DNA from: Candidatus Latescibacterota bacterium
GTDB lineage: Bacteria > Latescibacterota > UBA2968 > UBA8231
Reading direction: 5' to 3'
Assembly (NCBI GenBank): GCA_965248265.1
Contig: CBDFJF010000002.1
Coordinates: forward strand, 1,728,001 to 1,792,000
DNA: 64,000 nucleotides
Position numbers and translations under genes: made by a program. The first letter of the stretch is position 1. Every line of letters begins with the position of its first letter. A model generated the notes under the pieces. It had not been told where the DNA came from. It saw only the letters and a program-made list of their open reading frames with translations, and made no database searches. Shown here one piece after another: positions 1-64,000 of this stretch.

Positions 1-947
1 ACGCTGGCCGCGGTGTTGAGGGCGCTGCTCCAGGTATGGGCACTGACCTGCAGGTTGGCCGCCTCTACCAGGCGAATCGCTCTCAACGTACCGGTAATGC
101 CGTGGATCCGTCCCGGATCCATCTGTACCACGTCGACGCCATCCGAGTCGATCAGTCGGCGATACCCTTCTAACGTCCACTCCTGCTCACCGGTGCCGAT
201 CGGTGTGTTGACACCCTCGCGCAAGAGGCGGTGTCCCTCCAAATCCCGCGGCCGCAGCGGCTCCTCCATCCAGCGCAGGCGGTAGGGTTCGAGTTCGTTG
301 AGGCGGCGGATCGCTGTCTGGGGATCCCAGATGCCCTTGTGGCCGGGCATGTCTGCGACCAGTTCGATGTCGTCCCCGATGGTCTCGCGTATGCGGCGTA
401 TCATCTCGAGATCCGCTTTTCGGTTCTGGCCGAACATGGCGTCGGGGCGCATGCCCCATCCCGCCTTGACCTGGATGTAACCCTGGTCCTTCATCCAGGC
501 GAACTCGTTCACGCTCCAGTCGATGTCGTCGAAGTCGAAGATGATGGAGGCCATGGCGACGACACGATTACTGATACGACCGCCCAGGAGGGTGCACACC
601 GGTACGCCGAAGTGCTTGCCGGCCAGATCCCACAGGGCCATGTCGATGGCACTGACTGCAAAGGCGGCGATCCCCTGTGTTCCGTACCACCAGCAATGAT
701 CGAGCATGAGGTTCCAGAGACGCTCGACGTCTTCCGCGTTTTCGCCGACCAAGAGTGGAGCGAAGCCCTCATCGATGATGGTGGTCGTGGCTTTGGCGGA
801 CTCACGCATTTGCGAGATGCATTCGCCCCAACCGACGAGGCCGCACTCCGATTCGATACGGGCGAGGTTGATGCAGCGAAGAGCGCCCTTGTAGTGAGGC
901 TCCGGGGCCAGCAGCGGGTAAGCCTTGATTTCCTTTATTTTCAACAT
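1..947 (-). CDS. Mandelate racemase/muconate lactonizing enzyme (enolase superfamily), 3' end runs off the window
   Basis: Manual translation from ATG 947: MLKIKEIKAYPL...GLVGWGE...SAIDMALWDLAGK...LLGG...WMEEPL...PIGTGE...VVQMD; no stop before position 1, so it is absent from the ORF track. Confidence 0.9.
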   Translation of the reverse strand, partial: MLKIKEIKAYPLLAPEPHYKGALRCINLARIESECGLVGWGECISQMRESAKATTTIIDEGFAPLLVGENAEDVERLWNLMLDHCWWYGTQGIAAFAVSAIDMALWDLAGKHFGVPVCTLLGGRISNRVVAMASIIFDFDDIDWSVNEFAWMKDQGYIQVKAGWGMRPDAMFGQNRKADLEMIRRIRETIGDDIELVADMPGHKGIWDPQTAIRRLNELEPYRLRWMEEPLRPRDLEGHRLLREGVNTPIGTGEQEWTLEGYRRLIDSDGVDVVQMDPGRIHGITGTLRAIRLVEAANLQVSAHTWSSALNTAAS

Positions 948-998
948 CACTGACAGTCCTGAAGGCGGTGGATCGTTTTCGCGAGACTTCCACATATC

Positions 999-1162
999 AG
1001 TGTCCCGTCTCAGAAATACGTCGACATTCTTCCGCCGATCCATCCCTGCTCGCGGCGTGGCCTTCGCTCGTCGTATCCCACTGATACGACTCGCTCAGGC
1101 GCCTTGCGAGCAGGGCGCCTCGACGGCCGAATTTTGTCAACCTATTTCTGAGACGGGACACT
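999..1162. mobile_element. MITE/REP-like element with 20-bp perfect terminal inverted repeats
   Basis: AGTGTCCCGTCTCAGAAATA (999-1018) is the exact reverse complement of 1143-1162; nested internal stems CCCTGCTCGC/GCGAGCAGGG (1044-1053/1106-1115) and GTCGTATC/GATACGAC (1070-1077/1083-1090). Confidence 0.8.
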
Positions 1163-1276
1163 ATGGTTTTCCCTCTTGGAACGCAACTTGAGTATCATTA
1201 GATTTCTCGCCCGCGAGACAATCGGACGCAGTTCTTCCATTTATATTTATGCATAAACAGACAGGTTGAAGAAAAC

Positions 1277-2347
1277 ATGGTTGATAAAGCACGAATCGGC
1301 ATCATCGGCACTGGTTGGTGGGCGACGACGGCCCATTTCCCATCGGTGAAGGCGCATCCCAAGGCAGAGCTGGTGGCGGCGGCGGATGTCCGCCCCGACA
1401 TCCTGGCCAAAGCGGCGGAGAAGTACGATGTAGCAAACACCTATACCGACTACGGGCAGATGCTGGACAAGGAGGATCTGGACGGTGTCGTGGTCGCGGT
1501 CTGGCATGCAGAGCATTTCGAGGTTGCCCGCACCTGCCTGGAGAACGGCCTGCACGTCATGCTGGAGAAGCCGATGGTGCTGCGGGCAGCGCATGCGCGC
1601 GAGCTGGTGGATGTGGCAACGAAGAACAAGCGTGAGCTCATCATCGGCTATCCCTGGCACTTCACCCCGCACACCCTCAGAGCCAGGGAGGTTGTGCAAT
1701 CGGGCGAATTGGGCCGGGTTCTGTTCGTCAACAGCATCTTCGCCTCGGCGGTGCTCCAGTTTCTGCGCGGCGAGGACAAGACCTACGAGGCGGTGTTCGG
1801 GTACCCGGTGGTCGGACCGGGCGATGTCTACGCCGATATCGAGAAATCCGGCGGCGGCCAGGGGCACCTGCAAGTGACGCATTCGGCGGCGCTATCCCTG
1901 TTCATTACCGGGCTCAAGCCAGTGTCGACGATGGCGATGATGGAGAATCTGGATGTCCATACCGACGTCGTGGACGCCATGGCCGTGCGCTTGGACAATG
2001 GCGCTCTGGCCACCGTGGGCAGCATCGGCACGGTGCGTCCCGGAGATGGCGACATTCTCACCACCCAGATCGTCTGCGAGGACGGACAGGTCACCCTGGA
2101 TTCAATCGGGGGTACGGGGTCAATCCGTCACAAAGATCAGAGCCTGGAGACCTTCGAGCCGCTGGCCGAGGAAGCCATCTACCCGATGCAGGTGACGGCG
2201 GCGAATCTCGTCGACGTGATTACCGGTGATGCCGCCAACGGCTCTCCGGCCGAGGTTGGATGGCGAGTTGTAGAATTGCTGGATTCGGCCTACCGCTCAG
2301 TCGCCGACAGTGGGCGCCAGGTGCAGGTGGAGGAACTCTACGACTGA
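1277..2347 (+). CDS. Gfo/Idh/MocA family oxidoreductase
   Basis: RIGIIGTG Rossmann start, HVMLEKP motif, SGELGRV, GGGQGHLQVTH. Confidence 0.92.
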   Translation: MVDKARIGIIGTGWWATTAHFPSVKAHPKAELVAAADVRPDILAKAAEKYDVANTYTDYGQMLDKEDLDGVVVAVWHAEHFEVARTCLENGLHVMLEKPMVLRAAHARELVDVATKNKRELIIGYPWHFTPHTLRAREVVQSGELGRVLFVNSIFASAVLQFLRGEDKTYEAVFGYPVVGPGDVYADIEKSGGGQGHLQVTHSAALSLFITGLKPVSTMAMMENLDVHTDVVDAMAVRLDNGALATVGSIGTVRPGDGDILTTQIVCEDGQVTLDSIGGTGSIRHKDQSLETFEPLAEEAIYPMQVTAANLVDVITGDAANGSPAEVGWRVVELLDSAYRSVADSGRQVQVEELYD

Positions 2348-2365
2348 CGCGGCGAGGTGGTGTCT

Positions 2366-4606
2366 TCATCGCACCCACTTGCCGTCCCAGACATAGCCGA
2401 GTCCTATCTGCAACTCCGATTTGAGGGCCGGCTGGTTGACCTGGTTGTCGACGTGGAAGAAGAAATTGGCGTCGACGGTGATGTGGAGGTCACCGGAGAC
2501 GTTGATGACGAGGGAGTTGAACTGTTGTAGGGACACCTTTCTCGACTCGGTAGCGCTCATGAAGAGCTTGGCTTTGGAGTTCATGGCGTTGCCACCGGCA
2601 AATCGCCGGCGATACTCGGGGACGACTTCGAGACCTACCTGATTCGTCTCCGCGACGAAATCCCGTTCCAGTCCCAGACCCAGGCGTGCGGTCAAGCTCT
2701 TGCCACGCGTCGTGTGCACGCCCGCACTGCCACGCAGCGTCATTGGTCGATCCTCGTTCGCCGGTGCCGTGAACACGGTCGTCACCGCGGCCGCCAGGAA
2801 GGGGGCCGGTTGACGTTTCTGCAATGTATAGACCAGATCTGCGTCCAGGCGGTCAGTAGCTTCCCTGAAGCGATCCTGCTCGCGCAACTGGCCGAAACTC
2901 GATTTCACGTCCAGCGCCAACGCTCCACGCGCCGTTGTCCGGCTGGTACGGGCGTTCATGACGGCGTTCCAGGCCATGGCGTCGCGACCGCTGATGCTGG
3001 AGACCCCCCTGTAGCGTGAGGCATCGCTGTTGATGCTGGCCACCGACAGCGAGTTCGTGAACTGAGTCCGCGTCTTCCACGAGCTGCCGCCGCTGCGCGA
3101 TTGCTCCAGGCTACGCAGGGGCTCTATGTGGGATGCCAGGAAGCGCGATACCGCCTGGCCCAACTCGAGTTCGTGGACTGTTGCAACCGAATCGGACGAG
3201 CGCTCGAAATAGCCGTCACCGCCGCTGGCCAGGTAGCGGGTCGTGGCGATGGTATATTCCTCCTGCTTCTGCAGGGCGATACCGCCTACTTTTTCTGTGG
3301 CCGGGTCAAAGCCGGAGAACACGAGCTGTTGCCCGGGCCGGGTGCGCTGCTTTGATGAGCCGGCCATCCCCAACAGTTGCTTTCCGGTGACCGTGACGGC
3401 TACGATCCGATCGTCGAAGCGCAACAGACTATCGATCTGGGCCACCAGCACTGATCCACCAAGCGATCTCGGTCTCAGGGCCCCCAAGTTGATGAGGCCG
3501 ACTTCCACTCCCATGGTCTGGCGCATGAGATCGCTGATGAACTGAGGGGAGTCGACGATCTCTTCATTGATGGTAGCGACTACCTGGCGACCATGACTCT
3601 GGTAGGATGCTTCGTGGGCGACGATAAGACGCACGACATCCGCATCCTGCGGTAGGTTCTCAACCACTGGAATCAACTCGGCTCCAAAGGATTCCACCAC
3701 CAGGCTTCTCACGCCTCCCCTCCACGATACAGAAAAACGCACATCGACTCGACCCAGGTAGGCGCCCAACTGTGGAGAAGAAACCACCCGCGTTCCGCCA
3801 CCTAGGCGGACCAGGTTGATTCTGCTGTCCTTGAGATCATCGGTGGGATTGTCTCCTGCGATGAAGAGGTCCATTGCCGGTACCGACTGGGCAAGTTTCA
3901 GGGCCTCGAGAGGGCGCATGTGGGTAAGGGCGACGGCGTAATCGAAATCGCGTCCTCGTTGCTGGGTTTCCAGCAGTTTCTTCAACGAGGTCTCGGGATC
4001 GAGTACCTCGATGTCTCCCGTTGTTGCCGGATTGACTATCCGTTTCGTTTCCGTCGACAACAGCCCGGTGATCAGTACCCGCACACCGGTTTTCTCAATG
4101 ATTACGTACGGAGTGAGCGCGGGTTGAAGGGAATCCGAGTCGACGAGATTGGCGGCGATGAACGGAAAGCCGGCATCCTGCTGTCTCGTCTTAAGAGTGT
4201 CAATACCATAGTTCAGGCCGTGATTGCCAGGAACAAGAGCGCTGTAACCGGCCTTACCCATCAGCCTGGAGAAGAGGCGGCCGGAATCAAAGTGCGCCAT
4301 CGGATCCGGCCCGAGCGCGTCGCCGCCATCCACAATCAGGGCGCGGCCGTCAGGATCGAGTGCGCGCAGCAGGCGAACCATCCGGGCCATGCCGCCACGG
4401 GTTTCTCCGAAGTAGGAGCTGGGGCGGAGTTGCCCCTTGAGGTCATTCGTGAACAGGATCGTCAGGTTCAGCGTGGTGCTGGTAGTTAGCGCGTCCGTGG
4501 ACGCGGCTGCAGCAGATGAGGCTACCAGGGCGAGCCGAAAGAGCCCCAGGACAGTGGCAACAAAAGGCACCAAGCGAGCCCGGGTACGTGGAGGAAGGAA
4601 GGTCAT
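2366..4606 (-). CDS. Secreted 5'-nucleotidase/metallophosphoesterase-like protein with C-terminal putative outer-membrane beta-barrel
   Basis: Signal peptide; TILFTND, DGGD, PGNH motifs; 5'-nucleotidase C-domain (INLGALR, YTIATTRYLASGGDGY); C-terminal ~240 aa of amphipathic strands ending ELQIGLGYVW. Confidence 0.8.
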   Translation of the reverse strand: MTFLPPRTRARLVPFVATVLGLFRLALVASSAAAASTDALTTSTTLNLTILFTNDLKGQLRPSSYFGETRGGMARMVRLLRALDPDGRALIVDGGDALGPDPMAHFDSGRLFSRLMGKAGYSALVPGNHGLNYGIDTLKTRQQDAGFPFIAANLVDSDSLQPALTPYVIIEKTGVRVLITGLLSTETKRIVNPATTGDIEVLDPETSLKKLLETQQRGRDFDYAVALTHMRPLEALKLAQSVPAMDLFIAGDNPTDDLKDSRINLVRLGGGTRVVSSPQLGAYLGRVDVRFSVSWRGGVRSLVVESFGAELIPVVENLPQDADVVRLIVAHEASYQSHGRQVVATINEEIVDSPQFISDLMRQTMGVEVGLINLGALRPRSLGGSVLVAQIDSLLRFDDRIVAVTVTGKQLLGMAGSSKQRTRPGQQLVFSGFDPATEKVGGIALQKQEEYTIATTRYLASGGDGYFERSSDSVATVHELELGQAVSRFLASHIEPLRSLEQSRSGGSSWKTRTQFTNSLSVASINSDASRYRGVSSISGRDAMAWNAVMNARTSRTTARGALALDVKSSFGQLREQDRFREATDRLDADLVYTLQKRQPAPFLAAAVTTVFTAPANEDRPMTLRGSAGVHTTRGKSLTARLGLGLERDFVAETNQVGLEVVPEYRRRFAGGNAMNSKAKLFMSATESRKVSLQQFNSLVINVSGDLHITVDANFFFHVDNQVNQPALKSELQIGLGYVWDGKWVR

Positions 4607-4760
4607 AGCGTCTAAAGGTGGGCCGATCCCGCAGCAAGCTCAACCGGTCGGCGAGGGAGTCGAAGGAAAAAGTAACAGCTTGGCCTCCTCCGGGTGTTAA
4701 ACTGGTCGGCAGGATGGAAGATTCACCAAACCGAACTCAGCGGAATCCCCGGAGGGACAC

Positions 4761-5015
4761 GTGTCGACGACTACACACCAGGAAAAAGATCCGTCCGGTA
4801 TAGCCCGTGAGATGGATACCCCCGCGGCCGTGATCTGGACATCCATCCATGTCATGAGACGGTGCCTCGAGAAGATCGCGGACGGTGCGGAGGAAAATCC
4901 GGATCCGACCCCGGATCAACTTCGGCAAAGCGTGGACTTGGCGATCGTGGCCAGCGAACGACTGGTCAAGCTCAACAGAAATCTCCAGCGGGCCATATGC
5001 CTGAACGGTGAGTAA
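4761..5015 (+). CDS. Small protein resembling a HisKA/DHp helix pair without the phospho-His
   Basis: GGAGG RBS before GTG; SGIAREMDTPAAVI resembles the H-box AGIAHEINNPL. Confidence 0.6.
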   Translation: MSTTTHQEKDPSGIAREMDTPAAVIWTSIHVMRRCLEKIADGAEENPDPTPDQLRQSVDLAIVASERLVKLNRNLQRAICLNGE

Positions 5016-5047
5016 CTCGTCCGCCGAGCCATGCCCCGGCGCAATTT

Positions 5048-6817
5048 TCAGGCGGCTCCGGCCTCGCTGTCGCCGTGTTGGAGCCGATTGAGCCGATAGT
5101 AGATGCCCCGCAGCTGCAGTAACTCCTCGTGACGCCCCTGTTCGCGAATCTCACCATGGTGCAGCACCAGAATGCGGTCGGCATGGCGCAGCGTGGAGAG
5201 GCGGTGGGCGATGACGATGGCGGTGCGCTCGCGCATCAGTTTTTCCACCGCCTGCTGGATCCACAGTTCCGTCGCCGTATCGACACTGGCCGTGGCCTCG
5301 TCCAGCACCAGGATGTCGGGGTCGGTGGCCAGGGCACGGGCGAAGGACAGCAGCTGCCGTTGTCCCAGGGACAGGGAAACTCCCCGCTCGCCGACTTCGT
5401 AGTCGTACCCTCCCGGCAATTGCTCAATGAAGCGGTCGGCGTTGACGTCTGCGGCGGCCTGCCGAATCCGCTCTTGCGACACCGCCGGATCGTCCAGGCC
5501 GATGTTACTCTCGACACTGCCGGCGAACAGGAAAATGTCCTGTTGGACCACACCGATGCTCCGTCGCAACTGGCGTACATCCAATTCGCGGATGTCGACG
5601 CCATCCAGGAGAATGGTGCCCCGCTGGATCTCGTAGAATCGATTCAACAGGTTGATGATCGTCGACTTTCCGGCTCCCGTGGCCCCAACCAGGGCGAGGC
5701 TGTGGCCCGGTTGGGCGCGGAAGGAGACATCTCGCAATACCCAGTCCTCGTCCTCGTAGGCAAACCAGACATTGCGAAACTCGATGTCGCCGGCCACGCT
5801 CTCGGGAAGAGCCCTGGAGCCTGTGGACTCGGTGTCGGTATCCAGCAGCTCGAAGATACGCTCGGAGGAAGCCGTGGCGATCTGCAGGGAGGAGTAACGC
5901 TCGGCGATGTCGCGAATGGGCATGAAGAAGCGGGGCACATACTGCAGAGTGGCCACCAGAACACCCCATTCGATCTGTTCCCGCAGCACTTGACCCGTTC
6001 CATGCCAGAGGACGAGCGCCAACAGCAAGGTTCCGGCCAACTCCATGAAGGGGAAGTACATGGCCTGGTAGAATGTCGCCCTCAGGCGGGCATCCAGGTA
6101 CTGGTCGTTGTCTTCGTCGAAGCGGCGAGCGCTGCGCTTCTCGCACGAAAACAGCTGAACCACTTCCATGCCGGCGAGCGCTTCCTGCAAGGCAGTGGCG
6201 AAACGGGCAAAGCAGGTACGGGCACGCCGGTGGGATTGGATGGTGCGCAGCTGTAGCCAGACGGTGGTGGCCGCAAGGATGGGCAGTGCCAGGGAGATCA
6301 CCAGGCCCAGCTCAACATCCATGTAGAAGACGAAGCTGAGGATGGTGATGATGGTAAACAGGTCGCTGACCATGGCGACGACGCTCTCGGTGAAAAAATC
6401 ATTGAGCGCGTCCACGTCGTTGGTGTTGCGCACCATCAGGCGTCCGATCGGGGTGCGGTCGAAGAAGCCGACACTCAGACGCTGGAGATGGGAAAACAGC
6501 TGAAGGCGCACATCCCGCATGGCCCACTGGCCGATCATCTGGGTGATCCAGCTCTGCCCGTACCCCAGAAGAAACTGCATTACGAGCAGTCCCATGAAGA
6601 GCAGGGCAATGCCCCCGAGCCCTTCCTTGTCGCCGGGGACGACATAATCATCGATGGCGATTTTCGACAGGTACGGGGCAGACTGACGCACGGCAGCAGC
6701 CAGCAGGATTGTGACGAAGGCGACGGCGACCCAGCCAGCGTACGGGCGCAGATAGGCCAGCAGCCGCGCGATGAGATGCGGGTCGATGCGACGCGAGGTA
6801 ATCTCTTCTTCGATCAC
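5048..6817 (-). CDS. ABC transporter permease/ATP-binding protein (MdlB-like half transporter)
   Basis: TMD plus Walker A GATGAGKS, signature LSLGQRQ, Walker B ILVLDEAT, IAHRLST; probable GTG start at 6817 overlapping the upstream stop (GTGA). Confidence 0.93.
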   Translation of the reverse strand: MIEEEITSRRIDPHLIARLLAYLRPYAGWVAVAFVTILLAAAVRQSAPYLSKIAIDDYVVPGDKEGLGGIALLFMGLLVMQFLLGYGQSWITQMIGQWAMRDVRLQLFSHLQRLSVGFFDRTPIGRLMVRNTNDVDALNDFFTESVVAMVSDLFTIITILSFVFYMDVELGLVISLALPILAATTVWLQLRTIQSHRRARTCFARFATALQEALAGMEVVQLFSCEKRSARRFDEDNDQYLDARLRATFYQAMYFPFMELAGTLLLALVLWHGTGQVLREQIEWGVLVATLQYVPRFFMPIRDIAERYSSLQIATASSERIFELLDTDTESTGSRALPESVAGDIEFRNVWFAYEDEDWVLRDVSFRAQPGHSLALVGATGAGKSTIINLLNRFYEIQRGTILLDGVDIRELDVRQLRRSIGVVQQDIFLFAGSVESNIGLDDPAVSQERIRQAAADVNADRFIEQLPGGYDYEVGERGVSLSLGQRQLLSFARALATDPDILVLDEATASVDTATELWIQQAVEKLMRERTAIVIAHRLSTLRHADRILVLHHGEIREQGRHEELLQLRGIYYRLNRLQHGDSEAGAA

Positions 6818-8595
6818 AGGTCGTCCAATTCTTGAGCCCGGTTCTGGCGCCGCCACAATTCGGCGTAGGCACCATCGCGCGCCACCAATTCATCATGGCT
6901 ACCCTGTTCGACGATGCGACCGGAGTCGAGGACGATGATGTGGTCGGCTCCCCTGACCGTGGACACCCGATGGGCGATGAGGATGGTCGTCGTTGACTCA
7001 ATGACAGTTTCGAGGCGACGCAAGATCTCACTCTCGGTGGCGGTGTCGACGCTGGCCATGGCATCGTCCAGGATGAGGATCGGTGGAGATCCGACGACAG
7101 CGCGGGCGATGGCGGTTCGCTGCTTTTGCCCACCAGAGAGGGTGACGCCGCGCTCGCCGACCAGGGTGTCCATGCCCAGCGGAAAATCACCGATGTCGTT
7201 GGAGAGCTGCGCCACGTCCGTAGCCCACTCTATTTCCTCGACGGATGGCGCATCAGCGCCGAGTGCAATATTGGCTCGCAGCGTATCCGAGAACAGGAAG
7301 GTGTCCTGGGGCACGTAACCGATCGACTGCCGAAGTGTGCGTAACGGAATCTGCTGGACCGGCACTCCGTCGATGAGGATCTGATCAGGACCAGGCTGGA
7401 TCATTCCTGGTATGAGACGGGCAAGGGTCGATTTGCCGGAACCAATTACGCCGATGACGGCGAGGGTGCTTCCGGCCGGGATCCGCAATGATATGTCGTC
7501 AAGGACCGTGTCCCCCCCGTCATAGGCGAAGCTGAGATTGCGCAGCTCGATCTCTCCCTTGAGACGACGAGGATCGTTTTCCTCGCCACGAGTCTCGGTA
7601 GGCTCATGCAGAATGGCCTCGATGCGCTTCAGTGAGGCGACGGCGCGCTGATATTCGTCGACCATGCGGCCCAGGAGCATCATGGGCCGGCCCAGCTGGA
7701 TGAGGTAGGCGTTGAAGGCCACGAAGGAGCCGAGGGTCAGGGTCTCATCGATCACTCGTAGTCCGCCCACCCACAGGACGACGACGGTGGAAATGCCGTT
7801 CAACAAAAGGGCAAAGGGGAAGAAGGGGCTGCGCACCTTGACCAGGCGACGGTTGTGTTCCACGTACGCCTGGTTGAGCTCGGCGAAGCGATCGACTTCG
7901 AGAGTTTCGCGAGCGAACCCCTTGACGATCCGCATCCCCGACAGATTCTCCTGGATGCGGGCGCTCATGGTGGCGAACTGCTCCTGCACTCGGCGATAAC
8001 CGGAGTGGATTCTGCCGGAGACCCAATTGGTCGTCATCACCATCACCGGCATCGGCAGCAGGCACAACAGGGCGAGCCGCCAGTCGATCAGGCACATCAG
8101 TGTCAGGCTCAGGAAAAACGTCAGAAGCCCGGTCAGGGTCATGCGAAAGGCATGGTGGAAGAATCGCTGAATCGCCTCAACGTCGTTGGTGGCGCGGGCC
8201 ATCAAGTCACCGACACGCCGTTTGTGGAAGAACGACAGCGGTAGCGCCAGAAGGTGTTGAACGTAGGTGGCACGCAGGTCGCGTTCGACGTATCGCGAGG
8301 TTCCGCTGAGGTACCAGCGCATGCCGAAGGCCATAGTCCATTGGATGATTCCAAGCGCTGCCATGGCCGCGGCGTAGAGGGCGATGTCGCCGAATGCACT
8401 CCCGGTATGGTGGGTGACGACCGGATTGGAGTCGGGGTTGAGCTCCTGGTGGGCGGTGTCGATGGCCTGCTTGAGCGCCATCGGCAATGCCGCGTTGATG
8501 AGTTGGGCACCCAGAAGGAGGGTGACTCCGGCGAAGACGGCCCGCCGGTAAGGGCGCAGGAAGGGGGCGAAGGGCTTGAAGGGATTGACCGTCAC
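6814..8595 (-). CDS. ABC transporter permease/ATP-binding protein (MdlA-like half transporter)
   Basis: TMD plus GVIGSGKS, LSGGQKQR, degenerate Walker B ILDD typical of heterodimeric exporters. Confidence 0.93.
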   Translation of the reverse strand: MTVNPFKPFAPFLRPYRRAVFAGVTLLLGAQLINAALPMALKQAIDTAHQELNPDSNPVVTHHTGSAFGDIALYAAAMAALGIIQWTMAFGMRWYLSGTSRYVERDLRATYVQHLLALPLSFFHKRRVGDLMARATNDVEAIQRFFHHAFRMTLTGLLTFFLSLTLMCLIDWRLALLCLLPMPVMVMTTNWVSGRIHSGYRRVQEQFATMSARIQENLSGMRIVKGFARETLEVDRFAELNQAYVEHNRRLVKVRSPFFPFALLLNGISTVVVLWVGGLRVIDETLTLGSFVAFNAYLIQLGRPMMLLGRMVDEYQRAVASLKRIEAILHEPTETRGEENDPRRLKGEIELRNLSFAYDGGDTVLDDISLRIPAGSTLAVIGVIGSGKSTLARLIPGMIQPGPDQILIDGVPVQQIPLRTLRQSIGYVPQDTFLFSDTLRANIALGADAPSVEEIEWATDVAQLSNDIGDFPLGMDTLVGERGVTLSGGQKQRTAIARAVVGSPPILILDDAMASVDTATESEILRRLETVIESTTTILIAHRVSTVRGADHIIVLDSGRIVEQGSHDELVARDGAYAELWRRQNRAQELDDL

Positions 8596-8601
8596 CGCGG
8601 C

Positions 8602-8745
8602 CTACAGGCGTGCTCCGGGAAACTGTTCCTGGCTGCCGACGATCAATTCACCCGTCACCGTGGGCAGCCCAATGGGGCGCAGGGTGACGGCCACCAACCA
8701 GATGCCGGCGAGAAGGATCAGCAGATCGAGAGCGACGTCATGCAT
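8602..8745 (-). pseudogene. N-terminal remnant of a cation:proton antiporter (CPA2/Kef type)
   Basis: Manual translation MHDVALDLLILLAGIWLVAVTLRPIGLPTVTGELIVG then unrelated sequence and stop after 47 aa; matches the CPA2 first helix/GxPxVxGELxxG motif. Confidence 0.6.
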
Positions 8746-8886
8746 GAGTATTGGCTGCAATCTAACCAATGTCTCTCACAGGGTCGATGAAGGAGCGTCA
8801 CCAGGGTGGATCGTGTCTCGGCCGTGCATTTGGCGTTATGTTATCAGCCGACTACTGAATTATAGCATTCGAGAGAGATCCTGAGC

Positions 8887-9297
8887 ATGCCAGACAACCC
8901 CATACGCGTGTTGATTGCCAAGGTCGGCCTGGACGGGCATGACCGCGGCGTCAAGATCGTCGCCCGCTGCCTGCGGGACGCCGGCATGGATGTCATCTAC
9001 ACTGGTCTGCACCGCTCCCCCGAACAGGTGGTGATGGCGGCCGTTCAGGAGGACGTGGACATCCTCGGCATCAGTATACTGTCCGGGGCCCACATGACCG
9101 TGGTCCCCAAGGTTCTGGATCTGCTCAAACAGCAGGAGGCCGAGGACATCCTCGTGGTGGCCGGGGGAGTCATTCCGGATGAGGACGTCGCCGCGCTAAA
9201 GGAACTCGGCGTCAAGGAAATCCTGCTGCAGGACACGCCACCAGACGTCATCGTCGCGACGATGCGCCGGCTGGTAGACGAACGCCCACCACGATAG
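8887..9297 (+). CDS. hcmB: Cobalamin-binding small subunit of 2-hydroxyisobutyryl-CoA mutase
   Basis: DGHDRG B12 motif, SILSG, VAGGVIP; clustered with the ligase, MeaB GTPase and large subunit. Confidence 0.88.
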   Translation: MPDNPIRVLIAKVGLDGHDRGVKIVARCLRDAGMDVIYTGLHRSPEQVVMAAVQEDVDILGISILSGAHMTVVPKVLDLLKQQEAEDILVVAGGVIPDEDVAALKELGVKEILLQDTPPDVIVATMRRLVDERPPR

Positions 9298-9311
9298 CGG
9301 CTCTACTGCGC

Positions 9312-10730
9312 ATGGAATACTGGACGTTTCCGGCCGACTACGACCCTCACTACCGGCCCGACCCTGAGTCGCGCTACTGGTTTCCGTCACGAGAGACCAT
9401 GCCGGCGGCGGAACGCGAGCAGGCCATTCTGCAGCGATTGCAGCAGGTGACCGCGTACGCCTACGAGAAAGCTCCATTCTACCGGCGCATTTGGGATGAG
9501 GCCGGATTCCATCCTGATCAACTGACTACTCTCGAGGATTTCGAGGACAAGGTTCCCGTCATCACCAAGCAGGATCTGCGCGCCTCACAGACAGCGTCGC
9601 CGCCCTTTGGAGATTACCTGTGCATTGGTGAGGACGCGGTCTTTCACATTCATGGAACCTCAGGAACCACCGGCGACCCCACCGCCTTCGCCATCGGCCG
9701 CGATGACTGGGAGGCGATCGCCAATGCCCAGGCCCGTGTCATGTGGGGGATGGGGGTGCGGCCGGGAGACGTCGTCTTCGTGGCGGCCGTGTTCAGCTTG
9801 TACATGGGTTCGTGGGGCACGTTGGCCGGTGCCGAGCGCCTCGGGGCCGTGAGCTTTCCGTTTGGCGCTGGGGCACCGGGCATGAGTGTGCGCGCTGTCA
9901 ACTGGCTAAAGCGGGTGCACCCGAAGGCTTTCTACGGTACACCCTCCTATGCCCTTTACCTTGTAGATGTGGCGCACAACGAGGGCATCGACCCGCGTGA
10001 GTTTGGCATCGAGATCATGTTTTTTTCAGGCGAGCCTGGCGCCTCGGTCCCAGGTGTCCGGGACAAGATCGCTGAAGCCTACGGAGCCAGAGTCATCGAC
10101 TGTGGATCGATGGCGGAAATGACGCCGTGGATGAACGCCGCCGGCAGCTGTGAGTCGGAGGCGATGCTCTTGTGGCAGGACATCGTCTACACGGAAGTCT
10201 GCGATCCACAGTCTTTCGGGCGCGTGCCCTACGGTCAGCAGGGCACACCGGTTTACACCCATCTTGAACGGACATCGCAACCGATGATCCGCCTGTTGTC
10301 CGGCGATCTCACACGCTGGGAGGACGGCCCGTCACCGTGTGGGCGCACCTATCCCTGTCTACCCCACGGCATCTTCGGTCGCATCGACGACGCCTTCACC
10401 ATTCGCGGCGAGAACGTTTACCCAAGTGAAATCGACGCGGTGTTGAATCAGATAGAGGACTACGGCGGTGAGCATCGGATCATCATCACACGCGACGGCG
10501 CCATGGACGAACTACTGGTTCAGGTTGAGGGAAAGCCGCGGGTGTACGACAGTGACGAGACGGCAACGCTGTGCGATCGTGCAGCAGCCGACCTGCAGCG
10601 TGTGCTGGGAATTCGTACGCAAGTAGAGGTAGTCGCTCAAGAGACCTTTCCGCGCACCGACTTCAAAGCCCGCCGTGTGGTTGACGATCGCGAGGTGTTC
10701 CGCGACATGCACCGGCGCCTTGAACGATGA
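9312..10730 (+). CDS. hcl: 2-hydroxyisobutyrate-CoA ligase (phenylacetate-CoA ligase family)
   Basis: HGTSGTTG adenylation loop, GRIDD, RGENVYPSEI; N-terminal SRYWFPxRETMP resembles the Aquincola HCL as I recall it. Confidence 0.85.
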   Translation: MEYWTFPADYDPHYRPDPESRYWFPSRETMPAAEREQAILQRLQQVTAYAYEKAPFYRRIWDEAGFHPDQLTTLEDFEDKVPVITKQDLRASQTASPPFGDYLCIGEDAVFHIHGTSGTTGDPTAFAIGRDDWEAIANAQARVMWGMGVRPGDVVFVAAVFSLYMGSWGTLAGAERLGAVSFPFGAGAPGMSVRAVNWLKRVHPKAFYGTPSYALYLVDVAHNEGIDPREFGIEIMFFSGEPGASVPGVRDKIAEAYGARVIDCGSMAEMTPWMNAAGSCESEAMLLWQDIVYTEVCDPQSFGRVPYGQQGTPVYTHLERTSQPMIRLLSGDLTRWEDGPSPCGRTYPCLPHGIFGRIDDAFTIRGENVYPSEIDAVLNQIEDYGGEHRIIITRDGAMDELLVQVEGKPRVYDSDETATLCDRAAADLQRVLGIRTQVEVVAQETFPRTDFKARRVVDDREVFRDMHRRLER

Positions 10731-11719
10731 GTGCCACGGCAGGCCGAGCGGTACCCTCCCGGGAGTTGGTGGCGCCGGTATTGGCGGGCAAGATCTCCGC
10801 GATCGCGCGGTTGTTGAGTCGGGCGGAGAGTGGCGCCGACGAAGTGCTGGAGGCGTTGGAGGAGATTTATCGACACGCGGGCAAAGCCCACGTCGTCGGC
10901 ATCACCGGTGTGCCTGGTAGCGGCAAGTCGACGCTGTTGGCGAAGCTGGCTATTCATTTGCGCGAGTCCGGACGCCGCGTCGGCATCGTCGCCGTCGATC
11001 CAACCAGCCCGTTTTCGGGCGGATCCATCCTCGGGGATCGCATCCGCATGAACGAGCTGAGTGGAGATCCGGGCATTTTCATTCGCAGCATGGCGACCCG
11101 GGGGTCACTGGGTGGCTTGGCGCGGGCGACGCTGGACGCCGTTGACATTCTGGATGCGTCCGGGTATGACCCGGTCCTGATCGAAACCGTTGGCGTGGGG
11201 CAGGATGAGGTCGAGGTCGTGCAGGCGGCCCAGAGTACCGTGGTGGTGTCGGCGCCTGGTCTGGGTGATGACATCCAGGCAGTGAAAGCCGGTGTGCTCG
11301 AAATTGCCGATATCCACGTGGTGAGCAAATGCGACCGTCCTGACGCCAACCGCACCATCACGGATTTGAAGGGCATGCTGACGTTGGGTGCGCATGCCAG
11401 CGCTGAAGGGCGCTCCGCATCTGCGTGGGCGTTGCCAGTCGTGGCGACGAGTGCGGAGAGCGGTAGAGGAATTGAAGAACTGGTTGAGAAGGTTGATGCG
11501 CATCGGGTCTTTCTGAAAGAGACCGGTGCCTTGATGGAACGCCAGCGACACATTGCGCAAAGACGTTTGTTGAAAGCAGCAGAGGATTTACTGCGGGACG
11601 AATTCGCCCGGCAGCATGGCGACATGGCACAGATCATCGACGATATGGTAGATCGCGACGTTCATCCAAGCGCGGCGGCCAGGCAGTTGATCGAGCGAGT
11701 ACGGAAGGAGAGCGATTGA
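10727..11719 (+). CDS. meaH: MeaB/ArgK-family GTPase chaperone of acyl-CoA mutase
   Basis: GVPGSGKST, AVDPTSPFSGGSILGDRIRM, ETVGVGQDE. Confidence 0.93.
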   Translation: MSATAGRAVPSRELVAPVLAGKISAIARLLSRAESGADEVLEALEEIYRHAGKAHVVGITGVPGSGKSTLLAKLAIHLRESGRRVGIVAVDPTSPFSGGSILGDRIRMNELSGDPGIFIRSMATRGSLGGLARATLDAVDILDASGYDPVLIETVGVGQDEVEVVQAAQSTVVVSAPGLGDDIQAVKAGVLEIADIHVVSKCDRPDANRTITDLKGMLTLGAHASAEGRSASAWALPVVATSAESGRGIEELVEKVDAHRVFLKETGALMERQRHIAQRRLLKAAEDLLRDEFARQHGDMAQIIDDMVDRDVHPSAAARQLIERVRKESD

Positions 11720-13398
11720 TGGCGCAGGACGGCAGGAAGCGGGACGACTTCGCCACTCAGCTGCAATTGTGGGAAGAGAACGAAGTAGAGGAGTTCAGGA
11801 AGCGTCAACCGGAACGGCAGAGCCAGTTCACGACCTACGGAGGCCTGCCGGTCGAGCGCCTGTACACGGTACTGGATGAAACGCCGCTGGAAGACATCGG
11901 CCTGCCGGGGCAGTACCCGTTTACCCGTGGTCCCTATCCGACCATGTACCGAGGCCGCGTGTGGACGATGCGCCAGATCGCCGGTTTCGGTACCGGCGAG
12001 GACACCAACCGGCGCTTCAAGTACCTGATCGAGAACGGGTTGACCGGGTTGTCCGTCGACTTCGACATGCCCACGCTCATGGGCTACGACTCCGACCATC
12101 CGATGAGTGAAGGCGAGGTCGGCCGCGAAGGTGTCGCCGTCGATACCCTGGCTGACATGGAGGCGCTGTTCGATGGTATCGACCTCGAACAGATTTCCGT
12201 TTCCATGACCATCAACCCGACCGCCTGGATCCTGCTGGCCATGTACGTGGCCCTGGCCGAGAAACGGGGCTGTGATCTCGACAAGCTGGCCGGCACTATT
12301 CAAGCGGACATCCTCAAGGAGTACATGGCGCAGAAGGAGTGGATTTTTCCGATTGAGCCGTCAGTGCGGTTGGTGCGCGACTGCATAACATTCTGTGCCG
12401 GCAGGATGAAGCGCTACAATCCGGTCAATGTTTCGGGCTACCACATCTCCGAAGCGGGTGCCTCGCCTTTGCACGAAGCTGCGTTCACGCTGGCCAATGG
12501 CATCACCTACGTTGAGGAGGTTCTGAAAACCGGCATGGCGGTGGATGACTTCGCGCCCCGACTGTCGTTCTACTTCGTCTCGCAGTCCGACTTCTTCGAG
12601 GAGATCGCCAAGTTCCGGGCCGCGCGGCGTTGCTGGGCAAAAATCATGAAGGAGCGCTTCGGAGCTAAGAATCCAGCCTCCATGCGCCTGCGCTTCCATT
12701 GTCAGACGGCTGCGGCAACGCTCACCAGACAACAGTACAGGATCAATATCGTGCGCACGGGATTGCAGGCACTGGCGGCGGTGCTGGGAGGCGCGCAGAG
12801 TCTGCACACCAACGGCATGGACGAGGCCTTCGCGATCCCGACGGAGGAGGCGATGAAGATCGCCCTGCGCACACAGCAGATCATCGCCGAAGAGACCAAT
12901 GTTGCCAATGTCATCGACCCCCTCGGGGGTTCGTACTATCTCGAGAGTCTGACCACCGAGTTTGAGCGCGGCATTTTCGCTGTGCTGGACGAAATCGACT
13001 CCGGTGGTGGCACCGCGAAGCTGATCGAGGAGGGTTGGTTTCAGAAGCACATCGCTGATTTTGCCTATGAAGTGGCACTGAAAAAGCAATCTGGTGAAAA
13101 GACCGTGATCGGGGTGAACAAGTTCGTCGAGGATGAAGAGTCGATGGACGTCGAGACCCACGGTTACGATCCGGCGGTGGTCGAACGACAGCTGGGCAGG
13201 TTGAAACGAGTGCGGGACGAACGCGATGACAATGAGGTCAGGGCTCTGCTGGGTACATTGCAGAGCGCGGCGCGCGACGAGTCAGCCAATCTAATGTCGG
13301 TGACTATCGAGCTGGTCAAAGCCGGCGCCACGATGGGGGACATCGTCGAATCGCTGCGCGAAATCTGGGGGACCTACCAGGAAACCCCCGTGTTCTAA
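11719..13398 (+). CDS. hcmA: 2-hydroxyisobutyryl-CoA mutase large subunit
   Basis: MCM-family large subunit with RQIAGFG (Ile where MCM has Tyr and ICM has Phe) and Asp 27 residues later (SVDFDMPT); ATG overlaps the meaH stop (TGATG). Confidence 0.9.
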
Positions 13399-13409
13399 AT
13401 GAGTTCGTC

Positions 13410-15119
13410 GTGAATGAGCACCACCTCCTGATCTTCCTGGTGCAGGTTCTGATTCTGCTGACATTGGCTCGCTCCGCCGGCGAGATGCTGCGGCGTTGGG
13501 GGCACGCGCCGGTGGTGGGAGAGATCCTGGTGGGTGTGCTCCTGGGACCCACTCTGCTTGGCCGCGCCGCCCCGGTGTTCCACAAGCTTCTGTTTCCCGA
13601 GGACCCGATTCAGCAGAGCATGTTGGACGTGGTTTCCTGGTTCGGTGTGCTCTTCCTCCTGCTCGAGACCGGTTTGGAGATCGATGTGTCGGCAGCATGG
13701 CGTCAGCGCGGACCGGCGCTGCGCATCGGTGTGGTCGGGGTCCTCGTGCCGCTGATCGTCGGTTCTCTCCTTTCCTATGGGTTGCCCGATCGCTATCTGG
13801 CCGATGCGGATGGACGTGTCGTCTTCTCGCTCTTTCTCGGCACCACCATGGCCATCAGTGCAATGGTCATCATCGCACGAGTACTGCAGGACCTGGACCT
13901 GGTAAAGAGTGACCTGGGTTTGGTGACCCTTTGTGGTTACGCAGTAAACGACATTCTAGCCTGGGTGATCTTCTCTCTCGTAGTCGGGGCCGCAACGCAG
14001 GCGAGTCTCGACTGGATGACGGTGCTCTACCTGCTTGCCAGTACTGTCGCCTTTACGGCGCTTTCGCTCACCGCCGGCCTGCGCTTTGTCAGCGCGACAA
14101 TCTCGCGCATCCATGCCGGTCTGCCCGAGAGGCCGGGAGCGATACTGACATTCGTCTGCTGCCTCGGTCTTGGCTGCGGCGCGTTTACTCAATGGTTGGG
14201 GCTCACGGCGCTGTTCGGTTTCTTTCTTGCGGGCATCATGGCGGGACAAACCCGCGCGCTGACTGAGCGCAACAGGAGCATCATTTCCCAGATGGTGCAT
14301 GCTATATTCGTGCCCCTCTACTTCGCCGGACTGGGACTGCGATTCGACTTCTTCGGCAACTTCGATCTCCTCCTCGTTCTGTTCGTCACAGTCGTATCCA
14401 TCACCGTCAAGTTCGCCGGTGCCTGGCTTGGGGCCTTGGGTAAAGAAATCTCCCCCGAGGACCGTCTGTCGATCGGTATCGCCTTTACTCCCAGTGGAGT
14501 CACTGGCATCGTGGTGGCAGGCGTGGCACTTGAGTACCACATCATCTCGACTCCGATTTTTGTTGCTATCGTGTTCAGCGCGATCGCATCGGCACTGTTG
14601 GTGGCACCCTGGCTCTCGTGGTCGATCCGGCGCCGCGGTGAAGTGGACCTGCTCAGATACTTACCGCCCGAGGCGGTGCTTACCCAACTGAGCGGCTCTG
14701 ATCAGTTTGATGTCATCGCCGAGCTCTGTGGCGTCGCGGCTAAGGCTGGCGGGATACCTGCTGAAACTCTCGCAACAGACGTGCACGAGCGTGAAAGACT
14801 CATGGGAACTGCCACAGGAGGTGGAGTGGCGATTCCCCACGCACGCATCGAATCGCTGCAGAGGCCAGTGCTGTCATTCGGGCGGTCGCGCAACGGCGTT
14901 GACTGGAATGCACCAGACGGTCAGCCCGTCCACTTCGTCTTCCTCGTGCTAACTCCGGAGCGCCAAGAAGGATTGCAGCTCCAGATATTGGCGGCAATCG
15001 CACAAGGGATGGCCGCCGGCGGTAGGGAACGTCTCAGCGCAGCAGCGGATGCCAGCGAATTGCGGTCAGCTGTCGGGGGGACCCTGGCGGGCAGGCAATC
15101 GGACTCCGCCGATCGTTGA
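13410..15119 (+). CDS. Cation:proton antiporter (CPA2) with C-terminal PTS EIIA-like domain
   Basis: About 12 TM helices, PVVGEILVG, FVPLYF; C-terminal RERLMGT...GVAIPHAR...WNAPDGQPV. Confidence 0.9.
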   Translation: MNEHHLLIFLVQVLILLTLARSAGEMLRRWGHAPVVGEILVGVLLGPTLLGRAAPVFHKLLFPEDPIQQSMLDVVSWFGVLFLLLETGLEIDVSAAWRQRGPALRIGVVGVLVPLIVGSLLSYGLPDRYLADADGRVVFSLFLGTTMAISAMVIIARVLQDLDLVKSDLGLVTLCGYAVNDILAWVIFSLVVGAATQASLDWMTVLYLLASTVAFTALSLTAGLRFVSATISRIHAGLPERPGAILTFVCCLGLGCGAFTQWLGLTALFGFFLAGIMAGQTRALTERNRSIISQMVHAIFVPLYFAGLGLRFDFFGNFDLLLVLFVTVVSITVKFAGAWLGALGKEISPEDRLSIGIAFTPSGVTGIVVAGVALEYHIISTPIFVAIVFSAIASALLVAPWLSWSIRRRGEVDLLRYLPPEAVLTQLSGSDQFDVIAELCGVAAKAGGIPAETLATDVHERERLMGTATGGGVAIPHARIESLQRPVLSFGRSRNGVDWNAPDGQPVHFVFLVLTPERQEGLQLQILAAIAQGMAAGGRERLSAAADASELRSAVGGTLAGRQSDSADR

Positions 15120-15159
15120 CGCCGGTATTCTCGTGTGAGGTCAGTGATGATTCAGCCGA

Positions 15160-15219
15160 CAGCTGTTGATCAACCCGTGTGGGAGATCGGTCTGGTCTGA
15201 TCTGTAGAACGTAGGGACC
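15160..15219. repeat. 60-bp direct-repeat copy of 36746-36805 (5' end of the flavin reductase gene)
   Basis: CAGCTGTTGATCAACCCRTGTGGGAGATCGGTCTGGTCTGATCTGTAGAACRTAGGGACC at both sites, 2 mismatches. Confidence 0.9.
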
Positions 15220-15332
15220 TATCCCCGTGTTTCTCGGCGCACGTTGCGCTGGTGTCGACCGCGGTTTTGCACGTCCCGGTGCCCTGTCACGAAGGTATTC
15301 TTGTATTCGGCCGCCAAGTGTGCAATACTGCG

Positions 15333-16100
15333 TCATTTGAGGCCAACATCCTCCCATAGGCCTTTCATGAAATCGACAGCGAGATAGTACCCCCAATTTC
15401 CACCCTCGTAATATGCGGGGCCACCCTGCAGGGCGATCACATCCAGGACCTCCAACCGCAGGACCGGCGCCACGCCCTTGGTGGGTAGCGTTCCCTGGGC
15501 GGCGACGCCTATCGCCGTGAAAGTGCCGGAGGCGTTCCGCTTAATCGCGCCGATCTGCCCGGTCAGCGTGTAGTCGTCATCACCATTGAAGCTGACACCC
15601 GCCAACATATGCAAATAGTATCTTGGCAAATGAATCACCTGCTCGGAGATACCGGTGGCCACCTGGAGGTCGTCGGCCGTGAGCACGAGCTCGTATCGAT
15701 CACGGCCATTCGTCAGAATCCACACACCGTTGCTCTCTCGCAATGAAGCATCGGGGGCGATGTTGAGGAAGAAGTCGTTTCGGAGAGCCCGCCGGATGTC
15801 GGCGTGGACGCTACCATTGGCTAACTTGGCCGCCAGGGAGGTGGATAGTCTGGCCACGATAGAGTCAGGATTCGTGGTTCTTGTAACGGTCCACTTCCTA
15901 AACGAGACCTGATACAAACCGCCTGTCGTCGACGTAGGCTTCCACGAGTCGATCAAGGAAATATTTCCGACAGCAAGTGCTTTCTTGGCATGACGCTCGA
16001 CAGCCGGTGTCGGTACAAGCTGCGCGACCGCGGGTGACAGAGTTCCACTAAGTGCAGCGATGAGAAAAATACGCGTCAATGTCATCACAAGACTCCTCAT
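15333..16100 (-). CDS. Hypothetical secreted protein
   Basis: 255-aa ORF, signal peptide ending AVA-Q, ATGA overlap with the upstream hydrolase. Confidence 0.7.
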   Translation of the reverse strand: MRSLVMTLTRIFLIAALSGTLSPAVAQLVPTPAVERHAKKALAVGNISLIDSWKPTSTTGGLYQVSFRKWTVTRTTNPDSIVARLSTSLAAKLANGSVHADIRRALRNDFFLNIAPDASLRESNGVWILTNGRDRYELVLTADDLQVATGISEQVIHLPRYYLHMLAGVSFNGDDDYTLTGQIGAIKRNASGTFTAIGVAAQGTLPTKGVAPVLRLEVLDVIALQGGPAYYEGGNWGYYLAVDFMKGLWEDVGLK

Positions 16101-17122
16101 ACCCGTAGGCGATTCACAACTTCCGTCATGACGCCGGGATCGTTGAACAACCGACTGTGCTCATTTACCTGGCGGTCGAACTCTGTCACGTATGGAGTGA
16201 TGTGTGGGCCCACCCACCTCTGAGTGAGGTCGCACGGTACGAGTGTATCACCCATCTGCTTCGGCAAGGCATCGGTGTCAAACAACCCACCACCGTCGCG
16301 TTGTACGCGGACACGCGTATGCTTGTTCCTCGCCATGAGGACGCTGAGTTCTATGTCTCCAGCCATATAGCCGGTAGGATCGGTGAGAATCTGTTGGACG
16401 GCAATCGTGCGATCGATCAGATCGCTGGAGATGTGTGGGTACGAGGCCCACGCGGTGAAGTCGGTCAACTGCTGGTTGTCAGGCGCCACGTCGCCGTTGG
16501 CATCGAGAACGGCGGGCCACGCTGGCATCATCTGGTAAATGGCTGGCCAGGAGCGCACGATCTGCACAAAGTGGGGTGCTGCCGCTTCGCCCAGCTGGTT
16601 ACCAAGAATGAGTGCCCGCGCCGAATTGATAGTGCCGGCGAGTGGCACACCGACGAGAATGACCGATGCCACGTAATTCGAAAACTCGTTGGGCGAGCCC
16701 ATCATCTTGCTCGCAGCAACAATCACCAGGCCGCCTTGCGAATGTCCGACCAGGTTCCAGCGGCCGTCGGCCGGCTTGCGCTGCTTGATGAAATCGATCA
16801 GCTGTCCGGCACTGTAGCGAATGTCCGCTCGCCAATCATACAGAAAATGGTTCCAATCGGCCGGGACCTGGTTGTAGGCGACCTTGAGGGTGTGGCCGGG
16901 CCTGATGGACATGCCCGGCTTCAAGCTCGTTTTCACCGGCGCGATCTGCCCGGGCCGGTGCTCCATGCTGAGCAGGGAGACCAGCTCGGAGGCATCCATG
17001 CCGAGCAAGCCCCTGGACAGCACCCCGATCTGCATCTTAACGGGATATCCGATATCCTTCCCATCCGTTCCGATGAACGTGATACCCCCGGTTCCGGGAA
17101 CCAACGCCGTGGAGTTAGGCAA
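16097..17122 (-). CDS. Alpha/beta hydrolase, LCAT/PGAP1-like lipase or acyltransferase
   Basis: LVPGTGG, FLYDWR, GHSQGG nucleophile, GDTLVP, C-terminal His; GAGGAGG RBS before TTG. Confidence 0.85.
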   Translation of the reverse strand: MPNSTALVPGTGGITFIGTDGKDIGYPVKMQIGVLSRGLLGMDASELVSLLSMEHRPGQIAPVKTSLKPGMSIRPGHTLKVAYNQVPADWNHFLYDWRADIRYSAGQLIDFIKQRKPADGRWNLVGHSQGGLVIVAASKMMGSPNEFSNYVASVILVGVPLAGTINSARALILGNQLGEAAAPHFVQIVRSWPAIYQMMPAWPAVLDANGDVAPDNQQLTDFTAWASYPHISSDLIDRTIAVQQILTDPTGYMAGDIELSVLMARNKHTRVRVQRDGGGLFDTDALPKQMGDTLVPCDLTQRWVGPHITPYVTEFDRQVNEHSRLFNDPGVMTEVVNRLRV

Positions 17123-17439
17123 GACGGTCCTCCTCGAAGTGGAGTGAATTATGGCTATAAGTCGAGATTATCGTTAGTCCAGACCTGCCCGAATCTGTTC
17201 CATAATTTGTCGTGGGGTGGTCGGGTGATCTCATAGCAACCTATCATTGCTCCATCGAAATTCAAGCTGCCCAAAAAGGCCTCCGTACTAATACGGATAA
17301 AGGCCCTAAACACTTGATACGGCTGACTAGCGCAGACCGCGCTCACAACCGTCTGCAGCTACGTACTGCAGAGAGTGCAGAGATCCTGACTGAACACTCT
17401 GCCGTGGACAGCCACTTCGTAGGTGTGGTTCTGGCTCCT

Positions 17440-18498
17440 CTATGAATCGAACCGAATCCATGCACCTGGCGCAGGCATTATGATTCTGTCGTCTTGAGGG
17501 AATACCGACTTCAGCCGGTCGAGGAATCTCTTCGCATTCATCATTGGCACGGTGCGAAGGTTCTTCGAGTCATCCGGTAGATGACCGAAGAAGTTCTCCC
17601 AGTGTGACAGAATGACATACCGTGGATTTAGTTCCTGGATGATGGATTCGGGATAGTTCTTAACCTGTTCGTATCCAGCTACGCATACGATTGCCAGATC
17701 GATTCGCCTATGCTCCTCGGGGTATGTAAAGGGGGGCGGAAAGCCATAAGGGGGATTGCTGGTGGCATCTTGATAGTGAATGCGGAATTTTACTGTGCTG
17801 CCGTCATCACTCATGAAATCGATCAGGTAGGCGAACGTCTGCCCTTCGCGCCATGAATTGGCCCGTGTGGGCAGTTTATCAAGGGGGTTGTCATACTTTC
17901 CCTTGTAGAGTTTGATTCCCATGAAGTGCGGCGCGTGTTCAGACTCAATGGCCATGAACCGTACTCTGCCTGTCCGGCTATGATACCATCTTCCTGGTTT
18001 GGCAGAAGTGCCGGCATCAGCGTTTACGGACACCAACTGGTCCGCCGGAAGTTCAGCGGCCAAAATAGATGTTGCCGTTTTGCTACCATACACTCTCGCT
18101 TTCTGGACGTAGTTCTTCACCACATGAGTTACGTCCATCAGATGGTCATAATGTGCATGGCCTATGATTATAGACTCCACATCGATCACTGATTCCCGTA
18201 TTGGTGCAAGGAAACGATCGATCTGCTCGGGATTGGGTTTGATTCGCCAGAACATCAATCGCTTCAGGGAGGGATTCGAGAAGAACGGAGCGGTCAGGAT
18301 CGAGTGTTCTCCACGGCGAATCAGGAATCCGCCAGAAGCCAGATACTTCACCTGAACCTTCTCACCATACGCCGGATCATCTGCCCCAACCTCGCTTACC
18401 CCAAGACTCACCGGAAGGTTCTTGATAGAACCGGTGCAGGCCGCCAGGCAGATCAAGGACACCACAGAGAGAATCTGTTTCATGAACTGATGCACCAT
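17440..18498 (-). CDS. MBL-fold metallo-hydrolase, probable lipoprotein
   Basis: LAAC lipobox, GHAHYDH, HAPH, SHWENFF. Confidence 0.85.
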   Translation of the reverse strand: MVHQFMKQILSVVSLICLAACTGSIKNLPVSLGVSEVGADDPAYGEKVQVKYLASGGFLIRRGEHSILTAPFFSNPSLKRLMFWRIKPNPEQIDRFLAPIRESVIDVESIIIGHAHYDHLMDVTHVVKNYVQKARVYGSKTATSILAAELPADQLVSVNADAGTSAKPGRWYHSRTGRVRFMAIESEHAPHFMGIKLYKGKYDNPLDKLPTRANSWREGQTFAYLIDFMSDDGSTVKFRIHYQDATSNPPYGFPPPFTYPEEHRRIDLAIVCVAGYEQVKNYPESIIQELNPRYVILSHWENFFGHLPDDSKNLRTVPMMNAKRFLDRLKSVFPQDDRIIMPAPGAWIRFDS

Positions 18499-18784
18499 CA
18501 GTTATAGGCGGCTGACAATACTATCGACCGCGAAGACTCCACAATATACAGATCGTCGATGCCGATCGCGATCACAGTATCCTGCTCGACTCAAAAGTCC
18601 GCTCCGAGCTCAAGATGCTCTACGTGGCTGTTTCACAAATAGTCATTAGGCTGGATCCCTCCTCCGTGCAGAACACGTAGCTGCCCCTTGCTTGTTGCAC
18701 GTGCAAGCAAAACCTTGCGCCTGGTTTCCCCCTCCTCCTGCGAAGGGCTTGAGATAGCCGGCCTCTTTCTGCCTGGAAGACTCA

Positions 18785-18800
18785 TGGCACACAGTTTGCA
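18785..18800 (+). promoter_or_regulatory. sigma54 -24/-12 promoter
   Basis: TGGCACACAGTTTGCA with GG-N10-GC spacing, ~115 bp upstream of an operon encoding a sigma54 activator. Confidence 0.75.
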
Positions 18801-18916
18801 TTTCTGCTGGTCGCAGAAAGAAACGTTCGATAGTGCAGCCTGCTGAGCACGAGTGACTCCGAAGCAGTGGAGATTGGTCTTCAGTAGGTGCCCATCGCAA
18901 GAAAAGGAGAAGAGCC

Positions 18917-19495
18917 ATGCGTTCATTCTTTGTGGTGACCGGTTCATCCCTACTCATATCCACACTGATTCTCTGCAGCTGCGGAGGACCGAGTACCACC
19001 AATCTGGCGCCTCGACCGGCTGGGGAGGTCATAAAAGCGAGTCCCGATTGGTTTCTAAAACCACCGACGGATTCGGAACATCTCTTTGCGGCTGCTTCGG
19101 CGACTTCGCGAGACATGCAGCTGGCACTCCAGAAGGCCAGGACCACGGCACAAACCGAGTTGGCCCAGCAATTGGGCACACGATTGGCAAATCTGACCAA
19201 GCAATTCCAGGAGGAAGTCGGTTTGGAAACGGATTCAGAGTTGCTGACGCAGTTCAGCTCAACCACCAAGGCGGTTACGAACGAGACGCTTACTGGTGCG
19301 GCGGTGGACCAGCAGAAGCTTGTCCCCGAAAAGAGGATCTACCGGGCTTACGTGCTGATGAGTCTGCCGATTGGGGGGGCGAATCAATTGTTGATGGATA
19401 AGATCGCAGCCAATCAGAATCTCTACACACGATTCCGCGCAACCCAGGCCTTCGACGCCCTGAATGCAGAGCTCGAGGCCCTTGAAGCGAAATAG
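18917..19495 (+). CDS. LPP20-family lipoprotein
   Basis: Signal peptide with LCSC lipobox, PDWF, ALQKARTTAQTELA, YRAYVLM; AAGGAG RBS. Confidence 0.8.
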   Translation: MRSFFVVTGSSLLISTLILCSCGGPSTTNLAPRPAGEVIKASPDWFLKPPTDSEHLFAAASATSRDMQLALQKARTTAQTELAQQLGTRLANLTKQFQEEVGLETDSELLTQFSSTTKAVTNETLTGAAVDQQKLVPEKRIYRAYVLMSLPIGGANQLLMDKIAANQNLYTRFRATQAFDALNAELEALEAK

Positions 19496-20351
19496 GCGAC
19501 CCATGCTCGTCTTCGGTTACCAGGGAGCAAACCCGCTCATGCCACGCGTGTTGATCGGGCTACTGATTTCTGCGGCCCTTCCAGTTGCTGCTCAGCCACA
19601 GGTAGAGCACGAGAATACGAGACCCCTCTGGGTGTCGAGACGGCCAAAGCCGGACGGCTACTTTGTCGGAATCGGCGTGGCTCAGAGACAGGAAAGCTTG
19701 CCTGAGTCCAAAGACCGTGCCCTCAAGCATGCCCTGAAAAACATCGCTACCCAGATAGAAACCCAGGTTCTTGGCGAAATCAACATGATTGAGACCGAGA
19801 AAGCCGGAGAGATACAGCAGGAGTACCGTGCGGAAATAACCACCATGGTTTCCGCCACGCTGGAAGGGGTCGAAATCGTGGACACATGGGAGGATAGGGA
19901 GAACTGTTGGGTGTACGCCCGGCTTTCCGCACTCAGATTCCAGCGTCTTCGGCAGCGGAAAATCGACAGCGCGCGTCGTTTGGCCTTCGAATTCTTCTCG
20001 AGCGCCCACGAGCGGGGCCCCGATGCAACAGCCACAGCGCTCTCACTCTACGTGCAGGCACTCAAGCCGCTGCGCGACGCTCTCGGTGACCCATTGCGGG
20101 TAACACATCGGGGAAGAGCGATCGCCCTGGATACACAGATACCCAGGAGAATCCAGGCAATCCTGTCGACCATCGAGTTGGAAGCTTCCCTGGTCGCAGC
20201 TCCTCTCAAGCAGGGCAGTACCATCGACGTCCCGCTCAAGGTCACGGCCTCTGTCGTGGATGAGAAGGGAACGAGACATATGGTGAGCGGCTTGCCTATC
20301 TGAATCGCCCCGGGGTTGCCGGAGGCTCCATTTCTTGAGAGGATTGGAGTC

Positions 20352-21583
<1,232 letters not shown>

Positions 21584-22258
21584 CCGAGTCTCCGAAAAAC
21601 CCGGGGCGATTCAATCCGTTTCGTGTTTGAGAGAGGCCGTGGTGATCTTGTTGCGAGTGTGTGGACCGGTAAAGAGGGCACCGCGATATCCAGACTCCGC
21701 ACGATACACGACCCGGCCTCCGTCCAAACAGTCCAGGCAACGATTGATCTGGATGCATTCTCTTTCCGAGACGCTCGTGGGTTAGCGCTGGAACAGCAAC
21801 CCGTCAGATTCGCTGTCCCGTCTGCAACATTTCAGTTAGAGATCTTACGGCGAACGGTCCATGCCGTCAGTGGCGAATTCAACCTGGGCCACGCTCTCGG
21901 AATTCCCCTCTTACAACCGATCGTCAAAGAGGAACTGGGACAAGCGGGCCTGCACTTCGTGGACCGGTCAGGACAAGCTGATCTGGTACTAGAAATCGAT
22001 GCGCGGACAAGACACGGAAACAGATTTCAGGATATCTACTTTTCCTTTCTGGACATGGTGGTTTCTGTCAGGAATCGAGATTCCGGTGATGAGCTGTTTT
22101 CCGCATCGTTGACCAACATCAAAGGAGGTGGAGAAAGTTACGAACAGGCAGGGATCAAGGCTTTTGAGAACGCTGGAGAGCAACTCGCAGAGATGGTTTT
22201 GCCCAACATGTTCGATGAGCTAAACAAGTGATCTTCGGATCGGAAGGAGGACGTAGCC

Positions 22259-23146
22259 ATGTATAGAACAATGTATCCCCTAACAGCATGTCTGGTCATC
22301 TGTGTGGCAGGTGTCCATGCACAGAATGCCGGGCGAGAGGTGATGGGTGCTCTGCCACCTATAGAACCCTCAAGTTTGTCCATCGTCCCGACCGCAAGCG
22401 TAACAAGATCTCTGGATGTCGATCTCTCAGGAGTTGGGGTTTTCCCGGGGACCGGGAAAACGCTAAACCGGGGAGCAGTTTTACTCGGCATAGGAAACAT
22501 TGCCGAGGTGGAGCTGAGCAAGGTAGCCATGGTCAGCAGCTTGGCGAGTGCGAACCAAATGAGCAGCGCTCCAGGCGGCGGCCTCAAGGTTGCTTTCCCG
22601 ATGTGGCGGCATTGGAAGGGAATGGCAGTCGGTTTCCGCAGATCCGGGGCGCACGAAGAGAGCGTTGGCCCTGTGACATACAAGAAAAAGGTCGGGGAGT
22701 TCTACACTGTTGCATCGATGGCGAACTTCCTGACACCCGAGGAAGGGGCAGCGGCAAGCGGGGGCTGGATGGGTACAAAATTGAAGGCCCACTTCGGCTT
22801 GAGTTATCTGGCTGCTCGCTTGACGTCTGGACTGACGGAGGCACATAAGAAAGCCTTTGTACGGCCCTTTGGTGGTGTCGAAATCTGGAGGGGGGATTCG
22901 AGTATACCACATACTCGAGTTATGGCGGAGTTTGGATGGATGGCGCATTTCAAACCTGAGCAACAAATCGATGACATCTGGGTAGGCATAGGTGGGATCA
23001 GATTTTTCGTTCACCGATATGCTACACTGGATATTGGCGTCAGATACCAGAGCAACTACGAGGGGTTGTCAGAATCGACGCTGCAAACCCAATTGCGCTT
23101 GGGATGGCCAACCCATCTGATACGAAACCGCTTCGTCGGGATTTAG
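22259..23146 (+). CDS. Hypothetical secreted protein, probable outer-membrane beta-barrel
   Basis: Signal peptide VHA-Q; alternating strands (FVRPFGGVEIW, IGGIRFF, LDIGVRYQ, LRLGW); AAGGAGG RBS. Confidence 0.7.
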   Translation: MYRTMYPLTACLVICVAGVHAQNAGREVMGALPPIEPSSLSIVPTASVTRSLDVDLSGVGVFPGTGKTLNRGAVLLGIGNIAEVELSKVAMVSSLASANQMSSAPGGGLKVAFPMWRHWKGMAVGFRRSGAHEESVGPVTYKKKVGEFYTVASMANFLTPEEGAAASGGWMGTKLKAHFGLSYLAARLTSGLTEAHKKAFVRPFGGVEIWRGDSSIPHTRVMAEFGWMAHFKPEQQIDDIWVGIGGIRFFVHRYATLDIGVRYQSNYEGLSESTLQTQLRLGWPTHLIRNRFVGI

Positions 23147-23154
23147 GCGCATCA

Positions 23155-24834
23155 ATGAAAAACAGCAAGATAGCCGCCATCGCGCCAACAGCTGTGCTTG
23201 TCATATGGTCCTGTTTCTTTGCCCCCACCGCTGCAGTGGGCGGCCAGGTCGCCGTCTATCTGGCCAATCGTGCTGCGAAAACCCATGAGTCCACAGTGCG
23301 CGACCTGACGGAGGCACTGGCGATCAGCCTCATGCAGGAGAAGGGGTTGGCTATCGTAGGACACAAACAGACGGCAGAGGCAGTGGAGAGCCTAGGCTTC
23401 GATCTCGCAAAACCCATCACGACCGAAGCAGCCGTGGCATTGGGAGAATCGTTGGGAGCTGGAGCCGCGGTTGTGGGGAGTTTGTCAGAACAGTATGAGA
23501 TCGAAGCCGAGCTTTTGGATACACAGACGGCGACGTCGCTGGCAACGATAAACCGTAGTGGAAGACGAGACGAGGTCTTCGATATAGTGGATGTATTGGG
23601 CAAGGAGTTATCGCACAAACTCAAGACGGTAGACAAGACACGAAGCACGATCGCCGTCCTCTACTTCGAAAATGTGGGTTCAGAGGAATACAACCTCTTC
23701 GTTCGTGGCATATCCGAGATGTTGATAACCAGCTTGAGGCAGTCGGAAACATTGAGCATGGTCGGTCGCGCTCAGATAGATCAGGGGCTGGGGCACTTCG
23801 GACTGAAGTCAGGTGAACCACTGACCTCGCAGGAAGCATCGGCGCTCGGAAGTTGGCTGGGTGCTGATGTGGTAGTTAGTGGCCGGTTTTCGGAAACGTT
23901 TCAGATTGACGCAATGTCGGTTGACGTGAGAAACAGCAGACTGCTGTCTGAGCGGAGCGTCACCGGGACGAAGAGCGAGGTCGTCGAAAGCGCGAGGACA
24001 TTGGGCGCAGAATTACGGAGTAAATTGAACATGCTTCGTAAGAAGACGCGAAAGATTGCCGTCCTCTATTTCGAGAACCACACCTCCAAGACATACGATC
24101 GCTTCGTCCAGGGGCTGTCGGATATGCTGATGACCAGTCTGGGTCAAGCGCAGAAGCTGACGATCATCGAGCGCGTTCAGATTGACAAGGCGATGGAGAA
24201 TTTCCGACTCGAGTTGAGCGGAGCGATTGACGCAGAGACAGCTGTTGAGGTCGGCAAGTGGCTGGGTGCGGATGCCGTCGTCGTAGGCAGTTTCACCCAG
24301 TTCGGAGAGGCTTACCGGATTGACGCGCGGCTAATAGATGCAGAGACCGGCGAGCTCGTAGTCGCGCAGAATGTCAGGGGACCCGAGAGTGATGTCATTT
24401 CGATGATCGATCAGCTAGGAGCTCAGCTCATCGACCGCGTTGTTGAAAAGGAAGCAGAGTTCGACGGTGGATCCGGCCATCTGCTGATAAGATTCATGAT
24501 TACAAGAGCGGAGATGACCGAGAGGCTGGCGTACCACCAAATTTCTAGGCTATTTGTCGATGGCAAGGCGAGGGGCGCGAGTCCTGTGGTGCAAGCAGCG
24601 GAGGAATGGGTCACCCTGTTCTCAGAGGAACTCAGAGCAGGGAGACATGGTGTCGAGGTGACTCACGGGTTTGTCAAAGAGAAGAACTGGGACGGCGAAC
24701 TCCCCGTGCAACCGAGGCTATTCACTGTCACTATCGCACCCGGAGCAACCACCACCCTCCAGTACAGCTTTGGCATCGGATGGTTCAGCGATGCATACTA
24801 CTACGAACCCCCTTGGAGAGGCTCGTCGAAATGA
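23155..24834 (+). CDS. Secreted protein with three tandem CsgG/TolB-N/FlgO-like domains
   Basis: Repeats of IAVLYFEN...LGADxVVxG...IDARLID; extra C-terminal beta domain. Confidence 0.8.
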   Translation: MKNSKIAAIAPTAVLVIWSCFFAPTAAVGGQVAVYLANRAAKTHESTVRDLTEALAISLMQEKGLAIVGHKQTAEAVESLGFDLAKPITTEAAVALGESLGAGAAVVGSLSEQYEIEAELLDTQTATSLATINRSGRRDEVFDIVDVLGKELSHKLKTVDKTRSTIAVLYFENVGSEEYNLFVRGISEMLITSLRQSETLSMVGRAQIDQGLGHFGLKSGEPLTSQEASALGSWLGADVVVSGRFSETFQIDAMSVDVRNSRLLSERSVTGTKSEVVESARTLGAELRSKLNMLRKKTRKIAVLYFENHTSKTYDRFVQGLSDMLMTSLGQAQKLTIIERVQIDKAMENFRLELSGAIDAETAVEVGKWLGADAVVVGSFTQFGEAYRIDARLIDAETGELVVAQNVRGPESDVISMIDQLGAQLIDRVVEKEAEFDGGSGHLLIRFMITRAEMTERLAYHQISRLFVDGKARGASPVVQAAEEWVTLFSEELRAGRHGVEVTHGFVKEKNWDGELPVQPRLFTVTIAPGATTTLQYSFGIGWFSDAYYYEPPWRGSSK

Positions 24835-24865
24835 TGCCACGTAAAGTATCGTAAAGGAACCACGG

Positions 24866-27001
24866 ATGACGAACATGTCGTGGTACGAATTGGCGTGGTT
24901 CCTCGGTGCGGCCCTCGGCGCAGCGCTTCTGTGGGGGAATTTCAGCTCAGGTATAAAAAAAAGGGGCAGTCCGCCTCCCCTCCTTTTCCTGCTCTGTGCA
25001 TTGGCTCTCTGGTTCAGCGGAGAGGCGCTACGGATTCTGATCGCACAGGCGGTACCTGGATCACCAGTCGCAGACTATGCAGCGGCAGGTGGCCGTCTCG
25101 GTCTCTCCTTTGTACCGGCGGCACTCGTGGCAACACTCCTCACCCTAGCGGTTGAAGCGGAGATGATGGTGGTCCACCGGGTCCGGCGCTATCTCCCCGC
25201 GGTCCTCCTCGTCCCCGGAATTTCTGCCTTCGTACTGGGCGAGATGTACTCTCGTATGCCGGAAAGATCGTTGGGGTTTAGCCTCTATCTGATTCTCGCC
25301 CTGGTAGTCGCCGGGTACCTCTGCTGGCGCCTCGCCGGCCACCATGAGATGGAGGTTCACCGGCGGTTCTACGGGTTGATGGCCATTGCTTTGTTCAGCA
25401 TCGCCGTCTTCCACGGAATCGTCATTTCAATACAGGGTATTGTGGCTCCTGACCTGTATCAGATTCTCTCCCTGATCCTTTTTCTCTCGCCTATTGTGCC
25501 CGCTTTTGTCCTCGGATATTTCGCCTACCGCTACAGCTTCTTCAGAATCGTCATCAATCCGGCACTGTTCTATTCTGCTCTCACGGGCATCGTCCTAATA
25601 GTGTACCTACTCGGCATTCGCCGTGTCGCCGAACAATTTCGCGATGTCGGAGGAGGATTCAGGCCAGAAATCGTCGAAGCCACCCTCCTGACACTGCTTG
25701 TCTTTCTGTTCCAGCCGGTCAAAAACCGCTTGCAGCGCCTCATCAACCGCCTCTTCTTCAAAGCGCGATTCCAATACCAGCATCTTTTGGGGGACCTCAG
25801 TCATAGACTGAACGTACCGCTCGCATTCGAGCAACGGTTAGAGGACCTCGTGGACGCCATCGGAACTGCCTTGAAGGTCCACGTCGTGTCACTGACCCTG
25901 TTCGATCGTCGAGATCGTGAAGATGGCGGGATCCAGAATATCAGCGTCACCGGGAGCCGTGGGCTGCCCGGATTTCCTCCACCAGACATACCCTTGAGCC
26001 GCGGGCCAGAGGACAAATCCCATGTCGAGCTGGTGGTAGAATGGTTATCGAAGAACAGGCGCCCTCTGGACACAGGCGAACTCCACCGCTGGCGTTTCGT
26101 GACCCCCCTGGTCGCACAAGGGGTTCAGCTCTGTATTCCCGTGTTGCGAGAAGATCAGGTGATCGGCTTTCTTTGCCTGGGTGAGAAGAAACGCGGCGTA
26201 CCTTTTTCGGGGGAAGAGCGGGAATTGCTCGAAACCCTCTGCAACCAGATTGCCCTGGCTGCTGACAACGCCCATCTCGTCGAGTCAAGGCTGGCGATGG
26301 AGCGCCAGATGTTCGAGGCAGAACGCCTTTCCTCTCTCGGTCTTCTCTCTGCGAGTATTGCTCACGAAGTCAAGAATCCGCTCAGTTCGATCAAGACCAT
26401 TACCTCCGTGCTGCGGGAAGAGCTACAGGACAACCGAACTGCGGCAAAGGACCTTTCCGTTGTTGTGAGTGAAGTGGATCGGTTGACTCATGTGGTGGAC
26501 CGATTGCTCAAGTTTGCCAAGCCTGAAACCGAGGGTGCATTCCGCTCTGTGCCGCTGCAGGAGGTCCTGGATGACGTGGTTCTCATCCTCTCTCACGAGG
26601 CGGAACGACGCAACGTTGACATCCAGTTGGAGATGGAAGACGATCTTGCGGTTTGGGGGGACCGCGAAGCCCTCAAGGAGATCCTTTTCAATTTGATCCT
26701 CAACGGCATCGAGGCGACTGGACCGGACGAGGATGGACTGGTCTCCATAGCGGCCCGGCGACATCTTCCAACGCATCGGGTGGAAATCGTCGTCATAGAC
26801 TCGGGTCCGGGCATTGCACCAGATGTTCGGCCTCACATCTTCGAACCGTTTTACACGACCAAATCGTCGGGAACGGGTCTTGGCCTTGTGACGGTCAAAC
26901 GCGCGGCTGAGCGAATGGCGGGAACCGTGGATGTGAAGAACAGTGTTGAGCCTGGACGCGGCGCCATGTTTTTGGTTCGACTTCCTGGAGGAGAAGAGTG
27001 A
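24866..27001 (+). CDS. Multi-TM sensor histidine kinase with GAF domain (PrsK-like architecture)
   Basis: About 9 TM helices, GAF, H-box IAHEVKNPL, N-box NLILNG, DSGPGI, GTGLGL. Confidence 0.93.
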   Translation: MTNMSWYELAWFLGAALGAALLWGNFSSGIKKRGSPPPLLFLLCALALWFSGEALRILIAQAVPGSPVADYAAAGGRLGLSFVPAALVATLLTLAVEAEMMVVHRVRRYLPAVLLVPGISAFVLGEMYSRMPERSLGFSLYLILALVVAGYLCWRLAGHHEMEVHRRFYGLMAIALFSIAVFHGIVISIQGIVAPDLYQILSLILFLSPIVPAFVLGYFAYRYSFFRIVINPALFYSALTGIVLIVYLLGIRRVAEQFRDVGGGFRPEIVEATLLTLLVFLFQPVKNRLQRLINRLFFKARFQYQHLLGDLSHRLNVPLAFEQRLEDLVDAIGTALKVHVVSLTLFDRRDREDGGIQNISVTGSRGLPGFPPPDIPLSRGPEDKSHVELVVEWLSKNRRPLDTGELHRWRFVTPLVAQGVQLCIPVLREDQVIGFLCLGEKKRGVPFSGEERELLETLCNQIALAADNAHLVESRLAMERQMFEAERLSSLGLLSASIAHEVKNPLSSIKTITSVLREELQDNRTAAKDLSVVVSEVDRLTHVVDRLLKFAKPETEGAFRSVPLQEVLDDVVLILSHEAERRNVDIQLEMEDDLAVWGDREALKEILFNLILNGIEATGPDEDGLVSIAARRHLPTHRVEIVVIDSGPGIAPDVRPHIFEPFYTTKSSGTGLGLVTVKRAAERMAGTVDVKNSVEPGRGAMFLVRLPGGEE

Positions 27002-28419
27002 AACCACGAATCCTGATTGTGGATGACGAACCTGCAGCCCGCCACAGTCTCGAACGGGCTCTGGGTCCACTAGACTGCAAGATCGTCGAAGCGGAGGACG
27101 GAGTCGCCGCACTGGCGGCGATTGAGCAATCCGATCCCGACCTGGTGATCTGCGACCTTCAGATGCCAAAGATGGATGGGATCGCGCTGATGAAGGTACT
27201 TGGCAAAAGACCGAATGCGCCCCCCGTCATCATGATCACGGCCTATGGATCGGAACGGATCGCGGTTGAAGCGATGAAGACCGGCGCACACGACTATCTC
27301 AGCAAACCCTATGAGGTGGATGAGCTGAGATGCATTGTCGAGAATGCTCTTGAGACGGTCCGGCTGAGACGAGAGAACCTGGCCCTGCGCACTGAACTTG
27401 AGCAACGCTCCGGATTCGGAATGTTGAGCGGCCAGAGTAAGGCAATGGAGGTCGTGTATGACCTGATCGGAAAGGTAGCCGCGACGGACGCCACAGTACT
27501 TATCGGTGGAGAAAATGGCACTGGCAAGGAACTCGTGGCCCGGACCATCCACGCACAGAGCGGTCGTGAAGAGCACTCGTTTGTCGCCATGAGTGCTGCT
27601 GCTCTACCCACTGACCTCATCGAAAGCGAGATGTTCGGACACGAAAAAGGGGCTTTCACCGGGGCAACCGACCGTCGCGCCGGGAAGTTTGAGCTCGCCC
27701 ACAAGGGTACCCTGTTCTTGGACGAGATCGGTGATATGAGTCTCGAAACGCAAGCCAAACTCCTCCGTGTTCTTCAGGAGCGGACCTTCGAACGACTCGG
27801 CGGCAACGAGACCATGACAGTCGACGTCCGGCTCATCAGCGCGACGAACAGGGATCTCCCGGCGGATATCATCGCCGGACGATTCCGCGAGGATCTATAC
27901 TATCGCCTCCATGTCGTGGATATTGTGCTCCCTCCGCTAAGGCATCGGCGCGAGGATATCCCCTCGCTTGTTTATCACTTTCTCAAGCAGTTCAAGCGGC
28001 AACATGGAAAAACCGCCTCGGAGATCCGACCGGAGGTGATGAAGCTCCTGGTCGAGCATTCGTGGCCCGGGAATGTCCGCCAGCTCATGAATGTGGTCGA
28101 GCGAGCCGTCATCCTTGCGGACGGATCCGATGTGACGGAGGAGGTTCTGCCGCTGGAAATCCGGACTGGTTCCGAGCACGCAGAGGCTGGTCTTTCTACT
28201 TGGCGCGAAGGCATCTCGTTTCAGGAAGCAAAACACGAGGTTGTGCATTCCTTCGAGACTGAATTCATTTGTGCGGCACTGGAACGCTGCGGCGGTAACA
28301 TCAGTCGTGCCGCGTCGGCCGTGGGCATGAAACGACAAGCGCTGCAGCAGAAGATTAAGGAGTTGGGGATCAACCCCGATGCCTATAGGCAGCAACAGCA
28401 GTCGGACGTGAACCCATGA
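26998..28419 (+). CDS. sigma54-dependent response regulator (NtrC family)
   Basis: REC domain, GENGTGKE, GAFTGA, LFLDEIG, WPGNVRQL, C-terminal Fis HTH. Confidence 0.95.
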   Translation: MKPRILIVDDEPAARHSLERALGPLDCKIVEAEDGVAALAAIEQSDPDLVICDLQMPKMDGIALMKVLGKRPNAPPVIMITAYGSERIAVEAMKTGAHDYLSKPYEVDELRCIVENALETVRLRRENLALRTELEQRSGFGMLSGQSKAMEVVYDLIGKVAATDATVLIGGENGTGKELVARTIHAQSGREEHSFVAMSAAALPTDLIESEMFGHEKGAFTGATDRRAGKFELAHKGTLFLDEIGDMSLETQAKLLRVLQERTFERLGGNETMTVDVRLISATNRDLPADIIAGRFREDLYYRLHVVDIVLPPLRHRREDIPSLVYHFLKQFKRQHGKTASEIRPEVMKLLVEHSWPGNVRQLMNVVERAVILADGSDVTEEVLPLEIRTGSEHAEAGLSTWREGISFQEAKHEVVHSFETEFICAALERCGGNISRAASAVGMKRQALQQKIKELGINPDAYRQQQQSDVNP

Positions 28420-29387
28420 GACCAGAGTGGGTCCTCATTGCCAACCCCACCGCTGGTAGCGGCCGGGCTGTCAGGGTGGCTGGCAAGGTGGCCAAATCCC
28501 TGGAGCGGGCCGGACTGCAGGCCAGGATCGAGATCACTCGGCAGCGTGGAGATGCCCCGGAATTGGCCAGACAGGCACTCGATAGAAGGGCCGGCCGCAT
28601 CATCGTCTGTGGCGGTGACGGTACGATCAACGAACTTCTGCCCGTCCTCAGTGGACGACCTGCGCCACCCCTCGGTATCATCCCCTGTGGCTCCTGCAAC
28701 GACCTCGCCCTGGCCCTTGAGATTCCCCGCCGGATTGAGTCCGCTGTGCAGGTCCTTCTCGATGGGACGACGGCGACAGTCGATCTGGCCAGAGTGGGCG
28801 ATCGTCTGTTTGCTACAGTTGCTGGTTGCGGCTTCGACGCCGAGGTCGGCCAGACCGCCAGGACTGGGTGGCTGTCCGGCACATCCGGGTATCTCTGGGC
28901 AACACTCCATTGCCTCGGGCGCTTCAGGCCACCGCGAATGAAGATCAGCGGTGAGTTTGGCACTGTGGAAGATAACGTCTTTCTCGTCGCGACTGGCAAT
29001 ACAAGCAGCTACGGTGGCGGCATGCGAATCGTACCGGATGCCGATCCCTTTGACGGCAAACTCGACATCTGCATCGTTCGCCCGATCGCGGGTTGGACGG
29101 TCCTCCACATGCTCAGCCGCGTATTCCGTGGCGGTCACATCAGCCACCCCGCCGTACAGATTGAGCGTTCTTCTTGGGTCACAATCGAAGGTACCACCTC
29201 CATGGAGCATCAGCTTTTCGGCGACGGCGAAGACCTGACGACGACGCCATGTACGATCAAGGCAGAGGCCGGGGCCATCGATGTTAGCCTGCCCAAATCG
29301 GAGTCCTGTAGCCGCCCGCTTGCGTCGGGGACCGTCTTACTCCATGCCCATCCAAAAAACGCATCTGCTCAGCAACTCGGTCTTTGA
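28416..29387 (+). CDS. Diacylglycerol/lipid kinase family protein (YegS/DagK-like)
   Basis: NPTAG, GGDGTINE, PCGSCNDLA, YGGGM. Confidence 0.92.
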   Translation: MRPEWVLIANPTAGSGRAVRVAGKVAKSLERAGLQARIEITRQRGDAPELARQALDRRAGRIIVCGGDGTINELLPVLSGRPAPPLGIIPCGSCNDLALALEIPRRIESAVQVLLDGTTATVDLARVGDRLFATVAGCGFDAEVGQTARTGWLSGTSGYLWATLHCLGRFRPPRMKISGEFGTVEDNVFLVATGNTSSYGGGMRIVPDADPFDGKLDICIVRPIAGWTVLHMLSRVFRGGHISHPAVQIERSSWVTIEGTTSMEHQLFGDGEDLTTTPCTIKAEAGAIDVSLPKSESCSRPLASGTVLLHAHPKNASAQQLGL

Positions 29388-29608
29388 TCAGCTTTAGTCT
29401 TCGCTTGAGAGCCGATTGCTCCAGCTGTTACCGCAGATGGGAAGCAATCTTGGTAATCAAGCGTTCACTTTGGGGCAAGGAGCAAAATTAAAGTGCAAAA
29501 CCATCGCTGAAGAGACAATGACGTCCCCCTCTTGGTGATATGTGTCACAGTACCACGACGCGCAGCAAGTAGGTTTGACACCTAACCTCTAACCTGGCTG
29601 GTGTAATT

Positions 29609-30454
29609 GTGAACGGGGAGCAGCTAGATCCTCTGGTAGCTCAGTACTTTCAAGAAATCGAAAATTCTGTAGGACTTCCCAGCAAGACTGAAATTGTCCT
29701 TGCACAGCGTATTCAAAGCGGTGATGCGCATGCTCTGGGGCTATTGGTCAAAGCGAATCTTCGATTTGTTGTGAAGATCGCCAAAGACTATAGAGAGAAA
29801 GGTCTGCCGTTTTCCGATGTTGTTAGTGCAGGAAATCTGGGATTGATTATCGCGGCGAAGCGCTTTGACGGTACGAAGGGGTTCAAGTTCACGTCCTATG
29901 CTGTCTGGTGGATCCGACAGTCTATCCTATTGGCTCTAGCTGAGCAACCTAGAATAGTCCGATTGCCATTGAACAAGATCCATGAATTGTCTCAGTTCAA
30001 TAGAGTTGTGAGCACATTAGAGCAGAAATTAGGTTGCGCGCCTGTCTTGAGCGCCGTTGCTGAGGAGATGGTGGTCAAAATTGAAGATCTGAACACTCTT
30101 CTCATTCGAGCGAAGTCCCCTAAATCGTTAGATCAGCCATGTGACAACGAAGTCTCAAAGGCATGTCTCATCGACCGGATCATAGACGACTCAGCAGTCA
30201 CTGACGTGGGGTTGCTTCAGGCCGAGTTGAGAGAGCAGATTGTTGGTGCCATGAGTACTCTGACGGAGCGAGAAGCTGAAGTGATCAGCCGACATTACGG
30301 CCTCAATGGGTATGAGCCAATGACGCTGCATGAAATTGGTATCACGTTCGGTCGATCGCGTGAAAGGATCCGACAAATCAAGGAGAAGGCATTAAAGGTG
30401 CTGAGACGTTCGTTCAAAAGAGCTGGAGTTTCTGATTCGGACAAAGACATCTGA
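29609..30454 (+). CDS. sigma70-family RNA polymerase sigma factor (RpoD/RpoS-like, no region 1.1)
   Basis: ANLRFVVKIAK, KFTSYAVWWIRQ, SRERIRQIKEKAL. Confidence 0.92.
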   Translation: MNGEQLDPLVAQYFQEIENSVGLPSKTEIVLAQRIQSGDAHALGLLVKANLRFVVKIAKDYREKGLPFSDVVSAGNLGLIIAAKRFDGTKGFKFTSYAVWWIRQSILLALAEQPRIVRLPLNKIHELSQFNRVVSTLEQKLGCAPVLSAVAEEMVVKIEDLNTLLIRAKSPKSLDQPCDNEVSKACLIDRIIDDSAVTDVGLLQAELREQIVGAMSTLTEREAEVISRHYGLNGYEPMTLHEIGITFGRSRERIRQIKEKALKVLRRSFKRAGVSDSDKDI

Positions 30455-30557
30455 GATCCCTGCCGAGATAGGTGTGCAAAAAGAGAAGGGATGAATGTAC
30501 AAATGGTGAGGAGCTTGATGGCGGTGTAACCTCTCTCGTGGTGATGCAAGTCTAAGG

Positions 30558-30809
30558 TTGTTTGTTGCTAGAGTGTCTCAAGTGAAAATTTTCAGTCAGT
30601 CTGAGAAAAATCTCTTCTTCACTCAAGAGAGGAATGTCATACAGTGGTATCTGGAGAGCGGGGCGTGGCAATATCGGAGTGTACAGAAGCCGGACGGTCG
30701 CCTGCTGGCGGAAGGGTCTGCGAGGCAGGTAATGGATGAGCTTAAGAGCTCTTTACCTCCTGATCTTCAAGACCAAATCAAAGGCTTCTATTGGCTGCGC
30801 GAAGTTTGA
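30558..30809 (+). CDS. Hypothetical protein
   Basis: 83-aa ORF in an AT-rich patch, start uncertain. Confidence 0.35.
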   Translation: MFVARVSQVKIFSQSEKNLFFTQERNVIQWYLESGAWQYRSVQKPDGRLLAEGSARQVMDELKSSLPPDLQDQIKGFYWLREV

Positions 30810-31140
30810 CCAACGAACTCGATAGTTGGCGCCCTGGGGATCGCTGAATCGCGTTGGACAGCCATACAGATTCATGAGGAGAGCTGACCATTCGCTTCGA
30901 ACGCCTCGAGGCAAACTTTTGGCCATTGAACGCCGCAACCCTACCGCATCTTGTCGCCCTCCCGGACACCTGACTTTGCCTTAAAATCCAGAAGATGCGC
31001 ACAAACGTCCCGTAGTAGTACGGAGCCGAGTGCACTTCGTTGTCTCTTTAATCGGATATTTACAGAATTTGTAGGTGCAAACCTAGGAAATGACTTGGTT
31101 ATGACTATCGATTTGGGTTGATTTTCTGAAGATAGGGAGG

Positions 31141-31210
31141 ATCATCAGGGGTGCCCGAGGTTTCGAAACCCTTCGAACCTGAACTGGGTAATGCAAGCGG
31201 AGGGAGATAG
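31141..31210 (+). ncRNA. TPP-riboswitch-like aptamer (variant)
   Basis: AGGGGTGCC...ACCC..GAACCTGAACTGGGTAATGCAAGCGGAGGGA follows the TPP consensus, but UGAGA is replaced by UUCGA. Confidence 0.7.
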
Positions 31211-31237
31211 GCAGTGACATAAAATGTTTGCGTGACC

Positions 31238-31272
31238 GCGCCGCTTTCCCAACGGGAAGATGGCGCTTCTTT
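31238..31272 (+). terminator. Intrinsic-terminator-like hairpin, possible riboswitch expression platform
   Basis: GCGCC-GCTTTCCC-AAC-GGGAAGA-TGGCGC followed by TTCTTT. Confidence 0.6.
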
Positions 31273-31353
31273 CATGTAAAATGCAATATGAAAAGAGTGG
31301 GAGTGGAGCACTCGTATTTTGATGGTTGTTAAGAAACGGAGGCAGATGATAGC

Positions 31354-31581
31354 ATGGAAGCAGGAGCTATGGTTGCCGCTCTGGTGATGATACTTATGGT
31401 GGTTGTGGGGAAGATCGTTACAAGTAGATTGCTGGGTTTTATGGAGGGCCAAATTGCTAATAGGGAAGTTGATTCGAAAGACAAGGGTATCTTGATGGCT
31501 GATGAGCACTTCAAGCTAATAGTCCATGTAAACGGTGAAGGAGACCTCCATGGAAAAAAGCGACCTGGCGCGCCGGATTAA
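31354..31581 (+). CDS. Possible small single-TM protein
   Basis: GGAGG 11 nt upstream, N-terminal hydrophobic helix; overlaps the next ORF. Confidence 0.3.
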   Translation: MEAGAMVAALVMILMVVVGKIVTSRLLGFMEGQIANREVDSKDKGILMADEHFKLIVHVNGEGDLHGKKRPGAPD

Positions 31582-31750
31582 GGCGGCCAAAGGAGATATG
31601 GTCAAGTTCGATCGATCTGCTCTACTGAAGATCTGGGGCATGCTACTCAACCAGGATGAGCTCGTAGAGAGAGTCAGACGGTTCTGCCTCGAGCACGGAT
31701 TCGAATGGCGGATCGACGATGTGACCAAAGAGTTTCGGATTCGTTCCTGA
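31550..31750 (+). CDS. Small hypothetical protein
   Basis: AAGGAG RBS, ATG 31550, 66 aa with protein-like composition. Confidence 0.55.
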   Translation: MEKSDLARRIKAAKGDMVKFDRSALLKIWGMLLNQDELVERVRRFCLEHGFEWRIDDVTKEFRIRS

Positions 31751-32144
31751 ATTGAGGGCGGTTGTGTTTCATAACGATGGACCAACCTCCCCCGCGCGTC
31801 GCACGACTTAGCATAAAATCTAAAAATAGCCAAAACCCAAAACACAGCTTGTGCTCTCTCGTCTGGGAGGTTTTCCTGTCGCCGTCAGATGCTCGATCTC
31901 CTCCAGGTGCTCTATCCAGCCGAGCAGGTTTCTGAGTGTCAGCGATGACTCCCCCATCCGAGCCAGGTCCGTTTACGCTTCCCAATGGTACGACGGCGGT
32001 GGAAGCACAGAGTTGGGGCCGGATAAAAAGCGTGTTCAGGCGGTAGGAACTATTTATGCTCGGATCCTCACTTTCATCTTGCAAGTCGAGCACCGTGAGG
32101 TAAGTTGTGTGCTCCCAGGACACACTCCCTTGAAGGAATTCGCC

Positions 32145-32480
32145 ATGGCTCAGTCCAGCCCCTCAGCACCGACAAGTTTGTGGTGGGCGCCAGAGACACC
32201 TATCCAATACTCCACAGTGAATGACCTGAGAATTCGCTACATCAAGACCGGGCAGGGGCCGAACCTAGTGCTGTTGCACACCCTTAGGACGCAACTGGAT
32301 ATCTTCCACAAGGTCATTCCCCTGTTGAGCGACTCGTTACCATTCACGCGCTTGACTATCCAGGACACGGCTACTCCGACATTCCCCGCACGGACTACAC
32401 GTCACAGTTCTTCGCCGAATCGGTGGAAGCATTCCTGGAGGATAGAATGATCACAGACGCCAAGGTAGCCGGTGTTTCCG
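32145..32480 (+). pseudogene. Alpha/beta hydrolase fragment, frameshifted and truncated
   Basis: GQGPNLVLLH..., 1-nt loss near 32338, then TIHALDYPGHGYSD...KVAGVS in another frame; homology ends at the nucleophile Ser. Confidence 0.75.
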
Positions 32481-32505
32481 CCGACGAAAAGAGGAGTACA
32501 GATCA

Positions 32506-33276
32506 ATGCTGATGACGAACATTCTGACCCTCCAGGTCCAACCTCGGCAGGGACAGGCCTTCCCGGTCGAGGTGGAGGTGCGACGGATCGGCTGTTCGCG
32601 CCACGCGGCGCGGGACGTAGAGGGAATGAAAGCCAGCATCGCAGAAACCCGCTCGAAAGGTTACGCGATGCATCCGCACGCAGGTGTCTGCTTTCGCAGT
32701 CGTTATCTGCTCACCAATGAAGCCCGCATCGAGGTGCAGGGAGCGCAGACCTCGGGAGAGGTGGAATTCGTCGCCTTACGTCACGGCGGCGAGATCTACA
32801 TATCCGTTGGCAGTGACCATAACGACCGCAGTCTCGGGGATATGACTACGACCATGTTGGGTAAGGTCTACGATACCGCCAAGATGAAGCAACTGGCACC
32901 TGCGGTCGTCGCCTCCAAGGCCTGGTTGTACGACGAAGTCAAAGATCACTGGGACGACATCGTTCTGCGCAGCTACCTAACGGTGGACGGCAAACGGACG
33001 ATGCTCCAGGAATTCCCGTTGAGCAATCTGCTGGATCTGAATTTCTACATGGACAAATGCCCATGGTTTGAGGAGGAGGGGAGTGTACTGTTCGGCGGAT
33101 CGAGTTCACTGGCACCCGGTGTGCCGGGCCACGTCTACCAGGGTCAGGAAACCATGGATGGGGTTTACTTCGCGCCGGACTTCCATTGCGAAATGGTGGA
33201 CCCGGTCCTGGATCGGACTCTGACCCACTCATATGAGGTTCTGGCGCTGGAGGGACCTGGATCCCTAGGTCTGTAG
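32506..33276 (+). CDS. DUF2848-like (FAH-fold) protein
   Basis: TSGEVEFV, VGSDHNDR, HWDDIVLRS, DPVLDRTLTHSY; GAGGAG RBS. Confidence 0.75.
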   Translation: MLMTNILTLQVQPRQGQAFPVEVEVRRIGCSRHAARDVEGMKASIAETRSKGYAMHPHAGVCFRSRYLLTNEARIEVQGAQTSGEVEFVALRHGGEIYISVGSDHNDRSLGDMTTTMLGKVYDTAKMKQLAPAVVASKAWLYDEVKDHWDDIVLRSYLTVDGKRTMLQEFPLSNLLDLNFYMDKCPWFEEEGSVLFGGSSSLAPGVPGHVYQGQETMDGVYFAPDFHCEMVDPVLDRTLTHSYEVLALEGPGSLGL

Positions 33277-33482
33277 GGAGATGCACGCAGCGTTTCGAAC
33301 TCGTGCTGGGGATGGGGGGCCGTGCCGGGGCGCCGGTTGACATCTGAGCATTAGCCGCACACCACTTGACCGGGACTCCCGATAACCCGTTTTATAACCA
33401 CTACACATTGCGCTACATAATGTATGAAGGTATCCAATTGTCGGGGAGGAACAAGATTCAGGTTGAGAGAGTGAGACAAGCG

Positions 33483-36130
33483 ATGAAATGGACATTGGCA
33501 GTGGTAGCATTGTTGATAGTGGGGCGGGCGTGGGCAGAGGGTACGGCGCTTTCACCTACGGCACACCGGACGGTTCCGACGGACCGTCCGAGCGAGAATA
33601 TCGCCCTCGGGGTGAGCTACACTATGGAGCCGAGGCCGAATTACAGGCTTTGCACTGACCCTGGTGATTCCGAGCAACTGACGGATGGGGTCTACACGGA
33701 GGGCTATTTCTGGGCGCAGCTATCGACCGTGGGTTACTCGGAAAAGACACCTTCGATGGTGACCCTGGACCTGGGTGAGGTGAAACCGATACGAGGGGTG
33801 TCCTACCACACGGCGGGGGGGTTTGCGAGCGTGAGGTGGCCGTTGATGATTCGCATCCTCGTGGCAGGTGCGGATAAGGAGTTTCATGAGATTGGTGACT
33901 TGATACAATTGAGCGAGGAACAGCACGGCCCGCTCGCGCCGCTGAAGGCGACCGATGCCATGTGGGCCTTGGACGGCATGAGTTTCAATCAGGCCGAGAT
34001 TTATCATCACTACAACCTGAACCGGGATCGCTACCCGGACGAGATGACCCCCGAGCTGCGTCAGCAGATCCTGAGCGATCTCTACGAGGAACGCGCTGCG
34101 ACCTATGGGACGTATCGCTACTGGACGGACCAGTTGCGGACTCACGGGCGCTATGTCAGCCTGGTTGTGTGGAACGAGCCGTACACCTTCGTGGACGAGA
34201 TCGAGGTCTACGCGGGAGAGCCGGAGTGGGTGGATGAGCCGCTGCCGGGACCGTCCGTCGCGGACGTGAGCACCTATGCACGCCAGCTCGCTATCCAGAA
34301 GGGGATCCGGACCCGCTTGGTGCGGGACATCGAGGCCCTGCGGCAGACGGCCACGGAGGAGGGTATCCCGGTTCAGACACGAATTGATGTGCTGGGCGAG
34401 CTGACATCCGTAGAAGGGAATTTGGGGCAGGCCAGTGCGGCGTTCGGGGATGACTTCGAAGCCGTGCTGCCGCTGAATGCGTGGCACGAACGGGTGCTGC
34501 GCACGCAGGCGTGGCTCTGGCGCGCCAGGGGTATGGAGCCACTCACGTTCTGGCGCTCGAATCTGTGGGATCCGCTTCCCCTCATCGGCACGCCGGACAC
34601 AGCGGCGGAACTGGCCGTCGACGTGCATCTGATGCGGAAGGAACACCGCGCTGCTGCGTTCAATGTGAGCAACAGCAGCGACGAGGCGATGCAGGTGACA
34701 TTCCGGCTGAGCGGGCTGCCCGAAGGCGAGAATCCAGAGTATGTGACCGTTCACGAGGTGGCGTGGACGGACACTCGGTCCGGGACACCGGTGGCGGCGG
34801 CCCTGCCCGAAGTTGCTGCAGAGACCGGTCTGTACACGGTCTCCGTGCCCTCTGGGATGACGCGGCAGGTATGGCTGACCTTCCATCCGGTGGACGTGGA
34901 GCCGGGCACCTATGAGGGCGAGGTCGTCGTGGAGTCTGTGCCCGGGGGCAGGCGGTTTCCGTTGCGCATGCACCTGTATCCCCTGGATTTCCCGGAGCAA
35001 CAGACGCTCCACTTTGGCGGATGGGACTACACGGACCGGATCGGTTCCAGCTCCCGCTTGATAACAGAGCAAAACCGGTTGCCGTTCATCGAGCACGTGC
35101 GCGAACACCTCGTCGACTCGCCGTGGGCCACAAAACTGGCGCTGCCACGCGGCACCCACGATGAGACCGGGGCGATGACGGCGCCACCCGCCACCGGCCA
35201 CTTCGACGCGTGGATCGATCTGTGGCCGGATGCCGCCCAGTACATGGTGTTCGCCAAGGTGGGCAGCAAATTCGAGTCGTGGCAAATGGGTACACCTGAA
35301 TTCAATACCGCAGTCAAGGCGTGGGTGACCTTCTGGGCGCAGTACATGAAGTCAAAGGGATTGCAGCCGGAGCAGTTCGCGCTGCTGCTGGTGGATGAGC
35401 CCGACGAGCCGCATCAGGACGAGCGCATTCTGGCGTGGGCGAAGCCGATCCGCGAAGCGGACACCGGAGTCCGCATCTGGGAGGATGTGAACCATCACAA
35501 TATGGACGACGCGAATCAGGACATGATCGACGCGTGCCACGTGTTGAGCCCGAACTATCATGCCTTCCTGAGACGGGGCGAAGACTATCGCAACTACTTC
35601 TTGAGAAAGCGTGATCAAGGGATAGCGCTCGAATTCTACACGGCGTGGACGGGTCGGGTTTTTGATCCGTACGGGGGCCGGATCATGGCCTGGACGAGCT
35701 GGCGCTACGGGGCGGAGGCCATTTACATGTGGTCGCTGAGCGACACCGCGGGCGCTTCATCGTGGAACGAGTACCTGGCCTTGAAGAGCACCTATGCGCC
35801 ATTGTTCATCGACAGGGACTCGATCACGGCTGGCAAGCACCTCGAGGCAGCACGGGAAGGGATCGAGGACTACGAGTACTTCGCCATGTTGACCGGGCGA
35901 TCCAACAGGCGTCTGCTCAGGGAATGACAGGTCCGGCGGTGGAAGAGGCCCGTCAGCTGTTGGCGAGCCTGCCGGCCAGGGTCTGTGATGCGGCGGGCCA
36001 CACGGATCAGCTGGACGAAGACCACCCGTTGGGCGGCCTTCACTGGCTGAACGAGAACGTCGACCGCACTCTGGCGGACGAGGCGCGAATTCAGGTGTTG
36101 GCGGCGTTGACGAAGCTGGCGCTGCACTGA
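33483..36130 (+). CDS. Large secreted DUF4091/glycoside-hydrolase-like protein with apparent 1-nt frameshift near 35890
   Basis: Signal peptide MKWTLAVVALL, discoidin-like N-terminus (VTLDLG, FVDEIEV), LVDEP, REGIEDYEY; the C-terminal helix continues in the frame of ORF 35729-36130. Confidence 0.75.
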
Positions 36131-36201
36131 TCAGGCGCTTCACCTTGGTTGACCTATGTTCGACCGGGCGGATGGCCGACTGACTCCCGCTACTCTCACC
36201 T

Positions 36202-36798
36202 TCACTCGGGCCTTTGTATATGAAAAACATGATCGACGACGGTGTAGCCGTCCGCACGGCCCATCCTCGCGATCGGCCGATAGGCAACCCAGTCGACCAT
36301 ACCATCCACGATATATCGGTCATCGATGTGGTAACCCAACACCTCTCCGATCACCATCGTATTGTGATCTCCTGCGAGTGTCACAATCTGACTTAGACGG
36401 CACTCCAATCTGATGGGAGATATCTCGATGCCCGGTGGCGCAACCAGTGTCGATGCCACTTTTTTGAGCCCCGCCAACTCCATCTCATCGACTTCGCGAT
36501 CGACCGTCGCACTCGTCGCGTTCATCGACTCCCTGCTCTCGTAGGTCGGGAAATTGACGACGAACTCGCCCGTCCCTCGAACATTCGCCACTGAGTCGGC
36601 CTCCCTGCAGTTCTTCAATCCGGTGGCGGCGAAGAACAGCTGGGCCGGCTTGTAGGCCACTGCTCCGGAGAAGCTGTAGGGTGCTGCATTGGCGATCCCG
36701 CGCTCGTCCTGCGACGTAATCCAGAAAATGGACCTGGGAACATCGCAGCTGTTGATCAACCCATGTGGGAGATCGGTCTGGTCTGATCTGTAGAACAT
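36202..36798 (-). CDS. Flavin reductase family protein (DIM6/NTAB)
   Basis: PRSIFWITS, NAAPYSF, TGEFVVN, LECRL, MVIGEV. Confidence 0.9.
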   Translation of the reverse strand: MFYRSDQTDLPHGLINSCDVPRSIFWITSQDERGIANAAPYSFSGAVAYKPAQLFFAATGLKNCREADSVANVRGTGEFVVNFPTYESRESMNATSATVDREVDEMELAGLKKVASTLVAPPGIEISPIRLECRLSQIVTLAGDHNTMVIGEVLGYHIDDRYIVDGMVDWVAYRPIARMGRADGYTVVDHVFHIQRPE

Positions 36799-36813
36799 AG
36801 GGACCCCGGTGTT

Positions 36814-37119
36814 CTAGTCGCTGCCGAGTTTGGTCTCGACGCTGCTGACCTTGTCCGCCATCGTCTGCTCTCTATCAGTGCGCGTGCCGAACCTGAGAGT
36901 CGCCGAGATCCTGGGAGCGCCCATGCGGTGAATCTCCTCGTGGCAACTTCTGATGGCGGCGAAGACCTCGTCCCATTCACCTTCGATGTTGGTTCCATAG
37001 GCGTGCAATTGAGGATTGAGTCCGGCGTCTTCGAGGATACGTTCGCAAGCTGCCACGTACTCCGACACCGAGACCCCAACACCCAGCGGCACGACGCAGA
37101 AGTCGGCGATCACCTTCAT
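36814..37119 (-). CDS. MTH1187/UPF0045 thiamine-binding protein
   Basis: MKVIADFCVVPLG..SVSEYVA..LHAYGTNIEGEWDEV..RTDR; ATGA overlap with the upstream gene. Confidence 0.9.
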   Translation of the reverse strand: MKVIADFCVVPLGVGVSVSEYVAACERILEDAGLNPQLHAYGTNIEGEWDEVFAAIRSCHEEIHRMGAPRISATLRFGTRTDREQTMADKVSSVETKLGSD

Positions 37120-37616
37120 AGGGGTCCTCCAGCCTCTTCGATTATTCGAGCAGCCAGCGTGTCGACACCGGTGCCGTCGATTTGCACCGCATCGTCGCCT
37201 TTGCGTAAGGTGATAGATTCTCCGTCTCTGTGCTCGAGTTTGTTCAGCAAATCGCTGGCGACGTAAATCGGCGCCTGCATGCGCACGGCCAGGCACATGG
37301 CATCGCTGGGACGACAGTCGATTTGACGCACTCCGTCCGTTTGTGCGATGTAGAGGATGGCGTAGAACGTATCGTCTACTAGTCGCTCGATTCTGACCTC
37401 TCTCAAGGTGCCACCCAACTCACGCACGATGAGGGCCATCAGATCGTGAGAAAGCGGCCGCATGACGGGGATGTCTCTGAGACCGCAGATGAGAGCGTAG
37501 CCTTCGGCCGGGCCGATGGCGATCGGCACGAAGCGATCGGACTCACCATCCAGCAGGACGACCATGCAGCGGTCACCGGCAGTCTCAACGATGTCGAAGA
37601 TGGAGACCTCCTTCAT
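37116..37616 (-). CDS. Bifunctional nuclease family protein (DUF151)
   Basis: PIAIGPAE, RPLSHDL, DCRPSDA. Confidence 0.92.
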   Translation of the reverse strand: MKEVSIFDIVETAGDRCMVVLLDGESDRFVPIAIGPAEGYALICGLRDIPVMRPLSHDLMALIVRELGGTLREVRIERLVDDTFYAILYIAQTDGVRQIDCRPSDAMCLAVRMQAPIYVASDLLNKLEHRDGESITLRKGDDAVQIDGTGVDTLAARIIEEAGGPL

Positions 37617-38623
37617 GGGGTGTCCGCTTCTCGACCCCGAGCAGGGTACTGCGGGTCGTTGTAGCCTTTACCAGTATGCTCACCACGGGGAACCAGGGCG
37701 TCGATGGCGGCCTCGTCCTCTTCGGTGATATTCGCGTCAAGCGCTCCGAGATTATCCTCGAGCTGCTCCATGATTCGCGGCCCTATGATGGTGGAGGTGA
37801 CGAACGGGTTGGCGAGGACCCAGGCCAGCGAGAACTGTGTCAGCGTGGCGCCGTGAGCCTCGGCCAGCGGCCTGATCGACGGAACGATGGCCAGGCTTTC
37901 ATCGCGATACTCGGCTTCCTGGATACGGCGGTCGCCGCGCCCGGCGCGTGAGTCATCCGGCGGTGCCTGGCCCGGTGTGTACTTGCCTGCCAGCACACCT
38001 CTGGCGAGCGGGCTGTAGGTAACGACGCCCAGCTCGTGCTTGCGGCACAACGGCAGCAATTCCAGTTCAGCATCGCGGTTGAGGATGTTGTAGAGCGGCT
38101 GCACGGCGACGTAAGGCGTGAGGCCGAGTTGCTGACTCACCCACAACGCCTCGCAGACCTGCCAGGCGTAGTGGTTGGAACAGGCGGTGTAGCGGATCTT
38201 GCCGGCGCGGACGCAATCGTCGAGTACGCCCAGCGTCTCGTCGACCGGGGTGTCGTAGTCGGGGACGTGGATGTAGTAGAGGTCGATGTAGTCGGTCCCG
38301 AGCCGAGAAAGACTCGCATCCAAAGCCTGGACGATGTGGGCACGGCTCGCGCCCTTATCGTTCGGTCCATCTCCGGTGGGCCCGCCCACCTTGGTTGCCA
38401 GAACCACCTGGTCTCGCCTGCCCTGGAGTGCGTGGCCGACGACCCGCTCGGATTCTCCCGCATTGTAGACGTTGGCCGTGTCTATGAAGTTGATGCCGGC
38501 ATCCAGGGCTCGATGGATGATGCGGATCGAGTCCTCTTCGTTTGTCGGGCCGCCGAACATCATAGCGCCGAGGCACAGCGGCGATACCTTGAGGCCGCTG
38601 CCGCCGAGATTGCGGTATTCCAT
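37613..38623 (-). CDS. Aldo/keto reductase
   Basis: GINFIDTANVY, VLATK, DYIDLYYIH, YSPLARG. Confidence 0.95.
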   Translation of the reverse strand: MEYRNLGGSGLKVSPLCLGAMMFGGPTNEEDSIRIIHRALDAGINFIDTANVYNAGESERVVGHALQGRRDQVVLATKVGGPTGDGPNDKGASRAHIVQALDASLSRLGTDYIDLYYIHVPDYDTPVDETLGVLDDCVRAGKIRYTACSNHYAWQVCEALWVSQQLGLTPYVAVQPLYNILNRDAELELLPLCRKHELGVVTYSPLARGVLAGKYTPGQAPPDDSRAGRGDRRIQEAEYRDESLAIVPSIRPLAEAHGATLTQFSLAWVLANPFVTSTIIGPRIMEQLEDNLGALDANITEEDEAAIDALVPRGEHTGKGYNDPQYPARGREADTP

Positions 38624-38878
38624 TCTGTCTACTGTATCCGTTTAAGATTGGTTGGGTCCAGGCACTCGTGGGCAGTCGTCGCCAACCCGGGGAAGATACC
38701 GTCAGTGTCGCCGGCGGTCTATTGGCGAACCCAGACTTCCCGGTCAAATCCTTCGGCCTCTGCTGCGTGTGTCGCCGGATGCACCTACCCATATTTCCGG
38801 CGTCATGTATATTTAGGTCCTCAAGAATGACCACGCGGTTCAGACAGCCAATCCAAAATTCGACTGCTATAAGGGACA

Positions 38879-39946
38879 ATGATGCTCAAGATCATATTCG
38901 TGTCCGCGCTTCTGCTCTGTCTCAACCTGTCAGCGACGGCCATCGACGGAGACAACATAACGCTGAATGGTTACACGAGCTTTGAATTCGAGAAGCAGTT
39001 GGATGATGAGGGCAAAGGGTTCGGGGACCCAAATTTCTCGTTTGATGCTGACCTTTTCGACCTGGTCTTCAATATCCAGGTGGACGACAGGATTCGCGCC
39101 GCCACCGATATCACTTGGGAACACGGAGCTGCGTCTGAGGATGACCGCGGAAATGTGGCGCTCGAATACGGATTTGTAGAGTACACCGTCAACGATCTCG
39201 TTAAACTGCGCTTCGGCAAGATGTTCACGCCGTTCGGAATCTTCAACGAGATACACACCGCAAAGCCCGCCTTCCTGTCCGTCAAGGAGGCCGCTGGCAC
39301 CAACAAGACGGAGCGGATTGTCAAGGATGCATACAGGTTCTTCCCGAGATGGGGAACCGGCATAGGTCTTCACGGCGATGGCCTGGTCGGAGATGGCTTC
39401 GTCGACTACGACATTCTCATCGCAAACGGTGAGCAGGAGGAGACGAACCCGTTCGAGGAGGATAACAACAAAGCAAAATCAATCACCGCGAGAGTCGGGT
39501 ACGATCCATCACCGAGCATCCATTTTGGAAACTCTCTCTACTTCGACACGTTGTCTGGACCAGAGTACGACTACATAGTGAGCGAAGGAATTGAAATAGA
39601 ATACGATCGCGAGGCTCTGCGAGTCGTGGCTGAGGTCGTGCTGGGATTCAGGAAGCCGGATGCTGCCGCTGTGGTGAAACAGCTGGGCTGGTTTGTTCAG
39701 CCCTCTTACGAGATTTCCGCTGGAGTCACGCCATACCTGCGACTGGATTACGTGGACCCCAATCTCAGTTCGGGTAGTGACCACGGGATGGGAGTCGTAC
39801 TCGGACTCAATTTGGAAACGAGTGGGGGACTGATCGTAAAAGTGGAGGAGAATTATCTGAAAGGCGCGGACAACAGTGCCGGCCTCAGCATCCTGCCAGG
39901 CCGCGACTACCACGAGATCAAGGTCGCAGTCGTTCTGGGATTCTAA
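38879..39946 (+). CDS. Outer-membrane porin-like beta-barrel
   Basis: Signal peptide, LEYGFVEY, LRFGKMFTPFG, C-terminal VAVVLGF. Confidence 0.8.
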   Translation: MMLKIIFVSALLLCLNLSATAIDGDNITLNGYTSFEFEKQLDDEGKGFGDPNFSFDADLFDLVFNIQVDDRIRAATDITWEHGAASEDDRGNVALEYGFVEYTVNDLVKLRFGKMFTPFGIFNEIHTAKPAFLSVKEAAGTNKTERIVKDAYRFFPRWGTGIGLHGDGLVGDGFVDYDILIANGEQEETNPFEEDNNKAKSITARVGYDPSPSIHFGNSLYFDTLSGPEYDYIVSEGIEIEYDREALRVVAEVVLGFRKPDAAAVVKQLGWFVQPSYEISAGVTPYLRLDYVDPNLSSGSDHGMGVVLGLNLETSGGLIVKVEENYLKGADNSAGLSILPGRDYHEIKVAVVLGF

Positions 39947-39959
39947 GGAGAGAGAAAAC

Positions 39960-40409
39960 ATGAGACACCGAAGTTTTCTACTCCTCCTCTGCGCCGCCGT
40001 CCTCGTGCTCCCCACACGCGGGGATGCGGCGGCCCCGACAGTCTTCACGGGGAAGGTTGTCATACATGCCGAAAACGACGTACGCGCAATCAAGCGTTCA
40101 GAGTTGGCCGCCATCTTTCTCGGGAGGAAGTCCACCTGGGATTCCGGCAAGAAAATCATCCCCACACTGCAATCCGAAAAGAATCCGGTGACACGGGACT
40201 TTCTACGTGACGTCCTGGGCAAGTCCCTCAGTCAGTATCGCGCCTACTGGAAACGACGGCTGTTTTCAGGTGGCGGTACCGTACCAAAACCGATGCGGAC
40301 GTCCGCAGAGGTGATAGCATTTGTCGCCAGCCATCATGGGGCAATCGGATTCGTGGAAGAATCAACGGAAATGAACGACAAGATAGTTGCGGTAGAGATC
40401 AGCGATTAA
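39960..40409 (+). CDS. Small periplasmic binding protein (single-lobe PstS-like)
   Basis: Signal peptide, ELAAIFLG, YWKRRLFSG, VIAFVASHHGAIGFV. Confidence 0.8.
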   Translation: MRHRSFLLLLCAAVLVLPTRGDAAAPTVFTGKVVIHAENDVRAIKRSELAAIFLGRKSTWDSGKKIIPTLQSEKNPVTRDFLRDVLGKSLSQYRAYWKRRLFSGGGTVPKPMRTSAEVIAFVASHHGAIGFVEESTEMNDKIVAVEISD

Positions 40410-40412
40410 CTC

Positions 40413-43109
40413 ATGGCTCACATCTCTCTCAAGACAAAGTTCGGTTTTGTGCTGGCTGCGACTGCACTCGCTCTCGGCCTCATCATGTACATGAACTTTG
40501 AGACCTCCGACACCGTCGCTTCACAACTCGAGCAGGTAAAAGAGGAGTCTGTACCAAGGTTCGTGGAAGCCAGCGCCCTGGAAGCGAGATTCGACGCCAT
40601 GGCGAGACTCATAGAGGACGCCGTCGTCATCGGGGACCCCGCGCTTCTCGACGCAAGCGATGCACAGAAGGTGTTGTTTGTCGAGCACCTCAGGCGGCTG
40701 CTGTCGCTGGCTACCGAAACGGAACAATCAGCGCTTCTAGAGCTCGAGAGGGATCTCGATCAGTACCATACCAAGGCTGGCGAACTGGCCCAGCTGCTGC
40801 TCGCGGGCGAAGAGGAGGGCGAAGGACTCGGTTTCCTGAGTGCCGGTGAAACATCACAACTCGCGGAAACCGTCGGTGAATTGAGAGAGGATCTCGAGAC
40901 GCGACTGGACGCTTTAGCCCAAACCAGAAAGGCTGATCTGGATCTAGAACTGAAGAAGACGGAGGAGGAGGTCCGGGCTCGCGTACAAACCACCTTGCTG
41001 GTTGGCCTTTTGTTTCTTGCCGTGTTTGCAGTCGTTTTTCTGCTTCTCACCAGCAGGATCGTGTCACCGATCCGGATATTGTCGAGCGCTACTGCGGAAG
41101 TCGCCAAGGGCCATCTGGACACAGAGCTACATTTCCCTTCGACGAGTCGTGACGAGGTCGGCGATCTGGTCGAGTCCTTTCAAACAATGACGAAGAGCCT
41201 GAAAGAGACGACAGTTTCGCGCGATTATGTGGACAACATTATCAAGTCGATGGGAAATTCTCTCATCGTCCTCGATAGTGGCGCCACCATCCAAATGGTA
41301 AACCAGACGACTATCCAGCTACTCGGTCTCGAAAACGACGAGCTTGTCGGACGGCCATTTCAGGGGATTCTCGCCCCGGGTTCTACACTGGTTGAATCGG
41401 AAATCAAGCATCTGGCAGGAGACGAGATCACCGCCAATCTGGAGGAGATCTTCGTGGATAAGCGCGGCCAGCAGGTCCCGGTCTCCATCGTCGCGGCGGC
41501 ACTCAGGAGCGTCGGTAGTGACGTCGAAGGGTATGTGTGTGTTGCCCAGGATCTGACAGAGCGCAAGCAGAGAGAGGAAGAGCTGCGGCGAGCGAAGGAC
41601 TCGGCGGAGCAAGCCAATCGCGCCAAGAGTTCCTTCCTGGCAAATATGAGCCACGAACTGCGCACGCCGCTGAACGCGATCATAGGCTACAGCGAGATGC
41701 TGCAGGAAGATGCACAAGATGAAGGATTCGATGCGTTCGTGCCCGATCTGGAGAAGATAAACGGATCGGGCAAGCATCTGCTCGTTCTCATCAACGACGT
41801 TCTGGACTTGTCAAAAATCGAGGCCGGGCGAATGGAACTCTACATCGAACAGTTCAACATTCGTCCGTTGGTAGAGGATGTTGCCGCAACGGTGAGGCCG
41901 CTGGTGGAGCAGAACAAGAGCATCCTGGAACTGAAGATAGGCGAGGTGGGGCAGATGGCGACGGATCAGACGAAGCTGAGGCAGAACCTGATGAACCTGC
42001 TGTCGAACGCCGCCAAATTCACCTCCCGGGGTAGAGTCAGCGTCGAGGTCGACGCAGAGTTGGTGGCTGGAAAAACGTGGATCGTTTTCCAGGTCGCCGA
42101 TACGGGAGTCGGCATGACCCAGGAGCAGCAGGAGAAAGTCTTCGAGGCTTTCACACAGGCGGACCTATCGACGACGCGGAAATATGGGGGGACGGGACTG
42201 GGGTTGGCGATCACCCAACATTTCTGTCGGATGATGGAAGGTGAGATCCTTCTAGAGAGCGAGGCGGGAAAGGGGTCTACCTTCACGATGCGTCTGCCGG
42301 CAAAGGTCGGGCCGGTTTCAGGGGGTCTATCATCCACGGTGGAGCATAGTGAGGTGACCGTTGACGACGGTGAGGTGATACTCGTCATCGATGACGATGA
42401 GGCCGCAAGGGACATCGTCCTTCGCTACCTGACAAAAGAGGGATTCGACGCCATCACCGCGAATGGCGGACTCGAAGGTCTGGAGAAGGCGAGACAACTT
42501 CGGCCGGCGGCGATCACACTCGATGTCTCCATGCCGGATATGGATGGCTGGACCGTTCTGCAGGAGCTCAAGAAGGATGAGGACCTCGCCCAGGTTCCCG
42601 TAATACTGCTGACGATGGTCGACGATCACAGCAGAGGGTACGCGCTGGGAGCAGCGGACTACCTCGACAAACCCATAGACCGCGACCAACTGATCTCAGC
42701 GCTGCGCCGCCACGTGCCTGAAATGTCGGCTCGCATCATGGTTGTGGAAGACGATGCCAACACCAGGGCGATGATGAAACGGGTGCTGGAGAAGGAGGGC
42801 TGGCAGGTGGCTGAGGCAGAGAACGGGCGGGCGGCCATTGACAGTATCGCTCGTGAGCTTCCCGATCTGATCCTGCTGGACCTGATGATGCCGGAACTCG
42901 ACGGCTTTGACGTCGTCGAGGAACTTCAAAAGCACGCGGATTGGCGGGATATCCCCGTCGTCGTGGTAACGGCCAAGCAGTTGAGTTCGCGGGAGCGAGA
43001 ACGACTTGACGGACGTGTGGATGGCGTGCTCGAAAAAGGCTCGTACAGCCAGGCGCAGTTGCTCGAGTTCGTCAGCGGTTCGTTGAAGCGATCCGTCGTC
43101 GCCAGCTGA
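40413..43109 (+). CDS. Hybrid sensor histidine kinase (periplasmic sensor-HAMP-PAS-HisKA-HATPase-REC-REC)
   Basis: Two TM helices, DEVGDL, FLANMSHELRTPLN, GGTGLGL, two receiver domains. Confidence 0.95.
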   Translation: MAHISLKTKFGFVLAATALALGLIMYMNFETSDTVASQLEQVKEESVPRFVEASALEARFDAMARLIEDAVVIGDPALLDASDAQKVLFVEHLRRLLSLATETEQSALLELERDLDQYHTKAGELAQLLLAGEEEGEGLGFLSAGETSQLAETVGELREDLETRLDALAQTRKADLDLELKKTEEEVRARVQTTLLVGLLFLAVFAVVFLLLTSRIVSPIRILSSATAEVAKGHLDTELHFPSTSRDEVGDLVESFQTMTKSLKETTVSRDYVDNIIKSMGNSLIVLDSGATIQMVNQTTIQLLGLENDELVGRPFQGILAPGSTLVESEIKHLAGDEITANLEEIFVDKRGQQVPVSIVAAALRSVGSDVEGYVCVAQDLTERKQREEELRRAKDSAEQANRAKSSFLANMSHELRTPLNAIIGYSEMLQEDAQDEGFDAFVPDLEKINGSGKHLLVLINDVLDLSKIEAGRMELYIEQFNIRPLVEDVAATVRPLVEQNKSILELKIGEVGQMATDQTKLRQNLMNLLSNAAKFTSRGRVSVEVDAELVAGKTWIVFQVADTGVGMTQEQQEKVFEAFTQADLSTTRKYGGTGLGLAITQHFCRMMEGEILLESEAGKGSTFTMRLPAKVGPVSGGLSSTVEHSEVTVDDGEVILVIDDDEAARDIVLRYLTKEGFDAITANGGLEGLEKARQLRPAAITLDVSMPDMDGWTVLQELKKDEDLAQVPVILLTMVDDHSRGYALGAADYLDKPIDRDQLISALRRHVPEMSARIMVVEDDANTRAMMKRVLEKEGWQVAEAENGRAAIDSIARELPDLILLDLMMPELDGFDVVEELQKHADWRDIPVVVVTAKQLSSRERERLDGRVDGVLEKGSYSQAQLLEFVSGSLKRSVVAS

Positions 43110-43177
43110 ATCAGCCGGCTGGGTGGGGTGCGCGCCGCCAAGGCGACTCACACCATCTAGTCGTCGCCTCTCGGTTG

Positions 43178-43200
43178 AAAAAGGAGCCGGCGTCGCCGGC
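43178..43200 (-). terminator. Intrinsic terminator of the membrane protein gene
   Basis: Minus strand GCCGGC-GAC-GCCGGC-TCC-TTTTT right after the stop. Confidence 0.5.
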
Positions 43201-43202
43201 CG

Positions 43203-45134
43203 CTACAGGTTCTGCCGCGCCCACTCGAGGAATACGAGGAGGACCTTCGGGCTCCACTCACCGATGATGAGCCCGAGGAAAAGCGGCTTCAGCCTGCCGT
43301 AGAGACGAGGCCCGCCAAAGCGCAGGACCGCGGTCTTGATCGCCCACGCCAACAGGATGCTGATGAACATCTTGTAGACGACGAGGCCGACCGGGAAACC
43401 GATTGGGTGGAAGGGCCACCAGACGAAGCGCTGCCGCGCGAACATGAGCAGCCCCATGACCAGGGCGCCGATGCCGGTGTGACCCCAATAACCCCAATTC
43501 GGGCCCGTTGTGGTCTGCAATCGAGCGGCCGCGTCCTGCCACTGGTGGTACCCCTGAGACTTCACCGTGTGGGTGATGTTCAGGCCCCCGTGCTCGTAGC
43601 TGGAATCCAGGAACACGAAGATGGCGCCACACAGGGTCACCGCGATGCCGATCAACATGCTGGCGAAGATCATCCGCCGATACCGCTGGATACTCTCGTC
43701 CACCACTTTGAGGCCCTGAGCCGCCGAGGCCATCACCAGGATGATCATGTCGGCCGCCCAGGCGTAGGTAAAGCCCAGGGCGACGATTCCCTTGGGGCCC
43801 AGGGCGCGGGTACCGAAGCCCCCGACGATGGCGTCGGAAGCGATGATCGGGCACGCGAACCAGGGAATGCCGCCCTCGCAGACGACGCGAGTGATCCCCA
43901 AATACAATAGGAAAGCCAGCAACAGGTAGAGTGGCGCGATCCAGGCGGGCAGTCCGAGGCGCCACAGCCAGAAGGACATGAAGGCGAAGCTGCCGAGGAA
44001 GCCGACGACGGCGGTGCGATAGGACATGATCTCGTCCGCCTCGCTGTCGTCGACATCGGACGGAAGGCCGACGGCGCGGCGCAGGACGGCGACGATGTGG
44101 CGGCGCGCGTTCCACAGGCCGACGACGACGAGGGCGATGAAAGCGCCGAGTCCTTCGAAGGAGAAGGTCGTTGGCGTGCGCGTCCAGGGACTCATCAGTG
44201 GGTCCGTCTCGCCGCCGCCCATGAGGGTGGAGACGATCTGGTAGGCCATGTAGACGAAGTAGTAGAAGCAGATGCCCAGGGTCACGTCGCGGCGGATGAA
44301 ATAGGCAAAGCCGATCATCATGAAGTTGATGCCCACGCGCAGGCGCACGGCCTCGCGAAAGAGGTAGACGTACTCGCCGCTGACGTAGATCGGATCGAGG
44401 GGGAAGTACTTGGAGAGGCCGTTGTTGACGCCGATGATGAAGGGGATGATGAAGCCGGCCCAGAAGAGCCAGTTGCGGAACAGCGGCTTCATCAAGCGCT
44501 GCGAGCCGTCGGCGTCATCCTGAATCATCGAGATCGGCAACTGCATCATCGGGTAGACGAGCCGCTCGTGGTCCATCCACTGTTTGCGCAGGATGACGAC
44601 GGCGCAGATCATGGCGATGTAGAGGCACATGACAAGGGGGGCCCAACCGACAACCAGGGCCGGCAGCCAGATGCCCCACGGGATGCTCCCATCCCCGGAC
44701 CCCTCGTAGAAGCCACGGATGTCCTGGGCGTGGTGGGACGGCACGACCCAGTCGGGGATGAACGGCAACACGGCCTCTGCCCAGGTGTTCTCGGGCGAGA
44801 CGTAGTATGCCATGGTGGTGATGTGGGGCAGCAGGTAAGCGGTCAGGCCGGTCGAGGAGACGGCGGAGCCGACGATCCACATCACGTAGACCTGCGCCAG
44901 CTCGGCCTGCGACAGCATCCAGTTGCGGTTGAAGAGCCCGAGGACCGGGTTTATGAACAGCGCCATCAGGAACAGCATGAGGTTGGCGCCGATGGTGTAG
45001 TGCCAGCCGGCCAAGGCCCAGATGTCGAGCACGTAACAGCAGTAGTTGAACCCCGCGCCCGTGATCACGCACCCGAGGGTGCCGACGACGAGGCCGCGGT
45101 AGGTGCAGCCGGTGCCGGGTCGGGGCTGGTCCAT
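43203..45134 (-). CDS. Polytopic membrane protein, DUF6785/DUF6784-like (putative transporter)
   Basis: Many TM helices, RKQWMDHERLVYP, RVVCEGG, WWPFHPIG; probable ATG 45134. Confidence 0.75.
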   Translation of the reverse strand: MDQPRPGTGCTYRGLVVGTLGCVITGAGFNYCCYVLDIWALAGWHYTIGANLMLFLMALFINPVLGLFNRNWMLSQAELAQVYVMWIVGSAVSSTGLTAYLLPHITTMAYYVSPENTWAEAVLPFIPDWVVPSHHAQDIRGFYEGSGDGSIPWGIWLPALVVGWAPLVMCLYIAMICAVVILRKQWMDHERLVYPMMQLPISMIQDDADGSQRLMKPLFRNWLFWAGFIIPFIIGVNNGLSKYFPLDPIYVSGEYVYLFREAVRLRVGINFMMIGFAYFIRRDVTLGICFYYFVYMAYQIVSTLMGGGETDPLMSPWTRTPTTFSFEGLGAFIALVVVGLWNARRHIVAVLRRAVGLPSDVDDSEADEIMSYRTAVVGFLGSFAFMSFWLWRLGLPAWIAPLYLLLAFLLYLGITRVVCEGGIPWFACPIIASDAIVGGFGTRALGPKGIVALGFTYAWAADMIILVMASAAQGLKVVDESIQRYRRMIFASMLIGIAVTLCGAIFVFLDSSYEHGGLNITHTVKSQGYHQWQDAAARLQTTTGPNWGYWGHTGIGALVMGLLMFARQRFVWWPFHPIGFPVGLVVYKMFISILLAWAIKTAVLRFGGPRLYGRLKPLFLGLIIGEWSPKVLLVFLEWARQNL

Positions 45135-45286
45135 GCTCGCAAGGGGAGAAGGGGATGGCGGAGAGGCGCGGCCTGGCTCGCCGGTCTCGTGGTTCGCCTT
45201 TCGTGTGAATATGGCACATCCGGGCGGCGTGCCAAAGCACAAAGCGCGCCCTTGCGTCCAACGGCAATGATGCCAACTCTGTATGG

Positions 45287-46753
45287 ATGCCGAAACCACA
45301 CATCCTCTTTCTGTTCACCGATCAACAGCGCGCCGACTGCCTCAGTTGCGCCGGCCACCCAGTGCTCAAGACGCCCCACATGGACCGCCTGGCAGCCGAG
45401 GGGGTGCGTTTTACCAACTGTTTCACAACCAGTCCGCTGTGCGTGCCAGCGCGCCAGACGATCATGACCGGGTTGTATCCACACAACTCCAACATGTGGC
45501 AGAACGATGCCGAAACCCCCGTTGACGCCGACACCTACGTCAGACGGCTGCGGGCGTCAGGGTACCGCACCTGCGGCATCGGCAAGCATCATCTGTATAG
45601 CGCTAACAAGGGAGCCAATCTGTACGAGCACGAGTCGAAGTTCCGCGCCATCGGGTTCGACCACGTCGAGCCGACCGGCGGCACGTGGAGCAACACGACC
45701 TGCACTTCACCCTACACCGATCACCTGAAGAGCCTCGGTCTGCTGGATGGCTTCCGCCAATACCTGCTCGAACTCGAAGCCAAACCGGACGAAGAGCGAC
45801 GCTACACCGCCGAGGCCCTCCCGCTTCCGGCCGAGCATTACCCCGACGCCTTTGCCGGCCGGCGGGTGGAGGCCTACATCGACCAATACGAGAGTGACGA
45901 ACCGAGCTTCGTGTACGTCGGTTTCCAGGGACCGCACGAGCCGTGGGACGCTCCGGATGCCTGCAGCGAGTTCGACACCAGCCTGCTGCCCGCCCCCATC
46001 CCCGAACTGCCGCAGGGGGAGTGGCTCCCGGATATCAGCCGCTGGTACCAGCGTTGGGCGCAGTACTACCCGCCTTCGAGTGCGCAGGCGCTGCAGGCCA
46101 TTACCTGCCGCTATCTCGGAAAGATCGCGCAGATCGACGCTGAGATCGGGCGCATCCTCGCCGCCTATGAGCGCAAGGGTTGGCTCGACAACACGGTCGT
46201 CGTGTTTGCCAGTGATCACGGCGAGATGCTCGGCGATCTCAACCGGCTGTCGAAGAGTGTTTGCTACGACTCGGCGATCAGGGTGCCGATGATCGTCCGC
46301 CTGCCCGACGGGGTCGGCTCCGGGACCACCCGCAACGGCTTCGTGGAGACGATCGATATCCACGGCACCATTCTGGATGCGGCCGGCTGCGAGCCGATAC
46401 CGGGCGCTGATGCGCTCTCCGTGTTGCCCTTGGTGCGGGGAAGCGACGATGACCGGTTGAGGTCAGACGTGCTCGCCGAGGTGCATGCCCACTACATGCT
46501 ACGAACACAGCGCTGGAAGATCGTCATCGGCCGCGACGGCCAGACAATGGCGCTGTTCGACCTGGAGAAGGATCCACTCGAGCAATTTAATTACTGCGGC
46601 CACCCTGATTACGGACAGGCCGAAATTGAGATGCGCAGCAGGCTGTTGGGCCGGCTGACCGCCGGTACCTACCGGCCGGGGAATGTCGACCCCGAATTGA
46701 GCGCCCATGGCCACGAGGGACCGGATGCGGGCAACCTCTGGAAGAGCGGATGA
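45287..46753 (+). CDS. Sulfatase (Cys-type)
   Basis: TDQQRAD, SPLCVPAR (CxPxR), GKHH, PHEP, SDHGEMLG. Confidence 0.93.
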   Translation: MPKPHILFLFTDQQRADCLSCAGHPVLKTPHMDRLAAEGVRFTNCFTTSPLCVPARQTIMTGLYPHNSNMWQNDAETPVDADTYVRRLRASGYRTCGIGKHHLYSANKGANLYEHESKFRAIGFDHVEPTGGTWSNTTCTSPYTDHLKSLGLLDGFRQYLLELEAKPDEERRYTAEALPLPAEHYPDAFAGRRVEAYIDQYESDEPSFVYVGFQGPHEPWDAPDACSEFDTSLLPAPIPELPQGEWLPDISRWYQRWAQYYPPSSAQALQAITCRYLGKIAQIDAEIGRILAAYERKGWLDNTVVVFASDHGEMLGDLNRLSKSVCYDSAIRVPMIVRLPDGVGSGTTRNGFVETIDIHGTILDAAGCEPIPGADALSVLPLVRGSDDDRLRSDVLAEVHAHYMLRTQRWKIVIGRDGQTMALFDLEKDPLEQFNYCGHPDYGQAEIEMRSRLLGRLTAGTYRPGNVDPELSAHGHEGPDAGNLWKSG

Positions 46754-46877
46754 GCGTCGGCAGATGAGTCTGATCTACGCTGCAGCGGCGGCGCTCCAAT
46801 GGTCCTTCCGTGACCCGGCCAAGCGCATCAATTGTAGAGCGTGACCAGGCGAGGAATGTCTGCATCGAGTGGGAATG

Positions 46878-47174
46878 TTAGGAGGTACAAACGAATGAAG
46901 AAGGAGGAGGAGTTGTTGAGCTAGTAACAGATTCTATTTTCAGCATGCCTTCGCTCTGGTTCAGTGAGTCTAGCGAGGCGATTCCAGTCATGAGGTTGCC
47001 TTCGAGAATCTCGGCGCGATCCACTTCTGTGTGCGATGACTCGTCGATCAAGATGATGAGTTCACCTGGTACCCACTTGTTCTCTGGGCCGTCCGGTGCT
47101 TCATCCTCTTGGCCAGAGACTGACGTGGCACAGACTGCCAGCAATAGGATCAGATACGGCCTGGCATCAGTCAT
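46878..47174 (-). pseudogene. N-terminal fragment of a secreted protein, S8-peptidase-prodomain-like
   Basis: Signal peptide, WVPGELII, TGIASLDSLN, then abrupt low-complexity end. Confidence 0.45.
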
Positions 47175-47364
47175 TTTGCTGCGACTACCAAGTCCTTGAC
47201 GATCGCCCAAGACGTTCATTTCAGCCGAATATATCATGTTCATGACTACTGTGACATCCGTAGAATTACGGATTCACTTGTTGCGCAATGCATTGTTGGA
47301 GAGGTAGGTTGAAAGCAGGTTAACGAGGACTTACCACACCCATCGGATTCGGATCAGGAACGCG

Positions 47365-49881
47365 ATGCCCGCCTCCATCTCTATCATGCGTTGCCTTTTC
47401 TGCTGCATCGTCGCCACAGCTGTGTCATCAGCTGCACAGGCGCCCCACGGTATAGAAGAACGGGAGCAGAATACCTCCTTTGCCATTCATACGTCGGCTC
47501 CCTCGACCGAGATGAGCCTGCGGCAGGTCTTTGCCGATCGCCTTGGCCACCTGCCGGTCGGCCTCACACATGCTGGAGACGGCAGCGAGCGTCTTTTCTG
47601 GTTGAACAAGGAGGGTCTAGTCCAGGTCTGGCACCACAGCAAGGGCGTTGTGCAACATGCGAGGTTTTTCCTGGTGATCAGAGACCAGGTAAACTCTTCC
47701 CATTTCGAATCCGGCTTGCTGGGCATGGCCTTTCACCCAAACTATGCCAGCAACGGGCGGTTCTATGTGTACTACACCCACGGGGAGGTGTACTCGCGGA
47801 TCTCGGAGTTCCAGGTTTCCAGCACCAACCCGGACTCGGCAGACACGTCTAGCGAACGCATCTTACTGGACATCGAACAACACACACCGAGCCACTTCGG
47901 CGGTCAGCTCGCCTTCGGGCCAGATGGGTACTTGTACATCGCCCTTGGGGACGGACGCCGTATCGACGAAAACGGCGTCAACCTGGCACAGACCCCGAGC
48001 TTCCTGCACGGCTCTATCCTGCGGATCGACGTCGATGCCAGCACGGGAGAGCTGCCCTACGGTATCCCGGGGGACAATCCATTCGTCGGCAACGACCGCG
48101 GTTGGCGTGAGGAGATCTGGGCCTGGGGACTGCGCAATCCATGGCGGTTCAGCTTCGACCGCGAGACGGGAGAGCTGTGGGCAGGAGATGTGGGCGAACA
48201 TTCCTGGGAAGAGTTGAATCTGATCGAGAAGGGGAGGAATTACGGTTGGCCCATCATGGAGGGTGATGAGTGCAACGGTGAGATCGATTGCGACCAGGCA
48301 GACTACGCTCTGCCGGTTTTTAGCTATGAGCACCGGGGATCTGCCGCGGTGATCGGTGGGTTCGTTTACCGCGGCACACGCTTGCCCCAGCTGCAGGGCG
48401 CTTATCTGTATGCGGATTACCTCGATGGCAGGATCTGGGCTCTACGCCACGAGAACGGCCAGGTCATCGAAAACCGTCTCCTCGCCATCAGTCCTTCTTT
48501 AATATCAAGTCTCGGTGAGGATGAAGCCGGGGAGATCTACGTGCTGGCCACCGATGGTCCAACATACGTCCTGGAGGACAGCCCATCCGATGTAGAGCCC
48601 GAGCAGATTCCGTCGACCCTCTCCACTTCGGGCCTCTTCAGTCAAATCACCTCGCAAACCCCCTCGCCTGGTCTGATTCCCTACTCAGTAAATGCCCAAT
48701 TGTGGTCTGACGGCGCCTTCAAAACTCGCCTGATGGCTTTGCCGAACCAGCAACTCGTCGGCTTTTCTCCCAACGGTTTCTGGCGCTTTCCGCAGGGTAC
48801 GGTCTTCGTGAAGAATTTCTACCTGGAAATGGAAAGAGGTGACCCTGAGAGCCGCCGCATCGTCGAGACTCGACTGCTCGTAAAGAACACGAGAGGCGTG
48901 GAATGGTCGGGCTTGAGCTACCGCTGGAACGACGAGGGCACAGACGCGAGTCTGCTCGATGACAGCCATACGGAGACGTACACGGTCGTGGATGCGGAAA
49001 GCCCGGACGGCCATCGCGACCAATCCTACTATTTTCCCAGCCGGGACGAGTGCAACCTGTGCCATACCCGGGCTGCCGGTTTCGTCCTGGGAGCCCACAC
49101 GGCGCAAATGAACAAAACGCACACGTATGGGGACATAGAGGACAACCAGTTGCGTAGCTACGATCACATCGGGCTCTTCGGAACTAATAGCGTCGGCGAA
49201 GACTACAGTGGATTCCCCTCGCAACCCGACCCGCAGGATGTCGAAGAGGATGTAGCTCTGCGTGCGCGTTCTTACCTGGATGCCAATTGCTCGCAGTGTC
49301 ACCGGCCCCAGGGCACAGGCCGCTCCAACATGAACCTGCGATACTCCACGCCCCTTGAGCTGACCCACACCTTGCACATCCCGCCAGCCCTGGAGGATAT
49401 GGGAGTAGAGGGTGCCGCGCTCATCACCCCGGGCGCCCCCGAGCGCTCACTGGTTTATCTGCGGATGTTGAGTCTCGATGATCTCCGAATGCCCCCGCTG
49501 GCAACGTCGATAGTGGATCGGGAGGGGGCCGAGTTAATCAGTAGCTGGATACGCACAATGCCCGACGCCACCAGTGTCGCTGTAGAGAGCAGCCCTGGGC
49601 CTCTCTCGTTCAAACTAGCGCAGAACTATCCCAATCCCTTCAACTCCAGCACGGCGATACCCTTCGCCCTCCGACAAAATGGGCCTGTGGAGCTGGTCGT
49701 CTACAACCTGGCCGGTCAGGAGGTGGTGATCCTGGTCGATGAGACGCGCCATGCCGGGACCCACGTAGTCCATTGGAATGGTCACGACGGTGCGGGTAAC
49801 GCCGTGGCTAGTGGTGTCTATGTGTATCGGCTACAATCTGTGGCAGATGTGCAGGTGCGGAAGCTGGTCTTGGTGCGATAG
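47365..49881 (+). CDS. PQQ-dependent sugar dehydrogenase (GSDH) + diheme cytochrome c + FlgD/T9SS-type C-terminal domain
   Basis: GLLGMAFHP, FGPDGYLY, GLRNPWR; CNLCH and CSQCH; QNYPNPFN...SGVYVYRL. Confidence 0.9.
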   Translation: MPASISIMRCLFCCIVATAVSSAAQAPHGIEEREQNTSFAIHTSAPSTEMSLRQVFADRLGHLPVGLTHAGDGSERLFWLNKEGLVQVWHHSKGVVQHARFFLVIRDQVNSSHFESGLLGMAFHPNYASNGRFYVYYTHGEVYSRISEFQVSSTNPDSADTSSERILLDIEQHTPSHFGGQLAFGPDGYLYIALGDGRRIDENGVNLAQTPSFLHGSILRIDVDASTGELPYGIPGDNPFVGNDRGWREEIWAWGLRNPWRFSFDRETGELWAGDVGEHSWEELNLIEKGRNYGWPIMEGDECNGEIDCDQADYALPVFSYEHRGSAAVIGGFVYRGTRLPQLQGAYLYADYLDGRIWALRHENGQVIENRLLAISPSLISSLGEDEAGEIYVLATDGPTYVLEDSPSDVEPEQIPSTLSTSGLFSQITSQTPSPGLIPYSVNAQLWSDGAFKTRLMALPNQQLVGFSPNGFWRFPQGTVFVKNFYLEMERGDPESRRIVETRLLVKNTRGVEWSGLSYRWNDEGTDASLLDDSHTETYTVVDAESPDGHRDQSYYFPSRDECNLCHTRAAGFVLGAHTAQMNKTHTYGDIEDNQLRSYDHIGLFGTNSVGEDYSGFPSQPDPQDVEEDVALRARSYLDANCSQCHRPQGTGRSNMNLRYSTPLELTHTLHIPPALEDMGVEGAALITPGAPERSLVYLRMLSLDDLRMPPLATSIVDREGAELISSWIRTMPDATSVAVESSPGPLSFKLAQNYPNPFNSSTAIPFALRQNGPVELVVYNLAGQEVVILVDETRHAGTHVVHWNGHDGAGNAVASGVYVYRLQSVADVQVRKLVLVR

Positions 49882-50832
49882 TGACGGCATCACCCGTGGA
49901 GATCTACCGACCCCATGAGATTGAAGCCCATCCCGTCATAACGACCGACGGTCGGTGGCCCTGCGCTCACGAGATCCGTGACCCGGCCAAGCGCATCAAC
50001 CGAGGTGGGTGGTGTATCGAATCCGACACACCAACGTTGCCAATCTCTCCCTTAACACTGGGGGGCCACTGCCCGTACCGCAAAAGGGCCTTTATCTTCA
50101 CTATACGTGGCTACCGGCCATTACTGGATGGTGCTGTTCGAAGCGTTGACGGAGACGGGGTACACCGTTTCCGTGATCAACCCGCTGGTGATCTCCGCCC
50201 GCCGCAACATCACCATCCGGGGCAGCAAGACCGACAGCGTTGACTCCCTGCTCATCGCCCTGGTGCTGCGTGAAACACAGTTGAAAGTGTGTGCGATCGC
50301 TGACGACCAGGTCCAGCAACTGCGTGATCTTACGCGCCTGCGTTTCGAATGTGCTCAAACCGCCATCGGCGAAAAATACCGTCTCATCAGCCTTCTCGAT
50401 CTGGCTTTTCCGGAGTATCAGGAACATTTCTCCGACCTCTTCGGTGCCTCCAGTCGCGCCGTGCTGGCCGAATTTCCCACCGCCAAGCAGCTGGCCAAAG
50501 TCGACATTCGCCGGTTGACCCGATTGCTCCACGAAACCAGCCGCGGCTACTTTGGTCGGGCTCACGCGCAACGACTGAAGGAGGCCGCCAAAAACTCCTT
50601 CGCCCTGGCGGGTCGCGCCGAGGCCCTGGCGCTGGAGATCCGTTTCGTCGTCGAGCGACTCAATAGAAGGATCGCGGCAAGCACCACATGGTAGCGCTCA
50701 CACACGTCGCCAACAAGATGCTACATGTAATCTTCTCGGTTTTGAAGAATGACAGACCTTACACGCCCATACTCACGTAAAGGCAACTATCGACAATGCC
50801 CATGATTGGGGTTGACTATTTACCGCTTGTCT
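49882..50832 (+). mobile_element. IS110-family element, internally deleted (ends approximate)
   Basis: ~225-bp non-coding leader, transposase remnant, short right end with TTGACT at 50812-50817. Confidence 0.75.
50107..50780 (+). pseudogene. IS110 transposase with N-terminal and internal deletions
   Basis: ATGHYW..VINP..KTDSVDS..LRDLTRLR..FPE; out-of-frame C-terminus KDRGKHHMVALTHVANKMLHVIFSVLKNDRPY from 50667. Confidence 0.88.
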
Positions 50833-51099
50833 AACCGTTTGGATTTCCGGGCGCAATTCCACATATTAATGGTCATAGAATGGAGAGCTGCATATCCGGA
50901 GGACTATATGCGAACTAAGCTCACATCCCAAAAAACGTAAGTCGTTTATTTACAATGCTTAACGAGCTTAACGAAAAGGAGGTATTCGAGGGAAGCTCGC
51001 ATTTCAGAATCAGCGCAACACCAGCATTTATATCTCTACAGCAGCAATTATCTTCACAACGCAGTACTCATCTTTCCACAGTTAAAAGGAGAAGCAACA

Positions 51100-52002
51100 G
51101 TGAAGAAGATTATTGTAATGGCTGCGGTTCTGGGTCTCGTGCTGACCACCTTCACTCCGAGTTCAGCCCACGTGCCATCGGAGAAGAACTTTGTGGCGCT
51201 GCAGGTGCCCATCAGCGACTCTGGAGTCCAGAACCTGGAGGTGAACGGTGATCTGAGCGAGTGGGACAACGTGCCGTCCGCGTTCTGGACCACCCATGAT
51301 GACCTCACAGAGTTCGTCACCGGTACCCAGGGTGAACCGGATGCGGGCAATCTCGCCGAGCGCATCATCATCGGCTGGAGCCCAGAGACCAACTTCATTT
51401 ACGTCATGGAGGAAAAGTTCGACCAACTCTGGTACGGCCAGGGCGAGGACAACAACGATTTACTCGAGCTCGTGATCGATGCGGACCACAGCGGCGGACA
51501 GTTCTATGGGGGAGAATTAAGTGAGAGATTTTATTCGGCCGAGGCACAGAACTGGAAGACGGTGTTCGACGCCCCCGACTCCCCCATTGTGTTGTGGGGC
51601 GGCGGAATATGGGCCGCCGTGGAGCCTTACGCCGGTCTCGGATGGAACGTCGACGGCGAAGACGGTGGCCCCGCCACCCTCTGGGCGGAGAGTTGGTTCA
51701 CCCCCTTCGACGACCTGCCCGGCGATTCGACCGGTCCCGACGACGACCGCGTGATCATCCACGACCTGACGGAAGGCGAGGTCATCGGCTTCGGCATGGC
51801 CATTCAGGACGATGACAACGGCCCGGGCGCGGGGTACAACGGCTACTGGGTCCACACTGGCGACGTCAACGTGTACCTAACCGCCGACGCCCTGGTAGAC
51901 TACACGCTACAGGGTTTTAACGCGGACTATTGGGTGGAGGACATGATGACCTCGGTTGAGTCCGACAGCTGGGCTCGCATCAAAGCGGGCTTCTCCAAGT
52001 AG
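51100..52002 (+). CDS. Secreted acidic protein, CBM9/DOMON-like, with C-terminal TSVESDSWARIK tail
   Basis: Signal peptide, VNGDLSEW, LVIDADHSGG, GEVIGFGMAIQDDD; AAGGAG RBS. Confidence 0.8.
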   Translation: MKKIIVMAAVLGLVLTTFTPSSAHVPSEKNFVALQVPISDSGVQNLEVNGDLSEWDNVPSAFWTTHDDLTEFVTGTQGEPDAGNLAERIIIGWSPETNFIYVMEEKFDQLWYGQGEDNNDLLELVIDADHSGGQFYGGELSERFYSAEAQNWKTVFDAPDSPIVLWGGGIWAAVEPYAGLGWNVDGEDGGPATLWAESWFTPFDDLPGDSTGPDDDRVIIHDLTEGEVIGFGMAIQDDDNGPGAGYNGYWVHTGDVNVYLTADALVDYTLQGFNADYWVEDMMTSVESDSWARIKAGFSK

Positions 52003-52038
52003 GGAGATTGGCTCGAGGAGCCATAGCTGCTGTTGTTG

Positions 52039-52076
52039 AAAAGGGGGCGAGATCGACGATCCTCGCCCCCCTTTTT
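52039..52076 (+). terminator. Intrinsic terminator, possibly bidirectional
   Basis: AAAA-GGGGGCGAG...CTCGCCCCC-C-TTTTT. Confidence 0.8.
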
Positions 52077-52100
52077 CTTTCCCGGGCGAAGGAGAGATAA

Positions 52101-53275
52101 GTGCGCTCATCGGCGTTTTGCTTAGTCTGTTCCGCGTTGACGTTGTCGGCCACATATCCGTGCTGGGGACAGGAGGGGTATTCGCTGGAGCCAGGCAGGG
52201 TGGTCGTCGATTCCAGAGAGCATTGGGAATTCTGGCACGCCGCCGCCCATACGGTCCAGATCAGCGATGAAGGGGTGAAGCCCGCCTTCATCCGCAAGCA
52301 CACGAGACTGGAAATAGATGGCGGGGAAGTCGTCGTTCCCGGCATCAACGCCGCCGAATTCGGCGGCGGCGTGTTGAATGCCGGATCCAATCGCCCGAGC
52401 GACACCGACGTCATGGATGGCAGGATGGACACCTTCTGGGAACCGGACGCGTCTGACCTGTTGCGAGACCGGTGGCTGCAGATCGATCTGGGCCGGACCG
52501 TATCGGCCACCAGGATTGTGCTGAAGTTTGTCGCAGAGGAGTTGGGAGACCCCTTTCTGCAGTTCAGGGTGACCACTTCACAGGGACAGAAGACCCCTAT
52601 AGGTGGTCAGCTCATTTTCCGGACACGCTTCACCACGGACAAGTCGAACAAGAGCACGCGGGTCATCGAGATCGACCTGACCAAACAGCTACCGTCGAGG
52701 TGGCCCGATGCACGGGGCGACTTCACCGGCGACGTCATCCGTTACGTCGGGGTGGGCATCACGGACAGCGACTTCGGCAGGGGGAGGCAGGTCTCCCAGT
52801 CCGAATACGACAGTCCGCCAGCCGACCAGCAGGGAGAGATAGACTACTTCCGACGAGAGACGTCAGGGAAGGACAGGTTGCTGGATGGGAAAGAGGATTG
52901 GGACGCCCTGGCGGGCACGGAGAGGCAGGGGCCTGTCGTCTATTACCGCCGCGAAATACCCCGGCTGGCAGAGATCGAGGTCTGGACCATCGGCGACAAC
53001 ATCGGTACGGGCGTACTGGAGCGGGGCGGAAGGGTGATCGCCGCCGGGGAGAACCTCACGAGGGCGGGGGCCGTGGTATGGAGACCTCTACGGCCAGGTG
53101 CTGTACTGGTCTGCCCTCGCAAGCTTTGATCTTGACAGGTTGGCGATTTCGGATCCGCGGGATGCGGAGCGCTCCATGTTCATAGATCTCGGAGGCTCCT
53201 ACTTTGTCGACCATATCAGAATACTCCACGCCATTTCGAACCCACCTCCGTTCAGAGCCTACCGCATCCAGCTCT
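52101..53275 (+). pseudogene. Secreted discoidin-like domain protein, frameshifted (~53077) and truncated at 53276
   Basis: WLQIDLG, LAEIEVW; alternative frame continues DGDLYG...MFIDLGGSYFVDHIRI...YRIQL up to the junction with the sulfatase copy. Confidence 0.7.
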
Positions 53276-53810
53276 GATCAGGGTGCCGATGATCGTCCGC
53301 CTGCCCGACGGGGTCGGCTCCGGGACCACCCGCAACGGCTTCGTGGAGACGATCGATATCCACGGCACCATTCTGGATGCGGCCGGCTGCGAGCCGATAC
53401 CGGGCGCTGATGCGCTCTCCGTGTTGCCCTTGGTGCGGGGAAGCGACGATGACCGGTTGCGGTCAGACGTGCTCGCCGAGGTGCATGCCCACTACATGCT
53501 GCGAACGCAACGCTGGAAGATCGTCATCGGCCGCGACGGCCAGACCATGGCGCTGTTCGACCTGGAGAAGGATCCACTCGAGCAATTTAATTACTGCGGC
53601 CACCCTGATTACGGACAGGCCGAAATTGAGATGCGCAGCAGGCTGTTGGGCCGGCCTGACCGCCGGTACCTACCGGCCGAGGAATGTCGACCCCGAACTG
53701 AGTGCCCATGGCCACGCCGGACCGGCTGCGGGCAACCTCTGGACGGGATGAGGGAGGATCGGTCGATGAGGCTGATTTACGCTGCAACGGCGGCGCTCCA
53801 ATGGTCCTTC
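53276..53810 (+). repeat. Near-identical copy of the sulfatase 3' end and downstream sequence (46276-46808); pseudogene fragment
   Basis: Direct repeat at 7000-bp offset starting GATCAGGGTGCCGATG; few substitutions, 1-nt insertion near 53655, more divergent around the stop. Confidence 0.95.
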
Positions 53811-53866
53811 GCTCTGCTCGTCGACGCAGCAATAGTAGGTTTTCCGCAACACCCGTCATAGCTTGA

Positions 53867-54538
53867 GTGCTCATCCAGCTATTTTCATCGAAGTCAATCA
53901 CGCGTGCTTGTGGCAAAACTATCCGTTGTGGATCGCAAATGGGATTAGCACCCTGGTTTTTTGGGCTTGCGGGATTCATAGTCGTCACTGACGGTTCGGC
54001 GCTCGCTGAGGAGTCAGCCAGCGACTCGGTCGCTGGTGCCGGCGCGCACGAAACGACGAATGTCGAGGTTGAAGGCACACTCGGCGATGACTGGTTTGAG
54101 AGCGTGTGGCGGGACGTCGATGACATGGTCCGCCAGGAGTCCCTCGAGTTGCAAGAGACCGTCACTGCAGCTGGGGTCCGTGGGGACGAAGCCGAGGGCG
54201 ACCTGCTCGATCAACTTCACTACGTAGACGAAGTTCCCAGACCCACAGAGCAGGTTCTCAACCAGGTTATACATGCGCTGAAGAAAGCGCTCGTTGGCGC
54301 AGAGCGTCTCGAATTAGGACAGGATTCTGTGGCGGTAATAACGCCGACTCTGGCGGCTCTGGCGCAAAGGCAGTTGTACATCGCGCGCTGTTACGAAGAG
54401 CTAGGCGAGAGGGATAGTGCGCGGGTCTACTACTCCACAGTCGCTTCACGTGAGGCTGCTTTGGTGATCGCCGCCGAAGCGACGGCCGGCCTTGAGCGGC
54501 TTGCGAGCCAGTCATCTGCGCCAGACTCCACCCAGTAG
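53867..54538 (+). CDS. Hypothetical secreted protein with C-terminal TPR-like helix pair
   Basis: Possible start at 53939; VTAAGVRG; LYIARCYEELG..ARVYY. Confidence 0.65.
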   Translation: MLIQLFSSKSITRACGKTIRCGSQMGLAPWFFGLAGFIVVTDGSALAEESASDSVAGAGAHETTNVEVEGTLGDDWFESVWRDVDDMVRQESLELQETVTAAGVRGDEAEGDLLDQLHYVDEVPRPTEQVLNQVIHALKKALVGAERLELGQDSVAVITPTLAALAQRQLYIARCYEELGERDSARVYYSTVASREAALVIAAEATAGLERLASQSSAPDSTQ

Positions 54539-54593
54539 GAAGCTCACTGATACACGCCAACCGAATGAACGCGCACCAGGGGATATCGACCGC

Positions 54594-55922
54594 ATGAGAA
54601 CACGTTTCGGTTTTCGCATAGCAGTGCTGATTGTCGCCGTCCTCCCCCTACTCGCCATCGCGGATGAAGGACAGATAATCACGGGTGGTGGAGAGGGGAG
54701 CCTGGGCGCGGACGTGGACGGCGACGGGGAAATGGATGGAGCCTACTTCGGGATCGGGGCCACGCTCCAGGACGAAGGGGCCAGCGGTCACCTGGTATAT
54801 GGCATGTGGGGCAACACCGACGTGGAGGGATTACCGGTGTTCGGTCTCGAAGGCCAGATCACCGGCGCCGATAGGCCCCCGGGTAGCGACAGCGTCCTCC
54901 TCACAGGTTCGGGCACCGTGGACCTGGGTGAGGGCGTGACGGACTCCATGCGGGAGCTCCCCTTCGAGGCGTTCGTCACTCCGGGGCGAGCAGATCAGGG
55001 AAGTCTTCAAGTCACCATCATCGGTGCGCTGGACGGCGCCCTCGGGGACACGGTCCCCGACAACGGCAACTATGAGATGCCGGCGCAGGCGATCGCCAGC
55101 GGGCAGATCACGCTTCAACCGGCCCTGGAAGTTGAGACCGTCGATCGCGACGGCTCGCACGTCATCGCTGGGGGCGGTCTGACCACCTTTGGCACAGACC
55201 TGGACGACGACGGCGATGTAGACGGGGCCTATTTCGGGCTGGGGTTGGATTTGCAGGGCGGCGAGGTTGAAGGGCACTTCGTCTGCGCCATGTGGGGGGA
55301 CACCGAGTACTGGGGCTTGCCGCTGATGGCCATTGAGGGTGTCGTCGACAGCATCTCGATCGGCTCTGACACAGGCAACGTCTTCAGATTCAGTGGCGTC
55401 GGTACCGTCGATCTGGGCAGCGATGAGGGATTCTTCACCGGTGTGCCATTCCACGTGAACGCGAAGGCTGGAGGCCCCGAGGATGGAGAGTTGCAGTTGA
55501 CCATCGTCGGCGTTCTCGACGGCGTCCCCGGCGATACGGTGACCGGGAACAACGCATGCGATCTACCACTCGAGACCATCTCCAGTGGCCTGATCGCATT
55601 CCAGGCGGCTCCGCAGATGACGGCCGTCCTCGAAGAGCCGGGCATCAGCACGCCCAAGCGCTTTGTCCTGGAGGAGAACGTGCCCAATCCCTTCAACCCG
55701 TCGACGACCATCCGCTTTTCTCTGCCGCATCGCGGTCGGGTAGTACTGAGGGTCCTGAACGGCGACGGCCAGGAAATTGACACGCTGGTCGATGAGGAAC
55801 TCGCACCGGGGACCTACAGGACAGAGTGGATTCCTGGTGAGGCAGCGGCGAGTGGGGTGTACTACTACCGGCTTCGAACCGAGCGCGCGGTGGAGACGAA
55901 GAAAATGCTGTTTTTGAAGTGA
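54594..55922 (+). CDS. Secreted protein with two tandem acidic domains and a T9SS/FlgD-type C-terminal domain
   Basis: Repeated DxDxDGxxDGAYFG..GHxVxxMWG..GTVDLG..VPxxxxGN; ENVPNPFNP..SGVYYYRL..KKMLFLK. Confidence 0.8.
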   Translation: MRTRFGFRIAVLIVAVLPLLAIADEGQIITGGGEGSLGADVDGDGEMDGAYFGIGATLQDEGASGHLVYGMWGNTDVEGLPVFGLEGQITGADRPPGSDSVLLTGSGTVDLGEGVTDSMRELPFEAFVTPGRADQGSLQVTIIGALDGALGDTVPDNGNYEMPAQAIASGQITLQPALEVETVDRDGSHVIAGGGLTTFGTDLDDDGDVDGAYFGLGLDLQGGEVEGHFVCAMWGDTEYWGLPLMAIEGVVDSISIGSDTGNVFRFSGVGTVDLGSDEGFFTGVPFHVNAKAGGPEDGELQLTIVGVLDGVPGDTVTGNNACDLPLETISSGLIAFQAAPQMTAVLEEPGISTPKRFVLEENVPNPFNPSTTIRFSLPHRGRVVLRVLNGDGQEIDTLVDEELAPGTYRTEWIPGEAAASGVYYYRLRTERAVETKKMLFLK

Positions 55923-56005
55923 CTGCAACGGCGGCGTTCGAGCAATGATAGGCTGCCCAGCGTATTCCGCACGACCCGACGATCACATCCTGAGGGAGGC
56001 TTCTG

Positions 56006-56959
56006 ATGTCCATAGCAATGTTCGTGATGAGTGCCATCGCACTCGCCTTGTTGAGCCGTGTTGAGGCGCAGTCGATGGGCAAGATCCTTTTTGAATCAAA
56101 TCGCGGGGGCTTTTTCCAGGTCTTCGCGATGGGCTCGGACGGCAGCGATCCGATCAGTCTGACCGACCATGGCGTTAGCGGGTACGATGGCTTTGCGGCG
56201 TGGTCGAAGAATGGGGATCGGATAGTTTTCTCTTCAACTCGCGATACCGGCGACTTCAACCTGTACGTGATGGATGCGGACGGCAGCAACCCCGTCAATC
56301 TGATCGACCCCTCGTCGAGCGATTGGTATCCGACCTGGTCTCCAGACGGCAGCAAGATCGCATTCGAGTCAGACATGAACGATGGTGACACCGAGATCTA
56401 CGTCACAGATGCGGACGGCAGCAATTTGGTCAACCTCACGAACAGTCCGGGGCCCGATGTGCATCCGGACTGGTCTCCGGACGGCAGCCGCATCGTCTTC
56501 TGCTCGCGACGAGACGGCAATTGGGAGATGTACGTGATGGATGCGGACGGCAGCAATCCAGTCAATATCACCAACGACTCTGTCTCATCCCATCATCAGG
56601 TTTACTCACCGGACGGAACCAAGATCGCGTTCATGACTGACCGTGACGGCGATCAGGAGATCTATGTCATGGATGCCGACGGCAGCAATCCGGTCAATCT
56701 CACAAACAGCCTGGCGACGGACCGGGAGCCCACCTGGTCACCGGACGGCAGTCAGATTGCCTTTCAGACCGATCGGGATGGCAACGGCGAGATCTACGTG
56801 ATGGACGCGGACGGCAGCAATCCCGTCAATTTGACCAACGACCCGGCGGACGACGCTCGGCCTAGTTGGCTGCCCGCAGCTGTCCCGGGAACCGTTGTCG
56901 AGACGACGACGTGGGGCGGCGTCAAGGATGAAGCTCCAGAGTCTCAGAGGAAAGACTGA
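56006..56959 (+). CDS. TolB-like PD40 beta-propeller protein with C-terminal TTWGGVK tail
   Basis: Repeats of WSPDGSKIAF..EIYVMDADGSNPVNLT; GGAGG RBS. Confidence 0.9.
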   Translation: MSIAMFVMSAIALALLSRVEAQSMGKILFESNRGGFFQVFAMGSDGSDPISLTDHGVSGYDGFAAWSKNGDRIVFSSTRDTGDFNLYVMDADGSNPVNLIDPSSSDWYPTWSPDGSKIAFESDMNDGDTEIYVTDADGSNLVNLTNSPGPDVHPDWSPDGSRIVFCSRRDGNWEMYVMDADGSNPVNITNDSVSSHHQVYSPDGTKIAFMTDRDGDQEIYVMDADGSNPVNLTNSLATDREPTWSPDGSQIAFQTDRDGNGEIYVMDADGSNPVNLTNDPADDARPSWLPAAVPGTVVETTTWGGVKDEAPESQRKD

Positions 56960-57065
56960 GCACCGTTCACCCTACTCGATGCGGGTACTACCCTATGGAC
57001 CCCACGTCACCACGCTCGCTCAACCGGCAGTGGCCTACGCTCTGGAGGCGCCCGGCTCTGGATCG

Positions 57066-60000
57066 ATGACGGGAATCGCCAGACAACCCCCCGTCCGTTT
57101 CCTGTGTTCCGGCAGCGGCGGATTGCGGGCATTTCTCTGTCTGACCCTCCTTGCGTGTGTCGGCAGCACCCAGGCCCAGCAATGGACCACGCTCACCAAG
57201 AAGGATGGTCTGGCGGGTGACGGAGTGCATGCCATCCATCAGTCGTCCGATGGGGCCATGTGGTTTGCGACGGGCGGCGACTTCTCGGCATCTGCCGGCG
57301 TCAATCGCTACGATGGCAGCTGGCAGACGTTTACCACCGCCGACGGTCTCATCAGTGAATTGGTCACTTCCATAGGGCAGGCTTCCGATGGGGCCATGTG
57401 GTTCGGGACTGTCGAAGGAATAAGCCAATACGATGGAACCGTTTGGACGACGTTCACGACAGCCGATGGCCTGGGTTCCAATGCCGTTTGGGCCATGTAT
57501 GAGTCGTCCGACGGGGCCATGTGGTTCGCGACGGGACCTGATTCGGAGGTGTCCGAGGGGGGTGTCAGTCGTTACGATGGCAGCTGGCAGACCTTCACCA
57601 CCGCCGATGGAGTCGCTGGAGGACGGGTGACTTCGATCTACCAGTCGTCCGATGGAGCCATGTGGTTCGGCATGCAGCCCAACCGGGATGCAAGCACGGG
57701 CGGCGTCAGTCGCTACGATGGCAGCTGGCAGACCTTCACCACCGCTGATGGCCTCGCCGGCCAGTACGTCACTTCGATCTACCAGTCGTCCGATGGAGCC
57801 ATGTGGTTCGGCACGAGGGGTGACGGTGTCAGTCGGTACGACGGAACATGGCAGACGTTCACGACAGCCGATGGTCTTGCTGAGAACGACGTTCTGTCTG
57901 TTTTCGAATCTTCGGATGGCGTCATGTGGTTTGGGACACTCACCGGTGGTCTGAGCCGTTACGACGGAACATGGCAGACGTTCACGGTGGACGACAGGCT
58001 GGCAGGCAATCAGGTGAACTCAATTTATCAGTCTTCGGACGGGGCTATGTGGTTCGCATCTCCCGCGGCAACCGACTTCGACGTGCGCGCGATTACGGGT
58101 ACGAGTGGTGGGGTCACTCGCTACGACGGCATCAACTGGCAGACGTTCACTACGGATAACGGACTTGCTGAAGGCCGGGTAGAGTCTGTGAATCAGGCAG
58201 CCGACGGCGCGATGTGGTTCGCAACCAGAGGTGGCGTGAGTCGCTTCGACGGAACCAGTTGGGAAAAACTCACGACGGCCCACGGCCTCACTGGTAACCA
58301 GGTGCTCTCTGTGTATCGCTCGAGGGACGGGGCCCTGTGGTTCACCACAGACAACGGAGTCAGTCGCTTCGACGGGACCTGGCAGAGATTTCGCCAGACC
58401 CCCGACGGTTTGGCCGACAGGGCCATACTATCTGCGCATGAAGCCTCCGACGGCGCCATGTGGTTCGGGACTTTTAGTCGTGGTGTCAGCCGGTATGATG
58501 GAACGGACTGGCAGACTTTCACGACGGTCCATGGCCTTGCATCTGACCGGGTCGAGTCCGTGTATCAGTCCAGGGATGGATCGATGTGGTTCGGAACCTC
58601 TGGCGGTGTCAGCCGATATGATGGAACGGACTGGCAGACCTTCACGACGGCCGATGGCCTGGTTGCAAACGGTGTACTATCCGTGTATGAGTCCGCCGAT
58701 GGAGCGATGTGGTTTGGGACTTTCATCAACGGAGTGAGTCGATACGACGGTGCCAACTGGACCACGTTTACCGGCGTCGATGGTCTGTCCGGGAACAAGG
58801 TGCAAGCGGTCTATCAGTCCGCGGACGGATCGATGTGGTTCGGGACCTCGGGAGGGGTAAGCCGGTATGACGGAAGCCAATGGCAGACGCTCACCATCGA
58901 CGACGGCCTGCCCAGCAACTGGGTGCTTTCAGTGTATGAATCGTCCGACGGGTTGATGTGGTTCGGGACGAATGGCAGCGGGGTCACTTCCTTCCGCAGA
59001 CCGCCGAGAGCGCTCGTACAGACGTTGATCCTGCGATCGCCCGCTCGCCTGCACGGCTCGGACCGGTTCTTTTTCGAGAGTCAAGGGTTTCAAATCGCGT
59101 CCCCGATTCAGCCGCCGATTTCATACACTCTCACCCGCGATACGACAGCGCCGCGGGAATTCGACTGGTCTCCTTTCGAGCTCGCCTCAGGCTTCGAGTT
59201 GACGGGCCTGGAAAACGGCACCTGGACCTATCACGTGCGCGCCAAGGATCGCTATAGCCTCATCGATCCCACCCCGGCAACCGTCACCTTCACCGTCGAT
59301 CTGACTGACCCCACGGTCTTGATCTCCAGCCCCCGAGGAGGAGATGCGATCAGTGGCCAGGTGGTCATACAGGGTTCGGCTTTTGACAATTCCGAGCCAC
59401 CCGATCTCAAGAGCTATGTGCTGGAGTACGCAAAGGGAGAGACGCAGGGACAGGTGAGCGAGGCTGACTGGCTCGCCGACCGCATACAGGTCCAATCGCC
59501 GAAACCTGTGATCAGCGGCATTCTCGGGACATGGGACACGGTCGGACTGCATGGGGCGCATTTGTTGCGTCTGACTGCCGTGGACAGCCTGGCTCACCGA
59601 ACCAAATACGCCGTAGCGGTCCGGATCGTAACCGCAGTCGAGGAGGTGGATCCACGCCAGGGAGGCCATGTCGCGGACGCCGGCAACAGTGCGGACCTCT
59701 ACATTCCCCCCAATGGGATCGATCAGAGTACGCAGGTGACGATTGCCCCTGTGGATGAGACCGGCCTCGTATTGCCGAACGATCCGGATGTGCAGTTCCT
59801 CGGGATGGCATTCGATATCGAGCCAGCTGACCTCGCGCTCGGCAAACCCGCAACCTTCGTGCTGGCCCTCGACGGTATTTCGATCCCGGAAGCCGATCCA
59901 GCTCGTCTCGCACTCTTCACCTATTCGGAGGCAGACGGTGGGTGGGAGCCGCTGGGCGGGACCGTAGACGCCGGCACGAACAAGATCACAGTGGCTCTAA

Positions 60001-60359
60001 CTCAGCTCGGCCGGCTTGCCCTGATGCAGAACTCTTCCGAGGACACGGGGAGCCTCTCCATTGCCGACCTGAACTGCCAGCCGCGCGTGTTCTATCCGAG
60101 AGGTGGTGGTTTCGATCTGCAGACGACCGTCTCCTTCAATCTGGGCACGAGGACAGACGTCACGGTGAAAGTGTACGATGAGGCGGGCCGCTTCAAGCGC
60201 GAAATCGTGGCAGACAAACCCATGAATTCCGGCAGCAACGCAGAGGTTTGGGACGGGAAGGACAACGACGGCAACATCGTCTTGAGTGGCGTGTACATCG
60301 TCACCGTGGAAGCCGGCAGCAAGGTGAAGACTAAGACGGTCGGCGTGTTGAACGAGTGA
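57066..60359 (+). CDS. Two-component-regulator-type beta-propeller repeat protein with Ig-like and FlgD C-terminal domains
   Basis: About 14 repeats of WQTFTTADGL..V.SIYQSSDGAMWFGT..GVSRYDG; DPTPA Ig-like domain; WDGKD..SGVYIV; start uncertain (ORF opens at 56895). Confidence 0.85.
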   Translation: MTGIARQPPVRFLCSGSGGLRAFLCLTLLACVGSTQAQQWTTLTKKDGLAGDGVHAIHQSSDGAMWFATGGDFSASAGVNRYDGSWQTFTTADGLISELVTSIGQASDGAMWFGTVEGISQYDGTVWTTFTTADGLGSNAVWAMYESSDGAMWFATGPDSEVSEGGVSRYDGSWQTFTTADGVAGGRVTSIYQSSDGAMWFGMQPNRDASTGGVSRYDGSWQTFTTADGLAGQYVTSIYQSSDGAMWFGTRGDGVSRYDGTWQTFTTADGLAENDVLSVFESSDGVMWFGTLTGGLSRYDGTWQTFTVDDRLAGNQVNSIYQSSDGAMWFASPAATDFDVRAITGTSGGVTRYDGINWQTFTTDNGLAEGRVESVNQAADGAMWFATRGGVSRFDGTSWEKLTTAHGLTGNQVLSVYRSRDGALWFTTDNGVSRFDGTWQRFRQTPDGLADRAILSAHEASDGAMWFGTFSRGVSRYDGTDWQTFTTVHGLASDRVESVYQSRDGSMWFGTSGGVSRYDGTDWQTFTTADGLVANGVLSVYESADGAMWFGTFINGVSRYDGANWTTFTGVDGLSGNKVQAVYQSADGSMWFGTSGGVSRYDGSQWQTLTIDDGLPSNWVLSVYESSDGLMWFGTNGSGVTSFRRPPRALVQTLILRSPARLHGSDRFFFESQGFQIASPIQPPISYTLTRDTTAPREFDWSPFELASGFELTGLENGTWTYHVRAKDRYSLIDPTPATVTFTVDLTDPTVLISSPRGGDAISGQVVIQGSAFDNSEPPDLKSYVLEYAKGETQGQVSEADWLADRIQVQSPKPVISGILGTWDTVGLHGAHLLRLTAVDSLAHRTKYAVAVRIVTAVEEVDPRQGGHVADAGNSADLYIPPNGIDQSTQVTIAPVDETGLVLPNDPDVQFLGMAFDIEPADLALGKPATFVLALDGISIPEADPARLALFTYSEADGGWEPLGGTVDAGTNKITVALTQLGRLALMQNSSEDTGSLSIADLNCQPRVFYPRGGGFDLQTTVSFNLGTRTDVTVKVYDEAGRFKREIVADKPMNSGSNAEVWDGKDNDGNIVLSGVYIVTVEAGSKVKTKTVGVLNE

Positions 60360-62719
60360 TGACGATCGCCAAACATAGGGACACCATCATGATCAGGAAC
60401 AGTAGAAGCTTCCTGGCAGTCGCCCTCGTTTCGATTGCGGCTAGTGCCGTATCCGTGACTGCGCGGCAACCGGAGATCGGCGCCCGTCCCCTCGGCATGG
60501 GGGAGACCTTCCTGGCTGTCGCCGACGACGGCAACGCGCTGCTGTGGAACCCGGCCGGGCTTCCCTCCCTGGGACACCACGAGATCATCGCCAGCCACGC
60601 CGACCTCTTCGGCATCGGTATCGACACGAACAACTTCGGGTACGTCTTCCCCATGAAGGATGACGCCGCCCTCGGGTTCGACTGGAACAACCTGGGATCC
60701 AGCGATTCGGAGTTCGAGTTCAAGAAAGATAGCTTCCGTTTCTCCTACGGTCACAGGGTACGGCAGGGGTTGTCGTTGGGTTTGGGCGTGCGGTATCTCA
60801 CCACCGACATGATTCTGGACAACCAGTCACTGGGCAACGGATCGGGATGGGGACTCGATCTGGCGGCGCTCTACGCCCTCAACGACCAACTGAACCTGGC
60901 CGTGGCCGCCAGAGACGTGATGGACACGAAGGCGCGGTACAAAGGCCGGGGTACCGATACCATCGCCGAGCGCCAGCTCCGCGCCGGGTTGGCCTACCGG
61001 CCGTCGCCCGAGCTGACCGTGGCCTCGGATGTGGACGACCAGTTCCATCTTGGAGCGGAGTACTGGCACGAGAACATCCTGGCGTTACGCGCGGGAGTGC
61101 AGAAGGACCTGACGGAGACCTCGGAGCCACTGACCTACGCGGCGGGGTTGGGATTGCGCTACAACCTGTTTCGTTTCGACTACGCCTACGTCGCCCCGCC
61201 AACCCTCCCCGCGAGCAGCCGCTTCTCCGTTTCTCTCTTTTTCAATTTGTATCCCTCTCAGGTGCGCATTGCGGAGACGGAATTCAACAACGTTTTTCCG
61301 GCCTTTCACAAGCACTATGCCACAGCTGCCGTCGGCAAGGTGAAACTACACAATCGGGGCGACAAACCTCTCAAGACGACTTTGAGTTTTTACATCCCCG
61401 AACTGATGGCCGTTCCCACAGATCAGCAGGTAATCGTCCGTCCGAAGGAGACGAAGCAGGTCGAAGTGACCGGCGTGTTCTCCAACAGTGTCACCGAGTT
61501 GACCGAGGACATCCTCACACAGGCACAGATCGAGGTCTCCTACACCGCTGAACAAAGAACCCGGTCAGACAAGAAATCTGCCGGGCTTTTCGTGTACAAC
61601 CGCAACGCCATGGTCTGGGACGACCTGAAAAGAGCGGCGGCCTTCGTTACCTCGACCGATCCGAGCATCGCCGAGTTCGCTCGCTCGACTATCCTGGGAC
61701 ACGAAGAGGAGGTCAAACAGTTGGGACGGGGCAGTCGCAACATGCTACGCGCCCTTGTGTTGTTCGAGGCGGTGAAGGAGCACGGTGTGCGTTACATCGC
61801 CGATCCGAACAACCCCTACTCCAGGATGTCAGCGGACAAGTCTGCCGTGGACAATATCCAGTACCCCGCCGAGGTGCTGAGAAGAAAATCGGGGGACTGC
61901 GATGATCTCACCGCCCTCTACTGTGCTCTGCTGGAGAACGTCGGCATTCCCACTGCACTGGTAGATGCGCCCGGTCACATCTTTATGATGTTCGACAGCG
62001 GTGTTCCGGTTGATCGGGGTCATGCGCTGCCGATGGAGGAAAATATGTACGTGGCGAGGCACGGACATCTGTGGATCCCCGTGGAGATCACCCTGTTCGG
62101 TGACTCGTTCGTCGAGGCCTGGAAGTCCGGTGCCGGGGAGTGCACGCGCCTCGAGCAGGCGGATCGATTGATGGCAGTCGATACGGCCGAAGCGTGGGCG
62201 GTCTATGAACCGTCGCCGCCGAAGTTCGAGGACGAGATCCGTCCACCGGACAAGGAACACCTGACGGACAGCTTTTCAGCGGGCCTGGTGAAGGTCAGAG
62301 ACATGATGCAGTCCTTCATCGACCGTGTCTACGTCAGGCCACTGCAAGAGAGCCCGGAAGATCTGGATCGCATGTTCGATCTCGCCCAGGTGTACGTCTT
62401 TATCCGGCAGTTCGACGAGGCGATTGCGCAATATCGGCGCCTTGAGGATCTGGAGGCGGAGCCTGGCAGGCTGTACAACAACTGGGGGATCGCCTATTTC
62501 GTGAAGGGCGAAGTGGAAAACGCCGCCCTGAGCTTCAAGAAGGCTCTAGACATAGACCCGAACGACAGAGGTACCCGAGCCAATTTCGATCTGGCGATGT
62601 CCGAACTTGGGGAGCAAGAGAGAGTAGCTTTCGCGCAGGAGTTGGGCGTATCTGTGTCCGGGGAGACGAAGGCCGCCGAGTTCGAGATCGATGAAGAGAG
62701 CTTTTACTGGAAAGATTAA
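60356..62719 (+). CDS. PorV/PorQ-like barrel + Ig-like + transglutaminase-like (GDCDD) + TPR fusion protein
   Basis: GARPLGMG..A.ADD..A..WNPAGL, FRFDYAY; QYPAEVL..GDCDD..GHIF..WIPVEIT; LYNNWGIAY TPR. Confidence 0.8.
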   Translation: MMTIAKHRDTIMIRNSRSFLAVALVSIAASAVSVTARQPEIGARPLGMGETFLAVADDGNALLWNPAGLPSLGHHEIIASHADLFGIGIDTNNFGYVFPMKDDAALGFDWNNLGSSDSEFEFKKDSFRFSYGHRVRQGLSLGLGVRYLTTDMILDNQSLGNGSGWGLDLAALYALNDQLNLAVAARDVMDTKARYKGRGTDTIAERQLRAGLAYRPSPELTVASDVDDQFHLGAEYWHENILALRAGVQKDLTETSEPLTYAAGLGLRYNLFRFDYAYVAPPTLPASSRFSVSLFFNLYPSQVRIAETEFNNVFPAFHKHYATAAVGKVKLHNRGDKPLKTTLSFYIPELMAVPTDQQVIVRPKETKQVEVTGVFSNSVTELTEDILTQAQIEVSYTAEQRTRSDKKSAGLFVYNRNAMVWDDLKRAAAFVTSTDPSIAEFARSTILGHEEEVKQLGRGSRNMLRALVLFEAVKEHGVRYIADPNNPYSRMSADKSAVDNIQYPAEVLRRKSGDCDDLTALYCALLENVGIPTALVDAPGHIFMMFDSGVPVDRGHALPMEENMYVARHGHLWIPVEITLFGDSFVEAWKSGAGECTRLEQADRLMAVDTAEAWAVYEPSPPKFEDEIRPPDKEHLTDSFSAGLVKVRDMMQSFIDRVYVRPLQESPEDLDRMFDLAQVYVFIRQFDEAIAQYRRLEDLEAEPGRLYNNWGIAYFVKGEVENAALSFKKALDIDPNDRGTRANFDLAMSELGEQERVAFAQELGVSVSGETKAAEFEIDEESFYWKD

Positions 62720-62930
62720 CGGCGACAGGCCAGAGCCCGGATTCTTCGTCCATACGGCTCCCCGGATCGACGCCCGCAACCCCGCCGCTACGTCGCCCGC
62801 CCACCACCGCTGGCTGGCAGACGTTCTCCGACAACGAGCTCGAATTCGCTGACTGAGCTCGCCTCACCGGCAGACGGGATCGCTGCGTCCGAATCGCCCT
62901 TTCGTATTTTGAGGCATGGAATATTTCCAT

Positions 62931-62996
62931 ATACGTGATGAACAGATCGATGCTATCCTGGTCGACAACCCGGCGCGACTTTTCGCGTTTGCGTGA
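62931..62996 (+). pseudogene. C-terminal remnant of a phosphotriesterase-like gene
   Basis: IRDEQIDAILVDNPARLFAFA-stop, TGA overlapping the next ATG. Confidence 0.5.
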
Positions 62997-64000
62997 TGAA
63001 CTATCCTGACCTGATCATCGCCAATGGCACCGTCATTGACGGAACCGGCCGACCGCCAGTACAGCAAGATGTCGCTATTGTGGAAGGCAAGATTTCGGAA
63101 GTTGGCAGGATCGACGCAGTTGAGAACGTTCCGGTACTCGATGCGACGGGTCTGTACGTAACTCCGGGGTTCATCGACATTCACAGCCATTCTGACTATT
63201 CACTCGTCGTCGACCCGCGGGCCGTCAGTGCAATCAGCCAGGGCGTGACTCTGGAAGTCGTGGGCAACTGCGGTCACGGCTGTGCGCCGATCGACAGTGT
63301 CGAGTTGGCTTCCAGCAATATCTACGGCTATCAAGCGTCGCTCGGAATTTCATGGAAAACGATGGCCGGATATCTCGACCACCTCGAATCGCTGCATCCG
63401 GCACTCAACGTGATTTCACTGGCCGCCAACGGCAATCTGCGTCTTGCCACGGTTGGTTTGGCCGATCGTGCCGCTACCCCTTCGGAATTGAAGCAGATGG
63501 AGATGCTGCTGGCGCAGGCGCTGGAGGAAGGGGCCTATGGCTACTCGACGGGCCTGGAATACAACTGCGAGCAGGGCTGTAGCGAAGAGGAGATTGTCGC
63601 CTTGTGCCGGGTCGCGAAGAAAGCGGGGGGCTTTTATGCAACCCACACCCGCAACCGCACCGGCGAAGCGAAAGAGACAATTGCCGAAGCCATCAACACG
63701 GCGGAGGCGGCCGGCATCCCGTTGCAAATCTCCCACATCGCCACCGTTGCCCGGCTGTCGCCCGACAGCCGTTGGGCCGTTCAGCAGGCACTCGATCAGG
63801 TCGAAGCGGCTCGCGCTCGCGGTCAGGATGTCACCTTCGATCAGCACACGCGCATGTTCGGTACCACGAATCTGAGTACGATGCTGCCTTCCTGGGCCCT
63901 GGAGGGCGGCCCTCAGGACATAGCCATCCGGTTGCAGGATCCCGACATACGAAACGAGATGAGAAAGCACGCCAGTATCATCGTCTCGTTGGCGCAAGGC
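62996..64000 (+). CDS. N-acyl-D-amino-acid deacylase (amidohydrolase), 3' end runs off the window
   Basis: Manual translation MNYPDLIIANGTVIDGTG..PGFIDIHSHSD..QGVT..GNCG..GYSTGLEY..THTR..QISH. Confidence 0.92.
   Translation, partial: MNYPDLIIANGTVIDGTGRPPVQQDVAIVEGKISEVGRIDAVENVPVLDATGLYVTPGFIDIHSHSDYSLVVDPRAVSAISQGVTLEVVGNCGHGCAPIDSVELASSNIYGYQASLGISWKTMAGYLDHLESLHPALNVISLAANGNLRLATVGLADRAATPSELKQMEMLLAQALEEGAYGYSTGLEYNCEQGCSEEEIVALCRVAKKAGGFYATHTRNRTGEAKETIAEAINTAEAAGIPLQISHIATVARLSPDSRWAVQQALDQVEAARARGQDVTFDQHTRMFGTTNLSTMLPSWALEGGPQDIAIRLQDPDIRNEMRKHASIIVSLAQG

Follow-up and report, generated by a model that had tools for sequence, protein, structure and literature searches.

The element at 31137..31222 on the plus strand of the window (the whole 64,000-base stretch of DNA analysed here) is probably a degenerating extra copy of the TPP riboswitch of its lineage. 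We observed homology to the TPP family, several independent defects (an altered T-loop, a 2-nt linker, a G-A mismatch in P5 and a weak P1), uniqueness among the searched genomes, poor predicted folding, and no extra conservation in a close relative. An initial annotation of the window had put forward two readings, a riboswitch with switched specificity and a decaying TPP switch, and the second fits the element, a lone outlier below the family cut-off with multiple defects and poor predicted folding.

The string on which the initial annotation was based lies letter for letter at 31148-31205 on the plus strand, and the RF00059 search that it had proposed returned a homologous match under the cut-off. 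With Infernal, 31137-31222 aligned to RF00059 end to end (model positions 1-105) and scored 42.2 bits against a gathering score of 54.3, which places it outside the family as formally defined. The E values (6.6e-7 over a search space of 601 bases, 1.9e-6 over the 7.3-Mb genome) indicate that the resemblance to RF00059 reflects homology and not chance, yet below the level of family membership. The P3/J3-2 segment was dropped by the covariance model (12 inserted bases vs at least 17 consensus positions; 31154-31165 deleted), so the score rests on GGGGUG, ACCC, J2-4, P4, P5, and CG-N-AGGGA. No TPP match was returned when the window was scanned with Rfam at gathering thresholds. The sole match in that scan was an ALIL pseudoknot at 20630-20746. 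Other Rfam families were considered for 30900-31500 and set aside, as they gave chance-level matches only (E 2.3 or worse).

We then examined the pyrophosphate side of the aptamer, which the initial annotation had described as nearly intact; this stands for the residues, which are kept apart from a single P5 mismatch, but not for the helices, which are not predicted to fold. According to PMC3764141, U39-A43, U59, G60, C77, G78, and A80 are more than 95% conserved in TPP riboswitches. The pyrophosphate-side members of this set (U59, G60, C77, G78, and A80) are all found in the element, in CCUG...GCG-G-AGGGA (PP 1.0 in the alignment), including the conserved A of AGGG. In the P4/P5 arm, the pyrophosphate-sensor helix (31178..31203, plus strand, from the RF00059 alignment), CCU/AGG pairs fully, and the element retains the G that follows CCU and the CG that follows P5. 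The 4-pair P5 (CUGG/CAAG) contains a G-A mismatch at 31186/31195, and P5 is fully Watson-Crick in all 44 distinct canonical aptamers of relatives. A P4 mismatch flagged by the model (31181/31200) was rejected as a defect, given that this position varies among U, A, C, and G in canonical aptamers. Read from the sequence, the 5' strand of P1 is UCAUC (31142..31146, plus strand), which pairs with 31206-31211 (GAU-A-GG) through five pairs and one bulge in a duplex worth only -2.1 kcal/mol; the P1 elements of canonical relatives are CCGUU/AACGG-type helices.

The 5' arm (31148..31172, plus strand), delimited with the covariance model, alignment to relatives, and folding, consists of P2 (GGGG/CCCU) around a degenerate P3/J3-2. 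The five bases of a T-loop generally start with U and end with A, and the pentamer at 31162..31166 (plus strand), which is also the first of two TTCGAA copies, has the letters of the tRNA T-loop (UUCGA/UUCRA). A tRNA or tmRNA at this site was dismissed, as ARAGORN finds none in the window. The parse given in the initial annotation proved valid as an alignment to short-P3 canonical aptamers, which lead thiC in class relatives (GGGGUGCC-GAAA-GGC-UGAGA-ACAC-ACCC): GCC-CGA-GGU corresponds to P3, and UUCGA stands opposite the UGAGA T-loop. In the TPP aptamer J3-2 reads 5'-U39-GAGA-A, where G40 forms a hydrogen bond to the pyrimidine, stacking on the pyrimidine is provided by G42 and A43, and A41 engages G18-C48 in an A-minor contact, as described in PMC2018614 and PMC3764141, with which the structural facts cited in the initial annotation for G40, G42, and A43 agree. 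The conserved T-loop is not retained in the element, in which U and C occupy the places of G40 and A41, and CUGAGA is present in 44 of 44 distinct canonical aptamers from relatives. The J3-2 linker, from the loop to CCC, has 2 nt in the element vs at least 5 in the 44 canonical relatives as read by eye. The P3 of the element is not a stable helix: it comprises at most three pairs, including one G-U, closed by a 3-nt loop, and contributes 0.4 kcal/mol.

Two copies of TTCGAA, at 31162 and 31172, lie only 10 nt apart, and the motif has 19 occurrences in the 64,000-base window; by a rough estimate, the chance of a second copy within 30 nt is ~0.02. Comparison with the aptamers of relatives identified the second copy (31172..31177, plus strand) as the lineage-typical J2-4 sequence (CCCUUCGAACC). 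Given two such nearby copies, of which the second is normal J2-4, the simplest origin of the apparent tRNA-type loop would be a local duplication or rearrangement that overwrote P3/J3-2. Because TTCGAA is palindromic, its two copies pair with each other, and 31158-31180 forms a hairpin of 9 pairs (-8.4 kcal/mol); it is present in the MFE fold as well as the centroid fold and is predicted to sequester J2-4 and the 5' strand of P4. The initial annotation had noticed a competing hairpin here, which is real and larger than it described, extending to 9 pairs over 31158-31180. Folded alone, the 5' arm gives a plain hairpin (-7.9 kcal/mol) whose distal stem is CGA/UCG, U63-C64-G65 being paired with C56-G57-A58. 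As U63-C64-G65 are paired either in this stem or in the TTCGAA hairpin, the pentamer is no free loop in the predicted folds.

Downstream of the aptamer, folding confirmed the terminator-like hairpin mentioned in the initial annotation, which occupies 31238-31266 and starts 26 nt past the last P1 base. It has 12 pairs, one bulge, and the loop CAAC, and is followed by an interrupted U tract (UUCUUUCAU), the whole feature spanning 31238..31275 on the plus strand; 31230-31280 folds at -22.6 kcal/mol, and a simple terminator scan did not flag the hairpin at 31238-31266. As read by eye, GGGAGA-UA-GGC (31202-31212) could pair with 31242-31250 as a candidate antiterminator, as in a working OFF switch. 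The ensemble pair probabilities of P2, P4, and P5 are 0.02, 0.00, and 0.00 in the element, vs medians of 0.87, 0.96, and 0.99 (minima 0.05, 0.13, and 0.82) in 40 canonical aptamers from relatives; P4 and P5 are thus not predicted to form in silico, at 0.00 each vs canonical minima of 0.13 and 0.82. The MFE of the element was -16.7 kcal/mol, vs -22.5 to -53.4 kcal/mol in the canonical set, and its TPP-type structure was worth only about -3 kcal/mol, as evaluated with the P4 pairs shifted by one base. Both the MFE and centroid folds contain a 9-pair helix between 31191-31199 and 31225-33, and the fold energy of 31130-31290 was no better than that of shuffled sequences (z -0.54). Given that nearest-neighbour models ignore Mg2+, tertiary contacts, and ligand, we take this poor folding as supporting evidence and not as proof.

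The element also stands alone in its distribution. Among the 79 TPP matches found in 76 family genomes (E 0.01 or better), 78 scored above the cut-off (61.0-78.7 bits), and the sole match below it was the present element with 42.2 bits; none of the other matches carries UUCGA where UGAGA should be. The initial annotation had suggested a search for the UUCGA variant elsewhere, and apart from one close relative, none was found in species genomes or JGI metagenomes. The pattern run against 185,579 species genomes (GGGGTG, then TTCGA 1-8 nt from CCCT-NN-GAACCTGA) returned 48 matches, with no true example of a UUCGA-for-UGAGA aptamer: TGAGA is kept in 45 of the 48, and in the other three the TPP 3' half is missing. 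Of the 45, 44 are ordinary aptamers whose J3-2 holds an additional hairpin; in the remaining one (L058), TGAGA occurs by chance and the 3' half is absent. A tighter pattern that left no room for UGAGA gave 0 matches in JGI metagenomes. These scans may omit the genome of the window itself, and because the patterns required exact GGGGTG, TTCGA, CCCT, and GAACCTGA, divergent variants could be missed. When 60 relatives were searched by blastn with 31100-31300, the matches were confined to the P4/P5 core of the canonical riboswitch in each relative that matched. No orthologous locus was found outside the closest relatives, and the single relative observed has UUCGA.

We further compared the element with this close relative, a 2474-nt contig obtained in identical form from runs X5 and X6 of one sample (depth 3.3 and 4.9), which belongs to a different study from the one that probably yielded the window; run X7 covers only 31553-31703, outside the element. 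The relative is ~94% identical over 31050-31461 and 31530-31800. Within the aptamer, a C is inserted after 31142 and after 31145, 31160 is deleted, and substitutions occur at 31161 (T>A) and 31167 (A>G), while the 72 bases of 31168-31239, which cover the P4/P5 arm and the 3' strand of P1, are unchanged. UUCGA is kept and is therefore older than the split of the two strains. The proposed P3 loses two of its three pairs through the 31160 deletion and 31161 T>A, uncompensated. The terminator carries a deletion of 31240, 31241 C>A, and 31253 C>T, of which the first two are also uncompensated, and the region folds at -14.3 vs -22.6 kcal/mol. Overall, we counted 5 events in 86 nt of the aptamer, 2 in 87 nt upstream, and 9 in 131 nt downstream, and the aptamer is conserved no better than its flanks. 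No compensatory change was seen in this one relative at ~94% identity. Selection on the 72-base unchanged stretch was considered and rejected, as by a rough estimate the stretch is not significant at ~5% divergence; an unchanged stretch of 61 bases is also present in the upstream flank of the relative. Some details would favour constraint: all three 5'-arm changes hit unpaired positions of the alternative plain-hairpin fold, and the first C insertion converts a U-G pair of P1 to C-G (by eye). With one relative that is very close, these points, together with the unchanged P4/P5, are not significant.

The GC profile places the element in a low-GC islet (29400..31800) together with a sigma-70 paralogue and small ORFs, with a GC content of 0.47-0.50 (to 0.53 around 30,600-31,000) vs 0.57-0.65 in the flanks. 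Comparison with phylum genomes showed that the sigma-70 paralogue (29609-30454) is divergent, its best match in 167 other phylum genomes being 59% identical, and that a family-type copy exists elsewhere in the genome. An 83-aa ORF upstream of the element, also in the islet, had one PHROG match at E 0.048 and no family assignment. Downstream on the plus strand, the description in the initial annotation of tiny ORFs and no thiamine genes is accurate: there are a 75-aa ORF and a 66-aa ORF (71 aa from GTG at 31535), neither of which has a Pfam, NCBIfam, or PHROG family. The 75-aa ORF (31354..31581, plus strand) has a hydrophobic N-terminus and doubtful coding status. Among 75 other family genomes, 7 gave a match to it, always a weak one (E 1e-4 or worse), and an Rfam search at E 0.1 upstream of nine loci with such weak homologues gave no match. 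In the relative, 68 bases from the 3' part of this ORF have given way to 242 others, so the ORF is probably not a conserved gene. Homologue searches point to the 66-aa ORF (31550..31750, plus strand) as a small lineage-restricted protein: it has a match in none of the 75 other family genomes and three homologues in ENA assemblies at 85-92% identity (two of 66 aa and one of 105 aa; 85-86% protein identity for the more divergent). In JGI metagenomes, none of 352 pattern matches was confirmed with the 66-aa protein alignment.

Immediately beyond these ORFs lies a frameshifted and truncated alpha/beta-hydrolase-like remnant (32100..32512, plus strand), in which the stop-to-stop frames 31830-32450 and 32288-32512 are consecutive pieces of an N-terminal hydrolase-like sequence; its family name comes from residues read by eye, with no Pfam match at E 0.01. 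A remnant of a once-regulated gene was also sought and rejected, as tblastn of 777 ORFs of canonical TPP loci against 30000-34000 recovered the riboswitch only. A gene with a thiamine-binding-protein domain (PF01910 in Pfam) is present at 36814-37296, but it is on the opposite strand and 5.5 kb from the element, which cannot control it in cis. No thiamine synthesis or transport gene lies in cis to the element. The initial annotation had proposed gene context as a test, and this gave no clue to a ligand, as the ORFs are lineage-restricted and without family and the relative does not conserve the first of them. A scan of 30400-32000 gave no promoter-like site, though the host may use another promoter type.

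These results suggest a possible course of decay. An aptamer with a terminator expression platform would have come to lie in a small, low-GC, lineage-specific islet, where most of the pyrimidine-sensor arm may have been lost, with P3 reduced to at most three pairs and the J3-2 linker to 2 nt. The palindrome TTCGAA next to the UGAGA T-loop could have been copied over it, and the element may also have gained the G-A mismatch in P5, with P1 only marginal. We infer that the element has lost the ability to sense TPP and responds to no other ligand. The RNA, if made, would adopt the TTCGAA hairpin and the terminator hairpin beyond it whether or not a ligand is present, and the element would at most act as a constitutive, leaky terminator ahead of small lineage-specific ORFs. 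The low-GC islet, the lineage-restricted ORFs, the adjoining frameshifted gene remnant, and the lack of a thiamine gene in cis provide a context for decay. Against it, UUCGA, P4/P5, and the 3' strand of P1 are unchanged in the relative, a retention that selection would also give, and all of the conserved pyrophosphate-side residues listed in PMC3764141 are present.

Ligand-independent reuse, in which nothing is sensed but the hairpins persist as a structured leader or leaky terminator, is an unlikely alternative; the element would then hold expression of the small downstream ORFs at a low basal level, or terminate transcripts that come from the sigma-factor gene upstream. The strong hairpin and U-rich tail at 31238-31275 are consistent with such a role, but the changes in the terminator stem of the relative are uncompensated and weaken it from -22.6 to -14.3 kcal/mol. 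Similarly, the TTCGAA hairpin and the helix 31191-31199/31225-33 recur in the MFE and centroid folds, whereas the fold energy over 31130-31290 does not go beyond that of shuffles (z -0.54). The unchanged 31168-31239 in the relative and the 85-92% conservation of the downstream 66-aa ORF in three relatives also speak for reuse, and the lack of a promoter-like site in 30400-32000, subject to the promoter type that the host uses, speaks against it. We consider it very unlikely that the element is a residual TPP/thiamine riboswitch with a minimal pyrimidine arm, in which UUCGA would be a tRNA-type T-loop still stacking on the HMP ring, so that the element would still switch and abundant TPP would still turn off the downstream ORFs. 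UUCGA fits the general T-loop pattern, but UGAGA is kept in all 44 relatives, and no thiamine gene lies downstream. Although canonical aptamers with a 3-pair P3 exist in class relatives, the present element has a 2-nt linker and its P3 does not survive in the relative; the element still has the pyrophosphate-side residues and a terminator platform, but formation of P4/P5 is not predicted. It also retains the stacking G and A (at the G42/A43 positions described in PMC2018614), whereas the equivalents of G40, which provides the pyrimidine hydrogen bond, and of A41, which makes the A-minor contact, have both changed.

Least probable is a specificity switch, the headline reading of the initial annotation, in which the intact pyrophosphate arm and a rebuilt 5' arm would together recognise some other diphosphate-bearing metabolite and regulate the small ORFs. 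We regard as equally improbable a lineage-restricted terminator-type riboswitch that has kept the pyrophosphate arm, has exchanged the pyrimidine pocket for a tRNA-type UUCGA loop or a plain hairpin, and would respond to another diphosphate metabolite, pyrophosphate, or a nucleotide and control the 66-aa protein; the unchanged UUCGA, P4/P5, and P1 3' strand of the relative are compatible with it. The headline reading is not supported, given the lack of recurrence, the broken P3 in the relative, the 2-nt linker, and a pyrophosphate half that is not predicted to fold. The one relative retains both UUCGA and the P4/P5 arm but not the proposed helices, and it shows no covariation; predicted folding of the element is poor. 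Variant classes of known riboswitches do exist, including TPP P4-P5 variants that sense thiamin according to PMC5473149, yet the species genomes and JGI metagenomes held no further example of the present one, and the downstream ORFs, without family matches, offer no clue to a ligand. Neither recurrence across lineages nor a consistent gene association, as would characterize an altered-specificity class, was seen.

If decay is the right explanation, the finding is an ordinary one, in which a riboswitch paralogue loses its ligand pocket once stranded without a thiamine gene, and the element would matter only given a ligand. It also carries a caution, as sub-cut-off TPP matches with seemingly interesting substitutions at ligand contacts can be relics.

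Compared with the RF00059 consensus, the element retains the order of P1, GGGG(U)G, ACCC, J2-4, P4, P5 with a GUAAUG loop, CG-N-AGGGA, and a terminator, but differs in its UUCGA, minimal P3, 2-nt linker, G-A in P5, marginal P1, and lack of a thiamine gene. The canonical TPP riboswitch of the same genome, located on another contig (G000:C1:223021-223120, minus strand; 62.4 bits) upstream of a TonB-dependent receptor, shares with it an identical 19-base core (CCCUUCGAACCUGAACUGG) and a terminator-type platform. Unlike the element, the canonical copy has an 8-pair P3 (the GGCUCGCA/CGCGAGCC region), CUGAGA, a paired P5, a CCGUU/AACGG-type P1, and a clean terminator with a 7-U tail. The pentamer also differs from a tRNA T-loop in that U63-C64-G65 are predicted to be base-paired in the best folds. 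To our knowledge, no natural TPP-derived aptamer with an altered pyrimidine pocket has been described, and no T-loop-substituted TPP aptamer turned up in the literature searched, an absence from print that is not firm. HMP-PP-type riboswitches gave no match at thresholds in our Rfam scans; as described in Atilho et al. 2019 (PMC6478431), the HMP-PP riboswitch (thiS motif) is a thiamine-pathway sensor with a terminator-embedded aptamer, associated with thiS and other thiamine genes, which has in common with the element an intrinsic terminator but an unrelated fold. The thiamin-sensing TPP variants with a mutated P4-P5 core reported in McCown et al. 2017 (PMC5473149) resemble the element in being off-consensus derivatives of the TPP aptamer. 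As presented there, however, they are numerous and have a changed pyrophosphate pocket and a retained pyrimidine sensor, whereas in the element it is the pyrimidine sensor that has changed, in a single lineage.

The element derived from a TPP riboswitch (31137-31222, + strand) is surrounded by a low-GC stretch (29400-31800; GC 0.47-0.50 vs 0.57-0.65) that also contains a divergent sigma-70 paralogue (29609-30454), which shares 59% identity with its closest match elsewhere in the phylum and is adjoined by small ORFs restricted to the lineage. This stretch looks like an islet, either lineage-specific or acquired. An Rfam scan of the window detected an ALIL pseudoknot (RF01497, 101.2 bits) at 20630-20746 (+), an RNA that stimulates frameshifting in IS3-family insertion sequences, and an IS element therefore lies ~10 kb upstream of the riboswitch-like element. 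Downstream, two overlapping frames (31830-32512, +) hold successive N-terminal pieces of one alpha/beta-hydrolase-like protein, a name that reflects our reading of the residues, as Pfam gave no match, and this sequence ends immediately ahead of the DUF2848 gene. The frames are the truncated and frameshifted remnant of a gene. An 853-aa ORF follows (33366-35927, +), with no match in Pfam or NCBIfam. A thiamine-binding-protein domain (PF01910, E = 5.5e-33) was found in the gene at 36814-37296 (-), which adjoins a flavin-reductase-like gene and lies 5.5 kb from the riboswitch-like element, on the opposite strand.

Same-strand pairs of canonical TPP riboswitches, ~2.4 kb apart, were found in four family relatives (contigs G035:C708, G067:C51, G078:C1, and G082:C1); thus, riboswitches do undergo duplication in the family of the source genome. 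Among the class relatives, one genome (G109) contained 8 matches to the TPP riboswitch family RF00059, compared with 2 in its congeners. At a locus of a class genus (L008), canonical TPP riboswitches at 843-938 (-) and 1492-1581 (+) stand back to back with ~550 nt between them. One of them precedes thiC, and its partner precedes a gene resembling glycine oxidase; the thiC-leading copy has a minimal P3 of 3 pairs with a GAAA loop. Such back-to-back pairs were also present at six other loci (L009, L011, L017, L019, L021, and L022), all within this one genus.

Canonical TPP aptamers on Planctomycetota contigs (L023, L025, L028, L030, L033, L039, L040, L048, L052, L053, L055, L057, and L060) carry an additional hairpin within J3-2, flanked by CUGAGA on one side and ACCC on the other, and this insertion is kept across many MAGs.
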